Position numbers and translations under genes: made by a program | Notes under the pieces: generated by a model | Seen by the model: the letters and a program-made list of their open reading frames with translations, nothing else | The model's database searches: none | Told to the model about the DNA's origin: nothing | Virus record (IMG/VR): IMGVR_UViG_3300014047_000002 | Location: 35,129 to 99,128 of that record | DNA: 64,000 nucleotides | Origin: a virus | Lineage: Duplodnaviria; Caudoviricetes | Direction: 5' to 3' (one strand) | Shown here: positions 1 through 64,000 of the stretch, one piece after another | How the letters are laid out: every line of letters begins with the position of its first letter | Numbering within the stretch: position 1 is the first letter of the stretch

Positions 1-26
1 AACTACTACTGTACCCCAGTTGTTTG

Positions 27-199
27 TAGCGACGACGGGAGTCGAACCCGCAATCTCCGGCTAAAACCACCGGTATTATCTCTCTTAAATAGAATAACTT
101 GGTTCCTCGCTTTATCCATGGCTTGCTTGACCGCTAACTTCTATTTATTGTCATTATGCCTCTAAATACCTCTCTTATACACCAAATTTACCCGTCGAT
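27..199 (-). ncRNA. tRNA-like RNA (acceptor + T-arm) enclosing a ~140-nt structured insert
   Basis: 3' end GCGGG-TTCGACT-CCCGT-CGTCGCT-A; 5' ATCGACG pairs 6/7; internal perfect 9-bp stem TAAATAGAA/TTCTATTTA (86-94/139-147); no canonical anticodon arm. Confidence 0.5.
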
Positions 200-286
200 A
201 AACAACCATATAAATTTGTTATTTAGACTAACGCTTGCCAGCAACATAAAAAGAAATTTCCATCTAACTGCGTCACTGAGTTTTTG

Positions 287-426
287 CGGGGGAGGAGGGA
301 TTCGAACCCACCACCATCGGATTAGCTACATAGGCAGGAATCGAACCTGCTTGCCAACTATGTAGGAGATTTAACAGTTTACTCTGTATACAGTCCGCCG
401 CTCTACGCCATGCGAGCTACTCCCCC
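287..426 (-). tRNA. tRNA-Asn(GTT) interrupted by a 65-nt intron (325-389)
   Basis: Acceptor GGGGGAG/CTCCCCC, D-arm GCTC..GAGC, T-loop TTCGAAT; removing 325-389 restores CGGA-CTGTTAA-TCCG. Confidence 0.75.
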
Positions 427-559
427 AAATTTGGTTTTACAGATAACCAAAAACTGTATTGGCGGTAGAGATTCAGCAACATTAAGTCTTTCTGACATTA
501 ACTTTAACACCCAGGTATCTACCAGTTCCCTGACCTTAGGCCTCCAGGATTTTTCCAGA

Positions 560-648
560 TGGTGGATCGAAAGGGACTCTAACCCTAATTGGCATCACGG
601 CTTTCCCGATAAATCCGTGTGGGGATTCCAGCTAATCATGCACAACCC
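560..648 (-). ncRNA. degenerate tRNA-like RNA with encoded CCA
   Basis: Ends AGGG-TTAGAGT-CCCT..TCGATCC-A-CCA; 5' GGGTTG pairs; CACGG/CCGTG stem with 14-nt loop instead of an anticodon loop. Confidence 0.45.
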
Positions 649-844
649 AACTAAAAATAAATTGAAACCCTTGCAAGTAATACTCAGATAAACCCATCCT
701 GTTTGGACCGTTCAGGGAATTCCGAAAAAGAAGCTATAAATGAATACAACTTCAGTTAACGTCAAATACCAGACTTCCCGCGAATAATATGCTTTCGAGA
801 CATACCTAATTAACTTCCTATTATCCTCATATAATTTCAATTTG

Positions 845-916
845 CGCCCCGGGTAGGGTTCGAACCTACGACCAATTGATTAACAGTCAACTGCTCTACC
901 ACTGAGCTACCGAGAC
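845..916 (-). tRNA. tRNA-Asn(GTT)
   Basis: Canonical cloverleaf; anticodon arm TTGA-CTGTTAA-TCAA. Confidence 0.95.
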
Positions 917-1352
917 AAATTAATAAAAGATATATACCAGCGACTGCGAGTTGAATTTCACTTCCCGACCTTGGCCACTACCATTTCATCACTCCATTTT
1001 GCAACCACCTTTCTTTTACTCTCTACAGATATTACGAAAATATCAACGAATGTTTAATCAGTATTAACGAATTTCTTCTCCTGAAGTTTGTCCTCCACAT
1101 TCTAAGTTACTCAGTTTCGCTACTCTTTCATTTGTAATTTAATACAGATGATACTCTATGCACCATGAACTTACTGTTCTTCCAATCTTTATATCTTTTA
1201 TAAGAAATGTAGGCACCGGATTCTACTTCTACCGATTTCATAAGATTCAGAGTCAAATGAACTATCAAATTGTTCTAACCTACGCATCTATAACTTACTT
1301 TGAGTTGCAGTTCATGACCTGACTGATTTCTTTTATAGATGTTTTATATTTG

Positions 1353-1424
1353 TAGTCCGTAGGGGAATCGGACCCCTCTTGGCAGGTTGAAAACCTGTAG
1401 TCCTAACCGATAGACGAACGGACC
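1353..1424 (-). tRNA. tRNA-Glu(TTC)
   Basis: GGTCCGTTCGTCTATCGGTTAGGAC; anticodon arm CAGG-TTTTCAA-CCTG. Confidence 0.9.
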
Positions 1425-1597
1425 AAGTTAAAGTTCTGTTCCATCTCGCTCAATGTATTCAAGCTAAAGCCTTTGGGAAGTCTTTCTTTATGTACACTCG
1501 ATTATGACACTTCCAGCAAGTAATATATGGTATAATTTCCGGATAACCTATATTGCTAATGCCAACATTTTCCTATCATTCTAGGTAATGAACTTTG

Positions 1598-1671
1598 TAG
1601 GGTTAACGAGGATCGAACTCGTATCTTCAGCGTGAAAGGCTGACCACCTAACCTATTAGTGAGATAACCCC
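1598..1671 (-). tRNA. tRNA-Glu(TTC)
   Basis: Anticodon arm TCAGC-CTTTCAC-GCTGA; T-arm ACGAG-TTCGATC-CTCGT. Confidence 0.85.
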
Positions 1672-2133
1672 AAATTACTAATAAGGATTCTGTTGTATTG
1701 AAGCGTTACGCCACTATCACGTAATAAACACCAAGGCTTCAATATATGTTTACTGAACTATGTAATAAAGGGTATTACACCCTCAGGTTGCAATGCATCC
1801 TGCTTACAGTGGTTTTTCACCTAACCTCCCTTATCAGTGGTCATATATCAAGATTCTCAATCTGCAAAGAAAAACACTGGATGGATTTCCACCATCAATC
1901 TGAGCTCATTAGCGGATTAGCTAATCTTCCGTGGACCAATACCCAAATATCGCCTCAAAATTTGAGACATTATTTAATAAAAAACGTCTCATGAGGTTTC
2001 AGTGTTTATAAAATAAAGTAGATTACCGTCAGAATTCAACTGACTTATGACATTTCAAAGCTTCATCCTGTATGTTTCAACATTTAGCTGTCCTTGTGGC
2101 TTTTCTACTCCCCACCGGAATAACCTACTTTTG

Positions 2134-2297
2134 AGCCCCAAGCCGGATTCGAACCAGCAACCTGCGCATTGGACTATATAAAGGATTCGAACCTTTATTC
2201 ACATGAATTCCCATCTGAATTTAAATATAGTCTGGTTTTTATAATGGTTACCTTCCATCTATACAAGTGCGCTGCTCTACCATTGAGCCATTGGGGC
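2134..2297 (-). tRNA. tRNA-Thr(TGT) interrupted by a 92-nt intron (2171-2262)
   Basis: Acceptor GCCCCAA/TTGGGGC; removing 2171-2262 restores GCGCA-CTTGTAA-TGCGC. Confidence 0.85.
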
Positions 2298-2409
2298 AAA
2301 TTTAAATGCAAGTTATAATTGAGTCTTTATAACAATTTTCATGCGCTCCTGCTTTCCGGAAATTAGCATGCTGTACTCTACCTTACTCGACTTGTACGAA
2401 TTGCATTTG

Positions 2410-2496
2410 TAACGGGAGCAGGATTCGAACCTGCGTGCGCCTTTTGGACGCCCTAGCTTATGAGACTAGTGAGATAGACCTCTCCTCCATCCCGCA
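2410..2496 (-). tRNA. tRNA with CAT anticodon (Met/fMet or Ile2), long variable arm
   Basis: CTAGT-CTCATAA-GCTAG; variable stem GCGTC/GGCGC; T1:T72 mismatch. Confidence 0.8.
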
Positions 2497-2661
2497 ATGT
2501 TATTAAAAATAGCTATACAGAATATTCTTTTCTTGAACTAACGCGACTGATTACCGTACGATGGACTTTCACCATATTAGATAACGTTTCCGGATTATTA
2601 ACTAATATATTCTATCTTCCTGTATCATAGATAATGTACAACTTTCTATGTTTGCTATTTG

Positions 2662-2736
2662 TGGTGGCCGTGGGAGTTGAACCCGACTATCTCCAGCTTA
2701 TAAGGCTGGTGCTTATACCTGTTAAGCTTCGCCACT
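2662..2736 (-). tRNA. tRNA-Ile(TAT)
   Basis: CCAGC-CTTATAA-GCTGG; acceptor and T stems imperfect. Confidence 0.7.
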
Positions 2737-2906
2737 ATCAGTATTTTCACAGATTAATACGAACTGTATATGAGCTTTGGTTAAACTTATAGAGGGGTAA
2801 CATGCTACTTCATATAAGATTCATGAATATCTATCAACATTTCGAACTGCTCATAGAACAACCATTTAGCTATAAACTTCTCCATGAATTTTGCATGGCA
2901 TGCAAG

Positions 2907-2996
2907 TGGATTGATGATGGGACTCGAACCCACATGGAGCTGATCAACACTCCGCACCTAATGTATCTGCTAGCAACAGGCCTGATCCATCAATCT
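2907..2996 (-). ncRNA. tRNA-like RNA, 8-bp acceptor/5-bp T-stem, long variable arm, no clear anticodon
   Basis: GATTGATG/CATCAATC stem; GTGGG-TTCGAGT-CCCAT; GGAG..CTCC arm. Confidence 0.55.
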
Positions 2997-2999
2997 TTG

Positions 3000-3121
3000 T
3001 GGTAATGGCAGGATTCAAACCTACGTAAAAATGGTTAGGGATAGAAATTCCATTCTCGTCGCTTTCCCTTTATCTATCATCGGTTGGGCTACCGCGCTCT
3101 AATCAGCTGAGCTACATTACC
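3000..3121 (-). ncRNA. tRNA-like RNA with 6-nt anticodon loop and ~55-nt variable insert
   Basis: Perfect acceptor GGTAATG/CATTACC, D-arm GCTC..GAGC, CGGT-AGCCCA-ACCG hairpin, T-arm GTAGG-TTTGAAT-CCTGC. Confidence 0.6.
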
Positions 3122-3263
3122 AAATAAACAATCTACACGTATCCTTTTACTCATCACCAAATGTTGACTAGTACATAATGATATTTCAAAAATACTCCTT
3201 TGATATATAACTTTTGCAACAATTATATACCTGCCTCTACTCCCAAACATCCTCGATTGCTTG

Positions 3264-3339
3264 TGGGGCTTGATGGATTCGAACCATCGACCTTTACCTT
3301 GTAAGGGTACTGCTACTGAACCAGCTGAGCTAAAGCCCC
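3264..3339 (-). tRNA. tRNA-Val(TAC)
   Basis: TACC-CTTACAA-GGTA anticodon arm; canonical acceptor and T arms. Confidence 0.9.
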
Positions 3340-3644
3340 AAATGTGCGTCTTACCATACCTTACCGCACTTTATATCGGATTTCAGAGTCTCCTTCATGT
3401 ATGGCTTCCAGTGCATGTCCTATCTGATTAGGTTTGAATTATGTAAACATAATTTTTACTCAAATACCTGCAGAGTCAAAAGTCTGATACACATTTCGCG
3501 GTCACCTAAGCTCAAGCTTCGCATTTTTTATCTTCTTATTATAATTCTGTATCAGTCGAATTATATACTGAGGAGTTTGTAACTTAATTTAATAACATCT
3601 GAATTACCAAACTTTTCCGAAAATAATCAGATGGGGCCCAAAAT

Positions 3645-4256
3645 TTATTTCGCTTCAGTCACATTGCCTATTTTATTATAATATTCTTTCCAATTAGATA
3701 ATGTTTTATCTAATGAATGTTGCTATAAATCTTCTTGTGTATATTTTTCTTTTGTATGAATTATTCTATGACAATTAGGACAAACTAATATTAAATTATC
3801 CATATCATCTGAACCTCCATGTTTTTTCTATATAATATGATGTATATCACAAGTAGATTCATTCCAACCACATAAAGAACAACCTGCATTTGCTCGATGC
3901 AATATTTTAGATATTGTTCTTTTTGATAAATCCATAATAGAACTTATATTTTCTAAATTCTATAAATGTACCACATGCCTTTTACAATGATTACAATATA
4001 TATGTCGATTTTTTCGTATTGGTGTATTAGTTATAAAAGATTCACCACACTTTTCACATATATAATTATATTCTTTTACTACTTTTGGTTTTTTATTTTC
4101 ATTATGAAATTTCTTTAGAGTTTCAGAAGTTTTTTTATTCATTTCTGATGTATGTACTCTTTGTTTATTACCAAAAGCAATGGCACATGATTTAGAACAA
4201 AAACGTCCAGAACCATAAGAACCATCATGTTCTTTACCACAATTTTCACAAATCAT
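3645..4256 (-). CDS. HNH endonuclease with N-terminal Zn-finger (203 aa under TAG=Gln)
   Basis: ORF 3960-4256 reads through TAG into CSLCGW..CDIHHII*KKHGGSDDMDNLILVCPNCHRIIH (HNH motif); ends TAA at 3645. Confidence 0.85.
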
Positions 4257-4319
4257 AATTCAAATATAAATCTTTTAATATTTATTTCGAACCTGTTTCG
4301 TCAAAATGTAAATTTGTAG

Positions 4320-4611
4320 TGGGAGTGGAGGGATTCGAACCCCCGAAGCCGAATGGCGCCAGATTTCAAAGCTGATAACTTGCTTTCGACTATCTCATTT
4401 CCATGCAATTATTGTTTAGGAAGCTCGTCTATAGTCTGTACACATTTTATTTAGCTCGGGATTATTATTGTTTATTTTACGTGGATAATACCTTCCCCGA
4501 ATTAGCGAACTTATTCATCTATATGTTTCCATAAAGAGCTGCATTCCACATGAAGAAATGTTATCATTTATCTTACAGTCTGGTCCTAACTACCGCATTA
4601 GGAACACTCCC
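4320..4611 (-). tRNA. tRNA-Tyr(GTA) interrupted by a group I intron
   Basis: Exons rejoin as CCAGA-CTGTAAA-TCTGG; acceptor GGGAGTG/CACTCCC; Tyr-type variable arm. Confidence 0.9.
4367..4574 (-). mobile_element. Group I intron (208 nt, ORF-less) in the tRNA-Tyr anticodon
   Basis: U before 5' splice site, terminal G; P1 CUGU/GCAG with U.G; P2 with GAAA loop; P3 AAGTTCG/CGAGCTT; P4 TTCGGG/CCCGAG; P7 GACTAT/ATAGTC; P9 AAAGC/GCTTT. Confidence 0.88.
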
Positions 4612-4876
4612 AAAATAGTGGAAATTAGACTGGAATTTCCACAAACCAGCCAAACGTTTTGAACTTCAGGTATTGTTTGGAAAAACCTATAGGAAACCAT
4701 GAAAGTTTCCTAAGTTATTAGGTCAACCTTTAACCGCTATGTTAAAAGTTTTAGAAAACTGCCAGATTCACATCCAAATTTTCAAGGTATTAATAGCATT
4801 AACCTTCTGTCTTCTCTCGCTCTTCTTCACCTATCAATAAAAATTATCAATACCCATTATATTGATAATAGTTAAG

Positions 4877-4948
4877 TAGCCCGTATGAGAATCGAACTCA
4901 TCTTTCCAGGTTGAAAACCTGACGTCCTAACCGATAGACGAACGGGCC
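4877..4948 (-). tRNA. tRNA-Glu(TTC)
   Basis: Near-duplicate of 1353-1424; CAGG-TTTTCAA-CCTG. Confidence 0.9.
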
Positions 4949-5049
4949 ATCTGGTGCAGATTTAAAATGTGCTGACTATTGGATGCACTGTGAAAATCTC
5001 TTACTCATTTGGTACTGCACCTAAGAGATTACCTTGCCAAGTTGATTTG

Positions 5050-5220
5050 GGATCCAGGTGGGAATCGAACCACGCCAGGTGAACTTCTCACATACCGCAC
5101 CACCAGTATACTCAAAGCCTGCTATCCATATTGCCCCAGTCTAGTGTTTGACTGTTTTTCACCACACCCATTTACCATGGGGGACAAGGCCCGACCTACA
5201 GCAGCTTATCAGTTTGAATC
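5050..5220 (-). ncRNA. ~170-nt multi-hairpin RNA closed by a tRNA-like acceptor/T-arm
   Basis: 3' GTGG-TTCGATT-CCCAC-CTGGATC; 5' GATTCA pairs; internal stems CTGCTGT/ATAGCAG, TTGTCCC/GGGGCAA, CCCAT/ATGGG, CAGTC/GACTG, TATACTG/CGGTATG. Confidence 0.55.
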
Positions 5221-5223
5221 TTG

Positions 5224-5326
5224 CTCCTCATACGGGAATCGAACCCGTGACCTGCCGGAACTACGGAATAAAATTGACCTTCATTCTTTGCCCCGGTTCT
5301 TCTACCAACTTGAAGATATATGAGGA
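5224..5326 (-). ncRNA. tRNA-like RNA whose anticodon loop is replaced by a ~32-nt hairpin insert
   Basis: Acceptor TCCTCAT/ATGAGGA, D-arm TCTTC/GAAGA, CCGG/CCGG stem enclosing GAATGAAG-GTCAA-TTTTATTC, T-arm ACGGG-TTCGATT-CCCGT. Confidence 0.65.
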
Positions 5327-5547
5327 TAACCAATGAACATTAAAAACTGAATCAAAACTCGTTCATCATGCAGTCATGCTCTTTCGGGGAGTCATCTGTC
5401 AAAGTTTTATAGTGCGCAATATTAAGAATGTCTATTCCATCGCGGTTAATACTTATTTCAATCTACTCTGATGGCATCCTTAGAAAGGCTGTATAATCCA
5501 ATGCAACTAAGTTTCTCATCACCATTAGTTTTACTGGACAACCTTAG

Positions 5548-5627
5548 TGAGTATGGATGGACTTGAACCACCGACGCATCTCCGCCCTTGTGGGCTTCAA
5601 CTCATTAACCACCTGTGAAACATACCC
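5548..5627 (-). ncRNA. tRNA-like RNA with aberrant anticodon arm
   Basis: Acceptor GGGTATG/CATACTC; T-arm GGTGG-TTCAAGT-CCATC; GCCC-ACAA-GGGC 4-nt-loop hairpin. Confidence 0.55.
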
Positions 5628-5949
5628 AACTTTATTGATTTTACTTATGGGAGGTGATCCCCATTCAGATGCTCTTTATCTCCGCACCATAAAGGCCGTT
5701 TGAACTCCTAGCAAATTCCACCGCTTGCTTTCCATGCAGCACTGATTTATAAAATCAATTTTGTTAATCTTATATTTAAAAGGTTATACTTTCCGCTTAG
5801 TTGTTACTTTCTGATAAAGAATCGATTACTTTCTAATATCATACCGGCATACGTTCTCTTAATAAGGTATTACTACCAATATTGGTGAGAATTACTGCAT
5901 TGCATCGGGTTTATTAACCTCTTAAACAATTTGGTTATTTTGTGTGTAT

Positions 5950-5965
5950 CAATATGTCAAAGAAC
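5950..5965 (-). promoter_or_regulatory. rRNA-type boxA antitermination element
   Basis: GTTCTTTGACATATTG about 25 nt downstream of the promoter; resembles bacterial rrn boxA (GYTCTTT-A). Confidence 0.6.
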
Positions 5966-5989
5966 TATTGTTTATTGTTTTGAACAGTG

Positions 5990-6017
5990 CAAAGATACGA
6001 ACTATTTTTGAATCAAA
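5990..6017 (-). promoter_or_regulatory. Bacteroidota primary-sigma promoter driving the tRNA array
   Basis: TTTG(-33)..TATCTTTG(-7, consensus TAnnTTTG) followed by CA. Confidence 0.8.
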
Positions 6018-6067
6018 AAAATTTTTTGAAGAAAAAGTTCAATTCTTTAACGTTGTTTAACAATTAG

Positions 6068-6167
6068 TGTACACAGGAGGGCTCGAACCTCCAACCGCAT
6101 TTGCCTAGAATTTTCGCGCGGTACCAGCGTTTGAAGCTAGCGCGTTTACCACTTTCGCCACATGTAC
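6068..6167 (-). tRNA. tRNA-Leu(CAA) with extra-long variable arm
   Basis: CTAGC-TTCAAAC-GCTGG; Leu-type D-loop GGTAAAC; variable ACCGCG..TGCGGT with 17-nt loop; A73. Confidence 0.8.
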
Positions 6168-6187
6168 ATCTTTATATATTATATTAA

Positions 6188-6391
6188 TTATTTTCCTTTT
6201 TTAATAAACGTTGCTATCTCTTTAGCTCGCTTTAATATTTTTTCAAAATCTTGGTAATCCTTACCTTGCACCATTGGTTTATAATATTGCAATGCTGCAC
6301 TAATTCCCAAAAAATTAATTCTTTCTTCTTTTGTAAAACCTTCAAATAAGGTACTACTTACATTTGTATCGTCTCCGTTTGTTGTAATCAT
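6188..6391 (-). CDS. hypothetical protein (67 aa)
   Basis: ATG..TAA ORF with plausible composition between tRNAs. Confidence 0.6.
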   Translation of the reverse strand: MITTNGDDTNVSSTLFEGFTKEERINFLGISAALQYYKPMVQGKDYQDFEKILKRAKEIATFIKKGK

Positions 6392-6413
6392 ATTCTAAAT
6401 TATTTAAATCATG

Positions 6414-6486
6414 CAGGGGGAGTTGGATTCGAACCAACAACTTCATGATTAAGCACTCGTGCGCTCTACCGTTGAGCTATCCCCCC
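6414..6486 (-). tRNA. tRNA (Lys CTT-like) with 8-nt anticodon loop
   Basis: Canonical D and T arms; CACGA-GTGCTTAA-TCATG. Confidence 0.6.
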
Positions 6487-6514
6487 AATGGTTATATTGA
6501 AAATCCTCGCCATA

Positions 6515-6795
6515 ACCATCGAATGTGCTTCGTGTGTTCAGGACCTTTAACTTAAAGCTTTGACAAAACCCCATTGTGTTATCCAATTCACCAACGCGCC
6601 ATAATTATAGTTTGTTAGTAGAGGCGCGTACGAGATTCGAACTCGTTATAATGGGAATTTCATGATGTACACGAACGCGCTATCCTGACACTCCGCTTTG
6701 ACTGTGACTCTAAAGCTCTTGACACAATGCTTATGCTAAAATCTAGGATTCTGATAATGCTAATTGTAAATCTAAAGCTTTCGTCAATATGTCAA
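6515..6795 (-). ncRNA. circularly permuted tRNA-like RNA with flanking hexamer repeats
   Basis: 3' half (6622-6655: CCCAT..ACGAG-TTCGAAT-CTCGT-ACGCGCC-T) lies upstream of 5' half (6570-6600: GGCGCGT-TG-GTGA..ACAC-A-ATGGG); 21-nt linker; outer limits approximate. Confidence 0.7.
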
Positions 6796-6812
6796 TTTAT
6801 ATTATTCTATTT

Positions 6813-7013
6813 TTAATATCTACTCTTAAAGAACCAGATAAGTAATGCTATGATTATTATCCATAAAAGCACTCCACCATAAAGAGGAAGTAGTACCAAC
6901 CACCATGACCAATCAATATAATGTGTAAGCTTTAATACTATGAATACTATACCAAGCAAACCAAAAAATCCGATTCCACTGCTTGAGCTGCTTGAACTAC
7001 TTGAACCTGGCAT
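6813..7013 (-). CDS. small membrane protein (SSSSGIGF..IVFIVLKL..IDWSWW family, common in phages)
   Basis: Poly-Ser N-terminus, two hydrophobic helices, WSWW motif. Confidence 0.8.
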   Translation of the reverse strand: MPGSSSSSSSSSGIGFFGLLGIVFIVLKLTHYIDWSWWLVLLPLYGGVLLWIIIIALLIWFFKSRY

Positions 7014-7030
7014 TGTTTAAATCATTAATT

Positions 7031-7834
7031 TTACTTTCCGAAATGAATGAAATCAACAAGTGCATCAACATTCAAATTCTCAGCCATAACTTCTTGGTCA
7101 TTTACCTCCTTCAAAGCGGCGATAACGGCCTTAAGAACACGGCTTCTACGATCCAAAAGATCTGCCTTCTGACGCTGTGACCATTCACCAGTAAACTTCT
7201 GGAATGTGTAATCACCAGTCTCTACTGTTCTCTTCTTCTGTACAACAGCTGCACGATAGTTCTCAGGAATATTTGCAGGATTAATATTTGGATCCTTCAA
7301 AATAACATCCTCTGTTTCTGTAGTACGTGTAACACCCTTTACCATCTCTGTCTCAAGTACCTCACGATCCTTATACTCCACATTCTTAGAAGGTGTCCAA
7401 ACCTCAGAATCAGAATAAACAGGAATACGCTCATACATTGTAACAAGCTCCTTAGAAGTAAGAATGCTCTTCAAACGCATCAAATCAAGTGCAGTCAACT
7501 CACCAAATGAAACACCATCAACAACGAGTTCAACTTTCTTTGCACCAGCAGAATTTGTAGCCTCTACCTGGAAAACTTCCTTCAAGTAATTCTTTGCTAC
7601 CTTATCACCAAACCAATCAAGCTGTTCCTTAACAGTAGTCTGTACATTTGTAGTACCCTGCTTGGTTGGGTCCTCAGAATAACCCTCACGAGGTGTAAAT
7701 GTTTTCTTCTCACCACGGAAAGCACCCTGACTCTTCTTAAAATACTCAGCATACTCATTTACTTCTTTATTATAAACTGATGCTGAATGATCAACCTTGG
7801 CAAGCAAGGTATTCATCTTTACTGCGTTACTCAT
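7031..7834 (-). CDS. conserved hypothetical alpha-helical protein (267 aa)
   Basis: Long TAG-free ORF with strongly biased codons (AAG, GAG, GGT, CAG); family not verified. Confidence 0.85.
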   Translation of the reverse strand: MSNAVKMNTLLAKVDHSASVYNKEVNEYAEYFKKSQGAFRGEKKTFTPREGYSEDPTKQGTTNVQTTVKEQLDWFGDKVAKNYLKEVFQVEATNSAGAKKVELVVDGVSFGELTALDLMRLKSILTSKELVTMYERIPVYSDSEVWTPSKNVEYKDREVLETEMVKGVTRTTETEDVILKDPNINPANIPENYRAAVVQKKRTVETGDYTFQKFTGEWSQRQKADLLDRRSRVLKAVIAALKEVNDQEVMAENLNVDALVDFIHFGK

Positions 7835-8015
7835 AAATCTAAATTATTTTATTTGTTAATGTTTAAATGTTATATTGTATTTCAAATTAAATGTTTACTT
7901 AATTTTTAAATTTTTTATATCTTTATTTCTAAGTAAATATCTCATTTATTTGAGTTACGAATTAATATATTCTATCTAATTATTAAAGTCTGTTTTTTAA
8001 TTGCTAAAACATATT

Positions 8016-8054
8016 AAAAAGAAAAGACCTCAAAACTTTTTACAGCCTGAGGTC
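8016..8054 (-). terminator. intrinsic terminator of a putative attenuator
   Basis: GACCTCAGGCT-loop-AGTTTTGAGGTC followed by TTTTCTTTTT. Confidence 0.8.
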
Positions 8055-8081
8055 CAAGGGGAATATATGTTGAATAACCGG

Positions 8082-8216
8082 TTATGAATTGCAACACTAT
8101 TTTTTGAACCTCGCTGTACATGCTCCTTCCGCACATTCATATATATAATTAGCTGCGCCGACTGTTGTATTGCCTGCGTAGTTAACTGTATTATATGTAT
8201 TCACGAAATGTTGCAT
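8082..8216 (-). CDS. putative leader peptide (39 aa to TAG; 44 aa to TAA)
   Basis: MQHFVNTYNTVNYAGNTTVGAANYIYECAEGACTARFKK*CCNS; its 3' end GAGGTTCAA is complementary to the terminator 5' arm TTGGACCTC. Confidence 0.6.
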
Positions 8217-8324
8217 GATATTACAATTTATTTTATATAATATATATTCAAAAAACATTCAAAAGTTTTCACATTTTATTAAAAAATTTAATAAATGCTA
8301 ATTTTTTAACATTTTTTTGCAAAA

Positions 8325-9146
8325 TTATTTAAAAAACTTTATTATTCTTTGCTTTCCAAACAATTTTTGTTTATATATTTTATTAGTATTCATCAGTTTT
8401 GATTCCCTTTTTATTATTTCATGATTTGGATAAACGGGAGTAGGATTACCATGATAGCAAACATCCATATATGAACTTGCTAATAATTGTATATTACTAA
8501 AACATATATTTAATGAATCTATATGCTTTGAAAGTACATATGTAAACCAACACTAATCCTAATCATCATATTTTACTTCATTATATAATGTATTATTTAC
8601 ATCTTCTAAAAAAGTTGCAGTTTTATCACATATACGATAACATTGTATAGTACATTCTATAAGCCCTGTATGATTTATATTAAAACCATTTTCTGATGTA
8701 TATCTAATAAAACGCTCCATATATTTTTTATCTAAACCCCTGCCTGTAATCCATACATTATATTCATTTATAAAATCATCTCGATAATTATGAATCATTA
8801 ATAAAGCATCATAATTATTATCATCAATATATTCTACTATAGGTGTAAGTTTTTTATGTATCTGTATAGATGCGTCAACACGTATAACATATTTAGATTC
8901 TGTACTGCACACATCTAATAATTTTGAATATTTTGTAATATATGTTTTCTGAAAACCTGTCAATTTATCTGTATTAAATGCCGCCATATACATAATTTTC
9001 CAGACATTACTTTTTAAATCAGGATTATCGGTAATACAAATATATTCTGCATTTTCATCTACTTCCTCTGGTTCTCGTAACAAATCATAATTATTAAATA
9101 ACATTGTAACAATGCTATATTTAATGGGCTACTTTTTTGTTTTCAT
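8325..9146 (-). CDS. glycosyltransferase-like protein (DUF616/GT-A-like), 273 aa
   Basis: YDLLREP..YICITDN..VIRVDASI..D*CWF(DQ) motifs; start overlaps upstream stop (TAATG); TAG read-through. Confidence 0.7.
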
Positions 9147-11044
9147 TATTTTGTATATCCTGCTTTCTTTTTTAATTCTCCCATAACTTTTAATGCTTCT
9201 GTAATTGTCATAGGATGATGAAGTTGACAATGTAAACGTTCAGAATCTGGCAAATTAAACCAATCTTTTTTTGTATATGGTATTGTCCATACAGTTTTAT
9301 TTTTTACTTCTCTTAATGATGCTGCAATTTCATCTATATTCTGATTTTTCTTATATTCATTCCACATTTTTGTAAGTTCTTTCATCTTCTTTACATCATT
9401 AGTAACACGATCTGCTTCACTTACATCATATGTTTTTACCTAATATATTGGATTAGTAAAATCAACTGTTGCAAAGGGGGTATCTATATATTTTAATAAA
9501 AGATTTTCTCCATTTAATGATTGTATAAATCTTTCCTGAGGAAGATTCATCTCTAATAAACGACTATAGAAAACAGAAGACATTACAACATCATCATATA
9601 CATTTTCTATATCTGCTAATTTCTTTTGTATATATACTGCTTTCAATATTTCCATATTTCTCTTTGAAAAAATCATACACGCTCCAGAAGCATAAAAATT
9701 AAAGCAACTCCAATATGCAGCAAATATTTTAAATGTATATAATATAGAATCATCTGTTTCATCAGCCAAAAAAGAATTCAATAAATCAACATTAACCCAT
9801 GTAGAAGTATTTGTTCTAACAATATAATCATATGTATGACCGGTAGCTTCTAACATCTTTACACCTTCTATATAACGTATAATTAATTGAGAAATATTAT
9901 CTTTACCTTCAACATTCTTAATATAAATTATATGTTTATCTGAATCCATATATGATTCCTTATTAGTATCTACAATAGTCCAGAAATCACAATTTGAAAA
10001 TTCTCCATCAATTATAGGCTTTGCCCATGTTTCTCTACAACATTCATCAAGAGTATTATATAAATTATAGTTACTTGCTGTAGAAGACATATTAATAAAC
10101 AATATTTTCTTATAATCCTTACATGGAAGTAAACGAGTATTTATATCAACTTTTGGATGTATATATTGACGAGGTAGAGATTTAACATCTACTTTATTAC
10201 CAGGCGTATTAAAAAGCATAACTGCTTCTGCTTTTGGTGAATTTGGATCAAATTGTTCAAAAGTATATACTGCTTTATCAATTAAATCATAAAAATTATC
10301 AAAACATTTCTTTGATGACCACATATTTAATTTTTTACGAATATCTGCACGTACCCATGAAAGATGATGCATTTTTACTTCATTCCATTCAAATATATGA
10401 TAATCTACAGTAAAATGTCGAAATTTATAATTTTTACCATCTGCACCCTTTCTTATTTCTTCTCTATCATATGGACGTAAATAACGACGAGTAGGATCTG
10501 AAGGCTTATTAAAATCTACACTTTCAAATCCATACCTATATTTAGTCTTCGTTACAAACGGAACAAACATCCCATCTTTAAAAGGATAAATGAGCACATG
10601 ATTATAATCATGATAATAATTTATATACTAACAATATGTCTACTCATAATCATTTGCATCTATTGCTACCAATCCTCTTAAAAATGATGCATGTGTATAA
10701 TATTCATCAGAATCAATAACTATAATATGGCTGCACCCATGCTGTTCAGCATCTTCTATGATTTTATTTCTCTTATCTGTTTCCTATTCACGTGCATGTT
10801 TATTTAAATCCAACTTAATAGAGATAATTGTATCAATTAAACCATCTTTTTGTAATCTTTCTAATTCCTGTTTATCTATTGCTGGAAGCGGATCTCCATG
10901 ATATGATACATCCTATACACCTACAGAAACATAATCAATTAAATCACGTAATTCAGAAATAATATTATAGAGATGTTCGGTACCTTCAAATGCAACGATA
11001 CCCAACGCAAGTTTCTTGATATTCTACCAATTCTATTTCGCCAT
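9146..11044 (-). CDS. two-domain glycosyltransferase, 632 aa
   Basis: N-terminal GT-A IIVIDSDEYY..MHHLSWVR; C-terminal galactosyltransferase-like YDYIVRTNTSTWVN..YASGAC..DDV; joined through TAGs. Confidence 0.75.
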
Positions 11045-11112
11045 ATTTTACTTTATTCATTTATAGTTTAAAAATTATATATAATAAATATTTAAAAGTT
11101 TTGGTAATTTAA

Positions 11113-12747
11113 ATGAACGAATCCTTTGATTTCAATAAAGTTAGAGATAATAAACCTTCAATAGCAGGAGTTATTAAAAAAACAGCAATAACATTAATAG
11201 AAGAAAATGTATTGCCATTATTTAATAATCTTCGCCCTGATTATAAAGAACGCTATAGATTTATTCCTGAGCATCGTTTTATTGGGAATAAATGTGAATT
11301 ATTATATCAGAATAAGGTTATTATAGATTTTACTTTTGGATATGATTATATAGAAGAATTGAATGTTTATGATACTACTAGATTAACAGTTGTAGGATAT
11401 AATGGTTATATTCAGGATGTAAGTGTTATATTTTATGTTATCCGTCAAATTCCAATACCTATAAAAACATTAAATTTCTGTTATGATAGCAGTAAATATC
11501 CGGCATATAAATTTGAAGGCGATATTGCTCATGATGAAATGAGAGATCTTACAAGAATAATGGAGGATTATACAGATAGTTTACCTGAACACATTACATT
11601 TAATAGCAAATATATAGACTTATATAATTTACGTTTTGAAAATGAAAATGCTATTAAAAAATTCCTTTATAAAATAAGAAAAGATAATGGTGAACAAAAA
11701 TATGAAATAAAGCAATGCATCTTTATTACAGAGACTCCTCCAGAATTTAGAGGCTTGCCTGGTACTTCTCGTAGTAAAGGTACAACTTCTAAATTAATAA
11801 GGAAATATATCAAAGCACCAGTAAACACATTATTAGAAGGATTTGATTTTGATTCTATTGATAAAAAGAAGATAATGCCAAGTTTATCTATGAAAGATAA
11901 GGTATTATTATTTGATAACTTTTTAAAAGACCTTTATAATAAACATATTTTAACAGGAATGCAATATGGTAACAAATATTTTTCAGATGCATGGTCAAAG
12001 GCAAAATCAGATTAGGAATTTAATGGAACCTATTATAAATGTGAGGCTGATGGAGATCATTTAAATGTAGAATTAAATTATATAAATTTATATTTTCAGT
12101 CTCCAGAAGATTATAATCAATTCTGTGAAGATATTAAAATATTCAAAGATATAAGAATTGATGGTTAGCTAAGTATCTATATGAAAACATTAAGTTTACG
12201 TATGCAACGATTAGAAAACTTTGGAGAATTAGGGAAAACTATTACTTTTGTAAAAGAGTTAGATATAAACAATCTTATATTACATGATTTTGAAGGAATG
12301 CCAGAGGTTGAATCATTTAAAGCAAATAGAACGACTATATTCACATTTAATCATTTTAAATATAATGATAGTGTAAATAATATAGAATTATATTATAAAC
12401 CTGGACAGCATTGTGTTATTGATTGGAATGGATTTCCTAAGAAAATTTATGGATTATTTTCATATACACTTGACACTGATATAGATTCTACTTCTGGAGG
12501 CTATATAATAGCATTTCAAAAACATTTAACAACATTTAAAGGGTTTCCAGAAGATTTTATGTTTGTAACAAATCCCACAGATATTATGAAAGTTGGACAA
12601 CCGAATTTTATAGATATTAATATGCCAAAATGGGAAAGAGATAAAATAAAAGAACATATAATGGATCTACTCCTTTAGGAATTCCCTAATAAACAGAAAA
12701 GAGATAAATTATATAAGAGATTAACAAAAATATATCGTTACAGATAA
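11113..12747 (+). CDS. hypothetical protein, 544 aa
   Basis: ORFs 11113 and 12181 in one frame joined through TAG; repeated E-x-FDF motif. Confidence 0.8.
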
Positions 12748-12749
12748 TT

Positions 12750-13319
12750 ATGGCTCAAAATATAAATAAAGATTATAAAAAGAAACATAAACCGCTATCT
12801 GAATAGAAATCACATTTCCATCAAGGTTATTATATTCCAAGAAACAGAGAAAAATGTTTAACTGCAGAAAATATATACAGATCTAGTTGGGAAGCAAAAT
12901 TCTTCAGATGGTGTGATGATTGCCCTTAGGTTATTCGATGGGCAAGTGAGCCTGTTGCAATAAAATATAAAAATCCCGTTGCTAATTTAGAATATTGTGT
13001 TAAAAATAATTTAAACCCAAATGATCCAAGATACTGGAAAATATGTAATTATTATACAGATGTATGGATTGAATTATAGACACAATCAGGAAATATAAGA
13101 AAGATTTTTATAGAGATAAAGCCATATGCACAAACACAGATGCCAAAACCTTTACAAGAAGGTGCATCATTAAAAGAGCATAAAGCATTTAACAGAGAGG
13201 CAGAAACATATTTAGTGAATAAAGCAAAATGGGAAGCTGCTGCAAAAGAATTTAATGCAAGAGGTGCAGAATTTATGGTAGTAACAGAAAAGACATTATC
13301 AAAGTTAGGATTATTATAA
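12750..13319 (+). CDS. head completion nuclease (T4 gp4-like, TnsA-type fold), 189 aa
   Basis: YRSSWEAKFFRWCD..WASEP..YYTD..IEIKPYAQT..NKAKWEAA..VTEKTL; missed by the ORF track because of TAGs. Confidence 0.85.
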
Positions 13320-13324
13320 AAATT

Positions 13325-13352
13325 AAAGGTGAGAAAATTAATTCTCACCTTT
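13325..13352. terminator. hairpin between convergent genes
   Basis: AAAGGTGAGAA/TTCTCACCTTT inverted repeat. Confidence 0.6.
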
Positions 13353-14504
13353 CTTTATATTAAACATAATCAATAAACTTATAAAGTATAATACTGCAAG
13401 TATTCCGAATAATGATTCATAACTCCAATGTAAAGTATTCAATACTAAATTAGAAATCTGATTACCGGATAATCCTGCCCATGCCCATGCAGATAATGCA
13501 AATCCATGTATTGTACTTATTTGTGTCATACCAAATTTACTCTGTAAAAGTGTTGGAAGTGTAGAAAAACCTCCACCATAACCTGCATTAATAATACATA
13601 ACATTGCCGGTATAAACAATAACCAAATACATCCCATCAACATTCCTATAAAAGAACTTGCAAAGATTACTATATAAATCCATTCTTTCCTATCTACAAA
13701 ATCCGAAGATGTTGAATAACCAAATCTTCCTATTGTATTAAACAATGCAGTAAATGCTGCAAGAATTCCTATATTAGTTAATCCGGCATAAAGTCCGATA
13801 GATTTCTCAAATGAAATCAATGCCAAACCACATGTAATATTCAAATAGAAAATCAGCCATATTTTCAAATATGTATAATCTGAAATAATATGCCAATAAT
13901 CTTTTATATTATGTTTTATTTGTGGTTCTTTCCAATCCAACGGTTTTCTTATCAAATATGTTGCACATGACATTAATACAATACTAATTAACGCCATAAT
14001 TATTAATGTATGATAAATGGAATGAGCATTATTACACCATTCAATAAAAGGTGAAAATAATACCTTTGATAATCCAAATCCAGAAATAGCAATACCTGTA
14101 GCCAATCCTTTATGCTTACTAAACCAAAGCATCAATGTTTTTACCGGTGACAAATATCCTATTCCTAATCCAATACCCATTAAACATCCATAACTAAGCA
14201 TAAGACCTAACACGCTATGCATCATAATAGATACAACAGATAATCCTAAGCCTCCTGTAAAACATAGCATGGATATAAATGATGATTGCTTTACATTTTT
14301 TTCAACAAACGTTCCACCAAACGCTGCAGACATACCCAAGAAAAATATAGCAAGAGAAAAAGCAAACTCTATACTAGACACTGTACAACCTATTTCTTGA
14401 GCAATCTCATCTTTTAAAAGTGACCAGCAATAAACACTGCCGATACATGAATGCAGTAAGAGTGCGGGTACTGCTGCCCTTAACCATTTATTTTCAAGAC
14501 TCAT
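13338..14504 (-). CDS. MFS transporter, oxalate/formate antiporter (OFA/OxlT-like) family
   Basis: About 12 TM helices; motifs GSVYCWS, GIGLGIGYLSPVKTLMLWF..KGLATGIAISGFG, YGGGFSTLP. Confidence 0.9.
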   Translation of the reverse strand: MSLENKWLRAAVPALLLHSCIGSVYCWSLLKDEIAQEIGCTVSSIEFAFSLAIFFLGMSAAFGGTFVEKNVKQSSFISMLCFTGGLGLSVVSIMMHSVLGLMLSYGCLMGIGLGIGYLSPVKTLMLWFSKHKGLATGIAISGFGLSKVLFSPFIEWCNNAHSIYHTLIIMALISIVLMSCATYLIRKPLDWKEPQIKHNIKDYWHIISDYTYLKIWLIFYLNITCGLALISFEKSIGLYAGLTNIGILAAFTALFNTIGRFGYSTSSDFVDRKEWIYIVIFASSFIGMLMGCIWLLFIPAMLCIINAGYGGGFSTLPTLLQSKFGMTQISTIHGFALSAWAWAGLSGNQISNLVLNTLHWSYESLFGILAVLYFISLLIMFNIKKGEN

Positions 14505-14985
14505 TCGTTAATGTTTTAGTATATAAATTATTCATATATTCTACCATTTCCTCCCTTGAATTAAATAATTCTTTCATATCTGGCAAAACCAATTTACATT
14601 TTTCTTTACCATCATAATAAAATATATCTCGTCCAAATACTGATTCTACTTTATATTCTGGTTCACCAAAAGCTAATCCAACATTCAGTAAATATTGTTT
14701 TAACCATGGAAAATTAGTATCTTCTGCTACTTTATAACCTGACACTGCTTCATCTTCATCTTGTGGATTAACTTGTACAAATTCATCATCCCAATTAAAG
14801 ATATAACATAATACTAAGAAATATAATTCATCATTCAATAAATCATCCAATTCTATTGTATCATGCATTTCAGACTCATCATCAAATTCACAGATAATAT
14901 GAACTTTATACCATTCTCTTTGTGGTTTTCTTAATTGCACAATTTTTACTTTACTTGCATACTTCGTCTCTAGATATTCCGTCAT
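14494..14985 (-). CDS. hypothetical protein
   Basis: Tightly packed operon ORF, TAG-free. Confidence 0.75.
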   Translation of the reverse strand: MTEYLETKYASKVKIVQLRKPQREWYKVHIICEFDDESEMHDTIELDDLLNDELYFLVLCYIFNWDDEFVQVNPQDEDEAVSGYKVAEDTNFPWLKQYLLNVGLAFGEPEYKVESVFGRDIFYYDGKEKCKLVLPDMKELFNSREEMVEYMNNLYTKTLTNES

Positions 14986-15418
14986 AATCTTCGTAATTTA
15001 AATCCCAATCTTTTCTAAAATCCCACATAAAGGCTTCATAGTCCTGAAGCCTCCAACAACGCTCTTCATTAATTTCTTTTAGTCGATCTTTACATGCTTG
15101 TCTATGAGGTCCTAAGTTAGTTAATGCTAATTGTTTATCATATTCCTCAATACATAAATCAAATATTATATTCTTTATCTTTTCTATATTTGTTTTACGT
15201 ATATCCAAATAATCCAATTTATCACTTGGCTCATGATTATGATAAACTGTATCTCTATAATATTCTGGTTCTGACATTAATTCATATTTAAAGTTATTAA
15301 TAGATTTTTTAAAATCTTTTAAATAATTTCTATGTATTTTATGAATATCTTTTAAAAAACTTTTATTAATTTGATTAAATCTATTATATAATTCTAATAG
15401 TTTTTTATCTTTTTTCAT
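14951..15418 (-). CDS. hypothetical protein
   Basis: Overlapping start/stop in operon. Confidence 0.75.
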   Translation of the reverse strand: MKKDKKLLELYNRFNQINKSFLKDIHKIHRNYLKDFKKSINNFKYELMSEPEYYRDTVYHNHEPSDKLDYLDIRKTNIEKIKNIIFDLCIEEYDKQLALTNLGPHRQACKDRLKEINEERCWRLQDYEAFMWDFRKDWDLNYEDYDGISRDEVCK

Positions 15419-15687
15419 TTTAATATAGTTTCTTTTAATAAAATAAGTGTATGATTTAATCCATAATCATTTATATCATATACACAATAATATTCATCAT
15501 CCATATCATCAAATAATTCCCTATTTCCATTCTGCCAATATGGATTTGTTTTTTTATCTAATGTTACCTCTCTTTTAAATCTCTTTTTCGCTTTTTCTTT
15601 ATCAGTAGTAGTTATTAATAAATTTATTGCATCACACCCATCTTTAACTTCAACTTTTACTACTGTATAGATTTTCGTCTGTTCCAT
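15415..15687 (-). CDS. hypothetical protein
   Basis: Probable start MEQTK; ATGA overlap with next gene. Confidence 0.7.
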   Translation of the reverse strand: MEQTKIYTVVKVEVKDGCDAINLLITTTDKEKAKKRFKREVTLDKKTNPYWQNGNRELFDDMDDEYYCVYDINDYGLNHTLILLKETILK

Positions 15688-16204
15688 AAAAAGGTTCCTC
15701 ACAATTTTTATCATCAAATACAAATTTCACCTCACCAAAACCTGTATCATCTACCTCTCCATCTTCCTCAAAAAATAATTTATCTTTTAAATATATGTCT
15801 CCATCTTTTACAATTAAGTCAAATCCAAAACGATACATATATTTACTGATTTCCTTCATTATCCATTTTGCTTGTTTTTTACGATCATCATCCCAGCAAA
15901 CAGAAGGTTGCCAATTTTCTGCTCCGCGAAATCCCATCTCTGATAATTTCTTTCTTGCAGATTCCAATGTTTCATTAGATAATGACATATCTTGAATAAC
16001 TTTATAGAAATCATATGGACGATATGAATGTTTACCAGCTAAAAAATCTTCAAAATGTGTTACATCATAATCTTCTACCCCGAACTTTCTTGTCATAAGT
16101 TCTTTAAGTTCATCCTTTGTTAAATTCCAATCTGTAAATGTATCAACAACAGAACTAAAACGCGCATATTTTCCGTTTGGTTGTTTTGTAATAACGGCTC
16201 CCAT
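15650..16204 (-). CDS. hypothetical phage protein
   Basis: N-terminal KQPNGKYARFSSVVD motif; operon context. Confidence 0.8.
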   Translation of the reverse strand: MGAVITKQPNGKYARFSSVVDTFTDWNLTKDELKELMTRKFGVEDYDVTHFEDFLAGKHSYRPYDFYKVIQDMSLSNETLESARKKLSEMGFRGAENWQPSVCWDDDRKKQAKWIMKEISKYMYRFGFDLIVKDGDIYLKDKLFFEEDGEVDDTGFGEVKFVFDDKNCEEPFYGTDENLYSSKS

Positions 16205-16215
16205 ATTATTAATTA

Positions 16216-16533
16216 TTAATTATTAAACATCAAATAATCTTGATATACAATTTTAAAAAGTAAATTACATTCATCTATAGCACCTTGGTAATGTACTTTA
16301 TTCTTATTTTCTTGATTATCCTTACATTCTTTTATAGTATCAGTAAGCCAATCAAATATATTATGTATATTAAAATTTTTTTGCGTTTGAAGAAAACAAT
16401 CAAAATCATCATTAATTGATATTCTTCCAGAAAAATAATCAATATCATAATCATTATCTGAAAGATCACACATAAGTTGCCAGTGATTCTTCTGAGCAAA
16501 ATTATACATTCGTATAGTCTCTAATGTTCTCAT
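16216..16533 (-). CDS. hypothetical protein
   Basis: Operon ORF. Confidence 0.7.
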   Translation of the reverse strand: MRTLETIRMYNFAQKNHWQLMCDLSDNDYDIDYFSGRISINDDFDCFLQTQKNFNIHNIFDWLTDTIKECKDNQENKNKVHYQGAIDECNLLFKIVYQDYLMFNN

Positions 16534-16539
16534 ATTCTT

Positions 16540-16821
16540 TTAATCCTTTAAATCTACTATATCTTCTAAATCTACTAAAAACGTTTTTATTTTGTTTTTC
16601 TTTTTAATAGTAATTTCCAATTTTTTCTTTGCTGCTTTTAAAGCTTTTTGTTTACATTCCTCATTAGGAAAATAAAATATTGCCGGTCCATGTGATCCTG
16701 GAAAATCTGGATATTCTACACAATTCTTTTCAATATTATATGTTTGAGGATAAAAAGAATTATCATATAATTTCTTAAAAAGCTTTAAATGCTGATACTC
16801 TTCTTCAGATATATTTTTCAT
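16540..16821 (-). CDS. hypothetical protein
   Basis: Operon ORF. Confidence 0.7.
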   Translation of the reverse strand: MKNISEEEYQHLKLFKKLYDNSFYPQTYNIEKNCVEYPDFPGSHGPAIFYFPNEECKQKALKAAKKKLEITIKKKNKIKTFLVDLEDIVDLKD

Positions 16822-17074
16822 CTCTGATTTCTGGATTTAATAATTGACTGTTTAACTTCTTCTTTTTATATTCTAATTTATTAATTTTAGAATCTAATTG
16901 ATATATTTCTTCTTTTATTTTCTTATGAAGTTTTTGTTTTGCTTCAATAATAGTTTCAGAATATAAATCTTTATTTTCTTGATAATTATCAGTATTTAGA
17001 TCTATCATTATAGATTCAATCCAATACTGATTATTCTTTTTATTTGAATTAATAACCCAATATTTCTTTTTCAT
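16805..17074 (-). CDS. hypothetical coiled-coil protein
   Basis: Operon ORF. Confidence 0.7.
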   Translation of the reverse strand: MKKKYWVINSNKKNNQYWIESIMIDLNTDNYQENKDLYSETIIEAKQKLHKKIKEEIYQLDSKINKLEYKKKKLNSQLLNPEIRDEKYI

Positions 17075-17075
17075 A

Positions 17076-17336
17076 TTATTCCTCTGAAGTTGATTTAATC
17101 ACTGTTTCATCATTATCATTAACAGTAATTCTACCATCAAGACATGCGGTAATAAAATTATGTATTGCTTCACCACTTGCCTTTGCATTCTTTTCAAGAG
17201 AATCTTCAAACCACTTAATACGTTCTTTGAGCTTTTTATTCTCCTCTTCTAATTCCTTATTTTCATCTATAAGTTGTTCTACTGCGCTGGTAATATCCCA
17301 TAAAGGTAATAATCTCTCTAATATTTTTGATTCCAT
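17076..17336 (-). CDS. hypothetical coiled-coil protein
   Basis: Operon ORF. Confidence 0.7.
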   Translation of the reverse strand: MESKILERLLPLWDITSAVEQLIDENKELEEENKKLKERIKWFEDSLEKNAKASGEAIHNFITACLDGRITVNDNDETVIKSTSEE

Positions 17337-17342
17337 AATAAA

Positions 17343-17642
17343 TTATCTTTTATGTTTAAGCCATTCCAAAAATTCACTAAGGTTTACTCTTACTTCCTCA
17401 ACACCTATCCCTGTTTCGCTACATTCATCAAAGAAACTAATAGTTACTACAATAATATCATTATATTCAATATAGCTGATACCTGTAACATGTGGTTCTT
17501 CTTCAGACATTTGTGATATATCTAATTCATAATCATCTATAATTCGTTTAATATCTTTTTTAAGATATTTCTCTAAATAAGTATAAAGTTCCCTTGTTTT
17601 CTTAATACAAAGCTCAAACTCTTTAATTGTACTTTCTTTCAT
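17343..17642 (-). CDS. hypothetical protein
   Basis: Operon ORF. Confidence 0.7.
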   Translation of the reverse strand: MKESTIKEFELCIKKTRELYTYLEKYLKKDIKRIIDDYELDISQMSEEEPHVTGISYIEYNDIIVVTISFFDECSETGIGVEEVRVNLSEFLEWLKHKR

Positions 17643-17653
17643 AATTAATTATT

Positions 17654-17899
17654 TTACATTGATGTTGATCCTAACCATGAAAATGAATTTCTTGCAGCTG
17701 CTTCTGCTCTATCAGAAACCTCACGTTCACATTCATGAAATTTACTATAAGTATCATCAAAATTAGGATATTGTAAATTATGAGTATCTAAATACTCTTT
17801 AAATGCTTCATATTTTTTACAAAGAGCACGTACCCTACATTCATAGGTTCTATGTCTAAATCCTGTATATTCTCCTGTACAATATGTACGTTCTTTCAT
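17654..17899 (-). CDS. hypothetical protein
   Basis: TAATG coupling with upstream gene. Confidence 0.7.
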   Translation of the reverse strand: MKERTYCTGEYTGFRHRTYECRVRALCKKYEAFKEYLDTHNLQYPNFDDTYSKFHECEREVSDRAEAAARNSFSWLGSTSM

Positions 17900-18129
17900 T
17901 ATTCTATAGGTTTTAATTTATCTTCAAAATATTTGCTTAATAACCATTCTTCTTTACCATTATCATAAACATGACATAATTCATAGTAAATACAAGTATG
18001 AAGTTTACCATCTTCCAATTTAACTGTCCAAGTACTTACAGACATAACTCTACATTTCCATGGTTTATCTTCATCACAATCTTGATAATAAACAAGATCA
18101 CCAATACTATATTTTGTTTTTATATCCAT
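17899..18129 (-). CDS. hypothetical protein (SH3/KOW-like start TKYSIGDLVY)
   Basis: Operon ORF. Confidence 0.7.
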   Translation of the reverse strand: MDIKTKYSIGDLVYYQDCDEDKPWKCRVMSVSTWTVKLEDGKLHTCIYYELCHVYDNGKEEWLLSKYFEDKLKPIE

Positions 18130-18132
18130 AAA

Positions 18133-19449
18133 TTAATCACCCCCATCTGCTGCTTTAATATTAATCTTAGGTATCATCATATGCTTAATTACACAAGTAT
18201 CTGTAATTAAGTTTTTAATTTCATCTGTATCTTTATAAGCCATCGGTGACTCATCGATAGTACCTTTGCAAACAGTTGTAGAATATACATTTATCATAGA
18301 TTCTTTATATTCTTCCATTGAAATATTCTGCTTAGCCTTAGAGCGGGACATTTTTCTTCCGGCACCATGTGCACATGAATTTAGCCATTCTGAATTTGAA
18401 AGACCTTCACAAATTGCAATACCATCTCTCATATTAAATGGTACCAGCATTTCCTCACCTTCATATGCTCGTATTGCAGACTTTCTTAAAATATGGTCAT
18501 GAAGATCAATAAAATTATGAGTGGATGTAATTGTTCTTATCTCTTTAATTCCATATTTAATAAGAATGTCCTTAATTATCTTTTGCACAGTCATATGATT
18601 ATATTGTGCATAAAGCTGTGCAAAACACATATCACAAAGATAGCCTTTCATATATTCTCCTGAAAGATAACCATTAATATGATTTACAGAAAGTCCTTTA
18701 ATAAATTCTTCTTTAGCTTTTTGAAATTCCTTGTTATTAGAATGTGTTTTCTTATATTCCTGTTTAAAATTCTTTAATGCTTCTTTCATCTCTTCCTTTG
18801 GCATAGGCTGATTTGCTTTTTGCATCCAATATTTACAAACCTTTACACCAAAATTACGAGATCCAAAATGTAATGTTACTCCTGCTAAATCATCCTCTGT
18901 AGATTCGTCATATTCAATAAAATGATTACCTCCACCTACTGTTCCTAATGATTTATAAAAAGTGCCTTCATCCATATTCAACCTCTTAAGCTGCTCAGTA
19001 ATCCATTTTTCTGTTACTTGATCCGGAAGATTCATCAGCATTTCAGGCCAGAAATTACGATATTTGTTAAATCCTTGAGTAAGAAATTGTCTAAACTGTC
19101 TTTCATCAATAATTACATGATCATTAAGTTCAAAGCCAAATGGAACATTATTTTTTATACGATGTTCAAATTCAGAATATTTAACCTTTGGAACTTTCTT
19201 ATCCAATATCATCATTGATACAGTACATCCAATATCAACACCAATATGTTCTGGACAAATATAATCGCCAATAGTTGTAACTAATCCACATGGACCTGAT
19301 GGTCCTACATGTACATCTGGCATACATACAACAGTTTGATTAGCAAATGCTGGACAATTAATTATATCATATACTTGTCCATATACATCTGCCTCTATAG
19401 TATCAGCAAATATTTTTGCTGTTGTATATTTTCCTGTTAACTCTATCAT
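18133..19449 (-). CDS. rtcB: RtcB family RNA 2',3'-cyclic phosphate/5'-OH ligase
   Basis: MPDVH, GVDIGC, LGTVGGGNHFIE, HFGSR, HN, HGAGR, DESPMAYK motifs. Confidence 0.95.
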   Translation of the reverse strand: MIELTGKYTTAKIFADTIEADVYGQVYDIINCPAFANQTVVCMPDVHVGPSGPCGLVTTIGDYICPEHIGVDIGCTVSMMILDKKVPKVKYSEFEHRIKNNVPFGFELNDHVIIDERQFRQFLTQGFNKYRNFWPEMLMNLPDQVTEKWITEQLKRLNMDEGTFYKSLGTVGGGNHFIEYDESTEDDLAGVTLHFGSRNFGVKVCKYWMQKANQPMPKEEMKEALKNFKQEYKKTHSNNKEFQKAKEEFIKGLSVNHINGYLSGEYMKGYLCDMCFAQLYAQYNHMTVQKIIKDILIKYGIKEIRTITSTHNFIDLHDHILRKSAIRAYEGEEMLVPFNMRDGIAICEGLSNSEWLNSCAHGAGRKMSRSKAKQNISMEEYKESMINVYSTTVCKGTIDESPMAYKDTDEIKNLITDTCVIKHMMIPKINIKAADGGD

Positions 19450-19898
19450 TTTTTATATAATCTCTTAAATTGCTCCAATTCTTTAATAGTTGCATTTTTT
19501 CTACTATTAAGATTTGATATTTCTTTATCAATATCATTAATACTATCATTAATATCATTTATGGCCATATTTATTACACTATCTTTATTAGTTCCAATAA
19601 TATAACCATCGTAATATACAATAGATTTATTTTTTGACTCTAAAGTATTTCCACTATGACATGTACCAAAATTAATAGCTTTTATTTTATTACTATTTAA
19701 TGAAATATAATAACATCCTCTTGCCATATGCCACGGACGTGATACTTTTATTTCTAATATATCATTTCTTTTCAAAAAATAAAGAATATCACCATCTTTA
19801 ATATCTACAAATCGTTTATCACCATCAACATATTTTGTAGGACTATAATAATTATTATAATATGTTGCATAACAATCATAAAATAAACTACTACTCAT
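19446..19898 (-). CDS. hypothetical protein
   Basis: ATGA-coupled to rtcB. Confidence 0.75.
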   Translation of the reverse strand: MSSSLFYDCYATYYNNYYSPTKYVDGDKRFVDIKDGDILYFLKRNDILEIKVSRPWHMARGCYYISLNSNKIKAINFGTCHSGNTLESKNKSIVYYDGYIIGTNKDSVINMAINDINDSINDIDKEISNLNSRKNATIKELEQFKRLYKK

Positions 19899-19909
19899 AT
19901 TTTAAATCT

Positions 19910-20359
19910 TTATAATTCTTCGATTTTTAATCTTACTGTCATTGCACGTCTATCACCCTTTCTGAATTCATATTCATTAGTTTCATAATTCAATTGATCA
20001 TACTCCCAAAATCGTTGAGAATCTGGACCATAAGGAAAACAAATAGCGTACAATTTAATATTTCTCCATATTATTGAAATTTTTAAATTATTCTTTTCAA
20101 ATCCATCAATAAATCCAAAATAATCTATTGAATTTTCATCATAATCAGAATCTTTATTCATAAGATCCTTAATTATTACATCTTCTTCTATTATTGTACA
20201 TTTTACCCTGATAACCTGCTCAGGTGATCTACCATATAGATTGGCAAATTTTTTATCTATGCCAAAGCTATCATATACCATTTCACCCGTCTTGATATGT
20301 TTATGCTTTGCACAATTTATCTCAAAAGATGTGCCAACTTTATAATCATTAATTGTCAT
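19910..20359 (-). CDS. hypothetical protein
   Basis: Operon ORF. Confidence 0.75.
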   Translation of the reverse strand: MTINDYKVGTSFEINCAKHKHIKTGEMVYDSFGIDKKFANLYGRSPEQVIRVKCTIIEEDVIIKDLMNKDSDYDENSIDYFGFIDGFEKNNLKISIIWRNIKLYAICFPYGPDSQRFWEYDQLNYETNEYEFRKGDRRAMTVRLKIEEL

Positions 20360-20454
20360 TTAATATTTTATAATCAGTATTTTTAGGATAACTGTCTATT
20401 ATTCCAAATAAATTAATAAAATTATAATACTCTATTAATTTTTTAATATCAATA

Positions 20455-21033
20455 TTAATATCTTTTAGTTCCATCTTGACATAAATCATTATATTGTTTT
20501 AGTTCTTCACATTTATTTGGTAAATTATGACATTTTAATAAATGTTGAAAGCGTAATTCAAAATTTAATGCCATCGGATTCTGAAACCATTTTCTATTTA
20601 ATACTTTTATTGCACGTATTGCTTCTGTTTCTGTAATACCATCTTCATAATTAGTTTGTACAAAATGGTATAACTGAGAATCCCACATATCACCATCATC
20701 ATCAATTATAACATAGTTATCAATTTCTGAATGATTATTAAGATACTGCTGGATTTCCCCACCTCTACCATTACCTAAACCTACCCATGGTGTTACATCA
20801 TAAAGGTTATCAATTAACCAATATAGCATTTTATTCCTTGGACATCTTTTTTCTTTATAAACCATACTTTTTCTAGTTTCTTCAACAGTCTGCATACGCC
20901 AAGAAGATGAAACAACAATTTTTGCTGCTGTTTCATCTACTATCCTCTTAATCAATTTTATTTTATCTGCTTTAAGATACCATTTTGGAGGAATTGTAAT
21001 AACGCCATCGAAATCTAGAAATATTACTTTCAT
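20455..21033 (-). CDS. HAD-family phosphatase (Swiss-Army-Knife RNA-repair HAD-like)
   Basis: IFLDFDGV, IVVSSSWR, RGGEIQQYL, YVIIDDD, FVQT..GIT. Confidence 0.85.
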   Translation of the reverse strand: MKVIFLDFDGVITIPPKWYLKADKIKLIKRIVDETAAKIVVSSSWRMQTVEETRKSMVYKEKRCPRNKMLYWLIDNLYDVTPWVGLGNGRGGEIQQYLNNHSEIDNYVIIDDDGDMWDSQLYHFVQTNYEDGITETEAIRAIKVLNRKWFQNPMALNFELRFQHLLKCHNLPNKCEELKQYNDLCQDGTKRY

Positions 21034-21269
21034 AAAGTTAAAATAGTATTTACAAGCTGCTTACGCTCTTCAACAAGTTCATTTAGTTGTTCATCCAATT
21101 TCTTCAATTTTTTATTTAATCGTTGGCGTAAGTATTCTTTTGCGTCTTTTTCATTTTCAAATGTCCACGGTTTTGCATATTCATAGTATGATGAGTTAGG
21201 ATCCAAAAATACTTCATTAATTTCTACTTTTTGGACATTTACTTGAAAAAATTTCTTTTTCTTTTCCAT
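21030..21269 (-). CDS. hypothetical protein
   Basis: Operon ORF. Confidence 0.7.
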   Translation of the reverse strand: MEKKKKFFQVNVQKVEINEVFLDPNSSYYEYAKPWTFENEKDAKEYLRQRLNKKLKKLDEQLNELVEERKQLVNTILTL

Positions 21270-21270
21270 T

Positions 21271-21672
21271 TTATAAAATTATACTTAATATAATAATGAT
21301 AAAAGTTATAAATATTTGAATAAAATGTATTAACTGATCTTCTACAAGATTCAATTCAAACTTATTCGCTTTTAAATCATCTACATATGCATGTACTAAA
21401 CCGTTTATAATAATACATCCTATTAATGCAATACATGATACTGTTGGTACCAAAAACATAACTGGTAACATTATCATAATACTCCAAGAGAATGCATGTA
21501 TTATCAAAGCGGCAATATAATCATTCTTATACTTTTCTATATCAACGTTTGCATCTTTACATAAGCGCTCCCAATAATTCTTTTGTTTTAAATTACTGAG
21601 ACATACCGGTTGAAATACAAAATCATCAATAATATGGCATAAAACCATTAATAAAAATACTTTCAAAAACAT
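21271..21672 (-). CDS. DUF3307-like membrane protein
   Basis: HIIDDFVFQ..LIIHA..HAYVDDLK..DQLIH motifs. Confidence 0.8.
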   Translation of the reverse strand: MFLKVFLLMVLCHIIDDFVFQPVCLSNLKQKNYWERLCKDANVDIEKYKNDYIAALIIHAFSWSIMIMLPVMFLVPTVSCIALIGCIIINGLVHAYVDDLKANKFELNLVEDQLIHFIQIFITFIIIILSIIL

Positions 21673-21793
21673 ACAATATTCATTAAATTTGTATAATTAA
21701 TCTTTAGATTATTATAAAAAAATAATAATTGTCTAAAATACAATTACATATTAACAAAATTTAATAAATATTATAAAGGTAAATTTATACAAA

Positions 21794-22048
21794 ATGATGT
21801 TGGTTGTCGAACTAATGTAGAATTTTATATATATTGTGCAAGGATACAGTATATGGCTTTACAACAAGATTACTGGTAAGTCTTCGGAAATCGCTAAAAA
21901 ACGCCTTGATATTTGTAATAAATGTGAACATAATAAAAATGGAGTTTGTGAAATTTGTGGTTGCATATTAAAAGCCAAAGTCAGAGCAATCTATCCTATT
22001 GATGATTTTGGCATAAGTATAGAAGGTTGTCCAGAACGAAAGTGGTAA
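21794..22048 (+). CDS. small Cys-rich Zn-binding protein
   Basis: RLDICNKC..CEICGC.LKAK..CPERKW; start extended through TAG (21815 also possible). Confidence 0.7.
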
Positions 22049-22068
22049 AGGAAATTTAGAAGAAATAG

Positions 22069-22101
22069 AGAATGCATATTAATTAGATATGCATTCTTTT
22101 T
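22069..22101 (+). terminator. intrinsic terminator
   Basis: AGAATGCATAT/ATATGCATTCT + T-run. Confidence 0.7.
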
Positions 22102-22151
22102 ATACTTTAAATTATATCATACAATAAATATTAAAATATTAATTTACCATA

Positions 22152-22694
22152 ATGACACATAATAATAAAGTTCTTTATGAAAATATAATAAATGGTTTAT
22201 CTAAAAATTTATTAAAATGTATAAATGAATCACAAATAGATTTATTATTAGATACAGAAAAAGAGATATTAGATAATAAAGATTTTCAAAATTGGTTTAA
22301 AAATTCTAAATGTGTAGATGAGGATAACATGACGCCATTAGTGCTTTTTTATGGTGGTGAAATTGGTTCTACTGATAACTATTGGTTTTCTGATAGTAAT
22401 ATTGTAGCTAAATATTTTGGTGCTGATAATAGAAACCGTTTTAGAAAAACACGTTTTCATAAAGCATTTATTAAAATGTTAAATCCATTAATTATTGATT
22501 GGGGATATGATGCATGGTCATTTCATTATGATGATAATGATAATATTGTTGATACAGAAACAATGGCAGTAACAGCAAAAGAAAAAGGCTATGATGGATT
22601 AATTATTAAAAATGTATATGAAGGTGAAAATGAACAATATTTATGTGATGATTATGTAGTATTTAATGATAAACAAATTTATTGGATAAAATAA
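22152..22694 (+). CDS. ADP-ribosyltransferase-like protein (ART-PolyVal-like)
   Basis: FQNWFKNSKCVD..PLVLFYG..WFSD..A..NPLIID..GYDGLII..YVVFNDKQI. Confidence 0.65.
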   Translation: MTHNNKVLYENIINGLSKNLLKCINESQIDLLLDTEKEILDNKDFQNWFKNSKCVDEDNMTPLVLFYGGEIGSTDNYWFSDSNIVAKYFGADNRNRFRKTRFHKAFIKMLNPLIIDWGYDAWSFHYDDNDNIVDTETMAVTAKEKGYDGLIIKNVYEGENEQYLCDDYVVFNDKQIYWIK

Positions 22695-22919
22695 ATTTGA
22701 TATTTTTAAACTTCATCTATCAATTATTATTTAAATTTTGTATAAATTATACTTTTTCACAAAATTTAACTAAACAAATGCAAACTTTTTTCTTTGGTGT
22801 TGTATAATTCATATGAGCTTTGCGAATGTGAAAAAATATTTTTATATTATATCCTAAATAACTTTTTTGTAAAAATATAATTTTATTCTTTTCTCATTTT
22901 ACTATATAAAAATTATGCT

Positions 22920-22927
22920 TATAAATA
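22920..22927 (+). promoter_or_regulatory. T4-like late promoter TATAAATA (representative of ~12 copies)
   Basis: ATAAATA 21-35 nt before ATGs at 11113, 21794, 22152, 22952, 28168, 34566, 45834, 50541, 55933, 58298 and (minus strand) 4256, 63899. Confidence 0.6.
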
Positions 22928-22951
22928 ATAAAATATTATATAGTTTTATAC

Positions 22952-23869
22952 ATGATTAATTATCTTTAGAATATTTCTGGTAAGACCCCTATTAGTATGC
23001 TTCCAGAAGTTATTAACCATAATAATGAAGCAATAGAATCTGAATTTAATTGGATTTATGATTCTTCTACAAATAGATTAACGAAATCTGTGTATGCTCC
23101 TACAGGAAGTGTTAAAGCACATTTTGGTGAATTTGTTAATCTTGCAGCAGAATATATTACTGTTAAAAATATAGATTCTTTAAAAAGTGCATTAAAGAGT
23201 GCAGTTTAGAAGATGGAACATAATACATTTTCTGATTGCTGGTCATCTGATGCAATACAGCAGGCATATGAAACTGCTAATAATGAATTAGTATTATGTC
23301 ACGATGCATCTGTTATAGCATATAAACAATCAAATGTTTATCAAACATTGGCAAGTTTATAGTCAGATGTTAATCAATTAAAGCAAACAGTACAAGCATT
23401 AAATAACCCGCAAAATAATGTTTATAGTGCAGGTAATATATTAGATGATAATACATATGAAAATGATAATACAGTAACATATGATCGTAATTTATTATTC
23501 GCTTCACCTTTGCAATTAAAACGTAAAAAACTTCCAAAATTACATTTTAATGATTTAACTTCAGGAAATTTATATTCTTATTATACAGTTGTCAATGGTG
23601 AAGTAACTATTGATGATATTAATACTGCATGTATAGAAACAGAAAATATCGGATTGAATGTATTCATTAATTTTAATGATACTGATACAAATGATTATTA
23701 TCGTATTTTATTAGATAGGAAGAATAAGAAATATGTAAAGATAAAAAAGAATCCTTTAAATATTTTGGAAATCAGATCAGCTTCATATTCAGAAGAATAT
23801 GGAACTGTATGGAAACTATATAATTATTCAGTTGTAAATCCAAGCGATATAATATTGGAAAATAAATAA
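22952..23869 (+). CDS. virion-associated hypothetical protein, 305 aa
   Basis: Single frame through TAGs; TATAAATA upstream. Confidence 0.75.
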
Positions 23870-23888
23870 AAAAACATAATGTGAGTAT

Positions 23889-25862
23889 ATGGCAAATAGA
23901 AAAACTCCTCTAATAAAAGCATTAAGACATTTAGGTGATAATTATAGTTCTGGTGGAACAATGTATGTATTTCCATCAGCAAGTGAAGATATTGGGTTAA
24001 ATCTTAATAGCAACGTTAATGGCGTAGCTTTATCACATTATGCTTTATTAAATATTCCACCATTACCAAATAGTGCATATACAGAATCTCCTATAGTTTC
24101 AAATAATGCAGAAGGCGCGGCTAAATCTATAGCATTATCATTATAGAATTATATGATGAATTTTGAAACATTATTATTAAACGATGAAAATTATAATTTA
24201 GCAGATTTGAATACTGTTACAGAAAAGGTATTCTGGCATTGGGCAAAGAAAGTAGGAATTATTAATATAAAGAACTATGATAAAGTAGAGGGATATGAAA
24301 ATATCTATTATGATAAGAAATTTAATGCCGATCATAATAGATTCCAACAGGATGAAACAGTAGTAAAATGTTTTGGAAGTATTGATGCCGGTAATTCGCT
24401 TTCTAGCGATTTTGGTATGTTCAATGAAACTTATATAAACATACCAACAAGTTATGGTGCTGGACCAGTATTCTTTAAATCTTCTTATGATAATAATTAT
24501 CGTTCAAAGCAATATCGTTCTTCTAATGGCGGTACTACATTAGAAGGTAGAGATTATGATACACAATATAATTCGTATCTCGGTGATGAAACTCCGATGT
24601 ATGATGGTAATAATGGGTATAATACTGTTTCTTCCGCAGCAAATGGCCCTGATGGCTTAGAAATAGTAAAAGATATTGATACATTGCAACGTATTGCTCG
24701 TAGGCATTTTAGCCAATTAGAAGGAGCAGCAAAAGATACAGATGCTAATATTAATATAAGCAGTTATGATGATATAAATGTAGATATTAATAATATATTT
24801 AATATTGATACGGAATTTGAATTTAATGCGATATTATTATATTATTCAATATATAATCAAGATGATAATATCAAAACACCTCAGGCTACTAACTTATTTG
24901 GTATTATTTTCTTAGATAGTCCGCGTATCAGTAATACAGAAGATGATACATTCCAAATACCAACGTTTAAAAAAGTAAAATCTACTTCAGAACGTTTTGG
25001 TAATAGTTATTCATTCCGTGTTAATATAAAGACATTATCTGTATATGATAATACAGATGCGATTATATAGGATAATACCACAATGTCTTCTATGGCATCT
25101 ATGGATTTCTCTGATGTAATATATTAGTTAAACCGTGCTATTGATATAATGAATACAAATGTAAATGCTACATAGAAAATAACATCACAATATAATTCTA
25201 TTATATCATTTTACGATTCATAGACACAGAAAATTGATGATATATCTACAGCATTACATTCATATCTTAATGGAACGCATACAGCATTTTTAGATACAAG
25301 TACATTATTTGTAAATACAATTAAAGTAAATTCTAAAAATACAAGTAATAATTTAGAATTTTATGTTATAGACGTATCTGATAATACAGAGGATTTATAT
25401 TATGGTAATCCTGTAATGACAATAGATAGTTCTGGTACACATACAGATTACTTATATACAGATACAATTTATAATAGTAAGAATTTTATTATAGAGCAAG
25501 ATACTACACCAAATGATGAGTTTGTATTAACAGATCCAAATACTGTAACATCATATACAAATGTTTTGGATTTATTATTTAATACGTCTACAAATCTTGT
25601 AGTAAAGGTAAAATAGGATAATAATTATTCTATAGAAAATGAAATATATCATTAGAAGATATATAATCAATTCTATGTTTCTAATAAGTCGAAAATATTT
25701 GAAAAAGCTGCAGATGATGCTGCAAATATTAATTACTTATTGAATAATAATGGAGTTAATTATGCAGGACTTGTACCAATGCTTATTGCATAGATTCAGC
25801 GTATGTGTATAGATATATCAACATTAAAAGCAGAAGTAGAAACATTAAAAAATAATGAATGA
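23889..25862 (+). CDS. structural protein with C-terminal chaperone-like coiled coil, 657 aa
   Basis: Three ORF fragments in frame; C-terminus GVNYAGLVPMLIA*IQRM..LKAEVETLK. Confidence 0.75.
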
Positions 25863-25875
25863 TTTTTAAGAGATT

Positions 25876-28092
25876 ATGAATAATAAGAACGTAAATAGTT
25901 TTTCTGAGAATATGCGTAAGACTATTACTGCATAGACTAATATATTGTCATTATTGTCATCTATACAGAAATCAATGACAAGTAATGATACATTTGTATA
26001 GTATGAACATGATGATATTAATGGAAATGATACGAAGGTATATGAATTGCCAAGTTATAATACAATCATTAATAAACTTTCTGCTATTGAAAAATCTATT
26101 AGTAATATCAGCTCAGGCAAAGGTACAATAAATTTAACAGATGGAACACGTAGACAAATTAAATTAACAAATATTCCAGAAACTCCTGCTCAAATTACAG
26201 GATTAGAAGATCCATCTACATTTAAATTGGATACTAACTGGTTCTTTGAAGATTTAATGTTTCCTGGTGCAACTGTACAAATTGATTTAACAGGCAAGAT
26301 AGAAGATTCCGCTGATCGTGTAAGAGTTTCACGTGTCATATTAGATTCTCGTGAAACTGCTGCTCAAGAATTATGGAATACAAATTTATCGGTGAATGCT
26401 TATGATTATATTTCTTTAAAGGCGTTATTAACATATAATAATGTTCGTTATTCTGAAGATATTGAAACTATTGAATTACCATTAGTCAGTAATACTGCTG
26501 CCGGCGAATTTTAGGTAGTAAAAGATCCAGAAATTATAAATGGTAATACATGGTATAAAGTAGATACTATTAATTATTCAACAATCTCTTCAGATGGAGA
26601 GGGTGAATTTAAGAATAATATATTATCTGTTGGAGATGTACTTGCATATGAAAATACATTATATACAATACAGGAAATAGATTAGAATACTAATAAAATA
26701 CGTATAAAAGTTATAAGTGGTACTGCAATACCCGGCTTATATACAATATTCAGATATTATCAGGATCCATTTAGAGATAAAACAATAAATGTAAGATTCG
26801 GAGCTAATGAATATAATATCATTTATATTAAAGGTGTAAATGAGGATTTTAATTTATTAAGTAATTCTTGGTCAACTCCTATTAAATTCTCCTCAAATGA
26901 TTTGATATATGAAAATGATGGAAGTCAGAATTTCTTGAATTTTTATAATGCAAATATTGTTGACTGGGGTGCAAATATGATTGCAGACGCAAAACAACGT
27001 GCAATCAAAGCATATTATGGAACTATTCCAAATGCACCGGTACTTATAGGAAATGATTTACGTGTAGTGCAAATTAATACACAGATTAATGCAGCTATTG
27101 ATACAGCTGAAGTAAAGAAAACAGCAGCAGAGATAGAAACAGCAAAATCACAGATTAGTTCATTAAAAGCAACTATTGCTTCTCAAAAGACAGAATTATA
27201 GAGTATCACAGAAATGGATAAGTATAATTCTATGCAGCAACAGATTGCAACGAATATGACAGATTTACAGAATTTACAAGCAAGTTATTCAACACTTGTA
27301 TCAAACTTAAAGAATATTGTAAAAGATAATCAGGCTGTTAATGTAAATCCTAAATATCATGTACGCGGTTTCTTTGCTATTCCTGAATATAAGTATAGAG
27401 ATGCAGCACAAACAATTCCTGAAGAAATAATTGGATTTGAAATTGCATACAGATATATTTGTAATGATAATACCGGTGTTAAATTAAATACATTTAATTA
27501 TACAGATGTAACCGGCACATCACAAGTTACAGGTACATTTACTGACTGGTCAATTATGCAAGGTAAATTAAAGACTCGCGTATATAATAATGCAACAGGT
27601 TTATATGAATGGTCAACAGAAAATGTAGCAGATGGCACAGAAATTAATATTAACCAAATAGATATACCTATTACAAAAGGTGAAAAAGTAGAAATAAAAG
27701 TACGTTCTATATCAGAAGCTGGTTATCCTGAGAATCCATTACGTTCTGTATGGTCAAATAGTGTTATTATTGAATTCCCTGACACATTATCAACAAATAA
27801 TGAAATAGCAGATTTGATTACCGAAGTAAATGATGATGCAATGGAGATTGCAATTAATAATACATTAAATTCTATAGGTGTATAGGCACATATGGATGAT
27901 TCTATTGCAAATACAAATTCAGTGAATGGTTTATACTATAAACATGAAGCAAAGAATATTTCATATGAGAATGAAACAGATACAGGAATTGAATCAATAA
28001 GCATGCAAGATAAAATTAATGATATTGATAATCGATTATCATCATTAGAATAGACACTTAGAGCAATACAAGAAGAACTTCAAGCAAGATAA
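25876..28092 (+). CDS. structural protein with coiled coil and FN3-like segment, 738 aa
   Basis: In-frame fragments joined through TAG; VEIKVRSISEAG..SVWSN. Confidence 0.75.
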
Positions 28093-28096
28093 AAAT

Positions 28097-28130
28097 AAAT
28101 GCAGTACTAAAAATAAGGTACTGCATTTTT
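28097..28130 (+). terminator. intrinsic terminator
   Basis: AAATGCAGTAC/GTACTGCATTT + T-run. Confidence 0.7.
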
Positions 28131-28167
28131 AGTCTATAAATAATATAAGTTTAAATTTATAAATGTA

Positions 28168-31100
28168 ATGGCAGATAAAGTTAATTATAAGGCACTAATA
28201 AAGTTCTCAGAAACATCAAGAACTGCTATTTTAGACGTAAATGAATTATTTAATATTAGTACTAATGACATATATAGTACAAATATAATATTTGATGAAA
28301 ATAATGATTTATTTACACCAGAAGTTATATAGTTTTTAGAAACAAATGGATTTAGAATAAATGGACATCATATTTTAAAAGATGGTGAATTTAATATTTA
28401 TAAAAATGAAGATATTCCAGAAAGCTATATTACAGAGCATGCAGAAGAAACATATTTAAATAAAAAAATTAATTATAGTATCTATACTTATAATACAGAT
28501 ATAGATGCTATATATACTTTGTCTTTTGATAAATTTAATTTACCTGATAATTTTTCTGAATTATATTTTACTTTCGATATATAGGTAAAAAGTGCAGAAA
28601 ATAGTAATATTTTATCATTTCCTGTATCTGTTAATATTGTCAGTATTACTTCAAAATTATTACAGCTTTATAACTATTAGGCTAATATAATTGGAGATGA
28701 TACTGGAAGTTTTATGGTACTTAGGACAAATCCTAAACTTACTGGTAATATAAAGCTTGTTGTTACAGAGGATTATAAATTATATTTAGATACATTTAAA
28801 GTTAGCAGTGCAAGTATTTTGAATGAACGAAAATATCGTCATCAATCAGTTGCTGCTAATGGTAATTATGCACATGATGTAAAAACTATTTTTTCTGATC
28901 TGCCAAAAGGAGTTTTATATAATGTACATAGTGATGCATATTTGCCACATAAGAATTATTATGATATTAATATTCAAGTAGAAAATACATATGAGTATGG
29001 TGCAGAAAATAACTTTGATTCTTTATATACCGAAAATATGAAGATATTGGCACCACTTTATATTTCCAAAAAATTACCTGATTACTTCTGTATTTTTAAA
29101 ACTGATAATATTATTAATGCGGAAACATATAATAATGCAAAAATTGATGATTTATCAAAATTAAAAGATGCATTAAAGAATCCTCAAATAGTAAAAATAT
29201 TTGATTTAAGAAATTCTACATCAATAGGATAGTATTTAAAAACATATGCAGATCTTATTAATGCAGAAATACAAGGCGCATGCCATTTACAATTCTTAGA
29301 ATAGAATTTTCGTAAGGTGACAGATGAAAATTATCGTCAAGGAAGAAATACATGGTATGGTATTGATATTAATAAAGGAATAATTACAAAGAAAGTAGAG
29401 ACCAGTTATTTTGGTTCAAAAATATTAGAAAACGAAGAGCAACGCCAGGAAAAATATAATATGTATATTTTAAATGGCTTTGAAAGAAATAATTTGTTAT
29501 ATCCTAATATTATTAATCTTGAATTCATGTTCAATGATGAAGATGCAGCTAATATGTCAATGCATAATTATTTCGGATTATATTTAACAGAGAATCAATT
29601 TATAAAATTCAATAGTATTACATCAAGCTCTGATAATAATTCTGTTATTACATATTTTGATATAAACAATAATGAATTATCTTCAAATGAAGTAAACTTG
29701 GATATTTTAGAAAATGATGATTATGCAGATCGTATTTTCTTTATGAGCACAACTACAGATGCTGCATATGTAAACAGTAAATTGAATATTAATACATTTA
29801 TAAAGAAATATGTTAATAATATTCCTGGTAAAAACATATGTAATATTAAAGCAGATACAAAGGATTTCAAAGATATTAATAACTTTATATCAATGAAATT
29901 TACAAAGCCTATATAGTTTGGTGAACATTTCAAATTTATATTTATGCATAATTATACAAATACAGAAACACTTGTATTTGATATAATTGCATCTAATGAT
30001 ATTCGATTAAGATATACAAAAGATAATATTAATCCTTATATAAGTACAAATACCCCTGATGATGTAACAAAAGATATAAGTATATTTAGCTCTATTTTCC
30101 GTACATCATTTTATACATAGGATTTATCAGATCCTAATAAAACAGCATCTCTTGATATTCAATTATAGCGTATACAAGCATGTATCAGAAAATTTGCTGG
30201 CAGTAATATTTTTGTAGGAAGTATTAATAATGATGCAATAAGTTTTTGTGTAACTTATAATGAGGATGATATTGCATATAATGATGTATATTTTCAACAT
30301 ATATTAGCAGATAATGCTGAACAAGATTATATAAGGTATTATAATTTTAATAGAGTTTATAATACTGACATATTAGAATATAATAATGATTTATATCCTG
30401 ATAATCTCGTAGGATTTTCTAATAATGGTTTAGAACTTACAGGTAATAGAAAGCATACAATTATTAAATTTATAAACACAAATAAGATAAAAGATAATTT
30501 TATTTGTGAAGTTAATTATGACTTATATAAAGATCTTAAGAATATTATATCTCCTATTGTTAATACAATAAAGGGTTATTATCCATTGTTAAAATATAAT
30601 ATTATTCAAGGTTCTATAAAATATAAAAATCCAAAGGATGTATACATTTTTGATGAAAATAATAATATATCAAATTTCTTAGATGATTTAAAAGAAAATA
30701 TATTTTATGAATTTTGCGTAATATCACCATTTAATGTATCTAATCATATTGTATTATCACCATTTAAAGTAAGATTAATAAATTCTTACATTAATATTTG
30801 CGCTCCAAAAACTGCAGCACTTTCATTAATGGGTATTAATAATATAATGGATATTGATACATGGATTAATAATGAAGAAACAATCAAATATAAGAAACAA
30901 GCAGGAGTATCTATTAAAGCCGGTCAAAAATTATATATAGGAAAAGATATAAAATTATATACTACATATCGTTTAACATCCGGAAATATTAGAAATATTC
31001 CATCAGGTAATAATGTTACATTTGCAATATATGGAGATAATATTATATATACTTATAATGATTCTGTATATACAGTAAAACTTCCAAATGAGTATTTGCT

Positions 31101-32703
31101 TGCAGATGAAGATTCTACAATTACTTTATATGATGTCTCATATTTAGATGATTATAATTATAGTACAATTATAAAGGAGTAGAATATGGATAATTATTAC
31201 AAATTTGTTAATAATAAAGAAACTTCTGATTTGATTATACCTATTGTTCCTACTGTTAACTGTAATTGGAAATCTAATGGTGTGTATTTTGATCATAATT
31301 CTATATTAAATACGGATTATCAATAGTATAATTATGCAGCTTCTATTGCAGGACATTTTACTGAAAATGTATATTTGCCGGGTCATAGTAATAATGAGCA
31401 ATATATTAATCATGAAATAAATGATTTTGTTTCTATTGGTAATGAATCAATGTCATTAAAAAATTTTATATTATCAGGTCATTATAAATATCCATTAAAA
31501 AAATTCTTAATACAAAATTATAAGCTAGAAACAGCAAAAGGATATTATAACAAATATATACAAACACTTGAATTCATTTTCTATGGTATAAAATTTATTA
31601 TAACATTTAATAATAATGAATATACTCGTAATATAAAACTCGATGAATATAATAATTATCAAATATTCATATTTAATGACTTTGATGGTAGTAATGTAAA
31701 TGAAATCTTTATATCAAAGCAAGAATAGTTTATATTAATAATAAATCATATATATAATGTTAATAGTATATCTACAAATGATAATATTATTGCAATAAAT
31801 AATAATTTCTGTCCAGTAAATTATAATTGGTATAATGCTCCATATAATTATGATATAAGTAATTGTGCAAAATTAGATGATATGTATATCATTAAAAAAT
31901 CAAATAATGAAATAATATCTGATATTTCATATATTATTGAAAATGATTTGGATGTATATACTGATGAGTTTAATATGGTTTATAATGAATAGCCATATTG
32001 CTGTTATATAAAAGTAACAGATACATTTAAATCTTATGAGAAAAATGATAGAACTATTCACTCATTCCATAAAGGAGATTTAACATCATCAATACCAACT
32101 ATTATATCATTAATGGGAGCAAATAACAAATATAAAAACTATTATAATATGTCTCCATTAAATGACACATATTAGGAAGAAGAATGGAAAGTTGTTATTA
32201 ATGAAGTACATGGTCAGGATATAAATGGAAATGATTATACAGAATATGAACGTATTGAAGGTTTACATAGAATAGAACCAGATCCTGTGAACAATATGTA
32301 TGAATTCTTTAATAATTATGATATTAGCTTCCGCTAGAAAAATACATTTGTTATGAAAAAACAAAATGATGAGCATAGCGAATATACATACAGAGAAAAA
32401 CTAAACAAATATAAGGAATCATTTGAAAATAAAAATATAGATATGTATATTATTGATAAAAATACATATTCAAAAATCTCTATAACAGATGATTTCCGCC
32501 CTATTAATCTTTCTCTAAATATATCATACACAAAGTTTAATCATGGTATATTCAGCCCATCATTTAAGCCAATATTTGAATTTAATACAAATGATGATAT
32601 TTCTAATATTATCGGCATAGATTGCTTATTAGCTAATACATAGGTTAGTAAAATAAATCCTATAAAAAATTATACATGTAATAAAATCAGGAAATTTTGT
32701 TAA
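28168..32703 (+). CDS. large virion protein, ~1511 aa (possibly continues via +1 frameshift to 33355)
   Basis: Five ORF fragments share one frame; TAA at 32701. Confidence 0.7.
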
Positions 32704-33355
32704 AAATAATTTCTTTATTTTACCTACAAAGGAGATGTTTTCTACATGTTGGGATAATAATATATATAGATTATATAAGAATGATACACAATTTGATAGA
32801 TTAAGCGGCTATATTACAGGTATTGAAGATAAAACATTATTTGGTTCTAAATGTATTGTTATACATGATAATGAAATTATTATATAGAAGTATGATTATG
32901 ATAATAATAATAATGTAATAGAAAATATTGGTACTTCAAATTTCAATGAAAATGCGGAGGCATAGAATACTTATAATATCAATATTAATTTAACAAAGTT
33001 ATTCTATAACAATATAATTAATGATTAGAATTTCTATACAAATTGGACATTATCTATTAGTGATATGTCAAAATCATAGACAGCAATGAATAATTATATT
33101 TCTAATACATTGTTGAAATTCTTTAATGTTAATAATAATTTCACTTTACATATGTATAGAAAATATGATATAAATAAACTTGATAGTGATAGTGCATTTA
33201 TATATAATATGCCTGAGGATTTCTCAGAATATGAAGAATATATGAATTTTACTACAAACTATGAAATTTCTGATAATGATTTATTCATAAATATTACTAT
33301 TCCTGAATATAGTAATTACTATTATTATCTTATAATAAAAATAAACAGATATTAA
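32666..33355 (+). CDS. C-terminal continuation or separate gene in the +1 frame
   Basis: Open frame STCWDNNIYRLY..GYITGIEDKTLFGSK; first ATG at 32735. Confidence 0.55.
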
Positions 33356-33359
33356 ATTT

Positions 33360-34544
33360 ATGATCTCAAAAAAAATATACAATGATGAATATGCACCAGG
33401 TATAGCTACATATGGTATAAATGGCAAAACTGGCGATTAGGGCGCAAATGGTAACAGTATTTTTTATACTTCTTTTGACATTTACAATAATACTGGTAAC
33501 AGTATGGAAATGTTTATTCAGAAGATAAGAAATAAAATGCTACCGGTACATAACTCTAATATTATACTTGATAGAGAATATTAGAAAGGGGATTATTTCT
33601 TTGATAATAATGGTAATATATATCGTTTAGATAATATAGATGAGATAATAAATCCTACAAGTGATAATGCATCAAGTATATGGACATCTTATTTAACATT
33701 ATGTGGTAAAATGAATACCTCTTCTACTGATGCATATATAAGTAAAGCTTCAAATGGACGCTTGAATATTAATAACGATTATCAAGGTATGGATTTGATA
33801 ATCAATAATATAGGTTATGGTGTAGATGATACTAATTATGTTTTACGTATTATTTCAGATTCTCCTAATAGTGAAAATAAAATTGAATTTATCTGTTTAT
33901 CTGCTATTAATGGTTATAATATTAGTGATCAACTTAATATATTCTATGATACTGCTTTAAATGCATATCATTTAAAAACAGAAGGGCCGCTACTTATAGA
34001 TTCAGAAGTAAAGATAAAGAAATCTGGAAGTAATGTAAATATTGATGGTTATTCTCCTGTTGTTATTAATGAAACCCCTATTACATCTTTCTATAATATC
34101 TGCTAGGATTTTGAATTTCAATATTATATTGATGGAGATTCTGATTATGGTAAGATTAAAAAATTAGGATTTACTGCTCCAATTGTTTCAAAAAATGTTA
34201 ATGCTAATATTTTCTGGAAGAAAATAAAAAATATGATAACATTAAAGATAGTATTTAGAGCAACATATGATCCTATAAATGTAACAGAAGCTGATTATGA
34301 TAATGCTTTACCATCTGATCAAGTATATACACATATTAGACTATTATCAAAAGAATTTGGTTGGAATGATACATTACAACCTTGGACCGAAACGATAAAC
34401 ACTGAAGATATTGGACATAAAGCATTAAATTTTGTTACAAAATATAGAGATTATGATATTGAAATAATATCTATATCATTAATTTATAATACTGAAATAT
34501 TTACGAAATTTGTACGTAAGGATTTATCAACAATAAATACATAA
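33360..34544 (+). CDS. structural protein with short collagen-like N-terminus, 394 aa
   Basis: PGIATYGINGKTGD*GANG; fragments in frame. Confidence 0.75.
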
Positions 34545-34565
34545 ACAATACGTTTTTAATTATAA

Positions 34566-37500
34566 ATGAATTCATTATATCAAAAATATCATGGCAAACC
34601 GGGAATTGGCGTACATGGATTACCTGGTGAAAAAGGAAATACTGGCAATGGAATATTTATAGGTTTTATAAATGATTTTTTTGACAGTAACGATATTTCC
34701 GTAAATACTATTGTAAAAATAGCATAGCGCGTTATAAATGCATAGGAATATAATGGAGATTTTAAAGAATTTGCAGACAGTAGATATGAATCTTATATGG
34801 ATAAGTATTCTAATGCTACTGATACTTCTTATATGTCTATAGCAGAAGATGCATTTTTAAAAGAAGCCAATTCATTATATTATTCAGGCCGCACAGAAGA
34901 ATTTACCACTACAAATGGTAAATAGAAGGTTTATGATATAATGGATAATAAAGAAGATACTAATAATGTATATATTAATAATAATGATGAGCTTGTTCAT
35001 GAAAATCCATATACAGATCATTATGTATTTAAGCAAATATATAACATTACTCAAGGAGATAAAACACATGTATAGTTATATGAATATAATCAAGATGATG
35101 AAGGTCAATTTACTAATGACCCAAAATATGATGTTCAAATTGATGTAAATCATATGACATATGAGCCACAAGATGTTGTAAAAATATTTGGTGGATATTC
35201 ATAGTATAATGCACCTATATATGGTTCTATGGATGATATTGATCCAGAATCAATAGATTTATTTTTTAATTATTTAAAATATAAGGAAAAACCCGATCCA
35301 AATAGTCTATGGTTAGAAAAACCAACTTCATATGATATATCATATGGAGAAAGTGATAATAAATCATTTTTTGAACGTTATCCATTTACAATAGATAGAG
35401 ATAGTATATATTCTCAAATAAATATGGATTCATGGTCTGAAGATGATAGGACAAAGTACACTGCTAACCCTTATTATACTAGTGGTGCTGGTTATGCAAC
35501 TGGTGTTGATTCTCATTTTTCTGTAAAAACTTCTGATAATACTAATATTACATATGATTATAATTATACTGAATTACCTAACAATGTAAGAATGGAAGCA
35601 GGAGTTAAAGATAATGATTTAGATTCTAGTGATCCAAATTATGGCAAATATCGTAAAGTATATATGGATTCTGGTAATGTAAGTATTGGTGATTTCTTTT
35701 TAACACAATATGTGCATGTAACAGCAAATACTTTACCACCTGCAATATTAACAGAAGCATTTGTAGATGATTTTGGATATACACAAATTGGTTTGGATAT
35801 GTATGATCCAGATATTTATGATACATTGAAATACAATAGAAACACAAATAAATATGAATTTGATGATGTACTATTGTATGATATACTTAATTAGAAGAAT
35901 CAAGAAACATTAAAGAATTTTGCTACTAATTATAGACATATCACAAAAGAATTTTTGGAGAAATATGAAGTTACTATAAATCATTATAAAACAAAAGGTG
36001 CAGTATATCCTGATAGTTCTGTAAGATGGAGTACAAAAGATTATGAAAAAATATCTATTCCTACTACATTATCATCAAAATATCAACCTGGAGATGTTTT
36101 ATATTTTTATATAGATGAAAAACAATTTGCTCAAGATGGTCAAATCCATTATATGGTAACATTAACAGAGGATTTGCTAAATTGCGATATTAATACTCTT
36201 ATAAAAAATGCTGATGCAGTTGATCCATTTAAATATCAAACAGTATTTAATAATAATAACAGAATACAATTATATGATAATGTAAACATCTTAAAAAATA
36301 ATATAAAAAGCACATAGGAAGAAAATTATTATATGCGTTCATTCGGAAATATTATTTCTGATAATATGACAGCTGCTATGGTAATGGCACCAAAAGCAGA
36401 CAGAGAAGAAACATATAATCAATTATAGTTAGTAACTTATAAAAATTTTGATACAAGTGCATATCTATAGATAAATTCATCGATTATTGATGGATTTATG
36501 AATTATAATTTAAGTTCTAATAATACTATAAAATTTGACAATTTTTATATTAAAGATGATATATTATTGACAAATTTGGAATCAGAAAAAGTCTTATATG
36601 ATAAAAATATTATATATGGCTTAGATGATTGTATACCTGCATTATCTGCAGATAATGTTATAGTAAAAGTTAATATGGGTGATATATTTGAAAATGCGTA
36701 GATTACTGCATTTAATACATATGTCTTTAAATTTGATAAATCCATGTTTATAAATGAACCTACATAGTATAAGAATTATCAAGTTGGATATATTGTTTAT
36801 AGTGGGGATAATATAATAGATGAAAAATTATATACTAATACAGAAAATATATTTACTATTGAATTAGATCCAATAACTGATACTGATATAATACACAAGG
36901 ATATTACAGATTTCCCATATGAGGATGAAATTACATATGATATATTAGTATTTATACATAAACTCTCAGGATTTAATATATTCTCACATACAACCTCTAT
37001 TACCTGTAAGTTTGAATATCGTGAACCATATAAGTTAATTCAACCAGAATATAGTATATCAGTTGGAAGTGATATATTAGATATAGTAAGTGCAAATAAT
37101 GAAGTAGATAATATTATTTTCTCTATATCAGGTATTACTGTAAATGAAACAACAGAAGATGATACTATTATATTTGATATTAGTACAAATAATGAAGATG
37201 TATACATAGATAGTATATTCTTTAATAATACAGAATTACCGGTAAATAAAAAATTCTGGGAATGGGCAGATACTCCAGAAAATATGTTAGAAGTATCTAC
37301 ACGTTTAACCACTAATATTACATGGGTTAATATTTAGCCAGATATTGACAGTATATTACATGGTACAGGTCATAAGAGGTTCTTATTACATGTGAAAGAT
37401 AATATCCCTGATATTATGTCTAATAATAAAAATGTGGTAACACATAATATTGCAGATTTCATGTGTACTTTTAATGACAGTGAAACATAGAATAGTACTA

Positions 37501-39806
37501 CATTTAATTATGAGGATTTATTCTTTAATACAACAGATGATGATATACAATGTATATTATTTGATCGCATAATGGAAGAATAGGCTGTTTCTATGGCTGC
37601 GCCACGTACATTAAATGTAGCAGTAAAATATCATTTATTAAATGAAAATACTCAAGCAACAAATGGGCAACACTCTGTTTTTTATGAAAATTATGAAATA
37701 AAATAGCCGGGATTTAGCGATCCACGTGTTGTACCACATATTGATTTAAAAATTCATACTGATGTAAATGAGTTAGAATCTTATAATACAATAAATTCTG
37801 GTATTTTATGTAATCAGTTCTAGACATTTATGGATATTAATATATCAGAATTTGACTATGATTCATGGGCTAAATATATTTCTGATATAAATGATACAAC
37901 ATTGGATGTAGATATTACAAATATTCCTAATGATTTAGAATGGCAAAAATCTTTATCAGTATCTCAATCATATACAAGAGCTACAATAAAATTATTACCT
38001 GATAATAATGTAATATTAGATGATACTAATATAACAGATGATACTAAATATAATAACTGTGTAAAATTCTCAGTAAATGTATTTAAGAATACTTCTGGTA
38101 AATCATTAGATAAATTAACATAGAATGATATTAATGAACTTTCTGCTGCATTTAATAATAAATGTCAATTAACAGTAAATCCAAAATTAATGAATTCTAT
38201 TGTTGGTAGAGATTTAACAGAGGATGAAATTATAAACGGCTATATAATATTATCTAATGATATATGTAAAGGATTAATGAATCCATCAGTTATATATAGA
38301 GGAATATTTGAAAATATAAAAATACATTTACATGATTTAACTGTTGAAGATGTGCAAGATACTATATATGCACAAATAATGTTAGAATTTGGCAATCCTA
38401 TTCTTTCAAATCTTTATTTACAATTTGCAGTATCTAAATTAACTGTACATTATAAGGGTAATGATGGTACAGATTATACTTTTAGTACATATGCTGATAA
38501 GAATAATATGGTAGATACATATTTACATCAAGCGGAAGACTATAAAGAAACATATAAATTTGCATCTAATAAATTAGATTTAATGATAAATCCTATATCA
38601 TTAATTGCATGTCCTGGTGAAGCTGAAACTGAATTATCATACTTATCAGGAAGTGTAAAGAAAACAGGTTCAGAAGATTAGATAAAACTCGTGATGGAAT
38701 TCTTTGGCAATTCATTATATAAAGATAGTAAAATTATCAATATTAATAGCGTAATAAAAAGAAATGAACAACGGCTAGATTTAAATGGTTTACAAATAAA
38801 ATATAAGCATTTACAAGATAATGTAAAATCTATTTCATTTGAATGTTTATCTCTTACTGATACTGTTAATAAGGTTGCAAATAATTATATTTATAAATAT
38901 GCTGATTATGAAAGTATATTAACACAGAGTAAACAATATGAACCTATTAGCAATAAGAATTACTTATCTGTAATATATCATTCTACTCTGATGAATCCAA
39001 AGCTGCGTGAAGATAAGCGTACATTCTATTATAATGAAAAATTATATTTAGAATCTAAATATGATCAGTTTAATATGAATTGTCCTGTATTCATTTCACA
39101 AGAGCATGATTGGAATGTCCGTACTGATGATATAATGACTGCAATCGATACATGGAATTTCGAATATCAATCACAAAAGAATTTAGAAGAAAATTCAAAA
39201 GTATTCCCGGGAATTCTTAATAATTTTGGTAATGGATATATGTACTTGTCTAATGATATAGATACAAACTTATATGTAAGAAATAATGTATTATCATTGG
39301 CAGAAACTAAAGATTATAATAACCAAACATTGTATGATAAATCGGATTATTTTGAAATTGGTACACCTACGCCAATTAATATAAATACTCCTGCAGAAGG
39401 AAAATATTTCCGTGTACCACTTTATCATATGACATGGGAATATCCAGTATATAATGGTACAAATATTTTACCATATTATATAGTATCATTATTTGACTAT
39501 ATGATAATACAGAGTTTTAAAGATGATGTTATAACTATATAGGATGTAAGAAAATATAATTTAAATACATATTCAATAAAGAATATAATACCTTATAATT
39601 TACTATTTAATATAGCTCCAAAAATATTATACAATGATGATACAGAAACATTAAATATGTTCATGTTAAGAAAACCATCAATAGAAGATGATCATGATTT
39701 GACAAGTAGTTGTATAGATGATTGCTATAAATTAAATACAAGATATTATAATACAGTTGATGAAATAAGTACATATTAGCCTGATAGATACGATATACCA
39801 TCATAA
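34566..39806 (+). CDS. very large structural protein with collagen-like N-terminus, 1746 aa
   Basis: PGIGVHGLPGEKGNTGNG; six ORF fragments in one frame. Confidence 0.75.
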
Positions 39807-39811
39807 TTAAT

Positions 39812-39839
39812 TTAAGGATACTAATTTTAGTATCCTTAA
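39812..39839. terminator. bidirectional terminator hairpin
   Basis: TTAAGGATACTAA/TTAGTATCCTTAA between convergent genes. Confidence 0.7.
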
Positions 39840-40516
39840 ATTTTTATTTTTGATATTCCTGTTATCTTATGTATTTTATCCAATACTTCTTTTTTAATAT
39901 TACCAGCATAATCTAAGTTTGGAAGTGCTTTCCATTGCCAAGGTTCTATCATACGAATTTTCTTTATATTACTTACATTATAATTTCTGAATATAATATC
40001 ATAACTATTAATATTATACATTCTCTTTAAGTAAGCATTTAAAGTTGCTTCTGCATTACCTTTTGCTAAAAATTCTAATATTTTTTGTGATAATACTGCC
40101 TGCTTTTTTGCTGCTAAACTCTATGCATTACCTTCAAAAAAATTCGGGTCTAAATTATAAAAAATATTTAATATTAGTGTTTTCAATCCATAATTACACA
40201 AATTTAAATTTATACCTCTTACAGAAGTTTTTGTATTACTGGTAATTAATACCAATGGTACAGAATCATAAAATTCTATGGGTTTTTCTCCAGGTACTTC
40301 ATATATAACAGGACTCTGTGCATTATATGTAAATATGTAAATATTACCAGGAATTAATAATCTTGGCATATTAGACTCCGAATCAAATTCATCAAGATCT
40401 TTACATTTTTCTTCACCTTTTTTATTACGGATCATTAAATCTGTAATAATATCTTGAAAAGCTTGAGCAGAATCATGTTTTGAATCCTATATATTTTTTA
40501 TAAAATCATTTATCAT
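39836..40516 (-). CDS. DNA end protector protein (T4 gp2-like), 226 aa
   Basis: PGNIYIFTYNA..FYDSVPLV..GINLN..Y..I..W pattern. Confidence 0.6.
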
Positions 40517-42950
40517 TTTTTAAATTTGGAAACTATGTTAATTTTTCTAATCTATTAATAACTTGACGAGTATCACCATTTTTATTAAATTGATCTTTAA
40601 TAGATTTTTTCATAAGTTCTTTATTCTCTAATCTTTGATTTTTAAGAATATCGATATAAACTTGGTATTCTATATTTGTTTTTCTATATTGTATATTCTC
40701 TTTTTCAAGCTTATTAATAATAATTTGTACGAGATTTGGTATTGTACATTCTATTTTTTCTATTTTTGCTTGAAATAGCTCTCTTAATTTCTATAAAGCA
40801 GCTATTAACGGGGTTAAATATGATGCAGGGGTTGAACTACAATTAACAAACAATACAACAGGCCATGGCCATATTCCACGTAATGCTAGCCCAATAACAA
40901 TAACCAAATTTAGTTGTTTAATAAAAATAGTACTAAAACACATATATATACATGGTAATGGAATAGGTGTCATTGTTGGTGGTATATCAAATCCATCTGC
41001 TAAGAAAGGAATACTTATAACAGTAGCCAATGCAAAATATCGTTTCCAATAATCATAATCTTTTATTGTAATTTCATCAAATGTAGGATCATTAGAATCA
41101 TCAGACGGTTCCGTTGGTATTGGAAAATCTGTAGGTTCTTGAGGTTCTGTTATATTATCTAAATCTATATCTTCTTCTGGCTCTGGTACAGGTGTTGGTT
41201 TATACTATGGATTAGAAAATGTATAAAGTTTGTATGTAATACCTTCAATAGGAATATTAATAGGAGCAGGCCAATCAGCATAAGGATTTAAATTTTCTGC
41301 ATATTCCTTAAATTTGTTTATTTCTTTAGTAATAGGATTCGCATAATATGCTCTTATAGCTTCTTCCCAGAAATTATGTAATTTATCACGTTCTTCTTCT
41401 ACTAAATCAAGTATATCTATATTACTTCCTGTGCTCATTGCCATTGATTCATTATCTTCACCTGTATAATGTATAATAAACCAATATATATTTGCTAACT
41501 ATTGACATGCAAATTGTCTTCGGTAACTATTTACACTACCCTATTTTTCTTGTACCCATTTATACACATCATCATATGATAAATCTCGTGTATTTCTAAA
41601 TTCTGCCTATATTTCAGCATATGGATTTGGATATGCAGCAGATACATTTTGCTAAAATAATTGGTTAAATTCTGATATTAAATATGTAATAGAATATTGT
41701 TCAACACTCATACGTTTTCTAATAATACCAGAAATTACATTAAAATAACGCTATGACCATTCATCACCATAAATTAAACATATTCTTGACAAAAGATTTG
41801 CATAATAGTTCTATACTTTTGTTTCACCTATACGAACAACATCAAAATCTCCTTGCTTATCCTAAGCAAGATAACGGCAATCATCTTCATTAACCGTATA
41901 TTTACACATAGGCTAATTTTTTGCTTTTCTCCATTCAGATATAACCCATTGTAAAAATTTATTACGGGCAGCATTTAATTCATCTGCACATTTATTAACT
42001 TTATCTACCTTGCCTTGTGTAGCTTTTAATTTTTCAGCACTTACTGCATTTGTTATAAGTTTTTGCTTGTTTTCGTATTCATCTTCAAAATCTTCAATAT
42101 AATCATCATATATATTATGACTATATTTAAATGGACAAAAATGAAACTTTACAAAATGCATAATATAAGGTTCACGTTTTAATAAAATATCTGGTAAACC
42201 TGAATATACAATATTATCTTTTATCAAATTATATAACATTGTATTTTTTATAAATTTATCCTAAAACACTTCTATCTCAGATGTATCAAAATCAAATCCT
42301 TGACCATATTCAAAATCCTTTAAAACAATATGTCTATTACATGAGTCAGGAAATAAATGATAAAAGGTATCATCTGGATTTTTTAGAATATGACCTTTAC
42401 TGAATATTGAGCGAATTTGCTTCTTTTTTCCATCTTGTATTATTGTACCTAATATTGTTTTATTATTTAAATCTGTACCTGGATCAATAGTTAATTCATA
42501 TTCTACAGCTTTTCCTAATGTATAATCTTCACCAAATTCTATAATAGCATAATTATCAATAGGATAATCATATTCTACATTTATATCTCCATCTTTTGTA
42601 TTAAACTCAAATGGCTTTATAATATCATCAAATATTGATGTATCTATTTCTAATAATGCAGGAGAAACAGTTGGTGTATCAAATTTTGTTTTTATATATT
42701 CTGCTACTCTTGGATTTGCATTTATTACTTTTGTATCTAATAATGCTTGAATATCAGGCCCATTAATAATATTAGATATATCCTCCATGGTATTAGCACG
42801 ATCAGGATATGGCATATCAAGAGGGCGAATATTATCAGGAGCACAAAGATCTAAGTTTTCAAGATCTATTGTGTTCTAAATAGCAGTGTCTGCTGCTTCA
42901 CCTTCAAATTCTAATGACTTTAATCTTTCTTCTAATTCTTGTTCTGTCAT
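40506..42950 (-). CDS. hypothetical protein, 814 aa
   Basis: Four fragments in frame through TAG; hydrophobic Pro-rich segment near C-terminus. Confidence 0.7.
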
Positions 42951-45052
42951 TATAATCTAATATTATTTTTATAAGGGTCGTCACCCCTCTATATTGCTTT
43001 TAATATTTGGCTTGTTATTGTACTTTTACCACCAGCAGTAAAATATAATGTATCATCTACTATACGAAGATTATCTATATTTGTCATATAACCATCTATT
43101 TGTGGTTTATATGATAATTTCTATCTCAATGCATTTTCTTCTAAATCTATATTTTCTTTATCAAAATATAAAATAGTATTTCGCCCTTTAACAACAAGAT
43201 TTGCATTTTTATGTTTTATATAAGATAAATGTTCACTGAAATCATTTGTCATCTATTCATCTAATACTGCCATTTTATTTGTATCAGGTGTAACATGTAA
43301 ATTATCTATACAATAAGTATATAACTTATATGTTCTTATTGTAAATACATTTGTATTTTTAACATCTATCTAATTATTTAATCCTAAGAACCCCAATATT
43401 TTCTATAAGCCTTTTGCAAGATTTTTATGCCCATTACCTTGCACCTTTGCTTTATTGATTTTATAGTTTTCTATAAGTTTTGCCAACTGTTTTAATAATG
43501 GACACATTGGTTTTAATGTATTGAATAACATTTTGATAATCTAAAATGTATTCTTTTTCTTTTTTCCTGTTGTCCATATTTCCTCTGTTTCCTCTGGTAA
43601 AACTATATTATCTGGATCTATTTCTGGATTTGCTTCTTTTTCCTATACTGTATTATTTTCTTCTGCATTATCTTTCTATTTTGATGCATCTGAGTATGCA
43701 ATAATAAATTTATATGGTCGGGGCATTCCATCCATTTTACCAATAATATTAAATTCTGATATAGGATTATCACTCTTAGACACTTCTAAAATAGCATCAG
43801 AAATCTTTTTTATTTGACTATTCTCAAATACTTTCTTTTTATTATATTTTATTCCTTCTAATTTTTTTGTAATATTTTTTAATGTACTTCCTTTAGATGG
43901 ATCTTTATAAATTTCTATTCTTACTTCTGTATATTCACCCATATCAGTTGGTAATATTTCAAATGTTTTCGTAAGATTTACTGATACTGAAGTATTTGCT
44001 GCAACCATACTTGCCATTGCCGTTGCAGTAGATGGAGATGCAAGTGATGAAACATTGTCTTTTATTGTATTTAAAGCTGATACTGTTGATGCTATACCAT
44101 TTAATCCACGATTTATAATTTCTGTTAATGCTAATCCTGGTGTATCATCATTTAATCCTAATGATTCAAGGAAATTTACCAAATCATCAAGAGAATTTAT
44201 ATCTTCTGCAATAAGTTTAATATCAATATTTGTAAGTTTTTCTATATCTTCTTTTAAATCTTTAATAATATCCTGCATCATTAACATCATGAATGCATTA
44301 TATAGTGCATCATTCTATTCTTGTAACCATGCTAATAATGCTGTTTTTAAATCTTCTGGATTTACTTTTACACTTACACTTTTATCATAACCACTACCAG
44401 CGACGCTATCTTTATTTTCTTTTAACTATTTTCTCATCTACCTATATCGACGCCACATTTCAATACCTTTCTAACACATATAGATAATTTCTACTAAATG
44501 ATAGCCTGTCCATCTAAAAATCTATTCATCTATCATATCTTCGAAAATCTATATAATGGTTTTTACTGCATCTTTTGCAACTTCTACTATATTTCCCATA
44601 CATGTTATAGCAGCATTAATAGTTTCATCATATATAAGCTTTAATGATTTATATTGCTCTACTAACATATCTTTATATGACTTACATAATGCGGTCATAC
44701 ATTCTTTTGTAGATGGAGTAGTCGAAATACCGGTTGGAATAACAGAAACAATAGCTTGAAGTTTTGCAACAGTTCCACCGGCAAGCTTTAATATATCCTA
44801 TGCAAGTTGAAGATTTTCTTTATTAATTCCCATTGAATCATAAATCTAATCTACTCCTTTTCCAAGTAATGCCTATAAAGCCTGCTCTATCATACCTGAT
44901 ACCGCATCTAATGCTTGTTTAGTAGTCTATTCAGCTATATCTGTATATTGATTCATAGTTTCATCATATCCAGATATAACGTCTATAAATTTATTAGATG
45001 CATAATCAGTTATGCCGTTTGATGTTGATATTGCTGTTTCAAAACTTCCCAT
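42950..45052 (-). CDS. hypothetical helical protein, 700 aa
   Basis: TAATG-coupled at both ends; TAG-rich. Confidence 0.7.
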
Positions 45053-45723
45053 TAGCCTTTAATGAAATTCTCTTTTACTAATAATGTTTTTACTGCCCAA
45101 TAAGAATCACAAATATCATCTACACATTTTATGAAATTTGTTTTTGCCATAAATTTCCCCTGTAATAGCATATCTTTAAATATACTATTAATAGGTTCTT
45201 TTGTAAATGCTTTTATCATTTTATTCTTATCAGCTAATTGACCTTTCTTTGCACATCCTGCAACTGATTTCATAGTGATAGGCGGATATGTATATAAACC
45301 CTTTAATCTGTCAAAATAATGTTCATATAATTTTGATAGTAAAACACCTTTATATGTTGCAAGATTCAATGCAGCATCACCCGTAGAATTATATGACAAT
45401 CCTTCTGATGAAATATAAATCAATGTATCTGATGCATGTAGTTCATTATCTATGAAATCATCAAGTGTCTTTATAATTAAATTTGCCAAATCTGTAGATC
45501 TTCTTGTATGTTCTAATACAATCTATGAATTTGGTAAATTTGATGTCTTTACTTCTTTTAAATCTCTTGAAAATACATGTACATTTGCAGATTCATATGT
45601 CTAAATATTTTTCTTTGTCATTTCAGCTGGCCATATAAAAAAGTGAAACTGTTTATCATACAATAAAGTAGCAGCAGGTTTATTCATTGAAAAGTCAAAT
45701 CCTATAAATATACTTTTTGCCAT
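45052..45723 (-). CDS. RuvC-like Holliday junction resolvase, 223 aa
   Basis: RNase H-fold acidic motifs IGFDFS, SEGLSY, DDICDSY. Confidence 0.7.
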
Positions 45724-45833
45724 TTCTACTGAATTTATTTTATTTATAATGCCTTATAATTATACACCAAAAATTATGTATTGTTATAAATAATAAATAA
45801 ATATAAAAAGTTAAATAATATCTTTCAAGTTCA

Positions 45834-47738
45834 ATGAATACAGCAAAAACTTTACAATTATTAGATGTTCAGAGTAATAATATATCACCTGCAACAAACA
45901 TTGAATCTATATATTATGAAGTAATGGATGGTGGTGTTATATATAGAAATTCTATATATAGACACTTTCCTATTTATGTAAATTATAACAATAATATAGA
46001 TGAACCATATAAAGTAAAAAAAGGTGATTATAGTTCAGATTCTAAAGAAATAATAGTATTAACTCCAAATAATGAAGAAGACCTTTCTAATATTATAAAT
46101 GCATCTACATCAACATTTAGATTAACTGCTGGACAAAATAAAAATGATATACTTTTATCATCTATATAGCAAACCCATTTAAAAAATACACGCTATTATA
46201 AACTTGATGTTACTACTTATAATTTTTCTGATATAATGAGTTTATATGCACCAAAATTATGGGTTAGTAATAAATTTAATAGTATTGATAACAGTATTAA
46301 TAATATTAAATATGATTCTTCTATAATATCCCTTTATGGTGGTGTTGGAACAGATAGTGCATTTATACGAACTACATCAGATGTAGGTAATTTAGAAAAA
46401 GATGCATCTGGTAATATTTTAAATGGAATGCGTATAAATGATTTATTAGATAAGATATTATTTAAAAAGCAATATCCATATATTTATGATGCAAGTATAT
46501 ATATGGATAAAGTAGAAACAAATGGAAATGTTAATATTAATTTGTCTGCTTTAGATTAGTTTGGTTCTGATGAAAACATTGACTATAAAAATGCAACAGC
46601 TCAATATAATATTTTTAAAAATATTGGAAAAATAAAAATTGTATATCAATAGGATGTAAATAGTATTGTAAATGATATAAATTCTGCATTACTTATTACT
46701 ATTAAAGATGAAAATGGTAATCCAGAAATTGAAAATATTGAAAAAAGTATTTCATTAGATGATTGTTATTTAGTCTATGAAAATAAATTAGCTGATATAT
46801 CAAATGGCATGCCAGATAAAACACCAACAATTGATAATGATTGGAAAACATTTGAAGATAAAATTATACGTTTAATTAAAGATACTTTCAAAGATTATAT
46901 ATCTGAAACATATTTTAATAGTATAAATTGGGTATCTGATGTTATTTCAAAAATGTATAAAGGCGACTATCCACAAAATTACAAAGATAAACAAGATTTA
47001 ATTGATCCAGAACATCCATATGAAAAAACAGAATTTAGAAAAATGTTAGATCATATATTTGGTGAAGAAATATTTAGAAATTCATATTTTAAAATAATAA
47101 AAAATATAGTTTCAATTAGTTCTAGTTCAATTGCATATGATTCAAATTCTGCAGAATATAAAACTAATTATGGAACTCCAATAAAAGATATAAAAGAAGA
47201 ATTTTTGCCAAATGTATATTGTAATTATTAGTTACCATATAATGATTATTATCATTCATATGACACTATTAAATTAAAACCTTGGGAGCATGCAGGTTAT
47301 ACAGTTATATCTGAGTCTGGGGATATACCATTATTTCATAAATTTAACTTATATATGCCTATAGTAATAAATACTAAAAAATATTATGTAACTGGTATAA
47401 AAGAACAATATATTGAACATATTCAAAATACAGCTCAAGATACAATAATTTATATTCCAAAAACTATAGATAATTCTGATATAGAAAATAATATAAATTT
47501 ACCAGAATTATATGCTATAAGTCAAGGTGGTATATTTATGCCGGCTAATAATTGGGTAATATCTTCTATAAATGATACAGAAACTTTTGATGAAGGCACA
47601 TTAAATATATTTAATATATATGTTATTAAAGCCCAAAAATCATATGATAATAATATAATAGGTAGTATACGTACTATAAAAATAAAGATACATACTACTA
47701 TAGGTATAATAAAATCAGAAAATATTATAAAAATATAA
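45834..47738 (+). CDS. putative tail-associated protein, 634 aa
   Basis: Four fragments in frame; precedes tail fibre. Confidence 0.7.
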
Positions 47739-47749
47739 AAATACTAACA

Positions 47750-50470
47750 ATGTCTAATATAGAAAGAAATTTTGTTTAGGATAATGGGACAGTAAAAGAA
47801 AATATTTCATATAATCCAAAATATTATGTAACTGGTGATAATACTGAAGATTATCGCCGTATTGGAGATATTCCGGTAAGTGGTAATTATGAGCCTAATA
47901 TGCCATATCCATTAGATGCACGTACATTGGTTCCAAAAGTTGAGTATCTTACTGATTCAAATTGGTGGCGTACTGCTTTTGGTATAGATACTGTTTTATA
48001 TAAAGGCATGTTAGTAACATGTATAGATACACATCAAACTTATATTTATGATGGTGAAACAAAAAATATAAGATAGGGTGAATAGATATATGCAACAGAT
48101 TGGAAATGTCAGAGAATAGATAAATCATTGGTAAATTGGCCTATTGATGAAGATGAAAATGAAAAAATCCGTATTGGTGCTGATGTAATAAATCTTTTTG
48201 ATTCATCAAAAGGCTTATATATTACTAATAGTAGTACTTTAAAAGGTCCATCATTTTATATTTCAGATAAGTTTATTTCTTTTGGTAAAAATTCATCTGA
48301 TAATGATAATAATATATATCCATTTGTACCATATGATCTTATTGATGAAAGTAATTATGAAAATTTAAAAAATGATTATTATACTACACAAACTGGTATT
48401 TTTATACCTACAGCAGATATTAATAAAGAAAAACCATTAACTATATATTCTAATAGAGGTATTAATATTGCAAATTATCAAGGAATACTTTCTAATCAAA
48501 TAGAATTTTTAGGGGATGGATATTTAAAAATTTTTGCTCGTAATAATTTAAATTTAAATACTTCTGCTAATTTAAATGTAAATACTGATGCATCATTACA
48601 CTTAAATGTTTCTAAGGATTTAGAAGCAAATATTGATAATAATATAGCAATAAATGCTAATACAGCTGATATTAAATTTTCTGGAAATTATTCTAAAGAA
48701 ACTTCTGCATATTTATTAAATTCTAGTACGTTTACATTAATTACTGATAGTGCTAGTGATATAAATGTAAGTACTAATCAAGTATATGTAAAGTATGCTT
48801 CCGGAGTAAAAATATTTGGTAATAGCGATAATAAAAGTATTATTGACGTTCAACAAACAAATATAGAAGCAAAATCAAAAAATGTAAATATTGATGCATC
48901 TGTTATTAAATTATCTATAAATAATAAACTTACAAATAATAATAGAATAATTTTAAATGATAGTAGTTTAAAAGTATTTGCAAATAAAACATAGATAGAG
49001 TCTGGTGACGAATTTTCTGCTAATTCTAATAAATTTGAATTTCATGTAGGAAGTGGTTCAAACTATGCAAAGATTGATAGCAGCTTAAATGCGATAATAT
49101 TACATACAAATATAAATGGAGATCATACAGGAATAGAATTAAATAGAGTAGTTAAAAGCATTGATATTTCTGCTAATATAATAAATTTAGAGAGTGTTAT
49201 TAATCATATAAAAGCTAATGATTTTTATATTGAATCTACTGATAATAATAGATTATTAGAAATAAATTCAACTGATAATATTATTGAAATTGGTAAAAAA
49301 ATTGGTAATAAGTATACAGATATATCAATAAATGGGTTAACTCTACCACATGCATAGGGTCAAGCCGGTGTATTACAACTTGTAAATGATAAAAATGGTA
49401 CTGAATTACGTTGGAGTAAAGATATAGGTGTTCATCATGCAGAAGTTACTGTAGGTGAAGTTTATGGGGTTGCTCATATTGATTGGCCTCTCGTTGATGG
49501 TGCGCCAAATGAAAACTGGGTTGAAACACTCATTATAAGTATATCTTATAATAGTAATTCTGAAATATTTGCTATAAAAATATATTATAGTGATAAAGGA
49601 TATACTGCTGATATATAGCGTTTATCACATTTTTCCAATAATGAAGGTATAAAAAATCATGATATAATTATAAGGGATGAAAAAAATATTATTTATATTT
49701 GTGTAAAAGCTTTAAGTACTCAATTAGCATGGAATGGACTTGCATATTCATCAAATTGTACTATTCATGAAACTGCTACATAGTCACTGAAAAATACAAA
49801 TATACATATAGTTTCACCTTATTTAAAAAGAGAAGTAATATATAATCCTAGTGTAGGATCAATTGAATGGGATAGAAATTCTCATGATTCTCTTATTATA
49901 CCATGGCCAATTACTAAAGATCCAAGTACTGGTAAACCTAATATTGAGCCTAATTAGGCAGGATTCTTGAAATTTACCCGTAAAGCAACTGGTGAAGTAG
50001 GTACATTAACATGGAGTCCTTTAGATAATCAATTAAAGGATATTGCTAATAATGATGCAGGTACAAAAGTTTTCATTGTTGGTACAGAACGTACAGGTGC
50101 AGCAGTATCAACATGTAATGAATTCTATAATAATATTCGTGTTTATATTGACCAATATTGTAATATTTTTGCAACAGCATTCTATGCAACATCTGATGAA
50201 AGAAAGAAAAAAGATATTAAAGAAATAGAGTTTAATGATGCATCTATTTTAATACCAAAAGAATATAGATTTAAAGATAGTGATAAGAAAGCATATGGTT
50301 TTATTGCACAAGAAGTAGAGAAAGCAGGATATACTGATATTGTAAATACAGATGAAGAAACTGGAGATAAAACTCTTGATTATAATTCAGCATTTGCAAT
50401 AGCGTTAGCATAGATGCAAGCAAAGATAAAACAATTAGAAGATGAAATAAAAGAATTAAAAAATAAATGA
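47750..50470 (+). CDS. tail fibre/spike with C-terminal intramolecular chaperone (peptidase S74-like), 906 aa
   Basis: Beta-rich shaft; TSDERKKKDIKEI..YGFIAQEVE..LDYNS + coiled coil. Confidence 0.85.
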
Positions 50471-50475
50471 TAATT

Positions 50476-50509
50476 AAAGTGATACTTAAATTTTAGGTAT
50501 CACTTTTTT
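50476..50509 (+). terminator. intrinsic terminator
   Basis: AAAGTGATACTTAA/TTAGGTATCACTTT + T-run. Confidence 0.7.
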
Positions 50510-50540
50510 AATAATAAATAATATAAATCATTTTTATATA

Positions 50541-53192
50541 ATGGCATTAACTGCACAAATATCAATAGATGGACAACCTATAACTGTTATTAATCCACAT
50601 TATCCTATTAATGGCCGTATGTGTACATTGGAAGATTTATTTGTAGAATATAACCAATTAAATCTTCTGAATCACTCATACCGTTTATTAGAGCCGGAAA
50701 AAGATTTATGTCCGTCTGTTAAAGACATATATGATGATAATGTAAAAGTATATTATATAGAAGAAGGCATATATCAAGAATTTTTAAAAGAGGATGCTAG
50801 TATATATTTCTATAATTACTAGAAATCTGTAGATGTCTCTGTACCTGATGTTACAACAGAAGGAAACAGTGATATTTATACATGTAATATAAATGGTTTA
50901 CCTGGAAGTAGTACAATTGTTGGTCAAGATGGTGCAAGTACATCAGATGATAAGTACCGAGAAACTATTGCAGAAGTATATAAACAGTTTTCACATGTTG
51001 GAAAATATGATCAATATCCATCTAAATATGCAAATTATTGGGCAATATATATGAGGGATGATTTATTTTCTTCATATATACAAAACAGGATGTATGAATA
51101 TTTTGATTAGGATGTTGTTACTGAAGATGATTCTGAAAATATATTACTTAATATATTAGCTACAAAAATAAGAGAAGAACAAAAAGCATTAGGTAAAGAT
51201 GTATTCTTAAAAGAATTAAAATTTAATAGTACAATGTGGTCAAATGTTGGTACTATATTAGTGGAATTCTTTGAGGAGGTATTCTTAAATCTTACATATA
51301 AAAATGAATTTGTATTTTATTCAGAAAACACAAAAGCAACAGGTATTAAAGCATTAAATATAATTACAGAATATTGGCAGAAAATTGATCCATCATTTAA
51401 ACCCGATTAGTCTAAATGCAGATATAAATTTCAAATTTCATAGGATGTGAATGGCTATTATATTAAAACAACTTCCCCAATATAGGTAAAGAAATATTTA
51501 GCGAGAAAAATAGTAGATATGGATATAAATGGAAATAAAACAGAATACATAAAATATATCCATATGGATGATATTGAAGATATGGCATTATAGCTTATGC
51601 ACTGGATTCAAAAGAATTTTATATACTTGCCATACCATATTCCTAATATTGGTGTTAATACCCGTGGAACATAGTAGATTTATGAAATATATAATAAAGA
51701 AGATGGTGAAGAAAAACGAGAATTTCATAGTTTACAAAAATACGCAGATAATAGGTATAAAGAGGGTATTGAACATCGTTTAACTGATGATAGCCCATAT
51801 CCAAAAGATGTATGGTCAAATTATAAAAAGAATGAAACCAATAGTTTAGTAAGAATGTGTGATATATAGCCAGGATTTATTGTATTTAGTGATGATGCAA
51901 ATGACTATACAGAAAATTCTAGTATTTCTACAAATAAATCTAATACTGCATTTTTATATAATCAAACAAATACTGCATATTTAAATAATTATGCATTATC
52001 ACCAGAAAATTATATAACAGTAAATGCAGAATTTGATGAAAAATATTATACATATCTTTGTGCAGTTGATATAGGAGATAATGATAAAGATATATTGAAA
52101 GTTACTGTTCCTAATAATGTAAAATATGTTATGTAGAAGACATTTTATGAAAAAGGTGGAGTAAGTCGTCCAATATATAATATAGCATTTATGCCATCAA
52201 AAACTAATACAACTGGCAATATTATAACATATAATGCATCTATATTATAGACATTATCTGGTATAACAAAAACTATTACATTTAAATAGTATCCTACCCA
52301 ATTTATTGTATTTCCAGAATTAAATAGATTAAGTAGTAAATATTATTATGAAATCGAACGTTTTAATATAACGTCGCCTGTAGTAAAAACACGCTTATTA
52401 AATGTAAATAATAACAAATTTACATAGAAAGATATTGATAATAATGAACTTGTTGTTTATATGCATCAATTATATCGATTAATAGATATATTACCGGCAA
52501 ATGAAACAGATCCTAATAAAGTTACAAAAATATTATTAAGAGAATATAGTAGTTCTAGCGAATTTGATGTAGGTGAATATTGGATAGAAAAAACAAACTT
52601 AAATAATGTAAAACGTTTAAATCAATCAATAGGAGATATTTATTATTTAATGTCTTATATGACAGATACATAGGATCTTACAAAGGAAATAACAATGGAA
52701 ATTTCAATATCTGTTTATGATAATAATAAATATAACCAATGGAAATAGGATGGTATATGGACAGATGATGCAGGAAATGAACATACAAAACTTTTGCCAT
52801 TAGAAAAATATGAAGTTGCAAGAGATGATAGTTGTAATATAATTATAAATTTCTATGAAATAGAAAATTATGTAATTAGTAAGGTAGAAGTAAATAAAGA
52901 AAAAGAAGAATTTGTAGTAGATCAACAAGAATCAGATAAACAATTAGTAGCATAGAATAAAAATTCATTACATAAATATGTAGGTGGCAGAACTGATATG
53001 GAAGTTGATACATAGTTTAATACCATGAAGTTCTCAAATACTTCAACTGTTGCTAAAAATGTACAAGTACAATTTGCTACTGGTTATACTTCTTGGATAA
53101 ATGGTAAAAAGATAAGGTTAAAGATTATTCAACATATTGATACAGACTTAGAAGAGCAAAGTACTGATAATGAAGGAGAAAATAATAGTTAA
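50541..53192 (+). CDS. hypothetical virion protein, 883 aa
   Basis: Single frame through TAGs. Confidence 0.7.
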
Positions 53193-53200
53193 TAATTAAA

Positions 53201-55894
53201 ATGGGACATGTAAATAATAATATATATCCAGTAAATGCACGTAGGCTGACAAGTGCAGATTTAATTCCTATTTTTGGATCATTTATAGAAGATGATCGTA
53301 AAAATTAGAAAGAACTCGTATATGCCATAAGAAATGGACATGTACGTATAGATAGTAGTACTATAAATAGTAGTACTTTTTATGAACTTATCCCAACAGA
53401 AGGAATAGATAATAAATTTGTAGTTGCTAATGATATTTCAATATTTAAACCTAATGATAGCTCTTATAATGATGAGCGTGGTGGTATAGACGGAAGCCAA
53501 GAAAATGAGATAAATGGGTATCAATATAATAATTGGAACTTATTAAGATCTAAAGGTAAAGGTAAAATAGAAATGTTGGATCGAAATACTACAGATACAG
53601 ATGATACAGATGTTGTATTATTTCCTGCATTAAATGTTAGTACATATACAGGAACCACTATCCATGGATATACTTATTGGGAAGAAAATTTTAAAGAGGA
53701 AGAAAATACATTAAATAGTTCAATAAATGGATGGAATGGCACTATAAGTGATGCATCTATATCATGGATATGTAATGAGATAAAATCAAATTTATTAAAT
53801 AATAAAATTGCCAATACAGATGCATCAATTTATTATAATAATGAAAATTTTATTAATGATTTTGAACATACTTTAAAAAATATAAGGGCAGAAAAAGACC
53901 CTAATAATACTGGAGAAAATATAAGTGATATAAAAAAAGCATATGTAAATTTTGTAGAACATTTATATACTTCATTAATAGATGATATTGTTACACCTAT
54001 TAATGCATCTATGTTACTTCCTGAATATGAATTTGATGCAGATATATTACCAGATACAAATTTTAGATGTATAAATGGTATATATAGTTATCGTAAATTT
54101 TATTCATATCAATATAATAACTGGTATTATCAACATGTAAATTATTGGTATCGCCCATGGTGGTGGAACTGGAGTTATTATTGGTGGTGGCCTTATAGAT
54201 GGAGACATTGCTATGCATGGTTCTGGCATTCATGGTGGTGGTATTATCGGTATTGCCCATATTATTATGGTACAAGTAATACAAATATAGGAGAAACTGT
54301 TACCATGTGTAATGTATTTAAATATAATAACTATTATCCTGATGAATATATTCCTATAGATCCTCAAAAATATATAGAGAATAATAATATTGGTGATAAT
54401 AGTAGTGCAAATAGTGAAAAATTTAGGAAATATGTAGAATATTTAACATCTACTTATAAATCAAATATATATAAGATTAATTCTTATATAAAAACTGTTA
54501 ATAAAATGGTAGATAAAATTGTTGCTATATGTGATTATATTATATATGACAATGATAATACTATTGTGCAAGGTGCCGATATAAATTATAATATTATATA
54601 TGACAAATATCAACGTATTGATCTTGATGATAATAATCATGCATTATTAGATTCTAGTTTAGGAGATACTACTAATAATAAGTCTTTTCAGGATCTTATA
54701 AATAATGATTTTGGTAATGGATATGATGTAAATACTGGATTAGCACAAGGCGAAAGTTATGAATAGCCAATATCAGAATTTAGTATGGTTAACGGTATAG
54801 ATATTACTCGTATTAAATATAAATTATCAAATAATAAATACAATTATATTAATAAAGCACGTAAACATTTCCCTATAAAACCTATTTACTTATTAATATG
54901 TCCAAAAACATAGAATAATACAAATAAGATTATTAAATATAAAGTAAATCTATATCAATATGGTAATATAACCGATAAAAGTATATTAACATTTATAATG
55001 TATCAAATGCCAAAATTAATTACAGTTAAATTTACATTTAACTGCGGTGGTTATAAGTTAAGAAAAGATACATTTGGTATATTAGGAAATGTAAATAATT
55101 CATCACCATCTAATCCTGCAAATGTAAATATTATTACAAATGCAGAATTTGATGAAGCCGCTGCACGTGATTATCACACAACTGATAAAATGCTACGTAT
55201 TTTATCAGATGAAGGTATAAAAGATGATACATATGTACAAAATAATTTAAATACACCATATAAGTATGGTATTAGGCGATTCTATAATGGTACATCAACT
55301 ATTGAATCTTTTGAAAATTAGTGGTATGACAAAAATAGAGATTTTTCTGGAAAAGGCATATATAATTGGCCAACTTATGAATATGGAGAATTACCAATAT
55401 TAGCATTAAATGATTAGGATCATATTGTTGTATTCTTAAGTTCACTTGCATATGATACGGGTCAAGATGATTATAATAATTTCTTTAACTCAAGTGCATA
55501 TGTTACATTCCAATTATATACAGAGGATTATAGTAGCTATGTTACAGTAACAATGAGCGGACACAAAACATTATTCAAAGGAAATAATATATATGGAGCA
55601 TCAAATAATAATTCAAATCTTCATTGGGGTTCTAATATAACAGGTATAGATTTTAAAGCATATCCTGATGTAAAAAGTGGTGGTACTTATAGAAATAATA
55701 ATGCAAATGTAATGTTCTCGCATTTATATGGCTATCGTATATATTTAAAACACTGGTACACCTTATAGCAAACAAGTACACAGGAAATTGCAGTAAATGG
55801 AAAACGTTTGAAAGTGACATTTGTATGGACAGTTTTACCAGTAGCCGGTAATAAACCGGATAGTAGCCCATTCTGGTTAACAGGTAAACCATAA
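53201..55894 (+). CDS. hypothetical virion protein with Trp/Tyr-rich insert, 897 aa
   Basis: Three fragments in frame. Confidence 0.75.
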
Positions 55895-55932
55895 ATTATC
55901 ATAAATATTATATAAATTAAATACATCATAAA

Positions 55933-57858
55933 ATGGCATTAAATGATTATAAAGAATTAAAAATATTTCACCTTAATAGAATTCGATATGAAGAATTATG
56001 GCAAGACTGTGTATCTTATATAAGATAGACATATAATGCTATTAATCAAGATTTTAATACAGCTTCTCCTTTTGCTCAACTACTTTCTGTATTATTGCAT
56101 TTAGGACGTATGATATTCTATTATATAGAAGATTCTATTACAGGATTAAATATCAGAACAGCATATCGTCCTGATCAAATTAAAGGTTTAGCTATGCTTG
56201 CGGGGCATGATGCAAGTCGTACTATTTCTGCACGTGGTGCTATTAAAATAATGTTCTTTGATAAAGGTGATGAATCATTAAATGGTAATATTTGTTATAT
56301 TCCTAATAAAACACAGATTAAATCAAAATTAAATGGTTGTACATATACAATATTATTAAATCAGGATAGTGCAAAAATTACTATGTAGGCAGGTAATTAT
56401 CTTGAGGGTACAATTATACAAGGAGAGATAAAAACGCAGGCAGCAACTGGTACAGGTGTTACATTACAGTCATATAATTTTGCAGAACGTAATTATGCAG
56501 AAATTGATTAGTATTATGTAAACATTTATGTAAATGGAGAACAATGGGAAATTGTGCAGTCATTATTAGATTTAGGATATAATCAAAAAGGATGTGTTGT
56601 TCATACTGGCTTAACTGGAGGTATTGATGTATTCTTTGGCAATACTGATATGGGTATGTGCCCACCAAATGGTTCTACTATTATTGCTGAATATGTAGTT
56701 TCTGATGGTCCTATTGCTAATTTATATAAAGATGAAATTAATTCTAATGAATATTGGGAAATTGAAGGTGATGGTTTTATGCCAGATGGTACACATGTAA
56801 CACTTAATGATAACTTCAAGATTATTTCTACAACAGATGTTATATTTGGTACAGCTTCTGAGAATACGGCATTAACACAATTGATAGCTCCACATGTTTC
56901 TAGATCTTATGTATTGGCAAATGAAACAAATTACCGTTATTTCTTCAAGAGAATGAATATGTTCTCTGATGTAGAAATTATACAAGGCTCATCATTACAG
57001 TCAGGTGTTTCTATGTTATAGCTTGCATATGATCAAGCAAATAAAAATTATCAGGATTTATTAGATCTTTATAATGAGACATTATCACAATATGGTGATA
57101 CTTCTGAAGAAGCAACAGATGCATTAGCTGCTGTACAGAATGCAGAAAAGATAAAGAACTATGCATATCAGAAATTAGAAACAAATAGTTACAGAGATAA
57201 TACTATCTTTATTTTCTTAATTCCTGATATTACAAAGAGAATTTCTTCTGCATAGAATTATTTCAGTTGTGATGAATCTTTATTTACATTATCAGAAGAT
57301 GAACAGATTAATATAATCAATCTTATTAATGCTTCTGGCCAACGTATTATAACAGTAGAGAATAGAATACTTGAGCCAAAAATTGCAAGATTTGCTGTTA
57401 ATGTATATGCAAAAGTATGGGAAGGCGTAGATGAATAGGATGTTTATACTTCTGGATTAAAAGCATTATCTGATTACTTACTTAATTTCTCAAGAAAAGA
57501 CATGCTTCCACTATCTGATATTATTTCTATCTTTGAAAACAATGTAACAGGTATAGACTCTGTTAAAGTTTCATTTGATGCTGATGTAAATAATCAAACA
57601 GTTTATGGAGAAAACGGATATTATGGTTTAGATGATTTTGGCGATATAATGCTTACAAGAAATTATATTGATAATAATGGACGTCAAAAAACTATACGTG
57701 ATATATTACCATTAATACGTGGCGGATTTACTTCTCCAGAAGGGGTTGAATATTCTGCACAGCAATCAAAAGATTACAATTCTGCATACAATCTTATTAT
57801 AACAGGTTATTCTACTAATAGGAGGAGAACATTAGAAAATTATACTGCATTGACATGA
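55933..57858 (+). CDS. baseplate wedge protein (T4 gp6-like), 641 aa
   Basis: SPFAQLLSV..YYIEDS..NIRTA..IKGLAMLAGH.ASR.ISA; VFFGN..G.CP; adjacent to gp25-like gene. Confidence 0.75.
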
Positions 57859-58226
57859 TAAAAGAAATATACACTATATTAACAAGTGACAGAAATTATA
57901 AATTGCAATTAGATACAAATGATGAAATTGTAAAAATATTGCAATAGATACGTATGGTATTAGGTACAAGGCCTGGTGAAGTGTTGGGTGATATTAATTT
58001 TGGATTAAACTTGAATCAATATTTGTTTAATCTTAGTTATAATCAATCAGAAATCAGAGAACTTGTTAATAATGCTGTTCTTACACGTATTTCTTATGAT
58101 TCAACTAAATATACAGTAAGTGTAGATGTAAAATTTGGGTAGGACCATTATAATCATTCAGACTATGCACTTATAGATATAATAATAAATCAAAAACGGT
58201 GTTTAGGTATTGTGGTAACACAATAA
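57855..58226 (+). CDS. baseplate wedge gp25-like protein, 123 aa
   Basis: ILQ*IRMVLGTRPGEVLGDINFGLNLNQYLF motif. Confidence 0.8.
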
Positions 58227-58231
58227 TAAAT

Positions 58232-58264
58232 AAAGTTGAATGTAAAAATGCATTCAACTTTTTT
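58232..58264 (+). terminator. intrinsic terminator
   Basis: AAAGTTGAATGT/GCATTCAACTTT + T-run. Confidence 0.7.
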
Positions 58265-58297
58265 CATACATAAATATAATAAATCTATCATAAATAC

Positions 58298-58552
58298 ATG
58301 CCAAAATTAAAGAATGTTGCATCATTTCATGAAGAACAAGATCATATATTCGATAACTATACAAATTTGGGTTATCAGTATGAGCACAATCTTTTAAATA
58401 AAGTAGTGTCAACAGAAATGTTTGCCAATAAACTCAACGATATTCCTATGAGACAAATTGAACGCCTTGTAGAGCGATTAGTTAATGAAGTTAAACAGAT
58501 AAAACTCCATTATGCTATTGCATTACCAAAAAATTCCAAATTGATAAATTAA
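58298..58552 (+). CDS. hypothetical protein
   Basis: ATAAATA upstream; 84 aa. Confidence 0.75.
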   Translation: MPKLKNVASFHEEQDHIFDNYTNLGYQYEHNLLNKVVSTEMFANKLNDIPMRQIERLVERLVNEVKQIKLHYAIALPKNSKLIN

Positions 58553-58555
58553 TCT

Positions 58556-61500
58556 ATGAATACTATATTGAATTTAACAAATTTAAAATTCTTCAATGAT
58601 AATGGCCAAGAATTACACTCTGAAAAAGATTATGTAATTCAATGGAAATTATTACCATGTGACAAGGTATCAAAATATTTTCAGGATACTATAAACGGTT
58701 ATTTTTTGGCGGATATTAAATATATTGATGGAGAAGAAATTCCTGTAATAGATTACACTACTATTGTTACAGGTTTTATAAATAATGGCGGCATTTTCAT
58801 TGATAGTGATTATAAAGATATATTAACAGATTATACAGAAAAAACAGTAAATTCATATATTAAAGAAATATTCTTTAATATTAATAATGATATAGAATTA
58901 TCAATAACTGTAGAAGGTAAAGTATATAAGTATATAACAAATGTAAACTATATTTTTGATTAGAATAAATTTACTTTGAATTCTAATAATCATATTGTTT
59001 CTAAAGGTGAAAATGCAACTTCTGGTGATGTTGCTTCAGAAATAAGCAATATAAATGATGAATACTATGAATTATTGAGTATTGAAAGTATTGGATTACA
59101 ATATGTATTGGATGATGATAAAGAGCCTACAGATACTCCAATATTGTATTATCTATACTTATCAAAAATTAATAATTTAGCTACTTTATATCCATTTGTG
59201 CATTATCAGATTTCCTATACATAGGATAAAGTATCTGCCGGATTTATTGCTGCCAATGCATTATTAATATTATAGAAAACTGGTAATAATTATCATTCTG
59301 CCTATTTAGATCCATCAGCAGAACATTCTATTATTACGTTTTTACCTGCAGATGATTCAGAAATAAAAATATTTGAATCTGACAACTATGAGATAAAGTA
59401 TAAAGGAGAAGAATCCTATGACTTATGTGATAATACTGCAAGTACAGTAGAACCTATTGTAATAAATTTCTGCTTTCAAGCTGATGAAGAAGGTGCATAT
59501 CAGAATTTTATGGGTATGTATATTCGTACTAAACATGAACCGCAGCATACATTCTTCTTCGGTGCAATTATTATAAAAACTGAAGTAGAGGGAGAGGATG
59601 AACGTTTTAGAACATTGCTAACAAATTTTGGCATTCCTGATCCAAAATATTATCCTAATATTTTTGCAGAAGCTGATTATGAAGAAGAGTCTACTGATTA
59701 TACACTTATTAATAATAAATCAAAAGAATTGTTTTTAAGTTATGATCAGATATTCCCATATGTCGGCACCTATAAGGCATTAAAAAATGCAATAAAATTC
59801 TTAGGATATAATGATATAATTTTTAAAGAATGGTATCGTATTCAGGACTCTAATGATCAGGAAAGAGATGTGGCAGTTCAATGTATTGATACAGATGGAA
59901 ATTATATTAAGAATACGTTAGATAATTATGGAATTTCATTAGAAGATTTTGAGCGTTATAATAAGTTGAATAAACTTACTATGATTTACCATATAAACAA
60001 AATTGCTGATGATAATGAAGATCCATAGACTTTATATCTTATGCAAAAAAATGAGTTAACAGGATTAATAGAAAATACCGGCCAAATTACAAAGAATCCT
60101 GTTAATACATATAATACATATAAAGTTATTCGTGATGGTGAATTATAGGAATCTACCTATTTTGACACATATGATATTCCTACTACTGAACCTATATTTA
60201 CCTATTCAACAGAAGTTGTATTAGCAAAATTAAATTCTGTTAAAGAGTGGTTAGAAAAACACATAATTGGAGTAAATGCTTATATACAGGAAATTACTGG
60301 AGAGGGAATTTATATACATAGATTCAAAAATCAAGCGTATATTACTGAGCATAGTATATAGGATTTCCAATCACAAGGTATATATACACCAAATATAAAG
60401 TAGTTAACTGATTTTACCTTTTCTGAAGCAACATTAGGATGTTCATTAAATGAATATAAAACATTAACATTTGATGATTATCAAAATGTTGTTATAGAAG
60501 ATTTCGATTTCAGAGAAATTCCTTTAGTAGATAGCCAAATAGAAAATATAGATGTTTCTGTATTAAAATTAGGAAATAGTTTTGAGGCACCGGTTTTAGG
60601 AAATGAATATAGTTTCAAATTAGATATAACTCCTGAATCAGGTACATTAAATGAATTTACTTATTCTCCTTCTATTAATGCATATATTGCAGATGGGGAA
60701 ATTGATATATTAAAAGATACAGTTTCTAAAAGTATCAGTAATGATGATAATATCAACACTGTTATATTTAATCATGGATATAATATTACTATTGAAATAG
60801 AAGTTGGTAATATTAGAAGATGCTTTGGTAAATGGAATGATAATATTCAATGGATGATAAGAGAAGCTATTGATTAGACTACCGGAGATACTTATTATGA
60901 ATTGAGTAATATTGGTAGTAAAGCTACGGCTGCTCATATTTTACGTAGTAAAAAATATATATCAATGTGCAAGAATCCAGATATACATACAAATCCGAAT
61001 TCTATAAACATTAACACAATGTTCTTTAAATATACATCATAGAATAAATGGAATCTTCCGATGTTCATATTTAAGAACTTTATATTTAATCCATTATTAG
61101 ATGGCCTCACAGAGGATGAAAAAGACATATATAATATTAACAGTGAAGATGAATATATATTAGAAATTGTTAAAGGACGTATAATATTTAGCGGCTATAT
61201 TATAAACAATGAAAATAGTACAACAGATATAGAACATATTGCAACAATAGAATTTAATGATAATGTTAATTCTGGAGAATAGGAAATTAATATAAAATAT
61301 GAATATGTTACATTACCTGTAACTATTGTACACTCATCTGCTAATTTAAATATTATTAGTGAAATTGCATCATAGATAACAAATAATGGTGCTCCTCAAA
61401 TATCACCAAGTGCATTAAACAATAAATTATTAAATAGTTTGAATATATTAAAAGACAGTGATAATGAAGAAGCATTAAGGGATTATACAAATTATAAAAA

Positions 61501-63169
61501 TAATCAAGCATTTAAAGATGATATTATATTATTCACTTCTTATCATAAAGCATGTGGCGACAAACGCGTTTTATATAATATATTAACAAGGTTATATGAA
61601 AATAGTTATACATTTAATGATACTATTAATATAGCTGTTAACCATTTAGGAAATTATAATGTATAGGTAAATGTTTTTGACAAATATAATCATATATTTG
61701 TCAATAATGGATTAAGCAGTTTAAATTTAATAACTAAACCTATCGGATATAATATTATTGTTAATCAAGAAAATAGTAATAATACAATGGATTTCTACCG
61801 CTATAATCGTAATGGTTCATTATTAAATGTAGAAGATAAAGAACTTTTAACATCTATGTATGATATACCAAAAGCACCGATGTCATACCGTATATATGAT
61901 ATATAGCATGATTTCGAAAATAATACTATATTATACGACAATATAACATATGCTATTGATACTCCTAAAAATAATGATTATTTAATAATTAGCAATTTAT
62001 CAGAAATTTGTACAAAAATTTCTAGTTTAGAAAATTATACATATTTGTATATGCTTGATGAAAATCCTGATAGAATGGATGTTTTTAGTGAGGGCTCTGT
62101 TATTAATATTATTATATATGATAATATTTTACATAAAGATGTTGATGTAATAGGTCCATATACAATATATGCATCATATAAATAGAAATCTGAAACGGAT
62201 GTTAATTATGAAGATGATTCATATCTTATTATCAATAATAAAGAATTAAGAAACCTTTTAGCTCCTTATCAATTAAAAATATAGAAAGGAAAATATACAG
62301 CATATATAATAAACATTTCTAAATATTTAATCGAGCCAGAAAATGTAATTAATAATTATGAAGAAAACCTTTCATTATTAAAAATTAATTTTAGAGGAAA
62401 CAAATTATTCAATGTAGGAGATGTTATAAAATTAACATATACAAAATATCCTGAATATGAATCTATTGATAATGAAAAAATAGGAACTATCAGTAATGAA
62501 GTAACTTATCGAGTATTAGAAACATATGTAGATAATGGGATGTCTTGTTTAATGCTTAATGGTATTGTTGATACATTCTTAATAGAATAGTCTGATATAA
62601 AAACATATATAAGTTATCCATATGAAAAATCTGTACATTATGCAGTAAAAGTCGTCGGTGATGCTACTGAATATTCTGTTAATGTTGGCTATAAAGGCTA
62701 TAGAACGCAGAAAACAAAATTAAAATATAATCCATAGCGTTTATTTATGGGTGACTATATAGATAATACATTTAGTGGTTATGTTTATGACTTTGATTTC
62801 TATGATATGGAGAATTTATGGTTTAATATAGATTTATTTGAAAATGAGGATTTATACAAATATGAGGATTTCCCTATAACCGTTAATAAAGGAAGGCATG
62901 TAATAGTATAGCCAGATATAACAAATGCAACATTCTTAGAAACTCAACAATATAAATGGAAATGGTCAACATCTATTATTGATGATCCTGATAATAATGA
63001 AGGCTTTATTAATACATATGAAGATTCTGTAATATTACGTTCAATTAATAATATTCTCACTATTAATACAGAATATTTAGGTGTTAATAATATTGAATTA
63101 TAGGCAATAGATAATTATGGTAATAGATTGATTAATAAAGGCGAAGGTAAATTATATGTAAAAGAGTGA
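58556..63169 (+). CDS. large baseplate-associated protein, 1537 aa
   Basis: Fragments in one frame; IFPYVGTYKALKNAIKFLGY resembles baseplate wedge (gp7/gpI-like) motif. Confidence 0.7.
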
Positions 63170-63170
63170 A

Positions 63171-63899
63171 TCATTCTTCTGATTCACTCTTATTTTTTTC
63201 TTCATAATATTTTGCCATTAATGCTTTTCTTTTCTTCTCTGCAAGCATCTTAGTAACTTCATCAGTACCACTAATAATATTGCTTTCATTATTTTGCGGC
63301 TCTACTTCTGATGAATCCATTATTCGAGGATTTCCGGAACCATTGCTTATTGCTTTATTTGCTCCAGAATTTATATAATCATCTTCTTCATCTTTATGTT
63401 GCATATCAAGATAAGTATCAATATAATATTTCCTGAATTGATTCTGCATATTTGTTATTTTTTCTCCAAGCTCTTCTAATGACTTCGACATTTTTTCAAA
63501 AGCATCAAAACGTTTTGCTTCAGTTTCTCCTCGAGCAATAGTTTCCATTAATGCCTGGTGAACAACTTCTTTCTTTTTATATTGATAATAAAGGTTTCCT
63601 AATTGTTCTGCATCCTAATTAATTTTATCCTTTATTAATGCAGAATTCTATAATGATTCTGGAACAACTTCTTTAACAATAATGGTTATTGAATCTTTTG
63701 CTTTTTTAATAGCCTGTCTTTGTTCGCTTTTATAATTCATTTCAAATATAGGTTCTGGATCCTATAACTCTTCTGGTATAGAATCCTCATAGCTCATTCC
63801 GCCTGGAGACATACCTGGTGATGGTGCGGTTCCAAATCCACCATTAGCAGTAGAGCCTATTAAACCCGATAATTGTGATGATAAATCTTTAGCTTTCAT
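63171..63899 (-). CDS. hypothetical protein, 242 aa (weak resemblance to terminase small subunit)
   Basis: Extended through TAGs to MKAKDLSSQL; helical core; function uncertain. Confidence 0.6.
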
Positions 63900-64000
63900 T
63901 ATTAATCAATTATTGTTTTCACTTATTGTATTTATTTAATAAAAAATCTATGATATTATTCATATTCATAAACGTACGCTTATAATTCTTTATGAATATT

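Follow-up and report, generated by a model that had tools for sequence, protein, structure and literature searches.

Two short introns in phage tRNA-Asn and tRNA-Thr genes share a nested tRNA-like module and a plan that assigns them to the Lak megaphage tRNA introns

Two tRNA genes located in a window of 64,000 nucleotides, which was analysed as part of a 99-kb contig of a giant, stop-codon-recoded gut phage, are interrupted in the anticodon loop by short introns that differ in sequence but follow one common architecture, with a tRNA-like module nested inside each insert. Judged by their sequence and plan, these introns belong to the class of unexplained 'enigmatic introns' that was described for the tRNAs of Lak megaphages (Devoto 2019, Nat Microbiol, PMC6784885, Fig. 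4, Table S6). The exact positions of the intron ends suggest a removal by the ordinary tRNA-trimming enzymes in combination with an RNA ligase. To our knowledge, tRNA splicing in bacteria and their viruses proceeds only via self-splicing group I introns. The interrupted genes and the parts of their introns are the following:

287..426, minus strand: interrupted tRNA-Asn(GUU) gene (ARAGORN with introns allowed; Rfam tRNA model; coordinates checked letter by letter)
426..390 and 324..287, minus strand: 5' and 3' exons of tRNA-Asn, with G73 at 287 and an encoded C74 at 286
325..389 (read 389..325), minus strand: Asn intron of Lak type, 65 nt, between tRNA positions 35 and 36
366..389, minus strand: 5' module of the Asn intron as folded, comprising AUA, the hairpin ACAG-AGUAAA-CUGU (387..374) and the linker UAAAUCUC
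325..365, minus strand: minihelix resembling a tRNA inside the Asn intron, with 13 stacked pairs and a terminal C
365..358, 357..351 and 350..334, minus strand: 5' strand, 7-nt connector and T arm of the Asn minihelix
333..326 and 325, minus strand: 3' strand and terminal unpaired C of the Asn minihelix
2134..2297, minus strand: interrupted tRNA-Thr(UGU) gene (ARAGORN with introns allowed, register miscalled as Gly; Rfam tRNA model)
2297..2263 and 2170..2134, minus strand: 5' and 3' exons of tRNA-Thr, with U73 at 2134 and an encoded C74 at 2133
2171..2262 (read 2262..2171), minus strand: Thr intron of Lak type, 92 nt, between tRNA positions 36 and 37
2233..2262, minus strand: 5' module of the Thr intron, comprising AUA, the hairpin GAUGG-AAGGUAA-CCAUU and the A-rich linker AUAAAAACCA
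2171..2232, minus strand: inner tRNA-like module of the Thr intron
2232..2225, 2224..2197 and 2196..2180, minus strand: 5' strand, 28-nt extra hairpin and T arm of the Thr inner module
2179..2172 and 2171, minus strand: 3' strand and terminal C of the Thr inner module

Both genes scored above the Rfam tRNA gathering score of 29, with 36 bits for tRNA-Asn (c286/287-426; 68 nt skipped) and 54 bits for tRNA-Thr (c2133/2134-2297; 94 nt skipped). The assignment to Asn and Thr in the original prediction and its splice registers are supported by uninterrupted genes: L159, an intron-less ortholog of the window Asn gene, reads GGACTGT|TAATCCG across the junction, and the predicted spliced 29-mer of tRNA-Thr is present as an exact match in 11 uninterrupted phage tRNA-Thr genes. 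Splicing the Thr gene in the register 37|38 yields the same product as 36|37. A BLAST search of the Asn gene against the GenBank phages gave no match. A third member of the family interrupts a tRNA-Ala gene just upstream of the window. The contig additionally contains an uninterrupted Asn isoacceptor at 844-916 and uninterrupted Thr and Ala isoacceptors upstream of the window; since each interrupted tRNA has an intact twin, a loss of its function would be tolerable here.

A letter-by-letter check of both introns agreed with the coordinates and with the architecture that had been proposed for them. Each intron starts with AUA after an exon ending in ...UGU and continues with a hairpin of 4-5 bp. 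An 8-bp stem is then stacked on a 5-bp T arm, namely CUACAUAG/CUAUGUAG on GCAGG/CCUGC in the Asn intron and GACUAUAU/AUAUAGUC on AAAGG/CCUUU in the Thr intron; the T-arm loop reads UUCGAWU in both cases, and a single unpaired C forms the 3' end. When each intron was folded alone with RNAfold, this minihelix-plus-hairpin structure was both the minimum free energy and the centroid structure (z = -2.2 and -2.1). Moreover, a strict descriptor that combined a GTTCGAWWC loop with 13 stacked pairs detected six sites in the 99-kb contig, comprising four ordinary tRNAs and the two introns, and no site in 30 composition-preserving shuffles. The shared architecture of the Asn and Thr inserts is real and far above chance expectation.

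The comparison was extended to a set of 15 copies, which came from the window phage, from Lak phages and from further uncultured phages. All copies, with intron lengths of 65-141 nt, follow a common plan consisting of the junction exon|WUA, a small hairpin, an A-rich linker, a 13-layer acceptor/T-arm stack and an unpaired C directly before the 3' exon. The inner module is closed by a G-C pair and carries a T loop of the UUCGAWU type; its acceptor-like stem is coaxial with a T arm bearing the consensus loop and is followed by an unpaired 3' base. Among the 13 distinct stacks present in the 15 copies, 167 of 169 cells were paired in a count by a T-loop-anchored script, which placed the 5' strand by complementarity and in this part leans towards structure, and layers 3-13 each displayed three to six pair types. 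A MAFFT alignment of 14 copies was gap-free in the 3' half but misaligned the inner 5' strands, and was set aside for the pair counts. The inner acceptor/T-arm stack covaries strongly among the 15 copies, and the stems of the leader hairpin covary as well. The terminal base is C and intron positions 2-3 are UA in all 15 copies, and the arrangement of 13 layers plus one C is present in 14 of them, the exception being L167 with 12 pairs and a G.G mismatch. In every copy the two halves of the anticodon loop together comprise 7 nt and give a sensible anticodon. The L012 locus, which surfaced in a bare 14-mer hairpin scan where the matches listed had no T loop downstream of the hairpin, contains three real family members; one of these is an intron-bearing Thr ortholog in which the leader stem is kept (AAUGG/CCAUU) and the loop is different.

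The description of the Lak introns (PMC6784885) reported 'no hit in rfam' for three of its four intron types and gave neither a common architecture nor a mechanism. It did state that a Lak tRNA-Thr intron 'itself may encode a tRNA', a remark that was restated in a 2026 survey (PMC13037316), so that the nested mimic had already been noted and is not the novelty that it was originally taken for. The Lak-A1/A2 introns of its Table S6 were re-read from the genomes and match the window introns in plan. The Asn intron of the window is homologous to the Lak-A1 intron printed there as 'Tyr GTA', and comparison with the intron-less Lak-B7 ortholog identifies the host gene labelled 'Tyr (GTA)' as Asn(GUU). 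Shared features include the AUACAG... start, an ARUAAA-type hairpin loop, an AUUAAA-type linker, the GGUUCGAWUCC loop and the ...GUAGC|UAAUC end, as well as the anticodon-loop site, the coexistence of intron-plus and intron-minus alleles and the occurrence in TAG-recoded giant phages of low GC content; the window phage yields long reading frames only when TAG is read as Q. By contrast, the Asn copy of the window is, with 65 nt, shorter than any Lak copy compared, and its inner tRNA is a bare minihelix.

Intron-less alleles fix the exact positions of the junctions: the tRNA-Thr genes of Lak-A1 and Lak-C1 differ solely by a 114-nt insert, TTACAATC...CATAGAGC, and the Asn exons of L167, which has the intron, and L163, which does not, are identical. 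Where the exons have diverged, the cloverleaf has largely been preserved. The Thr exons of G000 and L012, both interrupted, differ by four compensatory changes without a broken pair, three other gene sets showed one to seven compensatory changes and no broken pair, and a fifth set of five Asn genes showed six compensatory changes and two broken pairs. Such compensatory evolution points to working genes and counters the concern, raised together with the original prediction, that the inserts reside in dead pseudogenes. These comparisons indicate that the exons evolve under cloverleaf selection, and we infer from them that the inserts are removed by splicing. With respect to mobility, the exons of Asn-1 in Lak-A1 and Asn-2 in Lak-B7 are 60% identical and their introns 94% identical, and the other Asn copy of each genome is intron-free, a pattern indicating transfer of the intron from one paralogous Asn gene to another.

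Several known types of intron and cleavage were compared with these data. Group I introns are self-splicing ribozymes of at least 200 nt; they contain a P1-P9 core, follow a 5' exon whose last base is U and have G as their own last base. The Lak-type introns resemble group I tRNA introns in their anticodon-loop site, their mobility and their sporadic occurrence, but are only 65-141 nt long, have C as their last base and were not matched by any group I model. A search of both window introns against Rfam yielded no match to group I (RF00028, E <= 10), to a ribozyme or to any other family, and a group I assignment was rejected on this ground, on the last base C instead of G and on the lengths of 65 and 92 nt. 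Introns of the archaeal and eukaryal type, which involve a bulge-helix-bulge (BHB) motif, EndA/Sen and RtcB, are likewise small, situated in or near the anticodon loop and removed by proteins with ligation of the exons. In contrast to these, the Lak-type junctions lie in a three-way junction and not in 3-nt bulges 4 bp apart. A BHB intron was rejected because in the sequence and the folds the junctions lie where the anticodon stem, the leader hairpin and the minihelix meet; with the only 4-bp pairing nearby, CUGU/GUAG in the Asn gene, the cuts would fall at distances of 0 and 1 nt from the helix, and the Thr gene is without any. The original expectation of introns lacking a group I core, a terminal G and a BHB motif is consequently in agreement with Rfam, the sequence and the folds. 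An EndA-type endonuclease (PF01974) was found in none of five phage records, the control matching in archaea only, and we know of no bacterial host that encodes such a splicing endonuclease. Also rejected were an access of RNase P to the 5' junction by alternative pairing, which is available in the Asn gene only (CUGUAUA with UAUGUAG) and would cut at 31|32, and a UACA cut of the MazF/PemK type, the motif not being universal (AUAG in the Thr intron) and the cut lying 2 nt off. A probable small group I intron is present in the tRNA-Tyr gene of the same array.

The enzymes that process tRNA ends require, as a minimum, a substrate in which an acceptor stem stacks on a T arm. The introns resemble the minihelices accepted by RNase P, RNase Z and CCA-adding enzymes in that they stop one unpaired base past such a stack; compared with a standard tRNA substrate, they have 13 instead of 12 layers, a base pair at -1:73 and an extra leader of 24-33 nt. 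The position of the 3' splice site thereby coincides with the RNase Z-type site of a tRNA precursor. On balance, we consider it somewhat more probable than not that the inserts are small, mobile, protein-dependent introns of the Lak family, removed by cuts of the RNase Z and RNase P type and subsequent action of an RNA ligase. The intron may be viewed as a complete tRNA processing unit placed in an anticodon loop, with a leader followed by the top half of a tRNA. An RNase Z-type enzyme, cutting 3' of the acceptor/T stack behind the first unpaired base, would generate the 3' junction, RNase P would cut at the 5' end of the minihelix, and the 5' exon would be released by another cut, located at N|WUA, 2-3 nt before the leader hairpin begins; the latter site would fit the R-N|W-U preference of RNase E/G-like enzymes. 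With the remainder of the tRNA keeping the exons in place, an RNA ligase could then seal the nick in the anticodon loop, much as phage T4 ligase does during T4 PNK/Rnl1 repair. ATP-dependent ligases of the PF09414 type, as in the Lak phages and G003, would be suited to the 3'-OH and 5'-phosphate ends predicted for this route, and RtcB would not. Each complete Lak genome contains four to six RNA-ligase-like PF09414 matches, one adjoining the tRNA array, and the 235-kb relative G003 contains two, although these matches may include DNA-ligase-like proteins, as the E. coli and B. subtilis controls also matched. No PF09414 match was found in the 99-kb fragment of the window phage, which corresponds to about 18% of a genome and contains RtcB. 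A CCA-adding-type enzyme is encoded in the Lak genomes, and among the 111 ordinary tRNA genes of these phages, 107 include C74 but usually not a complete CCA. The search of the Lak genomes for a phage RNase Z-type fold, EndA and RtcB detected none of them, and the nucleases would thus be those of the host. Against this route stands the 24-33 nt tail that the 5' exon would still bear after RNase P cleavage. More tentatively, the combination of an RNase Z 3' site, RNase P, a hairpin-directed 5' cut and a ligase could represent a third phage route of tRNA splicing, free of ribozyme and EndA, and the excised minihelix may serve as a vehicle for the spread of the intron among tRNA genes. We know of no tRNA for which intron excision by end-processing enzymes has been demonstrated.

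A different set of enzymes had been proposed in the original prediction, based on two genes of the window:

18133..19449, minus strand: RtcB RNA ligase gene (Pfam PF01139, E = 7.8e-57; PHROG 'tRNA splicing ligase')
20455..21033, minus strand: HAD_SAK_2 phosphatase-like gene of RNA-repair systems (Pfam PF18143, E = 3.4e-22)

According to this proposal, the inner mimic would position a nuclease, in the version weighed here a metal-independent one that leaves a 2',3'-cyclic phosphate and a 5'-OH, and the phage RtcB and HAD proteins would seal the exons. Archaea and animals use RtcB as the ligase in tRNA splicing, the RtcB and HAD_SAK_2 genes of the window are situated about 16-19 kb from the tRNA array, and the Bacteroides-type hosts searched as a control possess RtcB, so that a host enzyme could serve phages without their own. 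This route is nevertheless unlikely. RtcB is absent from the complete genomes of Lak-A1, Lak-C1 and Lak-B7, which contain homologous introns, and none was found in the 235 kb searched of G003, which has three such introns; neither an EndA-type nor another candidate nuclease was detected. Furthermore, the 3' junction corresponds to an RNase Z-type site, and as a cut of this type leaves a 5'-phosphate, RtcB could not join the product. Modules of RtcB and HAD are generic RNA-repair systems, and that of the window more likely represents a general tRNA-repair system. Of the original idea of a protein-spliced intron class, a mimic-guided protein route therefore stands as the best reading, whereas the part assigned to the phage RtcB/HAD module is not sustained by the RtcB-less Lak genomes.

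The insert might instead stay unspliced, as a selfish or regulatory DNA cassette in redundant tRNA genes that combines a promoter-like hairpin motif with a small tRNA-like RNA gene; RNase P and RNase Z would release a minihelix RNA as its product, and the tRNA around it would be destroyed or act only as a scaffold. The intact isoacceptor of every interrupted tRNA in the contig and the stand-alone T-arm-capped hairpin RNAs in the Lak arrays would fit this reading, as would the 5' module, since its 20-25 nt recur in other phage contigs as a conserved intergenic motif, CTAACAGAGTAAACTGTWTAAATCA, which lies 1-70 nt upstream of genes and may be a promoter or a processing site. We regard it as quite improbable, however, because the intron-bearing lineages have kept perfect cloverleaves through many compensatory changes, the anticodon-loop halves always restore a 7-nt loop with a sensible anticodon, alleles without the intron show no other difference, no Phe gene besides the interrupted one was seen in the 45-kb Lak-A1 array, and no sigma-70-like promoter was predicted inside the introns. 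A protective or regulatory role, in which the split loop keeps the pre-tRNA immune to anticodon nucleases or delays its maturation until the phage ligase is made, would agree with the location of the introns in or next to the anticodon of nuclease-targeted tRNA types, such as tRNA-Asn, which is attacked by colicin E5-type enzymes, and with the RNA-repair genes of the phage. The sporadic presence among near-identical phages, also evident in PMC6784885, looks like that of a mobile element and not of a required defence, making such a role very unlikely. The probability of a self-splicing or self-cleaving ribozyme intron is slight indeed: the probable group I intron in the tRNA-Tyr gene of the array speaks in its favour, but 65-141 nt are too few for group I, matches to the Rfam ribozyme and group I models and a terminal G are all missing, and what is conserved is a T arm together with plain helices.

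If the preferred reading of RNase Z, RNase P and a ligase is true, housekeeping enzymes would constitute a new splicing pathway and the introns would be mobile elements of a new kind, with anticodon loops as their target. The comparisons also yield a simple junction rule, by which the intron ends with one unpaired C past the 13-layer stack and starts with WUA 2-3 nt before the hairpin. This rule corrects the annotation of tRNAs in recoded megaphages, for instance of Asn genes miscalled as Tyr, Ser or Gly. The DUF7873 gene at 7031-7834 was used as a neighbour probe, and its relatives were found without a tRNA array beside DUF7873.

The source contig, of which the window covers positions 35129-99128, is viral, 99 kb in length and of 28% GC, and TAG must be read as an amino acid for long reading frames to appear, a property common to this contig and the Lak megaphages. 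Despite the readthrough of TAG, a CUA suppressor tRNA was not detected within these 99 kb. The first 7 kb of the window constitute a tRNA array on the minus strand, in which ARAGORN with introns allowed detected two interrupted tRNA genes (Asn, c287-426, intron 325-389; Thr, c2134-2297, intron 2171-2262) at the originally predicted coordinates. Both genes exceeded the threshold of the Rfam tRNA model (Asn 36 bits, Thr 54 bits), with alignments skipping 68 nt and 94 nt, respectively, in the anticodon loop. A letter-by-letter check of both introns recovered all elements of the original prediction: AUA directly after the exon ...UGU, then a hairpin of 4-5 bp, a T arm of 5 bp with the loop UUCGAWU on which a stem of 8 bp is stacked, and a single C preceding the 3' exon. 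RNAfold of each intron alone returned exactly this fold, and a strict descriptor of the module gave 0 sites in 30 whole-contig shuffles.

The tRNAs of Lak phages were already reported to contain "enigmatic introns", and it was remarked that the intron of the Lak tRNA-Thr "itself may encode a tRNA" (Devoto et al. 2019, PMC6784885), a remark restated in a 2026 survey (PMC13037316). The sequences in Table S6 of the former study and the Lak genomes follow the same plan as the window introns with clear sequence homology, as is evident from the Asn junctions GACUGU|AUACAGG...UUAUGUAGC|UAAUC in Lak and GACUGU|AUACAGAG...CUAUGUAGC|UAAUC in the window. Accordingly, the novelty originally claimed for these elements was overstated, and the window introns add new members to a class that is already published but mechanistically unexplained; the class is still of interest since it has no known splicing route. 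Further copies were gathered by pattern scans of IMG/VR, namely in Asn, Thr and Lys genes of a 235-kb relative (L012/G003), in the B-Lak-like contigs L126 and L147 and in L167, an unrelated phage fragment of higher GC. Loci of note, among them the Lys gene of L012 just named, are the following:

Contig c32942-33102 (= L146:6943-7103), minus strand, just upstream of the window: tRNA-Ala(UGC) with G3:U70 present and a third Lak-type intron of 86 nt, the stack of which has 9 bp, then one G.A layer, then 3 bp
L012:5005-5159: interrupted tRNA-Lys(UUU), a clear family member with the T loop UCCGACU
L183 c434-655, minus strand: interrupted tRNA-Lys(UUU)
Lak-A1 L001 c30004-30168, minus strand: intron-containing tRNA published as "Tyr (GTA)", really tRNA-Asn(GUU)
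Lak-B7 L118:13043-13114: intron-less ortholog of the published "Tyr (GTA)" gene, reading GACTGT|TAATC

The splice register is settled by the existence of intron-less alleles. Removal of exactly TTACAATC...CATAGAGC from the Lak-A1 tRNA-Thr yields the Lak-C1 tRNA-Thr, placing the insert between positions 36|37, and L167 without its insert equals the phage locus L163. The intron-less Lak-B7 ortholog shows that the Tyr(GTA) gene of Devoto et al. is Asn(GUU), with the intron between 35|36. The phage locus L159 contains an ortholog of the window Asn gene without intron (GGACTGT|TAATCCG), sharing its unusual D arm and showing a compensated acceptor stem. Deletion of 2171-2262 from the window Thr gene creates a 29-mer to which 11 phage tRNA-Thr(UGU) genes without interruption have the identical sequence. 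Since these lines of evidence agree, the Asn and Thr identities and registers assigned originally are correct, and the Ser and Gly calls of ARAGORN represent register errors.

A comparison of 15 intron copies, 13 of them distinct, revealed a common plan that begins at the exon with W-U-A, a 4-6 bp hairpin whose first nucleotide is intron nt 3-4 and an A-rich linker, and continues with an acceptor-like 5' strand, 3-79 variable nt, the T arm, the acceptor-like 3' strand and a single C before the exon. In all 15 copies, 13 layers are stacked outward from the T loop before the C is reached. Standard pairs occupy 167 of the 169 cells of the distinct copies, and layers 3-13 each comprise 3-6 different pair types, thus providing abundant compensatory support for the stack; covariation in the inner stems, proposed originally as a check, is therefore present. 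Pairing in the leader hairpin is likewise kept while its sequence changes (ACAG/CUGU, GAUGG/CCAUU, CAGUG/CACUG, ACGG/CCGU, CAAUC/GAUUG, CAGAUA/UAUCUG and others), and the intron shows no variation at U2, at A3 or at its terminal C.

The exons are also under selection. Between the intron-containing Thr genes of the window phage and L012, four stem pairs differ, all four compensatory with none broken; three other gene sets showed 1-7 compensatory and no broken pairs, and a fifth, comprising five Asn genes, showed six compensatory and two broken pairs. Since the exon stem changes are compensatory, the alternative that the elements are tRNA fragments held in dead pseudogenes is ruled out, and on comparative grounds the interrupted genes are considered to be alive. 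The Asn intron resides in Asn-1 of Lak-A1 and in Asn-2 of Lak-B7, with exons that are 60% and introns that are 94% identical, indicating that the element has passed from one paralog to another and occupies the same position in the loop of both.

In ordinary tRNA genes of the window phage, Lak, L012, L159, L163 and L167 (for example window 844-916, 1352-1424 and 3263-3339), C is encoded at position 74 in 107 of 111 cases, mostly followed by A or T, with the full CCA rarely encoded, and U(-1) is usual. Together with a CCA-adding-type enzyme (PF01743) encoded in Lak genomes, this pattern suggests a common and specific 3'-end rule in these phages. RNase Z cuts tRNA precursors after the discriminator. 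The terminal C of the intron is the first unpaired base beyond the 13-bp stack and, being 14 nt from the T loop on its 3' side, matches C74 in position, so that the 3' splice site coincides with a normal tRNA 3'-processing site. The inner 5' end coincides by position with an RNase P site, and the leaders between ordinary tRNAs of the same arrays are similar to the A-rich linker. Another 24-33 nt upstream is the 5' splice site, N|WUA, just ahead of the hairpin; to our knowledge no known tRNA enzyme would account for a cut there. Its context, mostly R-N|W-U, single-stranded and adjoining the hairpin, would be consistent with cleavage of the RNase E/G type, which we offer as a conjecture.

The intron leader, AUACAGAGUAAACUGUUAAAUC in the window (366-389, minus strand) and UUAACAGAGUAAACUGUAUUAAAUC in Lak Phe, is nearly identical to the motif (C)TAACAGAGTAAACTGT(W)TAAATCA of about 30 other IMG/VR phage contigs:

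L011, L030, L081, L092, L132, L133, L136 and about 25 other loci, unrelated uncultured phage contigs: conserved intergenic motif CTAACAGAGTAAACTGTWTAAATCA

In these contigs the motif is sequence-invariant, occurs in 1-2 copies per genome and in constant orientation, and precedes a start codon by 1-70 nt; a terminator-like hairpin often stands before the motif. For one such contig, crAss-like phages are the closest relatives in culture, and among GenBank phages the motif is confined to the Lak Phe intron. It may act as a promoter or RNA-processing signal; in the latter case, the 5' cut of the introns would be explained.

With respect to the enzymes involved, the original prediction assigned exon sealing to RtcB and the HAD_SAK_2 protein, both of which are encoded in the window. 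RtcB is absent from the complete Lak-A1, Lak-C1 and Lak-B7 genomes, all carrying the intron family, and was not found in G003; the introns therefore do not depend in general on the phage RtcB as a partner, and the proposed link is not borne out. Exon sealing by a host RtcB is possible, as Bacteroides, the control of the RtcB search, has this enzyme. The three Lak genomes also gave no match to an EndA-type endonuclease and contain no RNase Z-type fold, and a T4 Rnl1 search gave no match in them, its control being silent too. They contain 4-6 RNA-ligase-like matches to PF09414 each, one adjoining the tRNA array, and G003 contains two (best 95.7 bits). ATP-dependent ligases join 3'-OH and 5'-P ends, as left by RNase P, Z and E, and for this reason fit the introns better than RtcB. 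The broader part of the original interpretation, removal by a protein-dependent route guided by the tRNA mimic, is plausible. The RtcB and HAD_SAK_2 genes belong to a block (window 13338-22694) that also encodes an MFS transporter and an ART-PolyVal domain protein and lacks in-frame TAG, in contrast to the 2-20 TAG codons in most large genes of the remaining window; the block looks like a standard-code, perhaps early, region within a recoded phage.

The arrays contain other unusual tRNA genes:

Window 4319-4611, minus strand: tRNA-Tyr(GUA) with a 208-nt insert, intron about 4367-4561
Window 3000-3121, 2909-2995, 5548-5627 and ~1-110, minus strand: tRNA-shaped RNAs with acceptor, D and T arms
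Window 6413-6486, minus strand: gene resembling a tRNA, its anticodon loop 8 nt long (Rfam 53.6 bits; anticodon given by ARAGORN as "gctt")

In the tRNA-Tyr gene, U ends the 5' exon and G ends the insert, which gave a full-length, sub-threshold Rfam group I intron match (29 bits, E = 9e-6, local search). The insert probably represents a group I intron of small size, and the array would thus harbor two different intron classes. In the tRNA-shaped RNAs (Rfam tRNA 39, 30 with the tRNA-Sec model, and 26 bits), the anticodon arm is replaced or enlarged; they do not belong to the minihelix-intron type. Stand-alone long hairpins capped by a T arm are present in Lak arrays, for example at L118:14381-14486.

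What the first reader, a model, noticed from the sequence alone, without database searches (positions are those of the whole stretch)
6515..7834. Circularly permuted tRNA-like RNA with hexamer repeats downstream of a 267-aa conserved gene
Seen: on the minus strand the 3' tRNA half (CCCAT, T-arm, ACGCGCC-T) precedes the 5' half (GGCGCGT, D-arm, ATGGG), separated by 21 nt. The acceptor is a perfect 7 bp with U73, Cys-like. In place of an anticodon loop the two flanks can pair in crossed, pseudoknot order (TCAGGA/TCCTGA and TTCGTGT/ACACGAA). The flanks carry 6-nt-periodic repeats (GCTTTA GATTTA CAATTA GCATTA; 6699-6778 and 6547-6563). One frame of the repeats reads KALDLQLALSES*ILA-stop, an X-Leu alternating, tag-like peptide with no start codon. 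Established: permuted two-piece tmRNAs and permuted tRNAs exist, but tmRNA has an Ala G3.U70 acceptor and no D-stem. Inference: a new two-piece tRNA/mRNA-hybrid or scaffold RNA that works with the upstream helical protein (7031-7834), for example in ribosome rescue/tagging or as a repeat-bound ribonucleoprotein.
Basis: partly seen in the sequence, partly recalled or inferred. Interest (0 to 1): 0.88.

Follow-up and report, generated by a model that had tools for sequence, protein, structure and literature searches.

The report
tRNA-mimic RNA beside DUF7873 gene
A giant gut phage encodes a roughly 305-base folded RNA with a back-to-front, anticodon-less tRNA look-alike; it travels with an unstudied protein (DUF7873), often beside a hidden Ro60-like gene, so it looks like an undescribed cousin of bacterial Y RNAs and not a tRNA or a protein-tagging RNA.

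Summary
On the minus strand, 6655-6570 is a complete tRNA-shaped domain in permuted order, with a capped acceptor stem. It recurs in 34 of 42 related phage loci, 19 of 19 Bacteroidales assemblies and 2 of 2 distant relatives. All four stems covary (96.5% paired; 18 of 20 pairs changed on both sides).

It is one domain of a ~305-nt RNA (6792-6487). The RNA also has a covarying 5' hairpin, nested long-range helices, three tracks of AGCYUN hexamers and a 3' hairpin. A tRNA gene abuts its 3' end.

It is neither a decoding tRNA nor a tmRNA:
- No anticodon loop can form.
- None of 23 sequences has G3.U70.
- The "Ala-Leu tag" is just the hexamer read in frame, with early stops in relatives.

The upstream 267-aa protein is Pfam DUF7873. 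RNA and gene co-occur even where they lie 177-187 kb apart.

New here: in 30 of 42 relatives a divergent Ro60-like gene, which Pfam TROVE misses, sits directly upstream of DUF7873. This phage has one 13 kb away with its own permuted tRNA-like RNA, and also has RtcB.

Best reading: a YrlA-like Y-RNA-type scaffold.

This scan has flagged DUF7873-linked tRNA-mimic RNAs before on other DNA. I found no publication.

The parts
6487..6792 (-). Whole non-coding RNA, about 305 nt, from just 5' of helix P1 to the end of the 3' hairpin. The exact 5' end is not mapped.
   Evidence: Conserved block downstream of DUF7873 in relatives. It stands alone, about 187 kb from the DUF7873 gene, in a complete 553-kb relative.
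6719..6787 (-). P1 hairpin domain: strands TTGACG (6787-6782) and TGTCAA (6724-6719). It encloses hexamer track 1 (6779-6756), a small hairpin (6752-6738) and track 1b (6737-6726).
   Evidence: On a MAFFT alignment P1 is 98.9% paired and 5 of 6 pairs change on both sides; slid controls give 28-44%.
6700..6717 (-). Hexamer track 2 (AGCTTT AGAGTC ACAGTC)
   Evidence: Hexamer weights: A1 0.91, G2 0.72, C3 0.55, T5 0.88; positions 4 and 6 are free.
6682..6691 (-). 5' strands of the long-range helices: P3 (GTG, weak in this sequence) and P4 (CAGGAT)
   Evidence: Each RNA's own flanks pair better than flanks swapped between RNAs: -18.4 against -11.2 kcal/mol, 0 of 20,000 permutations. Helices listed.
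6659..6675 (-). Linker hairpin TTCGTG-TACAT-CATGAA
   Evidence: Read from the sequence. Relatives have a hairpin of different sequence at the same place.
6570..6655 (-). Permuted tRNA-like domain: anticodon-stem 3' strand, T arm, acceptor stem capped by a 22-nt loop (U73-CUA...UUAU), D arm, anticodon-stem 5' strand
6548..6559 (-). Hexamer track 3 (AGCTTT AAGTTA)
6534..6544 (-). 3' strands of P4 (GTCCTG) and P3 (CAC), followed by the conserved GAA
6488..6519 (-). 3' terminal hairpin ATGGTTAT/ATAACCAT with the conserved GAGGAT loop motif
   Evidence: In relatives it is followed by a T-run terminator (L159, L161, L167) or, as here, by a tRNA gene.
6413..6486 (-). tRNA gene abutting the RNA's 3' end (8-nt anticodon loop). 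RNase P cleavage at its 5' end would define the RNA's 3' end (inferred).
7031..7834 (-). DUF7873 protein gene (267 aa)
   Evidence: Pfam PF25283, E 1.4e-32. AlphaFold2 pLDDT 95.6 with no clear fold match.
6813..7013 (-). 66-aa membrane-like ORF inserted between DUF7873 and the RNA. It is not part of the conserved pair.
   Evidence: phrog_1374. Absent at this place in most relatives.

Best explanation
Window 6792-6487 (minus strand) is a structured non-coding RNA of the Y-RNA/YrlA kind. Shown: nested long-range helices (P3/P4) join its 5' and 3' parts. On top of them sits a tRNA-shaped head with a T arm, a D arm, a 7-bp acceptor stem capped by a loop that starts U73-C74, and an anticodon stem that opens into a junction instead of a loop. 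The rest carries about ten single-stranded AGCYUN hexamers in three tracks, a covarying 5' hairpin and a 3' hairpin with a conserved GAGGAU loop. The RNA co-occurs with DUF7873, and in many relatives with a divergent Ro60-like gene. Inferred: the hexamer tracks are binding sites for several copies of a protein, most likely DUF7873. The tRNA head is a handle for tRNA-recognising enzymes. RNase P at the abutting tRNA makes the 3' end. I put about even odds on RNase P also opening the capped acceptor and the CCA-adding enzyme repairing the 3' side, as in M. smegmatis YrlA. The particle would then act with the phage's Ro60-like ring and RtcB in RNA surveillance or repair during infection.
For: Covariation in all four head helices, in P1 and in P3/P4. 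Head found beside DUF7873 in 34/42 viral loci. The 8 exceptions are 6 Lak-type loci, one deletion and one contig end. Of the Lak-type records, the 2 held for searching have the RNA 177-187 kb from the gene. Also 19/19 Bacteroidales loci and 2/2 relatives at 29-30% identity. C74 is invariant (23/23), U73 is present in 22/23, and L167 and L198 encode a true U73-CCA. M. smegmatis YrlA has a 7-bp acceptor; it is cut by RNase P and gains CCA in vivo (PMC4201824). The gene directly upstream of DUF7873 in 30/42 relatives carries DUF2828+DUF7788. Its model matches Ro60 over both domains: Foldseek top 13 hits are all Ro60 (E 1e-6 to 7e-4), and VIA gives Z 12-14 over 380-408 residues. This genome has a DUF2828+DUF7788 gene with its own permuted tRNA-like head. 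It also has RtcB and an RNA-repair HAD domain 11-14 kb from the RNA.
Against: There are no transcript, end-mapping or binding data. Rfam's YrlA model does not match. The Ro60-binding motif GNCGAAN0-1G is not conserved. The DUF7873 model gives no RNA-binding fold match. The Ro60-like model is of middling quality (pLDDT 70). Adjacency to the Ro60-like gene holds in one phage group only; it is absent within 1.5 kb upstream in the window, the Bacteroidales loci and the distant relatives. Co-occurrence does not show which protein binds the RNA.
Confidence: 0.7

Rival explanations
1. The RNA is the Y RNA of the Ro60-like protein only. On this reading DUF7873 is a co-operonic effector or an unrelated neighbour that does not bind the RNA.
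For: Ro60-like gene directly upstream of DUF7873 in 30/42 relatives. Y RNAs are by definition Ro60 partners. Bacteroides thetaiotaomicron, one of the control genomes, carries a TROVE gene.
Against: The RNA follows DUF7873, not the Ro60-like gene, in the window, in 19 Bacteroidales loci and in distant relatives, where no Ro60-like gene lies within 1.5 kb upstream. In this genome the Ro60-like gene has a different permuted RNA of its own. There is no conserved Ro-binding motif.
Confidence: 0.15
2. The RNA is a decoy or sponge. The tRNA-shaped head soaks up a host tRNA-targeting defence enzyme, or the hexamer tracks titrate a host RNA-binding protein, with no stable phage particle.
For: It lies in a phage tRNA array. 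The neighbouring tRNA shows fast-changing anticodon loops. Repeat tracks resemble sponge RNAs of the CsrB/RsmZ type (my own knowledge).
Against: The same RNA-gene pair occurs in bacterial assemblies, though those may be prophages. The head lacks the anticodon loop that most known tRNA nucleases cut. Strict co-occurrence with DUF7873 needs another explanation.
Confidence: 0.1
3. It is a true circularly permuted tRNA gene. The halves would be cut out and joined at the anticodon, for example by the phage RtcB, to give a decoding tRNA.
For: Permuted order with a perfect 7-bp acceptor. The phage has RtcB and intron-bearing tRNAs (PMC6784885).
Against: No 7-nt anticodon loop or consistent anticodon can be built from the flanks in any of 18 sequences. 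The flanks are conserved, covarying structure and are not discardable leader or trailer. Rfam finds no intron.
Confidence: 0.03
4. It is a two-piece tmRNA-like RNA that tags stalled proteins with an Ala/Leu-rich peptide.
For: Permuted tRNA-like domain plus start-less short frames beginning with GCN.
Against: 0/23 sequences have G3.U70. The D stem is present and covaries. ARAGORN finds no tmRNA. The frame is 4 to about 19 codons long with varying ends. In the hexamer, the base at the codon's third place (A1) is 91% conserved while the middle base (N6) varies freely, including to stop codons. The main track lies on the wrong side of the head relative to known two-piece tmRNAs (my own knowledge).
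Confidence: 0.02

Closest known systems
YrlA (Y RNA-like A, Rfam RF02553), especially the M. smegmatis form; Chen et al. 2014 (PMC4201824), Wang et al. 2018 (bioRxiv 10.1101/312249)
   Same: tRNA-shaped domain in the order T arm, loop-capped acceptor stem, D arm, opened at the anticodon end and seated on a stem formed by distal 5' and 3' sequences. tRNA tertiary marks are kept. The 7-bp acceptor stem is the feature that lets RNase P cut the M. smegmatis RNA. It sits in an RNA-repair neighbourhood with RtcB, with a Ro60-type gene nearby in many relatives.
   Different: No match to the Rfam model and no conserved GNCGAAN0-1G motif. It is about twice as long. It has three AGCYUN hexamer tracks, a 5' hairpin domain and a 3' hairpin with a GAGGAU loop. 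Its constant neighbour is DUF7873. The Ro60-like gene is a divergent DUF2828+DUF7788 form and is not always adjacent.
Circularly permuted tRNA genes of Cyanidioschyzon merolae, some green algae and Thermofilum pendens (my own knowledge)
   Same: 3' half, short intervening sequence, then 5' half.
   Different: Those genes mature through a circular intermediate into a normal tRNA with an anticodon loop. Here no anticodon loop can form, and the flanks are conserved structure.
Two-piece (permuted) tmRNA
   Same: Permuted tRNA-like domain, possibly cut into two base-paired pieces.
   Different: No alanine identity, a real D stem and anticodon stem, and no conserved tag frame.
Repeat-motif protein-binding RNAs such as CsrB/RsmZ (my own knowledge)
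   Same: Many copies of a short single-stranded motif on one RNA.
   Different: Different motif and strict 6-nt phasing in tracks. The motif sits in unpaired tracts instead of hairpin loops, and the RNA is coupled to a tRNA mimic.

Membership tests
YrlA / bacterial Y RNA (RF02553) | tRNA-like domain with T arm, capped acceptor stem and D arm, and no anticodon loop | tested here: met
YrlA / bacterial Y RNA (RF02553) | Match to the Rfam covariance model | tested here: not met
   No RF02553 hit at E <= 10 on window 5900-7100 with permissive filters
YrlA / bacterial Y RNA (RF02553) | Conserved Ro60-contact motif GNCGAAN0-1G near the 5' end | tested here: not met
   The window reads GACGAAAG, but that G is a covarying P1 position (T, A or C in relatives)
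YrlA / bacterial Y RNA (RF02553) | Encoded near a Ro60/Rsr gene | tested here: inconclusive
   No Pfam TROVE hit in 5 records, 3 of them at least 90% complete. A DUF2828+DUF7788 protein with a Ro60-like model lies directly upstream of DUF7873 in 30/42 relatives, and 13 kb away in this genome.
YrlA / bacterial Y RNA (RF02553) | Bound by Ro60 in cells | not testable with these tools
   Needs immunoprecipitation
Circularly permuted tRNA gene | 3' half upstream of the matching 5' half | tested here: met
Circularly permuted tRNA gene | Outer ends can be joined into a 7-nt anticodon loop with a conserved anticodon | tested here: not met
   Flank bases next to the anticodon stem differ in every lineage and give no U33-NNN-R37 loop. 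They continue into conserved helices and tracks.
Two-piece tmRNA | G3.U70 alanine identity | tested here: not met
   0 of 23; pair 3-70 is C-G in 15
Two-piece tmRNA | Conserved tag reading frame | tested here: not met
Two-piece tmRNA | Recognised by ARAGORN, which also looks for tmRNA genes | tested here: not met
DUF7873-linked tRNA-mimic RNA (named only in this scan's earlier notes) | Lies just downstream of a DUF7873 gene, or co-occurs with one in the genome | tested here: met
DUF7873-linked tRNA-mimic RNA (named only in this scan's earlier notes) | Two permuted tRNA-like heads on one RNA | tested here: not met
   There is one head per RNA here and in every relative I fetched. Within the RNA's own span only one place scores above 25 bits. 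I did not fetch a two-headed example myself.

The most novel reading that the evidence does not exclude
The capped acceptor is opened by RNase P and given a CCA end. This yields a two-piece particle with a free, possibly chargeable, tRNA-like 3' end. DUF7873 protomers coat the 6-nt-phased tracks, and the particle works with a divergent Ro60-like ring and RtcB as a phage-encoded tRNA repair or counter-defence machine.
Probability: 0.2. Interest if true: 0.8.

Novelty: new variant of a known kind. Interest (0 to 1): 0.62.

Why it matters
Y RNAs that mimic tRNA are known only as Ro60 partners, and the factor that reads their tRNA-like domain is still unknown. Here a related architecture is tied to a different, widespread and unstudied protein (DUF7873; 267 clusters at 50% identity). 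It carries a regular hexamer code that predicts how a protein would bind. In gut phages the pair sits in one operon with a Ro60-like gene that standard domain searches miss. That gives a concrete three-part system (Ro60-like, DUF7873, RNA) to test. It also suggests Ro60-type RNA surveillance is more common in phages than TROVE counts show. Finally, it warns that "permuted tRNA genes" in phage tRNA arrays may be mimics.

Tried and rejected
- **Permuted group I intron.** I considered an intron that would circularise the tRNA. There is no conserved G before the 3' exon, Rfam finds no intron, and the flanks are conserved for other reasons.
- **Hexamer pattern scan.** Scanning viral contigs for TTACAATTARCATTA gave 120+ unrelated AT-rich hits and was useless.
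- **TTGAC as a -35 promoter box.** It is a covarying helix strand.
- **Cas7 likeness of DUF7873.** Cas7 would have fitted the 6-nt period. Foldseek's top rows were Cascade and Csm backbone subunits, but at E 0.02-0.1 and TM 0.11. The VIA second look gave no Cas7 row at Z >= 2 and the wide search gave only helical bundles at Z <= 5.9. Not supported.
- **Loop-loop pairing.** AAUCCU in the P1 hairpin could pair with AGGAUU in the 3' hairpin loop. This is possible in the Lak-like group, but both sequences are invariant there and the pairing is not evident in distant relatives. Left open.
- **Hexamers pairing with each other.** AGCCUU-type tracks (L166, L167) are not palindromic, so the tracks are direct repeats and not helix strands.
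- **Shared 10-mer.** TTTAGATTTA occurs both at the DUF7873 start codon (7843-7834) and in track 1 (6776-6767). By a rough estimate chance alone could give this (about 0.07), and only some lineages have a hexamer at the start codon.
- **Minimum-free-energy fold.** It recovers the acceptor, P4 and the 3' hairpin but mispairs the T and D arms. z = -2.15.
- **Tools unavailable.** Burroughs and Aravind 2016 (PMC5062991) is not held, so I could not read what it says about Ro-independent tRNA-like RNAs. The search for related loci could not use alignments of the most distant DUF7873 proteins.

Full report
**Source.** The window is part of a 99-kb fragment (CheckV 18% complete) of a Lak-type gut megaphage. 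Its closest relatives are contigs of 416-554 kb. Lak phages infect Prevotella, read TAG as Gln, and have tRNA arrays and highly expressed intergenic regions (PMC6784885). The finding lies at the edge of a minus-strand tRNA array.

**Check of the observation.** In order: anticodon-stem 3' strand CCCAT; a 4-nt variable region; T arm ACGAG-TTCGAAT-CTCGT; ACGCGCC; U73; 21 further bases; GGCGCGT; a D arm with GG; ATGGG.

ARAGORN and Rfam do not call it. A locus with a protein only 42% identical has the same layout with every stem replaced compensatorily.

I built a covariance model of the permuted cloverleaf (R1).
- It scores the window at 76.4 bits; the next best place in the window scores 25 bits.
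- On 23 distinct homologues, 96.5% of cells pair. 18 of 20 pairs change on both sides. Slid controls give 35-50%. That alignment is fitted to the model, so the slid controls are the fair comparison.
- tRNA tertiary marks are kept: U8-A14 in 20/23 and G15-C48 in 17/23. The window has a double change to U15/A48.

The structure is real and selected.

**The whole RNA.** The head is one domain of a conserved RNA of about 305 nt.
- **5' hairpin (P1).** TTGACG/TGTCAA looks like a -35 box but covaries (TTGACC/GGTCAA, TCGACT/AGTCGA, ATACCT/AGGTAT, AATCACT/AGTGATT). On an ordinary MAFFT alignment it is 98.9% paired with 5 of 6 pairs changed on both sides.
- **Hexamer tracks.** Inside and after P1, and again after the head, lie tracks of direct hexamers. 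With the phase-setting copies excluded, the weights are A1 0.91, G2 0.72, C3 0.55, N4, T5 0.88, N6.
- **Long-range helices (P3 outer, P4 inner).** These pair the 5' flank with the 3' flank. Each RNA's own flanks pair far better than flanks swapped between 15 RNAs: -18.4 against -11.2 kcal/mol, 0 of 20,000 permutations.
TCAGGA/TCCTGA is P4. TTCGTGT/ACACGAA is peculiar to this sequence. It overlaps a hairpin (TTCGTG-TACAT-CATGAA) that stands where relatives have a hairpin of other sequence. In relatives, including a complete Lak genome, P3 is nested outside P4 and not crossed.
- **3' end.** The RNA ends in a hairpin with a conserved GAGGAU / GAAGGAWAUUGA loop. In three lineages a T-run terminator follows. 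Elsewhere, as here, a tRNA gene follows.

**Not a decoding tRNA.** The bases next to the anticodon stem differ in every lineage and never give a U33-NNN-R37 loop. They run on into conserved tracks and helices.

**Not a tmRNA.**
- None of 23 sequences has G3.U70.
- The D stem is present and covaries.
- ARAGORN reports no tmRNA.
- The "KALDLQLALSES" frame stops at the fifth codon in most relatives (AAA GCT TTA GCT TAA).
- The Ala-Leu look follows necessarily from reading AGCNUN-A as GCN-UNA. The base at the codon's third place (A1) is the most conserved. The middle base (N6) varies freely, including to UAA and UGA. That is the reverse of selection on a peptide.

**The protein link.** The 267-aa protein is Pfam DUF7873 (E 1.4e-32). 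It has 447 homologous clusters at 90% identity and 267 at 50%.

| Set searched with R1 | Head found |
|---|---|
| Viral loci, same strand just downstream | 34 of 42 |
| Bacteroidales assembly loci | 19 of 19 |
| Relatives at 29-30% identity | 2 of 2 |

The eight viral exceptions are:
- six Lak-type loci;
- one locus with an internal deletion that keeps both RNA ends;
- one contig that ends inside the RNA.

Of the Lak-type records, the two held for searching were tested. The complete RNA is present 177-187 kb from the gene, with its own upstream region. Gene and RNA therefore stay together in the genome even when unlinked.

The AlphaFold2 model of DUF7873 is confident (pLDDT 95.6). It has three long helices, a long beta hairpin and small sheets. 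It has no convincing match in PDB or BFVD.

**A hidden Ro60-like partner.** Pfam TROVE finds nothing in five related records, three of them at least 90% complete, although the controls respond. Model R1 found a second permuted head in this genome, 6 kb outside the window. It lies directly upstream of a 467-aa DUF2828+DUF7788 protein.

In the 170-190-kb phage group, which is 30 of the 42 loci, a 583-600-aa protein with the same two families ends a few bases before the DUF7873 start codon. Its model has pLDDT 70.
- The top 13 Foldseek hits are all Ro60: frog, human, Deinococcus and Thermus phage, E 1e-6 to 7e-4.
- VIA gives Z 12-14 over 380-408 residues spanning both the ring and the vWA domain. 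vWA-only hits give Z about 10 over 160-200 residues.

That group therefore has the operon Ro60-like, DUF7873, RNA, tRNA. The window also encodes RtcB (18133-19449) and an RNA-repair HAD domain (20455-21033). This echoes the Salmonella rsr-yrlBA-rtcBA arrangement (my own recollection; the parts of PMC4201824 I read do not spell out that operon).

**How it probably works.**
- Shown: the fold, the repeats, and the co-occurrence with DUF7873 and, in part, with a Ro60-like gene.
- Inferred: a Y-RNA-type scaffold. The 6-nt-phased single-stranded tracks suit several protomers of one protein, and DUF7873 is the obvious candidate. The head, with its intact elbow and 7-bp acceptor, suits tRNA-reading enzymes.
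- The cap always begins N73-C74 (C74 in 23/23; U73 in 22/23). It is usually UCUA, and it is a true UCCA in L167 and L198. Before G1 the sequence is usually ACAU. The cap varies from 18 to 131 nt.
- In M. smegmatis, YrlA with a 7-bp acceptor is cut by RNase P and gains CA onto an encoded C in vivo. I give about even odds that this RNA is likewise opened into pieces of about 171 and 114 nt. No RNA data could be obtained.

**Comparison and novelty.** It works like YrlA but fails three of YrlA's defining tests: the Rfam model, the Ro motif and a canonical TROVE neighbour. It also has parts YrlA lacks. No held paper contains the term DUF7873, and Rfam 15 has no family for the RNA.

This scan has noted DUF7873-linked tRNA-mimic RNAs many times on other DNA, usually as two-headed and "Ro60-independent". 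Those are unchecked notes. What I add by test:
- this clade has a single permuted head followed by an ordinary tRNA gene;
- the RNA persists when unlinked from the gene;
- a divergent Ro60-like gene is often in the same operon, which weakens the "Ro-independent" reading for this clade.

Noticed in passing
L191:1501-1586 (- strand; G000 contig 28827-28912, about 6 kb before the window start): A second, different permuted tRNA-like head (R1 51 bits). It lies directly upstream of a 467-aa DUF2828+DUF7788 (Ro60-like family) gene at L191:64-1467. Rfam gives no hit there.
   Followed up: partly
window 6413-6486 (-); L133, L138, L152-L156, L160-L163; L170-L177: The tRNA gene abutting the RNA's 3' end has an orthologous body across relatives, but its anticodon loop changes: GTT, TTT, CTT, TTC with odd bases at 32-33. 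The window copy has an 8-nt loop, GTGCTTAA. In the Bacteroidales set the anticodons are GCA, TGC, AGT and TGT on one body with A73. This could be anticodon switching under pressure from host nucleases, or a non-decoding tRNA-like partner.
   Followed up: partly
window 18133-19449 (-) and 20455-21033 (-): RtcB RNA ligase (E 8e-57) and a HAD domain of 'Swiss Army Knife' RNA-repair proteins (E 3e-22), 11-14 kb from the RNA.
   Followed up: no
The first four bases (UCUA) and the last four (ACAU) stay fixed.
   Followed up: no
L150:2300-2560: One relative has a deletion running from track 1b into the acceptor-cap insertion. It removes the T arm but keeps both ends of the RNA.
   Followed up: no
window 12750-13319 (+) and 13338-14504 (-): A TnsA-like endonuclease ORF that needs TAG read as Gln, next to a major-facilitator transporter gene. 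Both are unusual cargo for a phage.
   Followed up: no
G003 contig 17605-17691 and 17854-17935; G001 contig 184697-184782: Further permuted tRNA-like heads (R1 37-45 bits) lie 4-5 kb from the DUF7873 RNA in complete or near-complete 175-188-kb relatives. These phages therefore carry several tRNA mimics.
   Followed up: no
window 7834-7843 (-) and 6767-6776 (-): The 10-mer TTTAGATTTA occurs at the DUF7873 start codon and in hexamer track 1. L154 and L155 also have a hexamer (AGCATT, AGCTTT) directly before their ATG. This may hint at autoregulation or may be chance.
   Followed up: partly
window 5946-5984 (-) and 6783-6799 (-): TTGACATATTGA recurs. It matches the 5' part of the Rfam DUF2693 RNA motif at sub-threshold score, and may be a phage promoter-like element.
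   Followed up: no
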